DNA from: Promethearchaeota archaeon
GTDB lineage: Archaea > Asgardarchaeota > Lokiarchaeia > Sigyniarchaeales > SOKP01
Assembly: GCA_048941015.1 (NCBI GenBank)
Contig: JBHLNZ010000046.1
Span: 1-24,663 of the forward strand
Reading direction: 5' to 3'
Length of the DNA stretch: 24,663 nucleotides
Part shown: positions 1 through 24,663 of the stretch, piece by piece
How the letters are laid out: each line of letters begins with the position of its first letter
Position numbering within the stretch: position 1 is the first letter of the stretch
Program-made: the position numbers and the translations under genes
Notes under the pieces: model-generated
The model's input: the letters and a program-made list of their open reading frames with translations, nothing else
Databases searched by the model: none
Told to the model about the DNA's origin: nothing

Positions 1-189
1 AATACAATTTGGTTAAATCCAGAATTAATTAGACCAGAATGGGCTCCTTGGACAAGAAAAATCATCTCTAGTATTATTCCAATGTTTCACCTAACTATTG
101 AAGGAATAGAAGAAGCTATGGATTATCTTAGAAAATCTGGTAAAAATATGTATACAACCGTTCAGATGCTTAAAGGATTAAACTATTAA
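1..189 (+). CDS. C-terminal fragment of a vWA-domain / CoxE-like protein (5' truncated by window edge)
   Basis: Not in the ORF track. Frame +1 is open from base 1 to TAA at 187-189: NTIWLNPELIRPEWAPWTRKIISSIIPMFHLTIEGIEEAMDYLRKSGKNMYTTVQMLKGLNY*. The WLNP...PMFxLTxEGxEEA pattern resembles the C-terminus of vWA/CoxE-type proteins. Confidence 0.65.
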   Translation, partial: NTIWLNPELIRPEWAPWTRKIISSIIPMFHLTIEGIEEAMDYLRKSGKNMYTTVQMLKGLNY

Positions 190-335
190 GCTAGTCTAAA
201 ATTTTAAGATATGAATCTCCTTATAAACTCTATAATCTTAAATTAATGAAATTAAAACTCTTCATTTAATAATGAAATTGCCTTATTGTCATTCATGACA
301 CAATCTTTTATTAGAAGAAATCGTGGTGATCAAAA

Positions 336-1298
336 ATTAGTCAAATCCAAATAACCTTACCTAACGAGCCAGAAAAGTATCTCCAATCTATTTTAGACGT
401 GCTAAAAAATGAATTAAAAATGAAGAATATTCTGCTTTTAAAGGGAATTGATAATTCACTTATCATAATTCGATGCGAACGTACTATGGTTCCAGATGTA
501 ATCAAAAATTTGAATAAAAATGGTGTAGGTACGTTGCATGGCATCATTGATATTTTATCTCTTAAAGCATCCATTCCCGATATTACGCTCGAAGATGATG
601 AACAAGAGAAAAAAAAGAACATTCTTTCACAGAGAATATCTATAGAAGAAATAAAAAAAAATTTGAAAGATACCACAAAGTTAAATCTCGAATTTTTTAT
701 ATTCATCTTTTTATCGGCTTTAGTTTCTGGAGTAGGGTTGATTTTGAATTCTTCAATCATCCTCATTGCTTCCATGATTTTATCTCCTTTAATGAGTCCG
801 ATATTAGGAGTTTCTTTTGGAATCGCTAGCAAGGAATATAAAATGGTAAAAGTGGGGATTTTAGAACAAGGTTTAGGTTTAATTATCTCAATTGGGACAG
901 GTCTTTTACTAGGAGTACTAGCATTAACTCTCTATGCGCCACTTACTATTACTCCTCAAATGATTGCGAGAGGGTTTCCCAATATATTTGATCTGATTGT
1001 AGCGGTATGTGCAGGTATCGCTGTTGGACTTGGAATCACCGGTAGCATTAAGACTTCATTAATAGGTGTGGCTATTGCTGTTGCACTTATGCCTCCCGCT
1101 GTAAACATTGGACTCGCAATAATCTATGATGATCTTCCACTTTCATTAGGGAGCCTCATCCTATTGCTTATGAATATTATTGCGATCAATGTGTGTGCAT
1201 TAATTATATTCAAGATGAAAAAAGTCACTCATGTTAGAAAAGCCTATATCTTTTGGGAAGGAACGAAAGAATTACCAGACTATAAAAGCGAAACATAA
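336..1298 (+). CDS. DUF389 / TIGR00341-family multi-pass membrane protein
   Basis: Soluble N-terminal domain followed by about 7 hydrophobic segments with the motifs ASMILSPLMSPI and IGVAIAVALMPP. The ORF track starts at GTG 399, but the frame is open to 330, and GGTGA (325-329) sits 6 nt before ATT 336, so the start is uncertain (336, 399 or 420). Confidence 0.85.
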   Translation: MSQIQITLPNEPEKYLQSILDVLKNELKMKNILLLKGIDNSLIIIRCERTMVPDVIKNLNKNGVGTLHGIIDILSLKASIPDITLEDDEQEKKKNILSQRISIEEIKKNLKDTTKLNLEFFIFIFLSALVSGVGLILNSSIILIASMILSPLMSPILGVSFGIASKEYKMVKVGILEQGLGLIISIGTGLLLGVLALTLYAPLTITPQMIARGFPNIFDLIVAVCAGIAVGLGITGSIKTSLIGVAIAVALMPPAVNIGLAIIYDDLPLSLGSLILLLMNIIAINVCALIIFKMKKVTHVRKAYIFWEGTKELPDYKSET

Positions 1299-1317
1299 GT
1301 ATAATTCATCATTCAAA

Positions 1318-2997
1318 TTACCTATGGCTCTTTTTCAAAGCTAGTCTGTGAATTTTCCCTATGGCAGTTCTTGGTAATACTTGTATAAATTGAATTTGGC
1401 GTGGATATTTATAGCCTGCCATGTTTTCTTTTGCCCATTCTATGATTTCATTTTCAGTAATTTTCCCAACATAATCTCTTTCGAGGACTATAAATGCTTT
1501 AATAGTTTCCCCTATATCTGGATCAGGAACTCCTACTACTCCTGCAGAAGATATAGCGGGATGCTCTTCTAACTTTTCTTCAACCTCTTTAGGCATAACC
1601 TTATATCCTTTATACTTTATTATATCCTTCATACGCCCCTCAATATAGAAATAGCCGTCTTCGTCTATTCTTGCAAGATCTCCCGTTCTTAGCCAACCAT
1701 CTTCAGTAATTACTTTTTTTGTAGCTTCTAAATTATTCCAATAACCTTTCATTACCTGAGGCCCTCTAATTAGCAGTTCTCCTACTTCTCCGGGGTTTAA
1801 TTCGTTAAAGGTTTCAGGTTCGATAATTTTCGCATCAGTATTTAGAAGAGGAATTCCAACACTATTAGGTTTGATTTCTGGAAGCCATGCCGTTTGCATA
1901 TGTGTAACAGGCGATGCTTCAGTTAATCCAAAACCTTGAGCTACTTTTATATCATTTGTACCTTGGGCCCATTTTTGGGCAATTTCAGGAGACAAAGCTG
2001 CTGATCCTGAAATAGAACCTTCTAAAGATGATAAATCGTACTTGTTGAAGTCAGGATGGTTAACTAACATTTGAAACATAACTGGAACTCCCGTAAATAA
2101 TTTTATCTTATAATATTGAATAAATTTCATGACTTTATTTGGATTAAAATCTCCCATCATTATCATCATTGAACCTACAATTAAAGAGACTATAGCAACT
2201 GTGAATCCAAAAGTATGACATAAAGGTAATACCGCTAGCGTAGCTTCTCTCCCTATTCCTTCGCTGTAACGAGCTTTATTCATATATAGAATATTTAATA
2301 CATCTGATACAATATTCTCATGGCTAAGCATTACCCCTTTAGGTAAACCTGTAGTTCCACCGGTATAAAGCAATGTTGCTATATCATTTAATGGATCAAT
2401 TGTAATTTTCGGAGGAGATAAAGAAGAGGATTCATTTATAAAATCTTGAATCGTAATAGTGCCTTCTTTAGCTTCAGAACTACCTATTAATATGATATTA
2501 TCAATATTTACGTTTTTCATTGCTTTTTTAATTGTTCTATAGTTTTTACTGTGAACAAAAATAGTATTAATAATTTCAGAATCTTTAATAATATGAACCA
2601 CATCACTCTCATTTAAAAGAGGATTTATAGGTGTCACTGAAGCTCCTGTTTGCATTATTCCTATTATCGAAAAAATGAATTCAGGCACATTTTCGGTCAT
2701 TATAGCAACTGAATCCCCCTTCTTTACATTTATTCTTTGGATTAGTGCATTTGATATTTTATTGGCATGGATTAAGGTTTCTCGATAAGTATATTTCCTT
2801 TCATCAGGAACATAATACATAGAAACAGTAGTAGGATACATTTCTGCCGCTAATCTAATTAAATCATGAACGGTTATTGGATCATATTTAATAGATTTAG
2901 GTATTTCATTGGGATAATGTTTTAACCAGAGCCTTGCTTGATCTACCCAAGGTGCCCAATTCTCAAAATCTTCAAAAATATTTAGTCCTTCAATCAA
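1318..2997 (-). CDS. Long-chain-fatty-acid--CoA ligase (AMP-forming acyl-CoA synthetase, FadD/LcfB-like)
   Basis: Adenylate-forming motifs YTGGTTGLPKG, GFGLTE, GELLIRGPQVMKGYW, RTGD and C-terminal PRTAIGK. AGGAGA RBS 5 nt before the TTG start. Confidence 0.92.
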   Translation of the reverse strand: MIEGLNIFEDFENWAPWVDQARLWLKHYPNEIPKSIKYDPITVHDLIRLAAEMYPTTVSMYYVPDERKYTYRETLIHANKISNALIQRINVKKGDSVAIMTENVPEFIFSIIGIMQTGASVTPINPLLNESDVVHIIKDSEIINTIFVHSKNYRTIKKAMKNVNIDNIILIGSSEAKEGTITIQDFINESSSLSPPKITIDPLNDIATLLYTGGTTGLPKGVMLSHENIVSDVLNILYMNKARYSEGIGREATLAVLPLCHTFGFTVAIVSLIVGSMMIMMGDFNPNKVMKFIQYYKIKLFTGVPVMFQMLVNHPDFNKYDLSSLEGSISGSAALSPEIAQKWAQGTNDIKVAQGFGLTEASPVTHMQTAWLPEIKPNSVGIPLLNTDAKIIEPETFNELNPGEVGELLIRGPQVMKGYWNNLEATKKVITEDGWLRTGDLARIDEDGYFYIEGRMKDIIKYKGYKVMPKEVEEKLEEHPAISSAGVVGVPDPDIGETIKAFIVLERDYVGKITENEIIEWAKENMAGYKYPRQIQFIQVLPRTAIGKIHRLALKKSHR

Positions 2998-3273
2998 AAA
3001 AATCTCCTATATTTTCACTCATTATTAAATTAAAAAAAGTTCTTAACTTTGATTTGTAGACTTTAGTATTTAATCCTTTTTCCTTTATCTAATATATTTA
3101 CAATTTCGTCAGAATAATAGTAGAAAATTTTTCCTAAATTCTTCTATTAATTGATTAATAGGGCTATTAATCTTTTATATTAACTATTATTATATAGATT
3201 ACCTTCAGATAACTTTAAATAGGTAAATCATTACGTATATTCTTAAGGTAAGGAGATCCAAATTTATTAGGAG

Positions 3274-4968
3274 TTGAAAGTAGTAATGCGAAAAAGAACA
3301 GTTTTAATGATATTATTTGTTGTAATTCCAGTTAGCATTCAATTATTCGGTATACCCTTTTTAGGAGTTTCGTTTTCAAACCATGACATCGAATTCAATT
3401 ACGTATACGATTGGAATTTGAGAGGTACTGGTGGATGGTACGAAGGTTATAAAGAGAAATTTAGGTCTAATGGCCATTATACGGTAGATTTTAGTGGAGA
3501 TATCGCAATTGTAAATGCTGAAGTAAAATGGAAATTTGTTAGCAGATTGTTTGGTTACATTGAAGAAAGTTACGGTAGTGATGAGATTTATACATTTACA
3601 TATTCATTAATTAATGGTAGCTATCTATCTGGAACAGATCAAGATTATAATACTTCTGGTATGAACGTTTGGTTTCATATTCCTCAAGGATTAACTGGAT
3701 CAGAATATTCCTTGCTTGAAAGTAATTATACTAAATTGGGCACGGATATAATTTGGGTAGGCCATTTAATGCCATTCACTGGAATTAAACTGCGGGATAG
3801 TGGTGAATATTTTAGAGATGATATTTATGGTGAATTTGATGCTGAATATACTGTAGATAATTATTTTACAAAAAGTGGGTATTTAATAGGAGAAGTTTAT
3901 ACTGAATACGATGTGGGAGAAGATAGAGACACAGGTTATGATTCTGAGTTTGCAATCAAATCTTATGTTTTTATTACATCAGCAAGTTATCTTAGACCAT
4001 TTAATTTTGGAATTTATTTTATGGCATATTGGTTCCATATCCTTTTTTTCTTGGTCCTTTTCTATGTAGTCTACGAGCATTACAGATGGAAACAATTGAT
4101 TATCTCTAAAACACCTCCTTCGGAATCAATAATTATCGAAAAAAATCTTCCGAGAAATCTTCAATTCTCAATAAAGTCTGCTTATTCAGATATGATTCCA
4201 ACATTTTTAGTGAGAGGGAGAGCTTATGGAAAATTGATAATTACTGCACATACGCAAGAAGAGATTAAAGGCATTGGTTTCATTGAAGAAAATGGTAAAG
4301 TTGGTACTTTTTATGGCACATATGCAGAAGCGATGATTCAATATGCAAAAGTGAAATATGCATTTACGGAGATTAATAGAATCAGTGGATTTAAATTAAT
4401 TGAAAAATTTGACGTTTTTCAGATAGAAAATCTGCACTATATTGATTTGAATTATGATGCTTCTCTAATTAAACCTGTAACTAACCAAGATCTTCCTGAA
4501 TTAACCAGAATGATTGCTTATGAGGATTATGGAAAACCTAAGAAAAAATATGCTAAATGGGTACTAAAGGCAGTAGAAAATGATATAGCGTTGATTGCAA
4601 CAGCATCCCCTCGAGAAAGTTGGACTCGGGATATTATGTCTGATATAAATAGACGAAGATATCCTAAACCACAAATCCTTTTAAGTGATATCATTATTGG
4701 TATGGGTTTTGCAACACCTGGAAAAGATACTGGATGGCTTTATGGATTATACGTTCATCCGGCATTTAGAAATCAAGGAATTGGAAGTACACTTGTAAAG
4801 GCTCGCTTATCTGCTCTTAAAGAAATGGGTTGTGACAAAGCTATAACGGAAATAGCAGAATGGAATGGTCCAGCGAAAAAAATTTACCATCAATTTAATG
4901 CTCAAATTATTGGAGATATTAACTTACTAGGAACCAAGATGCCAAAAGTACGTGTGAGGCGATTTTAA
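3274..4968 (+). CDS. Membrane-anchored GNAT-family N-acetyltransferase with an extracytoplasmic domain (two TM segments)
   Basis: Hydrophobic N-terminus (aa ~10-30); Tyr/Gly/Asp-rich region with N-x-S/T sequons (NGS, NTS, NYT); second TM at aa ~243-268; C-terminal GNAT motif A (LYVHPAFRNQGIGSTL) and motif B (NGPAKKIY). The real start may be ATG 3286. Confidence 0.8.
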   Translation: MKVVMRKRTVLMILFVVIPVSIQLFGIPFLGVSFSNHDIEFNYVYDWNLRGTGGWYEGYKEKFRSNGHYTVDFSGDIAIVNAEVKWKFVSRLFGYIEESYGSDEIYTFTYSLINGSYLSGTDQDYNTSGMNVWFHIPQGLTGSEYSLLESNYTKLGTDIIWVGHLMPFTGIKLRDSGEYFRDDIYGEFDAEYTVDNYFTKSGYLIGEVYTEYDVGEDRDTGYDSEFAIKSYVFITSASYLRPFNFGIYFMAYWFHILFFLVLFYVVYEHYRWKQLIISKTPPSESIIIEKNLPRNLQFSIKSAYSDMIPTFLVRGRAYGKLIITAHTQEEIKGIGFIEENGKVGTFYGTYAEAMIQYAKVKYAFTEINRISGFKLIEKFDVFQIENLHYIDLNYDASLIKPVTNQDLPELTRMIAYEDYGKPKKKYAKWVLKAVENDIALIATASPRESWTRDIMSDINRRRYPKPQILLSDIIIGMGFATPGKDTGWLYGLYVHPAFRNQGIGSTLVKARLSALKEMGCDKAITEIAEWNGPAKKIYHQFNAQIIGDINLLGTKMPKVRVRRF

Positions 4969-6173
4969 TGAAAGTAATGAATATATTAGATTCAAATTCA
5001 TATGAAAATCACTTAATGCACTCTACAAATTTAGAACTTTATGAATCTGATTCGGAAAACATTGAAATAAATCCCCAATTTAAATATCTTAAGAAATGGA
5101 TTAAAACATATCTTGGTCCAGCAACAGCAGAATTTCATGAATTCAAAAACAATAAACATCTAGCAATTAGAGATGAAAATCGAAATGCAATAATCCCTAA
5201 ACTTAATACTGAGATTAATGGTAAGAAGTTTTTCTTAGCTGTTAAAGGTTGTGGAGCCTATGAAGATATGTTTTTTGGGGGGGCACTTAATAGATTAGCC
5301 ATAAGAAGAGCTTGTAGAGATTTTTCTTTACTAAGCAAAGTAGAGAGATTATCTACAGGTTTAGGTTTTATTATGTCAGAATCTTGGATGGGAGAGAGTC
5401 CTTATGGAGCACAAGGAAAAATTAATGGATTTGATGAATTAAATTTCTCAAAATTAGCAAATCTTGATTCTATAAATGGTGCTCATATTTGTCCAGCTAT
5501 AGCAGTAGTACAATTGCCAAAAAAAGTTGAAGAAGTAGCTCGAAAGTTTTTTTGGTTTCGAAGATATAAGGATCATTTCTATCAAGTATTACGGTTAATA
5601 CCATCTAATGTAAGACTGTATTTTGAATCCAACCACACAATTTCTAATCCAGCTTCTCTTTTTTCTCTTTTTGGAATTAATGATACCAAAAAGTTAGAAG
5701 AATTTGAGTTAAATTTCATTAAAAGTGGTATTGCGTTGCTCTCATTATATATAAGGTCAGCTAGGATTGAGAATGGAGAAGTGGCTGGAATAATTTATCA
5801 AGATGTATGGTTAGATAAAGATTGTGTGGTAGCACCAAATGGAACTATTCATTTTACTGATATAGAAGGTTTAATTTGGCAGAAAGTACCATTAAATAAA
5901 TTTACTGAAATTCAGAAAAAAGAATGGCAAAAATTAGTCTTTGAATTCCTTTTTGCCTTATTTCAAATAGATTCTTTTCGACATATAAAAGATGGAATTC
6001 AACTCTCATGGTCAAAACAAAGGGAAGAATTAGCTCTTCTTATTCAACTTGCTTTGGATAATGATATATTTGCATATACAAAAAATCAAAATAACGACCT
6101 AATTATTGTACTTGAAGAGCCTTCATTACCAATTTTAGAAATACCAATTATAGAAAAGGTGAAATCTGCATGA
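4968..6173 (+). CDS. Hypothetical protein with SelO/YdiU-like (protein-kinase-fold) motifs
   Basis: 401 aa ORF overlapping the upstream stop (TAATG). Motifs AVKGCG, G-x8-E (YGAQGKINGFDE), RLIPSNVRL and LDKDC...FTDIE occur in the order expected for the SelO/kinase fold. Confidence 0.55.
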   Translation: MKVMNILDSNSYENHLMHSTNLELYESDSENIEINPQFKYLKKWIKTYLGPATAEFHEFKNNKHLAIRDENRNAIIPKLNTEINGKKFFLAVKGCGAYEDMFFGGALNRLAIRRACRDFSLLSKVERLSTGLGFIMSESWMGESPYGAQGKINGFDELNFSKLANLDSINGAHICPAIAVVQLPKKVEEVARKFFWFRRYKDHFYQVLRLIPSNVRLYFESNHTISNPASLFSLFGINDTKKLEEFELNFIKSGIALLSLYIRSARIENGEVAGIIYQDVWLDKDCVVAPNGTIHFTDIEGLIWQKVPLNKFTEIQKKEWQKLVFEFLFALFQIDSFRHIKDGIQLSWSKQREELALLIQLALDNDIFAYTKNQNNDLIIVLEEPSLPILEIPIIEKVKSA

Positions 6174-7654
6174 ATTGTGAAAGAGCTTTAGAAATATTAG
6201 AATCAATTAAAAATAGGCAAGAAATTCTAACTTCTTATGAAGAAATTACAGATTTAATTAATAGTGCTTTGATTTCCGAGTATAAAGGATCAGGAATAGA
6301 TAGAAACCTAGAAGCTGAACTCGAACATCTTAAAGATCAATTTAATACTTTAAGTGGAGATCTACGTGATTTATCAAAGGAATTAATTTCAATACAAGGA
6401 GAATATGATAATTTAGGGCTTATTTCAAGACTTTTCAGTTATATAAAAATAGGAATCGGCAATAGCTTAAAAAGAGAAATAAATGAATTGAAAAAATTGA
6501 TTAGTGCTAAAGAATCCGATCTACTTAATATAAAAAACAATTTGCTAAATCTTAATGATATTAAAAAGAATTTAGAACAAGCTGTTAAAGTGAATGGAGT
6601 AAAAGTGTTCTTAACTCCTTTTGGTGAAACTATGATCGATGAAATAAAAGCTCGAAAAAGATATTATTCAAGAGATTTAAAAGATTTGAGAGAAGTTCTA
6701 AGACGCCTTGATAACGAATTTACCAATTTAATTAGCAAAGTACAAAGATTGATGATGGGGAGCGTTTTTTCAGCGATTTGGGCAGTGTATTTAATTAATT
6801 CGAATAATGAGCATTTAAAAAATGCATTTAATGCAATAACTAACAGTGACTATAATTATAAAAACTCAGAAAAAAGGATGATGAAACTTTCCTTAAATAT
6901 CTTGAAAGATCCAAATATAATAATGCCTCGAACTAATCGTCAAGTTAAAGTAATTGAGAATGAAATGAAGTATGCTTATCGTAGCAATAATCCTTCTAAT
7001 GAAATTGAGAATAAATTTTTTGCTCAAGGTTTATGGCCTTCTGGAGTTAACAAAAGAACCATCTCCCTTTTAGGAAAAATTTTCTCTGCTTGGGATTCAT
7101 ATCAAACTGCAGACATCTTTGAAGGAGATAAATATCTCGAAAATTTAAGCACACTTATAAAAACTGAACATTATAAAAAATTAGGGGAACCACGGTATGA
7201 TGAAGAAGTTATGTATAGTTTAATGATATTAGCTTTATCACCTAACATTTCCAGTTATGATTATTTTCATAATTTTGTGAAAGATATCCCTGAAGTTGCT
7301 AAATTTTATTCAAGTATAGCAACTTTATTCCCCTGGGATCCTGAAGAAACCTGGATGATTCTTCTTAGAGCAGAATCAAACATACTTAAAGCTCAGAGTG
7401 CAAAATTTATTCCGGAGTTAATCGAATATGCTCTTTTATTATCTATGAATCCTCAAATTTTAACAATCGAAAACAATCTTTCGCAAGATGATCTTTCAAG
7501 ATGGCAACATTTAATAATTCCAACAGTTCACCTATTTATGTATTCCTTCTTAGAAAAAGATTTAGAAAATTACATAAGAAGAAGACCTCTAGCTTATATC
7601 ATCTCACCAAGATATTATGTACATTCTTCACTGCATTATCATGTAATCGGATAA
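6170..7654 (+). CDS. Hypothetical protein: N-terminal coiled coil (possibly inserted in a winged helix), helical C-terminal domain
   Basis: 494 aa, ATGA overlap with the upstream gene, AGGTGA RBS 7 nt before ATG. Leu heptads at aa ~45-140, flanked by DLINSALISE and VFLTPFG. Confidence 0.75.
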   Translation: MNCERALEILESIKNRQEILTSYEEITDLINSALISEYKGSGIDRNLEAELEHLKDQFNTLSGDLRDLSKELISIQGEYDNLGLISRLFSYIKIGIGNSLKREINELKKLISAKESDLLNIKNNLLNLNDIKKNLEQAVKVNGVKVFLTPFGETMIDEIKARKRYYSRDLKDLREVLRRLDNEFTNLISKVQRLMMGSVFSAIWAVYLINSNNEHLKNAFNAITNSDYNYKNSEKRMMKLSLNILKDPNIIMPRTNRQVKVIENEMKYAYRSNNPSNEIENKFFAQGLWPSGVNKRTISLLGKIFSAWDSYQTADIFEGDKYLENLSTLIKTEHYKKLGEPRYDEEVMYSLMILALSPNISSYDYFHNFVKDIPEVAKFYSSIATLFPWDPEETWMILLRAESNILKAQSAKFIPELIEYALLLSMNPQILTIENNLSQDDLSRWQHLIIPTVHLFMYSFLEKDLENYIRRRPLAYIISPRYYVHSSLHYHVIG

Positions 7655-7675
7655 TTTCTTTAAAAAATTAAAATA

Positions 7676-7692
7676 TTTTTATCTTTTTTTTT
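7676..7692 (+). terminator. Oligo-T tract, putative archaeal intrinsic terminator of the three-gene operon
   Basis: TTTTTATCTTTTTTTTT about 20 nt after the stop, in the gap between convergent genes. Confidence 0.4.
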
Positions 7693-7765
7693 AATTAAGT
7701 CTTCATATGAACTTTAATATCTAGAACTTAGAAAAAGACTATACTCTTATAAATTTAGTTGTAAT

Positions 7766-9433
7766 TTAATTTATTTCTCTTAGGAAATCTGTTGGTAGTT
7801 CATATTTCATTGTATTGTAAAATATTGAGTAATATTTCTGAAAAAATTCTTCTTTTTTATTTAATACAGAAGGTTTTTTCTCAATTTTAGCTCGACCCTT
7901 AGACCAGAAGAGTTTACCATTATTTTTCAAGTTGAAATTATTTCCTTTTTTAATTATTTTACCTTCTTTTATTACGAATTCAATACTTCTGAATGAATTA
8001 GCTAATTTTAGGTATTCTTTACTTAAATTAGTTTCATTAATATTTATATTCAATATATTTAGATCACCATCAGAACCAAATCCTAAATTACCTTTATAAG
8101 ATCCGATACCCAAAGATTTTGCCGGACTAGCTCTAGTCAATATAACTATATCATTGAAGTTTAGTTCTTTATTAGTATTTATTAGGTGATGATTCTTTAT
8201 TGATTCTTGATTTAAATCTTTCATGAAGTTAGTTCTTGCTTCTTTACTTACTAACCAAGTTATAATTTCGGGGATATCTTCTACCATAGCATAATTAGGA
8301 AAGTTGATTGAGAATTGAATTTGCCAAATGTTTTTAATATTTAGTGCCAAATCCAAAGCATTAGCCCAGATATTAGTATGATTTTTATTTTTTTTATCAA
8401 ACGTTCGAAATGTTGCAAACGTATCACCTTCGAACTCTACAGCGGATCTAATTAATTTAAATGGATTCGCATTGTTTTGTAGTAAATTTATTAACCGACG
8501 ATCATCTGTTATTAACGGATTGATTTCATTAAATCCACAGAACCCTAAATCTAAATCAAACTTGTCATTGTTATTTAACAAATTTACAATATTGTTATTA
8601 TCTCCATCTATATTATAAGAAGAAGCATGTGCTAAATGCATTATTTGATTTCTCTCAAATTTTGAAGTAGTTGGCGAAATTGAGGTTAAATCAAGAGATT
8701 GAATCTTTTCTATCAACTGATTTAAATTTTTTTTCCCTTCTGTATTTTCATATCCTTCTATATGGGCATGAATAGAATGTGGTAATTTTAATTTCTCATT
8801 GTATTTAATGAATTTTTCATAGATATCTATTGGGTTAAAATTGTAAAGTCTGCCCTTTTCAGAAAGATTTTCTCGTAATTTTTGGAAATTCCAGTTTTCT
8901 GCCTCAAACGGATTATATACCTTAAAACCAAATCCTTTAGTTATTTCTAAAAGTTCTGATAAAAATATGGTTGCTTCTTCTTCCATTCCTCTTTGAAATT
9001 CTAACTCTAAAGGCCAATAATTACTCAAATTTAATAAGATGGCTTTATCAAGAACAGGAATTTGTTTTAAGTTAAAAATTGTATGTTTAACTAATGATGG
9101 AAATACATTAGCCTCAAGGATAAATGTAAAACCATTTGATATATAGGATTTTGCAATGCTTTCAAAAGTTAAACCTTTCCATCCTTGCTTAAATTTAGCA
9201 TTGTTTATGCCTAGTAATCTTATCCAACTTAATTGTTGTGATGCTACATGTGAATGAATATCAATTGCTGATGGTATGACTGTTTTCCCTTTTACATTAA
9301 TTTCTTTTACATCTTTTTCATTAGAAAATTTTTCAACAATTTTACCTTCTTCAATTAAAATATCTTTTATTTCACCAGCTAAATCATTAAAAGGATCAAA
9401 AATAAACCCATTTTTTAGTAATAGTTTACTCAT
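7766..9433 (-). CDS. fwdA: Formylmethanofuran dehydrogenase subunit A-like amidohydrolase (divergent)
   Basis: LKNGFIFDP N-terminus, DIHSH, FKVYNP, LPHSIHAH, HLAH and TRASPAKSLG; 555 aa; downstream of fwdB/fwdD-like genes. Canonical TTDHPN reads SINFPN here. Confidence 0.85.
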   Translation of the reverse strand: MSKLLLKNGFIFDPFNDLAGEIKDILIEEGKIVEKFSNEKDVKEINVKGKTVIPSAIDIHSHVASQQLSWIRLLGINNAKFKQGWKGLTFESIAKSYISNGFTFILEANVFPSLVKHTIFNLKQIPVLDKAILLNLSNYWPLELEFQRGMEEEATIFLSELLEITKGFGFKVYNPFEAENWNFQKLRENLSEKGRLYNFNPIDIYEKFIKYNEKLKLPHSIHAHIEGYENTEGKKNLNQLIEKIQSLDLTSISPTTSKFERNQIMHLAHASSYNIDGDNNNIVNLLNNNDKFDLDLGFCGFNEINPLITDDRRLINLLQNNANPFKLIRSAVEFEGDTFATFRTFDKKNKNHTNIWANALDLALNIKNIWQIQFSINFPNYAMVEDIPEIITWLVSKEARTNFMKDLNQESIKNHHLINTNKELNFNDIVILTRASPAKSLGIGSYKGNLGFGSDGDLNILNININETNLSKEYLKLANSFRSIEFVIKEGKIIKKGNNFNLKNNGKLFWSKGRAKIEKKPSVLNKKEEFFQKYYSIFYNTMKYELPTDFLREIN

Positions 9434-9437
9434 TATA

Positions 9438-9812
9438 TTAAATCCCCTTAATCTTATTTATTAAATCATTAAATCGTGAAATTGGGTTTGTAGTAGGCTC
9501 TATTTTTACTTTAAGGTTTTTATAGATAATCTCATTATCTTTAACTGTAGTTAATTGATTTGACCATATTGAAACTGGCATTTGGACCATTCCAAGGGGA
9601 ATATCTTCTTCTTTTTCGACTTTAACTATAATATCTCCGTTTTCATTAAAAATTTTCAAGTTATCATTAGTTTTTAATTCTAATTTGTTATAATCTTCTG
9701 GATTTAGAAATGCAATTGCTAAATTTTGTTCTAAAGTATTCTCATCTCCAAAAGTAAATTCTTTGGCTTGATCATTATCCACCATCCTTACTATATTTAA
9801 CATGCACTCCAC
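9438..9812 (-). CDS. fwdD: Formylmethanofuran dehydrogenase subunit D-like (molybdopterin dinucleotide-binding domain)
   Basis: 124 aa; LNPEDYNKL...NENGDIIV...GMVQMPVSIWSNQL...YKNLKVKIE matches the FwdD pattern; GGGTGA RBS; lies between fwdB and fwdA. Confidence 0.8.
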   Translation of the reverse strand: MECMLNIVRMVDNDQAKEFTFGDENTLEQNLAIAFLNPEDYNKLELKTNDNLKIFNENGDIIVKVEKEEDIPLGMVQMPVSIWSNQLTTVKDNEIIYKNLKVKIEPTTNPISRFNDLINKIKGI

Positions 9813-9815
9813 TTT

Positions 9816-11120
9816 TTATTCACCCTTTTCTTCTACTTTTTTAATAATACTACTTAACAAGGATTCATCCGAAGGAATATTACTTGGAGGATTAATAATT
9901 TTTTTAAGTTGAATTGGCACGTGATCAAGTCTAAATGCTAAACCTTCACATTCAATTCCAGTTATAGCAGTTGGTAATACAACATCAGCTATATTAAAGG
10001 TTGCCGATTTACGATTATCAATAAGAATTATAGGTTTTTGTGCTAGATTTGAGCTTAAATTATATGGTAAATGTGAAATTGCATCGGTACCTACGATGAT
10101 AGAGCAATCAAAGTCTCTACTGGCAATTTTAGATACTATATTATTTTGACTTTGAATTAAATTTCCCTTAGAAAATTCGATTCCCTGATTCTGTCCAGTA
10201 AAAGCTAGAGCCACGTGATCAAAACCATTCATATTAAAATGGCCACCTAATAATATAGTAGTAATTCTCCCTTTCTTTTGTTTCGAGTTAGCCATTTCTA
10301 ATAATTCTAAAAATTCCTTGATCACATTAGAATCTGATTGGCTTTTTAAAACTCCTTGACCAATAAACACTACACCATATTCTGCTTCTGTTAAATGTAA
10401 TATTAATCTTTTGAGGTCATTTCTATCAATACCTGCAACTCCTTCTGTGGGAGTACTGTCAGCAACACAACATTCTTCTTTAAGAGTATGAATCAAATCT
10501 ATGTCCTTATCTGTTTCAATCTGTAAGGCTAAATCTCGTACACCCATAACCCTAAAGGATGCTGTTTTGACAGGATCTATAATAACTAAGGTTTTAATCT
10601 CCCGGCCAGTCATTCTGAATTTACCTCTTGAGAATAGCGTTTTGTTCAGAAGACGAGGGATTGACTCAGCGGGATTAGCACCCCAAAGGACTATTAAATC
10701 TGCTTTATTTATCACTTCTGTAATAGTACTCAATGTTAACCCAGTTTTTACTGATTCATTTAAAACTTTTCCTTGACAAATCGATGCATTAGAATCAATA
10801 AAACCGTTAATATGTCTTGCTAATTCAAGACCCTTTAATTGAGCTTCACATGATACATTAGAAAAACCATATAGTAATGGTTTTGATGAGTTATTAACAA
10901 TATTTAATGCTTTATTTAAGGCTTCTTCCCATGAGACTTTTATTAAATTTCCATTTTTTCTAATCATTGGACTTAATATTCGATTTTTAGCAATTACCTG
11001 ATCAAAACGTTCTTTTCCTTTTAAACAAGCACCAAAAACCTCATCTATAAAAATTCCATCTGTTCTTATAATAATATCATCACAGAGTAAAGAACAGCCA
11101 GAACAAGGTATTCTCTTCAT
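9816..11120 (-). CDS. fwdB: Formylmethanofuran dehydrogenase subunit B-like (divergent)
   Basis: N-terminal CSGCSLLCDD...AC 4Fe-4S motif, DSNASICQG, ADLIVLWGANP, GGHFNMNGF and GLAFRLDHVPI; 434 aa. Confidence 0.88.
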   Translation of the reverse strand: MKRIPCSGCSLLCDDIIIRTDGIFIDEVFGACLKGKERFDQVIAKNRILSPMIRKNGNLIKVSWEEALNKALNIVNNSSKPLLYGFSNVSCEAQLKGLELARHINGFIDSNASICQGKVLNESVKTGLTLSTITEVINKADLIVLWGANPAESIPRLLNKTLFSRGKFRMTGREIKTLVIIDPVKTASFRVMGVRDLALQIETDKDIDLIHTLKEECCVADSTPTEGVAGIDRNDLKRLILHLTEAEYGVVFIGQGVLKSQSDSNVIKEFLELLEMANSKQKKGRITTILLGGHFNMNGFDHVALAFTGQNQGIEFSKGNLIQSQNNIVSKIASRDFDCSIIVGTDAISHLPYNLSSNLAQKPIILIDNRKSATFNIADVVLPTAITGIECEGLAFRLDHVPIQLKKIINPPSNIPSDESLLSSIIKKVEEKGE

Positions 11121-11157
11121 TTTTATTTATACCTTTTTTTTAATGTTAAGATATTAA

Positions 11158-11652
11158 TTATACATATTCAATTTTAATTGCCTCACGTGGACAATACGTT
11201 TCACATACCCGACATTCCCTTTCTCTCCCTTCCGCTTCTAATCTTCTACAATGTTCAAGGTTTAATAATTCACATTTGCCCTTTTTAACTTGAAAAAGTT
11301 GGTGTTTATCAGGAGGATAGTCTGGAGCCTTTCCACTTAAAGAAGGGGGGCAGTATCTGGCATTAACAGGACATACAGTTACACATATTCCACAACCATC
11401 GCATATTTCTTCATCAACATTAATTTTTAGTTCTTTTTGCTTCCCTTCTTCAGAACCAAGTAATTCTTTCAATTGTTCATACTGTTTTTTATACTTTGAT
11501 TCCAAAAGAGGTGGACAATCATCAACCTTAACTTTCCCTTGAAGCAAATCTAAAGCAAAAGCCATACAAGTTGGTTTTCCACATTCTTTACAATTTGTTT
11601 TGGGCAGATATTTATAGAGTTCCATAAAGTTTTGGACTGGAATTAATTTCAC
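11158..11652 (-). CDS. Fe-S protein: N-terminal FeS domain (AcsC/RnfB-type) fused to a FwdG-like 2x[4Fe-4S] ferredoxin
   Basis: LPKTNCKECGKPTCMAFA...CPPL, then CDGCGICVTVCPVNA and C-x11-CRVCETYCP. First gene of the fwd cluster. The start may be ATT 11643 or ATG 11625. Confidence 0.85.
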   Translation of the reverse strand: MKLIPVQNFMELYKYLPKTNCKECGKPTCMAFALDLLQGKVKVDDCPPLLESKYKKQYEQLKELLGSEEGKQKELKINVDEEICDGCGICVTVCPVNARYCPPSLSGKAPDYPPDKHQLFQVKKGKCELLNLEHCRRLEAEGRERECRVCETYCPREAIKIEYV

Positions 11653-11776
11653 CTATTTTAATATTTGCTTTAATTTTCTCTTGAAATATAATATTAGAAG
11701 GCTATTAATTTCTTTAGATTATTGAATATAATTTTTTATCTGAAATTAATTATTTAAAAAGAAACTAGTTGATAAT

Positions 11777-12703
11777 TTAATTGCTATTCCATAATATTTT
11801 TTTGAGTTCTTTATAGATTTTTGTTATTGCAATTGACGCTTGTGAATTTGGGGCATAATTTACCACAGGTTGTGCATAAGACATAGCTTTAGGAATAGAA
11901 AGGTCAAATTTTATTTTACCTAATATTGAATAATCAGTTTTTTTAATGAATTCTTCAAATTCTTTTCGAAATGAGCTCTCTAAATCAGCTTTATTTATAA
12001 CTATTCCAAAAGGAATATTAAATTGATTAACAACCTCAATTACTCTTATCAAATCATGTAAACCTGAAGGGGTTGGTTCTGTAATCGCGATTACATAATC
12101 TAAACCCGAAACTGCGGCAATAACAGGACATCCAATACCAGGAGGTCCATCAATCAAAATAAAATTACTTTCAGGAAATTCTTCTATATCTTCAGCGTAC
12201 CGTTTAACGTCTGAAACTAACTTTCCTGAAGTTGTACTACCTAATCTTGTTTTTCCATAAATTAAAGAAAAGTCCAAATTAGTTTTATAAGCAATAATCT
12301 GCCCGCTTTTAACAGGATGAATTTCAAAAGCATGCTCTGGGCATAATACTTTGCAAGCATTGCAACCCTCACAAGCTAGATAATTAATAACTGGTATTGA
12401 TTTATCTTCATCCCAACTTATTGCATTAAATTCACAGAAATGATCTTCATAACATTGTTTACAATGAACACATTTATCCTCTATAAATGAGGCTTTTAAT
12501 GTAGTATACACTGGTATAGTTTTGATATTATCTTGAGATTCTGGAGGAAGTATTAATGCCAAATTAGGAGCATCAACATCAACATCCATGATAATAGGTT
12601 TAATATTAGGATCTTTATCTGCTAAGCTTGCTAGAGATGCGGCTAAAGAGGTTTTTCCAACACCCCCCTTTCCCGAAATAATACCTATAATTTTTTGCTC
12701 CAA
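11777..12703 (-). CDS. MinD-superfamily P-loop ATPase with inserted ferredoxin domain (COG1149 type)
   Basis: SGKGGVGKT, DVDVDAPNL, CVHCKQC...C, CEGCNACKVLCP, DGPPGIGCPV, TEPTPSGLHDL and INKAD. AGGTGA RBS 6 nt before TTG. Confidence 0.9.
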   Translation of the reverse strand: MEQKIIGIISGKGGVGKTSLAASLASLADKDPNIKPIIMDVDVDAPNLALILPPESQDNIKTIPVYTTLKASFIEDKCVHCKQCYEDHFCEFNAISWDEDKSIPVINYLACEGCNACKVLCPEHAFEIHPVKSGQIIAYKTNLDFSLIYGKTRLGSTTSGKLVSDVKRYAEDIEEFPESNFILIDGPPGIGCPVIAAVSGLDYVIAITEPTPSGLHDLIRVIEVVNQFNIPFGIVINKADLESSFRKEFEEFIKKTDYSILGKIKFDLSIPKAMSYAQPVVNYAPNSQASIAITKIYKELKKILWNSN

Positions 12704-12717
12704 ATAGTATCACCTTT

Positions 12718-13638
12718 TTAATTTTTCTGTTGAATCCATTCTTTAAGATTCTCAAAAATTTTTAAAAATGCTTGATATCCTTCCCCCAGTCTATTAAATT
12801 GACTAGTTTTATCCATAAGAGGTATTCCTTGACAGTAAGAATTAACGATATCTTTATCTAATGGAATATCTCCAAGTATTTGAACACCGATATCTTCCAA
12901 TTCTTTCATAAATTGATCTTTAAAACCCAATAATGAGCTTCGATTTACAATAGCACGATAATCTTTCTTTAGGAGATTAATCAAATCTATTATTCTAACT
13001 AAATCTAATTTTCCAAACTTAGTTGGTTCAGTAACGGGGATTACTACATCCGCATTTCCAATTAAGAGCTCCACATCGCAATGTGCTCCTGGAGCAGTAT
13101 CTAAGATGATAATATCATATTTATTTGGATTGTTATTAATAATGTCTTCTAAATTCTCCATAAGTGTTTCAATAATAGCAGCAGAGCGAGCTTCACCTGG
13201 TTTTAATTCTCCAACTAAAAGATCAACACCATAAGCTTTTGTTGTATAAGTCCAACCTATGACTTTAAAATCTGGTTTAATAGCATCTGAAGGACAGATT
13301 TTGTAACATAATCTACAACCTGAACAAACTGTCAATATTGGTATTGGTATTGAATCATCAACATATAATAATGCATGTGGAATACAATTTTGAGCGCATA
13401 AACCGCATTTTGTGCATTTCTCTTCTATTATTTTTGGTTTAAAAAATAAAACTTCTGAATTTTTTTCTAATTGCCCATTCATCAATAGGTAGGTGTTAGG
13501 ATTTTCACTATCACCATCTATTAATAATGTCTTATATCCAATATTTTTGAACATTATTGCTAAATTTACAGCCACTAAGGTCTTTCCTGTACCTCCCTTT
13601 CCACCAGTTACACAAATAATTTTGGGTTTCTCTGACAT
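12718..13638 (-). CDS. MinD-superfamily P-loop ATPase with inserted ferredoxin domain (COG1149 type), second paralogue
   Basis: GGKGGTGKT, DGDSENPN, CTKCGLCAQNC, CSGCRLCYKICP, DTAPG, TEPTKFGKLDL and VNRS. Confidence 0.9.
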   Translation of the reverse strand: MSEKPKIICVTGGKGGTGKTLVAVNLAIMFKNIGYKTLLIDGDSENPNTYLLMNGQLEKNSEVLFFKPKIIEEKCTKCGLCAQNCIPHALLYVDDSIPIPILTVCSGCRLCYKICPSDAIKPDFKVIGWTYTTKAYGVDLLVGELKPGEARSAAIIETLMENLEDIINNNPNKYDIIILDTAPGAHCDVELLIGNADVVIPVTEPTKFGKLDLVRIIDLINLLKKDYRAIVNRSSLLGFKDQFMKELEDIGVQILGDIPLDKDIVNSYCQGIPLMDKTSQFNRLGEGYQAFLKIFENLKEWIQQKN

Positions 13639-13697
13639 TAGACTAACTGCTTAGATACGTATATACTTTAATCATGTATTATTCAAATGAGAAAAAT

Positions 13698-14123
13698 TTA
13701 AAAATTGCCTCTTCTTCCCATGCCGCCTCCACGACCTCTTCCCATACCATAATGGGCTCCCACATTCGCTGAAGATATCGTTTGCAGATTTCCTTTTAAG
13801 TATAAATCCATAGCTTCTTTAACTGTTAATTGTTTATCGGGCGCTTGATAAATTTTAATATTTAATGCACCTAATGATTGAGCCGCATTTGGTCCTATAA
13901 ATCCAACGATTAATCCATCTGCTTTATTGTTCGCCACTACTTGAGCAGCATGAATTCCTGCACCACCCATAGCATCTGATGCAGGATTAGGCATCGCTTT
14001 TACTTCTTTAATTTCATTGTTTTCTACGGTTATGAAAGTGAAACTTGCACATCTTCCAAAACGAGCAGAAACTTTCTCATTTAGTCCTCCTAATCCACTG
14101 GAAGGAACAGCTATTATAACCAT
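13698..14123 (-). CDS. NifB/NifX-family (FeMo-cofactor-binding-like, COG1433) protein with Gly/Arg-rich tail
   Basis: IAVPS...VSARFGRCASF...NP...GGAGI...IGPNA; tail GMGRGRGGGMGRRG. GAGGAG RBS. Confidence 0.9.
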   Translation of the reverse strand: MVIIAVPSSGLGGLNEKVSARFGRCASFTFITVENNEIKEVKAMPNPASDAMGGAGIHAAQVVANNKADGLIVGFIGPNAAQSLGALNIKIYQAPDKQLTVKEAMDLYLKGNLQTISSANVGAHYGMGRGRGGGMGRRGNF

Positions 14124-14190
14124 ATTATATTTTCTCCTCTTTTATTATTTAGTTATTATTTGAATAGAAAATTCTGTTATTTGAGTTATT

Positions 14191-14607
14191 TTAAAAATTT
14201 TGGTGATGATGGTGTTTAAAATCATCATCTGCTTCTGTGTGAATCTTATCCACACCATAACCTTTACCACCACCTGGCTCACAAAGACTTTCTCCACCTA
14301 AATTCTTGATCTCGCCATTTAATATCCGTTTTATTACATCATCAATCTTTCCTTGGACTCCTACAATAACTTCAATCCCATATTGATTAAAAAAATCTCT
14401 CGCTCGATGGCCCATGCCACCAGAAATCATGTACTGGGCTCCTTGCTTGTGTACAAAACCTGGAATACTACCAACTGTATGCCCTGGATTTGGAAACTCT
14501 TCTTTCTTTACTACTTTATTATTTTCAATAGTTATGAAAGTATATGTAGGAGCTCTCCCAAAATGCCCACTTACATTCCCAGAATCTGAACTTATTGCGA
14601 TTTTCAT
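14191..14607 (-). CDS. NifB/NifX-family protein with His-rich C-terminal tail
   Basis: MKIAIS...VSGHFGRAPTY...NPGH...GGMGHRA; tail SLC...HTEADDDFKHHHH. Start moved from 14637 to ATG 14607 because GAGGT lies just upstream of it. Confidence 0.9.
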   Translation of the reverse strand: MKIAISSDSGNVSGHFGRAPTYTFITIENNKVVKKEEFPNPGHTVGSIPGFVHKQGAQYMISGGMGHRARDFFNQYGIEVIVGVQGKIDDVIKRILNGEIKNLGGESLCEPGGGKGYGVDKIHTEADDDFKHHHHQNF

Positions 14608-14651
14608 ATTAACCTCGCCTTTAAATTTTGAATGCACTCATAAAATCGAAA

Positions 14652-14665
14652 TGAATAATCATTCA
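14652..14665. promoter_or_regulatory. Palindromic operator candidate TGAAT-N4-ATTCA upstream of the NifX/MinD operon
   Basis: TGAATAATCATTCA, about 45 nt upstream of ATG 14607. Confidence 0.65.
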
Positions 14666-14879
14666 AAATATATTGCTATATTAATTAAACACTTTCTACT
14701 ATAAAAATTTAATGATAATAGAATAAAACATGAAAACATTTAGTGTTTTGAAACAATTTTTAAATTAATATGTAAAATTTTAAATAAAAAAATATAATTA
14801 TAAAGAATTACTACCATTTTGAGGTTAGGGATAATTTTAAAAATTACATATCGCATCATGATAATTGAATTTTAACAAT

Positions 14880-15434
14880 ATGTACGCATTAAACTATAAA
14901 ATATATAAGATCTGCATCGTTGGGGATGGCGCAGTCGGAAAAACTACTATTTTACATCAATATGTAGACAAAAAGTTTAAAGAAGACACTTTATTGACGA
15001 TAGGAACTAATTTCTTCATGAAAGAGTTGATTTTAAAAGAGTTTGATGCAGACATTAAATTACAAATCTGGGATCTTGGAGGACAAGATCAGTTTGCCGC
15101 AGTTCGTCCATCTTTTTATGCAGGTGCTAAGGGAGTCATTTATACCTTCGATTTAACGAGAATTGCTACTTTTAATAATTTATTAATTTGGAAAAATGAA
15201 GTTGAAAACGTAATTGGAAATAAAGTAGCAAGTATTTTAGTTGGAAATAAGTTGGACTTAGTGAATGAAACAAATAGAAACGTGAATCTTGAAGACATTT
15301 TAATTCTAAAAGAAAAACTAGGAGTTAAAGAATATTTTGAAACTAGTGCTAAAGAAAATGTAGGTATTGATAATGCTTTTCGAAGATTAGCAATTGATAT
15401 ATATAAATCATTATCACCTCATTCATTAAAATAG
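14880..15434 (+). CDS. Rab-like small GTPase (Ras superfamily, Asgard type)
   Basis: G1 GDGAVGKT, G2 TIGTNF, G3 KLQIWDLGGQ, FYAGA, G4 GNKLD, G5 ETSAK; no C-terminal Cys. The ORF track starts at TTG 14865; ATG 14880 is more likely. Confidence 0.92.
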   Translation: MYALNYKIYKICIVGDGAVGKTTILHQYVDKKFKEDTLLTIGTNFFMKELILKEFDADIKLQIWDLGGQDQFAAVRPSFYAGAKGVIYTFDLTRIATFNNLLIWKNEVENVIGNKVASILVGNKLDLVNETNRNVNLEDILILKEKLGVKEYFETSAKENVGIDNAFRRLAIDIYKSLSPHSLK

Positions 15435-15486
15435 TTTTGAGTTAGTATACTTCTCTTATAATTGTTCGATTATTTCCTTTCCCTCC

Positions 15487-15500
15487 TGAATAATTATTCA
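15487..15500. promoter_or_regulatory. Palindromic operator candidate upstream of mrp
   Basis: Perfect palindrome TGAATAATTATTCA, about 160 nt upstream of the Mrp ATG. Confidence 0.6.
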
Positions 15501-15662
15501 TAAATTTTTTATAATATTTTTCGTTTGAATCTAGTGATAATATAATTCAAATAAGAGTTGACTTTTCAAATTATTATCCATATATTAAAGGAGTATGTTT
15601 AACCTTTTAAAGTAATAATTAGAAAATGTTACACTAAAATATTAGAATTAGATGATAAAATT

Positions 15663-16532
15663 ATGGAAAATGATGAAATTCCAGATTTTGATTTAAAGCA
15701 GACAGTCGAAGAAGGGAAAAAGGCTGCGTTAGATGAACGAATAGAAAATATTCGAAAAAATATGGAGAAAATCAAGCATAAAATAGTTATAATCTCAGGA
15801 AAAGGAGGAGTTGGTAAAACAACTATAGCAGTAAATCTTGCTATAAATTTAGCAAGTGTAGGGTTAAGAGTAGGACTATTAGATGTGGATATTACAGGAC
15901 CTAATGTAGTCAAAATGATAGGTATTAGTCCTGAAGTTAGACCACAGATCGATCCTGAAGCAAAAAAATTCTTTCCTGTTAAAGGCCCTCTTAATCTTAA
16001 AGTTATGAGTATGGCTTTCTTAACTATGAATCCGGATGAGCCAGTTATTTGGAGAGGCCCAATGAAAATGGGAGCCGTTCGGCAATTCTTGGGTGACGCA
16101 GTGTGGGGCGAACTTGATTATTTAGTATGTGATTTACCCCCAGGTACAAGCGACGAGACACTCGACATTTTGCAACTTATTCCGGATGAAAATGTGATAG
16201 TAGTTACTACCCCGCAGGAGGTAGCCCTTATGGACGCTAGAAAAACAATCAAAATGTCTCAGGTAATGGAGAGAAAAGTGCTTGGTATTATAGAAAATAT
16301 GTCCGGTTTTAAATGTCCACATTGTGGTGAATATATAGATTTATATCCACCAGGCGGTGCAGATAAAGCTTCAAAAGATTTTGGAATAGTTTTATTAGGT
16401 AAGATACCATTTGAACCTGAAATAGGTCAGCAAGGAGATCAAGGTTTACCATTTGTCTTAAAATATCCTGACAGTGAAAGCGCGAAAGCTTTTAAATCTA
16501 CTGTAAAAAAAATAAGAGAACAATTGGAATAA
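15663..16532 (+). CDS. mrp: Mrp/ApbC/Nbp35-family Fe-S cluster carrier ATPase
   Basis: SGKGGVGKT, LDVDITGPN, VIWRGPMK, WGELDYLVCDLPPGTSD, VTTPQ and ENMSGFKCPHC. Confidence 0.93.
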   Translation: MENDEIPDFDLKQTVEEGKKAALDERIENIRKNMEKIKHKIVIISGKGGVGKTTIAVNLAINLASVGLRVGLLDVDITGPNVVKMIGISPEVRPQIDPEAKKFFPVKGPLNLKVMSMAFLTMNPDEPVIWRGPMKMGAVRQFLGDAVWGELDYLVCDLPPGTSDETLDILQLIPDENVIVVTTPQEVALMDARKTIKMSQVMERKVLGIIENMSGFKCPHCGEYIDLYPPGGADKASKDFGIVLLGKIPFEPEIGQQGDQGLPFVLKYPDSESAKAFKSTVKKIREQLE

Positions 16533-16774
16533 AACTATTTTTCTTTTACTTAATTATTTTAAAAACCCTTTTTAGAAATTTTAATTAATTCTATCATAGC
16601 TTGTTATTAAATAATTTTAGATGAGAAAAAAAAGGTTAAACTAAGCAATTTTCTAAAAATTCATAGGATATATATTCTCATATTATAAACTCTGATTAAT
16701 TCATAAAGATTTTAAAAGGGTAATAGTATTAATTATTTGAATAATTGGAAATCGACTAAATTATATTCTAAGGG

Positions 16775-17272
16775 TTGTTTAAAACTATATTACAAATTAA
16801 TCCAGAAGTTTCAAAATTACTTAAAGGTATTGTTATTTGCAAAGAGACGGGAATATATTTATTAGATCTCATTTTAGACTCAAAAATTAACCCGATTTTA
16901 TTATCATCATTCGTAGGGGCATTATCTCTTTTTGGCCAGGAAAATATGGGCAAAATTGAAGAGATCACTATTAAAGGTTTAGACATTCAAATGATCATAG
17001 TAAACAAGTATAAACTAGTTTTAATTGCGATACTAGACAAAGATTTTGTCAAACAAGATGTAAGAAAAGAAGCAGAAAAGGCTTTAGATATGTTTTATTC
17101 ATTATACAAAGATAAAATAGGCGAATTTGTTGAAGTAAATGAATTTGAGTCTTTTAAAGAATTGCTTTACTATCAAATTGAAGAATACTTTAAAAAAGTT
17201 AATACTGAAGATATTAAGGATTTTGGTTTCTTTACGGAAGCAATTGCTAGACTTAAAAATGGCTCGGAATGA
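16775..17272 (+). CDS. Stand-alone longin/roadblock-like small protein (Asgard type)
   Basis: Predicted beta-beta-alpha-beta-beta-beta-alpha-alpha pattern: GIVICKETGIYL, NPILLSSFVGALSLFGQE, IEEITIKG...LVLIAILD, FYSLY...EFESF. Confidence 0.6.
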   Translation: MFKTILQINPEVSKLLKGIVICKETGIYLLDLILDSKINPILLSSFVGALSLFGQENMGKIEEITIKGLDIQMIIVNKYKLVLIAILDKDFVKQDVRKEAEKALDMFYSLYKDKIGEFVEVNEFESFKELLYYQIEEYFKKVNTEDIKDFGFFTEAIARLKNGSE

Positions 17273-17295
17273 ATTAATTGCTTATTTTTATAATT

Positions 17296-18180
17296 TTAAA
17301 ATTCTTTAGTTTTCTTTTTAAAAATCAAATCTCCATTTTTTACATTAAAGATTCTTTCCATCAAATTACATTTGGCTTTTAATAGGTAATAAACTTCTTT
17401 TTCAGGAATTTCCATCTGATATAGACTTTCGAAATTTCCTTGTCCTTTAGATAATATAATACCTTCCTTTAAGAAGAAGATCTTTTTAAACTCTTCTGTT
17501 GATGTTGAAAGTTCTATCCCAGGAGTAGGACCAGCTGCTATAATTGGTACTAACTTATTTAAGCCAATAAATTCAGCATCCTCAATAGTTACATCATTAA
17601 TTATTGGAGCGGCACGTACTGAATATACGATATTCAAATTAGGATGCATTAATTGAATTGTGGATATTAATAATTTATCAAAAACAATTTCACCACAATT
17701 GTCTCCTAAAATTAACAGATGTTCAGAATTTTCAATTGAATTTCTAAACTCTTTGTAGTCATTAATAACTAAATTTTCTGTTTTAAAATTTTTTATATCA
17801 CTAATAAAATCAATTTTATGTTGGGCTGCTAAATCTATTGTATTTCCTAGTGCTGCTACTATTATTGCTTCAAATAATGGGTCTTCCGCACTCTCGACTA
17901 TTTTTTTAGCTTCATCATAAAATTCTAAGGCAAGATTATTTTGTTCTTTTTTTAATTTAGCATAAGGATCTTCGATTTTAAGGGTCTCGGCAACAATTCC
18001 ATATGCTATTTTCCCAATGATAGGGGATGCGTTTTTATCTATATCAATATCGATAAGTTTTTTCATCAATTTCTTTTGAGCAGAGATAATAATCTCTCTT
18101 GAAACAGCAGGATTTAATAATTTAAATGCTCTTAACATCTGGTCCAAAATACAACCAACACATTCTGGTTCTAATTTCAT
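17296..18180 (-). CDS. DUF89 / ARMT1-like metal-dependent damage-control phosphatase
   Basis: MKLEPECVGC, DPYAKLK, GNTID, DNCGEIVFD, PIINDVT, KGQGNFESL and LKAKC. Start at ATG 18180 or 18192. Confidence 0.9.
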   Translation of the reverse strand: MKLEPECVGCILDQMLRAFKLLNPAVSREIIISAQKKLMKKLIDIDIDKNASPIIGKIAYGIVAETLKIEDPYAKLKKEQNNLALEFYDEAKKIVESAEDPLFEAIIVAALGNTIDLAAQHKIDFISDIKNFKTENLVINDYKEFRNSIENSEHLLILGDNCGEIVFDKLLISTIQLMHPNLNIVYSVRAAPIINDVTIEDAEFIGLNKLVPIIAAGPTPGIELSTSTEEFKKIFFLKEGIILSKGQGNFESLYQMEIPEKEVYYLLKAKCNLMERIFNVKNGDLIFKKKTKEF

Positions 18181-18333
18181 GATGATAATCATTTTTAGCT
18201 AAGTTAATAAATAAAAATTATACTCGATTTTAAATTCTTTTTAAAAATAATTAGAAAACAAATTAAAAAAAAGACTTTTAAATGATAAAAGAAAATAGTT
18301 GTATATCATCAATTAAATTTAAAAAAAAAATAA

Positions 18334-19659
18334 ATGAATAAAATGTCAAACACTAAATATAAATTTAGAGTAGGACAAACCTTTATTATTGGTTTAGCAT
18401 TTTTTTCTTCGGAAATAGCATGGGCTCTTTATAATGCTCAAGTTCCCCTTTTACTTGAGGGTTACTTAACTCTTCAATTCCTTGTTGGGTTCTGGATGGC
18501 TCTTGATAATATAATTGGAGTCATTATTCAACCAATTATGGGATCAATTTCAGACAATACTCGAACGAAATTAGGCAGACGGATGCCTTATTTGATTATT
18601 GGAATTCCGCTTGGTGCTCTATTTTTTTCCTTAATACCAACCCAAACATCTTTAATTATGCTCTTATTATGGATGTTCTTTTTTGGTTTAAGTATGGGAT
18701 TTTACAGAGCACAAGCAGTATCAATAATGCCAGATTTTGTACGACCTGTTCACAGAAGTAAAGGTAATGCTATTATTAATTTGATGGGAGGAATTGGTGT
18801 AGCATTTGGATACGGTTTTAGTTTATTATTAAGTTTATTTGGGTTACAAACCTTATTTTTAATAATATCGATAATAATGGTAGTTGCATTATTTATACTC
18901 TTATGGCGTATTAAAGAGAAAGATTCATATAGCTATCAATTAATTTTAGAAATGGAAGCTAAGGAAGGTGCAAAAATTAAAGAAAAGAAAAGCACACCTG
19001 GATTGATTGAAAGTGTAAAAGATATAATGCAAGAAGAAGATAAAAGCACTTTATTTATTTTGTTTGCTATCTTTTTTTGGTTCATTGGATATCAGGGAAT
19101 AGTTGCTTTAATCTCTATTTATGGAGTTAGAGTATTAGGATATGATCCTGGTCTGGCTGGTTTTTTACCATTTCTGGTAACAGTGCCACTTTTAATTTCA
19201 ATTTATCCCTTAGCGATACTTGCTACTAAAATCGGCAGAAGAAAAACAATTAAGATTGGTATTATTATATGGATTTTAATGCTAATAGCTGGTTTTTTTA
19301 TGGGGTTAATAAAAGCACCCCTATATGTGATGGCGATACCTTTAGCATTATTAGGTATTGGATGGGCTATGATAAACACCAATTCAATAGTAATAGTCTG
19401 GGAATTAGCTCCAACTGAAAAAAAAATAGGAACATATACTGGATTATATTACTTTTTCAGTTATATGGCGGCTATATTTGGACCCATGATAGTCGGAGGA
19501 TTAACTGATTTATTTGGCGATCCTTCTTTACTTCTAAATGGGGCGTTTTTCTTTATTATTGCATTTATTATGATGATGTTCTTAAAAAGAGGCGAAGTCG
19601 AATTAACCGAAGAAGAAAAATTAGCTAGAGAAAAAGCAATCCAAGAGTTACGTAGTTAA
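18334..19659 (+). CDS. MFS transporter (GPH / SLC45 maltose-sucrose-like family)
   Basis: About 12 TM segments; DNIIGVIIQPIMGSISDNTRTKLGRRMPY, MPD...RSKGNAIINLMG, KIGRRKT and GTYTGLYYFFS. Confidence 0.9.
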   Translation: MNKMSNTKYKFRVGQTFIIGLAFFSSEIAWALYNAQVPLLLEGYLTLQFLVGFWMALDNIIGVIIQPIMGSISDNTRTKLGRRMPYLIIGIPLGALFFSLIPTQTSLIMLLLWMFFFGLSMGFYRAQAVSIMPDFVRPVHRSKGNAIINLMGGIGVAFGYGFSLLLSLFGLQTLFLIISIIMVVALFILLWRIKEKDSYSYQLILEMEAKEGAKIKEKKSTPGLIESVKDIMQEEDKSTLFILFAIFFWFIGYQGIVALISIYGVRVLGYDPGLAGFLPFLVTVPLLISIYPLAILATKIGRRKTIKIGIIIWILMLIAGFFMGLIKAPLYVMAIPLALLGIGWAMINTNSIVIVWELAPTEKKIGTYTGLYYFFSYMAAIFGPMIVGGLTDLFGDPSLLLNGAFFFIIAFIMMMFLKRGEVELTEEEKLAREKAIQELRS

Positions 19660-19715
19660 ATATTCAAATTCTTCTTTTTTTTTATTTCATTAGATAAAAA
19701 TAAGAAAAAAAATAT

Positions 19716-19868
19716 TTAAAGAGATATTTCTATTTTTATTGTTTCAATTTCTTCTGGAACCTTTTTAGCGGATTTTAAATAACCTAAAATTATGTTAGTT
19801 AGCATATTTTCCATCTGTTCGTTTAGAGATAATTCTTTATCATTAACCATCAAATTTACTTCAGTCAT
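19716..19868 (-). CDS. 50-aa protein resembling the C-terminal extension domain of MobB
   Basis: Below the ORF-track cutoff. MTEVNLMVNDKELSLNEQMENMLTNIILGYLKSAKKVPEEIETIKIEISL*; co-oriented 70 nt downstream of the DtxR-type gene. Confidence 0.7.
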   Translation of the reverse strand: MTEVNLMVNDKELSLNEQMENMLTNIILGYLKSAKKVPEEIETIKIEISL

Positions 19869-19938
19869 AATTTCTCATTAAATGTTTTACTCTTTAAATT
19901 TTTGGATTATAAAATAATTAATAAATTAATTAATCATC

Positions 19939-20319
19939 TTATTTTTCAAATGCCAGATCTTCTAAGGCATTCAAAACTTCTGGAGTTATATGATGTTCAA
20001 TCTTGCAACAGATTTCATCTAATTTAGAATTATTTTTCATTTTTAAAACATGTATAAAAAAATGTTTTAATTCTTTATATTTATTAATTGTATTCATTGC
20101 CACTTTTTTCCCTTTAGACGTTAATCTTAAGGATTTTCTCGGAGTCCAATCCACTAATTCTTGATTTTTCAAATTATACAACATGCCTGTAACTGATGAT
20201 GGTCTAACTCCTAATAATTCTGAAATCTCAGAATTGGATACCCAACCACCTTTCTTCCTTTTTGAGATTATATAAATAGCTTTAAGATAATCTTCATAAC
20301 TTTCATGAATTTCTGGCAT
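19939..20319 (-). CDS. DtxR/MntR-family metal-dependent transcriptional regulator (no FeoA domain)
   Basis: SYEDYLKAIY, EISELLGVRPSSVTGML, LTSKG and CCKIEHHIT. Confidence 0.92.
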   Translation of the reverse strand: MPEIHESYEDYLKAIYIISKRKKGGWVSNSEISELLGVRPSSVTGMLYNLKNQELVDWTPRKSLRLTSKGKKVAMNTINKYKELKHFFIHVLKMKNNSKLDEICCKIEHHITPEVLNALEDLAFEK

Positions 20320-20365
20320 CTTTTTAAAACTTAAAAAATGTTAACAAATAAGATAATGAAAAAAA

Positions 20366-20743
20366 TTATTCTTTTGTTTCTAATTCTTCTATTTTTTTGG
20401 ATATATCCTCTAAAGCGCTTTTAATCTCTTTCATTTCGGATTCTAGATAATCTTTTTCTTGCTTCAACATGGTTAGCTGATCACCAGAACTTACCGGTTG
20501 CATTGGTGCGAAAACAGGAGCTGGAGCTGTATATGGAGCATAAGTTGGAACTCTATAATCCCACCCATATCCTCTACCACGGCCCCAACCCATACCACGA
20601 CCCCAACCCATGCCTCGACCCCAACCTCTTCCCATACCGGTTCCTTTAGTATAACCAGGTGTGCTATAACCAGCACAATACCCTAGCGCTCTTCCTGTCA
20701 TTGGACCAAGTCCTCGAGGTCCTGTTCTATCTCCTCCGGGCAT
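20366..20743 (-). CDS. DUF5320-family protein
   Basis: MPGGDRTGPRGLGPMTGRALGYCAG N-terminus, Gly/Arg-rich middle, C-terminal coiled coil (LKQEKDYLESEMKEIKSALEDI). Confidence 0.88.
   Translation of the reverse strand: MPGGDRTGPRGLGPMTGRALGYCAGYSTPGYTKGTGMGRGWGRGMGWGRGMGWGRGRGYGWDYRVPTYAPYTAPAPVFAPMQPVSSGDQLTMLKQEKDYLESEMKEIKSALEDISKKIEELETKE
20572..20637 (-). repeat. Intragenic ~18-bp degenerate tandem repeat encoding GRG(MG)W
   Basis: CCCCAACC recurs three times at 18-nt spacing; encodes GMGRGWGRGMGWGRGMGWGRGRG. Confidence 0.7.
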
Positions 20744-20775
20744 TTTTTATTTTATCACCATTTTTTATTTTATTT

Positions 20776-20789
20776 TGAATAATTATTAA
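20776..20789. promoter_or_regulatory. Operator candidate (1 mismatch) upstream of DUF5320
   Basis: TGAATAATTATTAA, about 33 nt upstream of ATG 20743. Confidence 0.5.
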
Positions 20790-20832
20790 TAATGTCCAAG
20801 TTACTATAGTAAAATTGAATATTTAAATATTA

Positions 20833-20846
20833 TGAATGAGTATTCA
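20833..20846. promoter_or_regulatory. Palindromic operator candidate between the divergent DUF5320 and MBL genes
   Basis: TGAATGAGTATTCA, flanked by TTA and AAA. Confidence 0.62.
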
Positions 20847-21012
20847 AAATCACCTAGAGCCTGCCTTTTCTTAATTTCTTATTGTTTTAAACTTTTTATA
20901 TTTTATTGATTCTATAGGAAATGGGAATCAATTTTTCATGAAATTTTCTTTAGGTTTAAACAATAGCATTAAAAATTATTAATCTTAAATTGTTTATAGA
21001 ATTAGTATAATT

Positions 21013-21026
21013 AGAATAATTATTCA
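21013..21026. promoter_or_regulatory. Operator candidate (1 mismatch) immediately upstream of the MBL hydrolase gene
   Basis: AGAATAATTATTCA, 13 nt before ATG 21040. Confidence 0.55.
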
Positions 21027-21030
21027 TTAT

Positions 21031-21726
21031 TTGAAAAATATGACTATTAATTTATCATTTGAAATTCGCATTGTTTATGATGATCTATGTTCTGAAGTAG
21101 GTTTTCGGACAGGTTTTGGTTTTTCTGCTTTATTATATAATTATTCTACGCAGAATTTCTTATTGTTTGATACGGGTGGAAACGGTGAAACCTTAGTTCA
21201 TAATATAAATAACTTTAATATTGATGTGTCCCAAATTCATAAAGCAATCATCTCCCATAATCATCATGATCACGCTGGAGGATTATTAGAAATTTATAGG
21301 TATAATAAAAATATTGAAATTTATGTTCCTTTAAATACCGTCAATTCATTTAGAAAGGCATTTCCCGACGCATCAGTTGATGGAAAATCGGAAATGTTTG
21401 AGATTGAAAATAATGTTTTCTCTTCAGGTCTGTTTTCAGGAAGTTTCACACCAGAACAGTGTTTAATTCTAAAAGTAAATGATGGTAAGATAGTTTTATT
21501 AGTGGGTTGTGCACACCCTGGTTTAGAACGATTTATAATAAAAGCTCGAGAATTAGGAGACATTAAAGGGATAATTGGAGGTTTTCATGGTTTTCGGAAA
21601 TTTAATTATTTAGAAGGAATTGACTTTATTGGTGCTTGTCATTGCACACAACATATTAATTCTATAAAGACAAAATTTCCTAATGCTTTTCATAAAATAT
21701 GTGTAGGAAGCACTCTAAAATTCTAA
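21031..21726 (+). CDS. Metallo-beta-lactamase-fold hydrolase (COG1237-like)
   Basis: GFGFSAL, LFDTG, SHNHHDHAGG, GCAHPG, GGFH and CHCT. Start at TTG 21031 or ATG 21040. Confidence 0.9.
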   Translation: MKNMTINLSFEIRIVYDDLCSEVGFRTGFGFSALLYNYSTQNFLLFDTGGNGETLVHNINNFNIDVSQIHKAIISHNHHDHAGGLLEIYRYNKNIEIYVPLNTVNSFRKAFPDASVDGKSEMFEIENNVFSSGLFSGSFTPEQCLILKVNDGKIVLLVGCAHPGLERFIIKARELGDIKGIIGGFHGFRKFNYLEGIDFIGACHCTQHINSIKTKFPNAFHKICVGSTLKF

Positions 21727-21915
21727 ATCCTGTCTGATTTCACCATTAGGTAGCATATTATCAGGATGATTTTCTCCACTTTCTTCCTTTTGATATCTTA
21801 TACAGTTTTTATTTCCAATAAGACAATAATCCTCAACCCATTTTGATTCTAACATTCCATTATCAACAAAATATTTAATTGGACAACAATAATACCATTT
21901 ACAAATTCTACCCAA
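21715..21915 (-). CDS. Small Cys-rich hypothetical protein (66 aa), probable metal binder
   Basis: CKWYYCCP...WVEDYC...NCIRY...HPDNMLPNG; starts 9 nt after the radical SAM stop, with AGGGTTGA upstream of TTG. Confidence 0.75.
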   Translation of the reverse strand: MGRICKWYYCCPIKYFVDNGMLESKWVEDYCLIGNKNCIRYQKEESGENHPDNMLPNGEIRQDLEF

Positions 21916-21924
21916 GTTTCAACC

Positions 21925-22875
21925 CTAAATAATATTATTAAAATTTTCTGCCAAACCATAAAAGATTTGATTATTATATTCAATTTTTCTAACTTTATTT
22001 TGAGATTCGAGTTTTTTTAACTGCAATAAGATTTTAACCTTTGGAAATTTTTCGCTCGAAAAGGTTTTAAGAATTTGTTCCTTTCTCATTGGATGTCTTT
22101 CAATTATTTTTATCAGCTCTTTTTCAAAATTCTTAGAATAAAACTTAAATTTACCTATTTCAGGGAAAAAAATATTATTATACTCTCCAAAAATTTCATT
22201 TAGAAGAGATATTATGCTTTTATCAGGCATTTTAACCCATTTTTCAGTAGGGGGTCTTATTGGAATATTAAAATCTATTCTATCAGGTTTTATAACATCA
22301 ATTATCTGTTTTATCTCTATAAGTTCTTCTTTATGGTCATTAACATCTTTTATTAGCATTACCTCAATCCAAAATTTTCCCGCATAATTATTTCTAAAAT
22401 CAATCATTCCCTGTATCATTTCGTCAAATTTTAAAGAAGGATGAGGTCTATTTATCTTAATAAAAAGTTTTTCGTTGCCTGCATCCAAACTAGGTAAAAT
22501 AACATCAGCAAACATTAACGCCTGTCTAACTTCTTCATCATACAAAAGACTTCCATTTGTAATTACGCAAATTGGTTTCTTTGATAATTCTTTAACTTCA
22601 TCAATCAAAATTTTTAAATCCTTGTATAAAGTAGGTTCTCCACTGCCAACGAAAGTTATATAGTCAAAAAGACCTTTGTTTTTCTTAACTGCTTCTTTAA
22701 TTTCTGAAATTATAGCTTTTATTGGGAAAAAATTTTCTCGCTTATTAGTAAAGTGCGTAGTTTTTCCCAATTGACAATAAATACATTGATAATTACAGGT
22801 TTTTGAGGGAATAGGGTCGATTCCAAGTGATCTTCCTAATCTTCTACTTGGAACAGGCCCATAAACATATTTCAT
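21925..22875 (-). CDS. Radical SAM protein (COG0731-like Fe-S oxidoreductase)
   Basis: YVYGPVPSRRLGRSLGID, CNYQCIYC, GSGEPTL, ITNGSL, PSLDAG, INRPH and RPP. Start set to ATG 22875 to remove the overlap with iscU. Confidence 0.9.
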   Translation of the reverse strand: MKYVYGPVPSRRLGRSLGIDPIPSKTCNYQCIYCQLGKTTHFTNKRENFFPIKAIISEIKEAVKKNKGLFDYITFVGSGEPTLYKDLKILIDEVKELSKKPICVITNGSLLYDEEVRQALMFADVILPSLDAGNEKLFIKINRPHPSLKFDEMIQGMIDFRNNYAGKFWIEVMLIKDVNDHKEELIEIKQIIDVIKPDRIDFNIPIRPPTEKWVKMPDKSIISLLNEIFGEYNNIFFPEIGKFKFYSKNFEKELIKIIERHPMRKEQILKTFSSEKFPKVKILLQLKKLESQNKVRKIEYNNQIFYGLAENFNNII

Positions 22876-22888
22876 ACTTAGATCTTGA

Positions 22889-23326
22889 TTAGATATTTTT
22901 TTTATATTTCTCAATTGCTTTTTTTAAGGTGTTTACAGCTAATAAAGCACAATGTTTATGATCCTCAGGAAGACCTTTTAATGCTTTATCTAAATCTTCT
23001 GGTGTTAACCTTTCGGCGAAATCTATACTTTTTCCTTCAATAAGAAGCATTGTCTGGCTAGCAGTGGCAACAGAAGCGCCGCACCCATCAGTAATAAAAT
23101 TTGCTTTTTCTATAATATTATTTTCAATCTTAAAGAAGAATTCCATCGTATCTCCACATGGACCTTTATCACTCTGTGATAATGTTATATCTTTATCCGA
23201 AGGTTTACCCCAATTCTTAGGATTATGAAAAAGTTCGACGATATGTTCATTATAATCTTCTAATTCTTTTTCTATTATTTCCTTTTGGAGATCATCAACA
23301 AATTTATCAAAATCATCTTTAGCCAT
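22889..23326 (-). CDS. iscU: IscU/NifU-N-like Fe-S cluster scaffold protein
   Basis: FHNPKNWG, GPCGDT, DGCGAS and GLPEDHKHCA (three conserved Cys); acidic N-terminal extension. Confidence 0.88.
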   Translation of the reverse strand: MAKDDFDKFVDDLQKEIIEKELEDYNEHIVELFHNPKNWGKPSDKDITLSQSDKGPCGDTMEFFFKIENNIIEKANFITDGCGASVATASQTMLLIEGKSIDFAERLTPEDLDKALKGLPEDHKHCALLAVNTLKKAIEKYKKNI

Positions 23327-23360
23327 TTGCTTCTCACTAGACTTGATCTTTCGTTTTTTA

Positions 23361-23374
23361 TGAATATTTATTCG
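23361..23374. promoter_or_regulatory. Operator candidate (1 mismatch) upstream of the iscU operon
   Basis: TGAATATTTATTCG, about 35 nt upstream of ATG 23326. Confidence 0.55.
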
Positions 23375-23580
23375 AGAAAATAAATTATCCTTCTAAAATT
23401 AAATTTTACATTTTGTAAGAATAGGATTAAACAGTTTAATAAATAAATTACTGAAAATACCTACAAGAGGAAGAATGAGCTATAAATTAACAAATCCCCC
23501 ATTAATTATAAAAATGTTTATGTTTATTAGTTGAGCCCTACATATCATTTTCTGAAAAATAATTTATAATGTGTCAAAAA

Positions 23581-24663
23581 TTATGTAAATAGTAGTCGAT
23601 CGATTATATCATTTTGAATTGGAGTTCCCAAATCTATGAAAGTGGCATTATATCCTCCAACCTTCACAATTAAATCTGGATATTTTTCAGGATGTTTCTG
23701 AGCATCTCGCAAAGTTTCAGTTGAGACGACATTCGGTTGTAATTGCATGCCTCCAAATTCAAAGTAAGTTTTAATTAGATGGTAAAATTTATCCAGATTT
23801 TCTTCACTCTTAAGATTCTGAGGATGCATTCTTATATTTACAGCAATACCATTAGTGGCATAATCATAGTTCAATTTTGATAAGGAATTTAAAACTGCAG
23901 TAATTCCATTCTTCTCTACATTATTTACCGGCGATAAACTATTTGAGATGGCTTCCATTGCTTTCCTTCCGTCAGCGGATGGTCTTGTGAAAAATCCTTC
24001 CATTACATGAATTCCCATTGAATAAGCCCCCGCACTATATCTTCCACCTCTTACGGGTTTATAATTTGCAACTTCTTTTGTAAATAAATCCCACAATTCC
24101 ACTGCAAATGAATCAATTTCTTCTTGGTCATTTCCCCATTTTTCATATTTATTGATTAATTTTTGTCTGAAATCTTCTTGACCTTCGAAATTTGAGTTTA
24201 AAATATTAATTAAATCGGGTAAGGTCATCTGTTTTTCCTCATACACTACTTTTTTAATATTATACAGTGAGTCAACTAAGGTTGCGAATCCATATGCTGT
24301 TATCGAAGAAAAATTATATTTAGCGCCTCCACAAACATGATCTCTACCCTTTTCCATACACCCTTCTAATGTTGCAGAAACAAAAGGGTGTTGAAAATAT
24401 TTCATAGCTTCAATATCTCCAACTTCAGCTATTTCTGTTGCCCTTTTAACGTTATATTTGAGCTGACGAACGAAAGCTTCATAAAGATCATCAAATGTTT
24501 TAAATTGAGATGGATCACCTGTTTGCAAGCCATCAACTTTTTTGGTTAAATTACTATAACCATTATTTAAAGTTAATTCTAATACGCCAGGCAAATTCAT
24601 AAACATTCTACCCGTAGCAGCAAAACTATTCCCTTGTCCTGTAGGTTCAACACAACCTATTAA
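23581..24663 (-). CDS. Glycyl-radical enzyme (PFL2/eliminase type), C-terminal part; 5' truncated by window edge
   Basis: The frame is open to the window end and reads LIGCVEPTGQGNSFAATGRMFMN (Cys loop), then GGAKYN, KWGND, PSADGR, DAQKHPEKYPDLIVKVGGY (Gly loop). Confidence 0.9.
   Translation of the reverse strand, partial: LIGCVEPTGQGNSFAATGRMFMNLPGVLELTLNNGYSNLTKKVDGLQTGDPSQFKTFDDLYEAFVRQLKYNVKRATEIAEVGDIEAMKYFQHPFVSATLEGCMEKGRDHVCGGAKYNFSSITAYGFATLVDSLYNIKKVVYEEKQMTLPDLINILNSNFEGQEDFRQKLINKYEKWGNDQEEIDSFAVELWDLFTKEVANYKPVRGGRYSAGAYSMGIHVMEGFFTRPSADGRKAMEAISNSLSPVNNVEKNGITAVLNSLSKLNYDYATNGIAVNIRMHPQNLKSEENLDKFYHLIKTYFEFGGMQLQPNVVSTETLRDAQKHPEKYPDLIVKVGGYNATFIDLGTPIQNDIIDRLLFT

Follow-up and report, generated by a model that had tools for sequence, protein, structure and literature searches.

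What do three tightly packed genes in a Loki-type Asgard archaeon encode, and do their products work together? The genes lie in the window, a 24,663-nt stretch of DNA whose assignment to such a host had been proposed from its sequence and is supported here. The evidence points to a hitherto unknown protein-modification system, encoded by an undescribed cassette of a GNAT, a SelO-like enzyme, and a tail protein. The features are as follows.

2998-3285, no strand: divergent AT-rich intergenic region of ~280 nt upstream of gene 1 (direct reading)
3274-4968, plus strand: gene 1, bitopic membrane GNAT, 564 aa from TTG 3274 (Pfam, hydropathy, homologue alignment)
3292-3378, plus strand: predicted first transmembrane segment of gene 1, residues 7-35 (hydropathy)
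About 3379-3999, plus strand: predicted outside domain of gene 1, ~210 aa (hydropathy)
4000-4077, plus strand: predicted second transmembrane segment of gene 1, residues 243-268 (hydropathy)
4078-4965, plus strand: predicted cytoplasmic part of gene 1
4678-4896, plus strand: GNAT core of gene 1, residues 469-541 (Pfam PF00583)
4968-6173, plus strand: gene 2, soluble SelO-like kinase-fold enzyme, 401 aa (alignment A1, AF2 model)
6170-7654, plus strand: gene 3, helical protein, 494 aa (AF2 model, alignment A2)
6170-6280 and 6584-6613, plus strand: winged-helix-like N-terminus of gene 3, split by a hairpin (AF2 model)
6293-6580, plus strand: coiled-coil hairpin of gene 3, 95 aa (AF2 model)
6617-7564, plus strand: helical domain of gene 3 (AF2 model)
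7574-7651, plus strand: disordered Tyr/Ser/His-rich tail of gene 3, ending SSLHYHVIG-COOH
7676-7680 and 7684-7692, plus strand: T5 and T9 runs (direct reading)

The three plus-strand ORFs (3274/3286-4968, 4968-6173, and 6170-7654) follow one another in tight succession. For gene 1, ATG 3286 (residue 5, MRKR...) is a more likely start than TTG 3274 because the ESM Atlas record begins there. The sequence-only reading had described ORFs coupled by overlaps, a divergent upstream region of their own, and an oligo-T end, and direct reading confirmed all three. Specifically, TAA (4966-4968) overlaps ATG (4968-4970) in the TAATG between genes 1 and 2, and ATG (6170-6172) overlaps TGA (6171-6173) in the ATGA between genes 2 and 3. 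SD-like sequences, GAGG and GGTGA, lie 8-9 nt upstream of the two internal starts. Upstream, the AT-rich bases separate gene 1 from a divergent minus-strand gene for an AMP-binding enzyme (1318-2997) and contain TATA-like octamers, e.g., TTTAAATA at 3214-3221, which are candidate promoter elements. The T-runs occur 22-40 nt past the gene 3 stop (7652-7654), in the gap shared with a convergent gene (7766-9433), and are a likely archaeal oligo-T terminator.

Gene 1 had been read as an outside domain joined to an inside acetyltransferase. Hydropathy, with two transmembrane segments, and the Pfam GNAT match (2.1e-12; 47.8 bits, cut-off 20.7) support this reading, and with it a predicted receptor-like topology in which the GNAT is cytoplasmic. 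The acetyl-CoA motif R/Q-x-x-G-x-G/A is present as RNQGIGS and is kept in most homologues. All three N-x-S/T sequons fall within the outside part, and the protein aligns over its full length with bacterial and split homologues. The outside domain matched no known fold by sequence; it is fused to this GNAT in 47 of 47 matches and was found in no other setting. The closest solved relatives of the GNAT are small-molecule (diamine) acetyltransferases.

The SelO-like motifs and kinase-like fold proposed for gene 2 are likewise supported, as its nearest solved relative is SelO and its motifs are of the SelO type. Among 48,161 PDB representatives, SelO ranks first against the AF2 model (pLDDT 93.6), followed by NIS synthetases (Z 11.7) and ordinary kinases (Z ~9). 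Against SelO 6eac_A, VIA-align gave Z 15.1-15.2 and rmsd 4.1-4.2 over 259-264 aligned residues, and Foldseek also placed SelO/YdiU first (E 3.6e-4). Alignment A1 shows invariant residues N71, R72, K93, G94, G96, E138, W140, Q206, R209, P212, S213, R216, D279, W281, D283, K284, D285, D298, and E300. In E. coli SelO, the beta3 lysine K107 lies in KGxG, and the flipped ATP is held by two arginines, R170 and R177. Matched by eye, gene 2 DxNRxA corresponds to GDGRA of this protein, VK93GCG to LK107GAG, R209-xxPSxx-R216-xxFE to R170-VAPSHL-R177-FGHFE, and D298-I-E-G to D256-Y-G. The spacing R216-D285 in gene 2 equals that of R177-D246 in E. coli SelO (69 residues).

The kinship of gene 2 with SelO is not significant at the sequence level. 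Gene 2 has no Pfam match at all (PF02696 is absent at E <= 1), its A1 profile matched no PDB sequence, and hhalign gave a probability of 0.3% against one SelO sequence and 2.6% for 71 relatives against nine SelO proteins; the latter alignment places K93 on SelO K107. Following the published motif definitions, which include the catalytic loop HGVMNTDN and the DYG/DFG Asp (PMC12599244, Table 1), the SelO loop is not kept: gene 2 has QDVWLDKD instead, in which D279, D283, K284, and D285 are invariant, and therefore its chemistry may differ from that of SelO. Among the metal-binding Asp residues of the SelO loop and DFG-like position, only the later one is retained (D298-I-E300-G). Gene 2 belongs to a rare family: 1.84 billion proteins contain 147 of its clusters at 50% identity.

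The second-ranking structural matches raise the question of whether the cassette instead handles small molecules or metals. Gene 2 could adenylate a carboxylate, as NIS synthetases do, the GNAT could acylate an amine in the manner of IucB or the acyltransferase domain of DfoC, and metal could bind to the His-rich gene 3 tail. The NIS synthetases AcsD, SbnC, AsbB, and IucA match the gene 2 model with Z 10-12.8 over 270-290 residues, DfoC (match 5o7o) naturally fuses an acetyltransferase to a NIS synthetase, and the solved GNAT nearest to gene 1 acts on a diamine. For metal, there are the invariant His-x-His of the tail and the metal-cofactor genes that adjoin the cassette in Loki genomes. However, gene 2 lacks an IucA/IucC match (PF04183) and carries apparent counterparts of the SelO-specific KGxG and RxxPSxxR, the metal-gene neighbours are not conserved outside one Loki family, and a 494-aa helical protein and an outside domain are left unexplained. 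We consider such a role quite improbable.

Gene 3 had been described as a long coiled coil with a winged-helix-like start, and the AF2 model (pLDDT 84.3) supports both as predicted features. Its N-terminus runs through two helices, a strand, the hairpin insert, and two strands; the helical domain that follows found no match. This start, the basic IKARKRYYSR that comes after it, and weak atlas rows naming HTH regulators could be explained if gene 3 were a winged-helix regulator that binds DNA and is controlled through acetylation or AMPylation by the products of genes 1 and 2. Yet the N-terminal helices are acidic (4 K/R versus 8 D/E in residues 1-40) and do not appear to form a canonical three-helix HTH, and fold searches with the whole model returned coiled-coil matches only. 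A transcriptional switch is very unlikely in our view.

The very end of gene 3 is highly constant. The terminal Gly is present in 99 of 102 homologues, the three exceptions being partial sequences, and in 72 of 74 members of a cross-phylum set, in which His-x-His always precedes it. The tail contains no Lys and therefore is not an obvious GNAT target. Gene 2 might adenylate the terminal Gly, and the membrane GNAT-fold enzyme might join it to an amine of a lipid head group or protein. Such activation would account for a final Gly in essentially all complete homologues from archaea and bacteria, for a gene 2 fold resembling both the AMP-transferring SelO and the carboxylate-adenylating NIS synthetases, and for a GNAT anchored at the membrane. 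It is without precedent, however; it would have to proceed with no beta-grasp fold, Gly-Gly, or E1-like enzyme, by a GNAT that retains a normal acetyl-CoA motif, and it leaves the conserved His-x-His unaccounted for. We regard it as a slim chance.

Whether the three genes form a unit was addressed with two samples: 121 genomes of the host class, and 80 loci on contigs from one genome per species. In the host class, gene 2 occurs in 28 genomes, gene 3 in 29, and the N-terminal part of gene 1 in 28; 27-28 of the 121 genomes share all three as neighbours on the same contigs, the sole exceptions being fragments at contig ends. Wherever a relative has any of the genes, the three adjoin, and this is far beyond chance. 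Of the 70 loci with enough flank, 69 contain the complete set of modules; they come from Promethearchaeota, Thermoplasmata, Bathyarchaeia, and Nitrososphaerales. Fused gene 1 is followed by genes 2 and 3 in 34 loci; in 33, gene 2 comes first, then gene 3 and an outside-TM gene, and the other strand encodes the GNAT. Gene 3 is divergent in two loci, and a third arrangement, in which gene 1 is split, occurs in L004. The fused form of gene 1 also occurs on contigs of Sandaracinaceae and other bacteria. Co-inheritance is thus strict across phyla and through rearrangements. In bacteria and across four lineages of archaea, the cassette survives fusion, fission, inversion, and reordering; comparative evidence for a functional unit hardly gets stronger. 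The triad that the sequence-only reading could not name therefore recurs elsewhere, and no defence, Pfam, or literature match gives it a name. The proposal thereby withstands the refutation that this reading had set for it.

The same survey bears on whether this is an anti-virus or conflict system, in which a membrane sensor fires a toxic AMPylase and/or acetyltransferase (abortive infection or toxin-antitoxin) and gene 3 is the regulator or antidote. The distribution is patchy (17 of 34 genomes of the host's genus, 8-9 of 37 of the sister genus, and none in 22 other genera sampled), and the cassette is found in archaea and bacteria alike. It is gained or lost as a unit: in one genome (G031) a 226-aa flank gene immediately adjoins a FwdA-like gene, and in another (G058) the triad and two further genes lie between these flanks. 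GNAT enzymes (TacT/AtaT) and AMPylating enzymes (Fic/HipA-type) are known toxin chemistries. Against this, all three proteins lack a match to a PADLOC model (in PADLOC-DB 2.0, gene 1 hit only Cmr5 at chance level, E 0.028), and conservation is like that of adjacent metabolic genes (gene 2, 61-69%; FwdB-like, 66-70%). There is a single copy of the locus, its position next to a Fwd-like cluster is syntenic in 8 of 11 Loki loci, and the flanks contain no consistent defence or mobile-element genes. We judge a defence role unlikely.

We tentatively prefer to regard the cassette as a self-contained, vertically kept, dispensable unit encoding a membrane-anchored protein-modification machine, a reading that is quite possible though short of probable. 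Through gene 1, a GNAT that depends on acetyl-CoA would be anchored at the cytoplasmic side of the membrane; the outside domain in front of it is specific to the system and may tie the machine to an outside cue. Gene 2 would be a putatively active enzyme, very distantly related to the SelO/YdiU AMPylases, that binds its nucleotide in the orientation seen in SelO and most likely transfers from it a nucleotide monophosphate (or phosphate). Gene 3 may be an adaptor and most likely the substrate common to both enzymes, with its tail (His-x-His...Gly-COOH) a potential site of modification or docking. Translational coupling would yield all three proteins together. Counting against this reading are the non-significant sequence kinship of gene 2 with SelO, its exchanged loop, the Lys-free tail, and the diamine acetyltransferases nearest to the GNAT.

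Two bolder versions, either of which would make this a novel type of machine for trans-membrane signalling or tagging in prokaryotes, are on the doubtful side. In the first, the invariant His-x-His...Gly tail of a dedicated adaptor would carry a two-mark code, written by an acetyltransferase of the receptor type together with a rewired SelO-like enzyme. In the second and more radical version, the adaptor's terminal glycine would be activated and joined to a membrane or protein amine. Either version would represent an AMP-dependent tagging route unrelated to ubiquitin and common to Asgard archaea, Thermoplasmata, Bathyarchaeia, Nitrososphaerales, and some Myxococcota. The enzyme folds (GNAT and SelO-like kinase fold) are known, but nothing described so far matches their combination, the outside domain, or the tail protein. 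The cassette provides a testable way into the role of divergent SelO-like enzymes, and bears on whether prokaryotes possess receptor-type acetyltransferases and on the purpose of the invariant His-x-His...Gly C-terminus. The size of all three proteins suits direct biochemistry.

Among known systems, ubiquitin-like, Atg8, and Pup tagging share with the cassette an invariant C-terminal Gly beside a gene for a putative adenylating enzyme, by analogy only: gene 3 is helical and ends in ...HVIG with neither beta-grasp nor Gly-Gly, and we found no E1-like gene within the window and no ligase homologues. GNAT toxin-antitoxin pairs (TacT/TacA, AtaT/AtaR) and known defence systems have in common with it GNAT chemistry, a small operon, and patchiness, but the cassette has far larger proteins, which evolve slowly, a GNAT bound to the membrane, a syntenic locus, and no PADLOC match. 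In NIS synthetases with GNAT partners (IucA/IucC with IucB; DfoC), as in the cassette, an acyltransferase accompanies a kinase-like palm that uses ATP. The structural likeness of gene 2 is confined to that palm and ranks below SelO, and the cassette differs in having SelO-type motifs and a large helical partner protein, with no IucA/IucC or FhuF domains and no nearby siderophore genes.

SelO/YdiU (PF02696; PDB 6EAC, 6K20, 6LNA) is the closest comparison for gene 2, with a protein-kinase-like fold that is the best structural match (Z 15.2). Judged by eye and by spacing, the two appear to have in common the KGxG lysine, the R-x-x-P-S-x-x-R arginines followed by F-E, an Asp at the DFG-like position, and an N-lobe motif (DxNRxA in gene 2, GDGRA in SelO). 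Gene 2 differs in its QDVWLDKD loop (HGVMNTDN in SelO), a ~50-aa insert past the lysine strand, and the lack of the SelO C-terminal domain and Cys/Sec tail (401 versus 478 aa), and it has no significant sequence or profile similarity to SelO. Canonical SelO was not found among the 81 Asgard genomes sampled. Unlike SelO, gene 2 is always encoded beside a membrane GNAT and a tail protein. For gene 1, the nearest parallel is MtPat/Rv0998, a cAMP-regulated, sensor-linked protein acetyltransferase in which, as in gene 1, a GNAT is fused to a putative input domain. In gene 1, that domain is predicted to lie outside the membrane, and is restricted to this system, and the enzyme always comes with two further proteins.

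The proposed cassette consists of three overlapping genes on the forward strand (ORF calls):

3274-4968, + strand, gene 1, membrane GNAT
4968-6173, + strand, gene 2, SelO-like kinase-fold enzyme
6170-7654, + strand, gene 3, helical protein with a conserved tail

Both junctions are as the sequence-only reading had described them: the gene 1 stop (TAA, 4966-4968) overlaps the gene 2 start (ATG, 4968-4970), and the gene 3 start (ATG, 6170-6172) overlaps the gene 2 stop (TGA, 6171-6173). The internal starts of genes 2 and 3 are preceded, at a distance of 8-9 nt, by GAGG and GGTGA motifs, and the last stop is followed by T5 and T9 runs. The neighboring gene upstream points away from the cassette, and the one downstream points toward it. 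For gene 1, ATG 3286 (MRKR...) is a likelier start than the called TTG 3274, because it is where the ESM Atlas record begins and AGGAG occurs ~14 nt upstream.

Of the 121 genomes examined from the class, 28 carry gene 2, 29 carry gene 3, and 28 carry the N-terminal part of gene 1. The carriers are the same genomes, in which the genes lie side by side on a shared contig; fragments at contig ends account for every mismatch. Distribution is patchy (17/34 genomes of the same genus, 8-9/37 of the sister genus, and 2/3 of a third genus), and the cassette was not found in 22 other genera sampled. More broadly, scanning a single genome for each species recovered 278 loci. For the best 80 of these, ORFs were called and searched with profiles of the four modules. 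All modules are present in 69 of the 70 loci that have enough flanking sequence. The order is fused gene 1, gene 2, gene 3 in 34 loci, and gene 2, gene 3, outside-TM gene with the GNAT on the opposite strand in 33; two others have fused gene 1 then gene 2, with gene 3 under the profile threshold. A third gene order occurs in locus L004, where gene 1 is split: one protein carries the outside-TM part (364 aa) and another the cytoplasmic GNAT (258 aa). The fused form was also detected in Sandaracinaceae (Myxococcota) and on two bacterial-type contigs, and the bacterial gene 1 homologues align over their full length. That the linkage outlasts fusion and fission as well as inversion and reordering, and does so across domains, is strong comparative evidence for one functional unit.

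The following gene cluster adjoins the cassette in 8 of the 11 Loki loci compared, with a variable opposite flank:

7766-11652, convergent to the cassette, Fwd-like cluster (amidohydrolase, molybdopterin-binding, molybdopterin oxidoreductase, and Fe-S proteins)

We considered a functional link to this cluster and set it aside, as the cluster is convergent and is absent next to the cassette in other lineages of Loki and in other phyla. Because of that absence, the arrangement looks like inherited synteny. In one genome without the cassette (G031), a 226-aa flank gene directly adjoins the FwdA-like gene; in another (G058), the cassette and two further genes lie between the same flanks. It follows that gain or loss affects the cassette as a unit. 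Two genomes of the same genus that lack the cassette (G015:C50 and G025:C30; loci L121 and L119) have contigs that end 0-700 bp from the FwdA-like gene, exactly where relatives carry the cassette. Elsewhere in the window, a Ras/Roc/Arf-type small GTPase typical of Asgard archaea (14865-15434; Pfam Ras, 8.7e-42) is encoded among Fe-S and metal-cofactor genes. This gene and the Promethearchaeota-type names of close relatives assign the window to a Loki-type Asgard archaeon.

Patchy occurrence and behavior as a cassette are traits that a defense or toxin system could have. However, PADLOC returned no matches, the site is syntenic, and evolution is slow, the cassette proteins being as conserved as the neighboring metabolic enzymes; we consider a defense or toxin role unlikely. 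The reading with the best support, which we put forward tentatively, is instead a membrane-anchored protein-modification system. The triad is not named in Pfam, NCBIfam, or PADLOC, and literature searches gave no description of it. Starting from the observed anatomy and linkage, we suggest that a cytoplasmic, acetyl-CoA-dependent GNAT would be anchored at the membrane behind an outside domain that is specific to this system and may act as a sensor, that the SelO-like enzyme would transfer a nucleotide, and that gene 3 would supply a dedicated adaptor or substrate, its invariant tail being the likely site of action.

Gene 1 has a basic N-terminus and, by hydropathy, membrane spans at residues 7-35 and 243-268; all three of its N-x-S/T sequons fall within the 210 residues between the two. 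This outside domain has no match among solved structures in a PDB sequence search. When 5.8 billion proteins were searched by a word-based method, it was fused to this GNAT in 47 of 47 matches, with no other context. The C-terminal part matches Pfam GNAT above the cut-off (PF00583, 2.1e-12) and retains the acetyl-CoA motif RNQGIGS; its closest solved relatives are generic GNATs, with diamine acetyltransferase at the top. Where gene 1 is split, the separate outside-TM protein (L004:4479-5573) ends in a Cys-x-x-Cys ... Cys-x-x-Cys motif that fused forms lack and that resembles a small zinc ribbon on the cytoplasmic side.

For gene 3, 102 homologues were identified; Pfam, NCBIfam, and PADLOC gave nothing past coiled-coil noise. 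The AF2 model (pLDDT 84.3) contains the following parts:

residues 1-37, two helices and a strand
residues 42-137, antiparallel coiled-coil hairpin
residues 139-148, two strands
residues 150-465, helical domain
residues 469-494, disordered tail

Foldseek found no PDB match to the whole model at E <= 0.001. With VIA-align, matches were confined to the hairpin; both searches covered the helical domain solely within the whole model. Searches of the ESM Atlas gave nothing useful apart from one archaeal cluster of hypothetical proteins (TM 0.51), which is probably the same family. We judge it quite improbable that the cassette represents a winged-helix transcription regulator under modification.

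The tail is the most distinctive part of gene 3. A terminal Gly is present in 99/102 homologues, the three exceptions being partial proteins, and in 72/74 cross-phylum homologues, where His-x-His always precedes the Gly. The C-terminal motif is SSLHYHxIG in Loki, HP(A/G)H(V/A)HGxGGFxG in Thermoplasmata and Bathyarchaeia, and THPxHxHTVxxFG in Methanomassiliicoccales. In Harpocratesius-type Loki (L001:9343-11106, L059/L061), an extra ~90-aa low-complexity stretch rich in Tyr, Arg, Gly, and Ser precedes the conserved SSLHHHSIG end. Such a terminus raises the idea that the glycine itself is activated and transferred, which we regard as very improbable. For the favored protein-modification reading, a complex prediction with the gene 2 and gene 3 proteins (score 0.00, without control runs) counts neither for nor against.

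Gene 2 has no match in Pfam, NCBIfam, or PADLOC, nor in the PDB by sequence, and its profile has no PDB sequence match either. Most of its 105 close homologues share 50-97% identity and occur in Asgard MAGs; distant homologues (23-35% identity) are found in other archaea and in bacteria. Overall, the family is small, comprising 147 clusters at 50% identity in a set of 1.84 billion proteins. Weak full-length profile matches (about 440-490 aa) do not belong to Pfam SelO. Farther branches, represented by P0281 and P0346, lie outside triads. P0281, from another archaeon (L028/L029:6001-7900; E 1e-21 to the gene 2 profile), has no accompanying GNAT; its gene overlaps a 234-aa gene of unknown family, and eIF-1A and RNA polymerase genes are nearby. 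The gene 2 alignment, A1, contains 25 invariant positions. All charged invariant residues are intact, so we predict that the enzyme is active and not a catalytically dead scaffold.

The AF2 model of gene 2 is confident (pLDDT 93.6, pTM 0.91), and its top Foldseek match is SelO/YdiU. VIA-align gives Z 15.1-15.2 against P. syringae SelO, with the same outcome from Foldseek's candidates and from an exhaustive comparison with 48,161 PDB representatives. The next-ranking structures are NIS synthetases (Z 10-12.8), and ordinary kinases score about 9. In our estimation, a pathway for small molecules or metals, akin to GNAT plus NIS synthetase, is improbable. Neither this genome nor 81 sampled genomes of the phylum yielded a canonical SelO. 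Compared with the E. coli SelO sequence, using a published motif list (PMC12599244, Table 1), the invariant residues of gene 2 sit in SelO-like motifs in unchanged order:

Motifs of gene 2 and their counterparts in E. coli SelO
DxNRxA; GDGRA
VK93GCG; LK107GAG
R209-xxPSxx-R216-xxFE; R170-VAPSHL-R177-FGHFE
D298-I-E300-G; D256-Y-G

The second Arg and the catalytic-loop Asp are 69 residues apart in both proteins. In contrast, the catalytic loop reads HGVMNTDN in SelO and QDVWLDKD in gene 2, which also lacks the SelO C-terminal domain. Profile comparison with nine SelO proteins by hhalign was not significant (probability 2.6%), and that non-significant alignment pairs K93 with SelO K107. Gene 2 is outside PF02696 as that family is defined. 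Based on the structural and motif agreement, it probably descends from a SelO-type enzyme and works like one.
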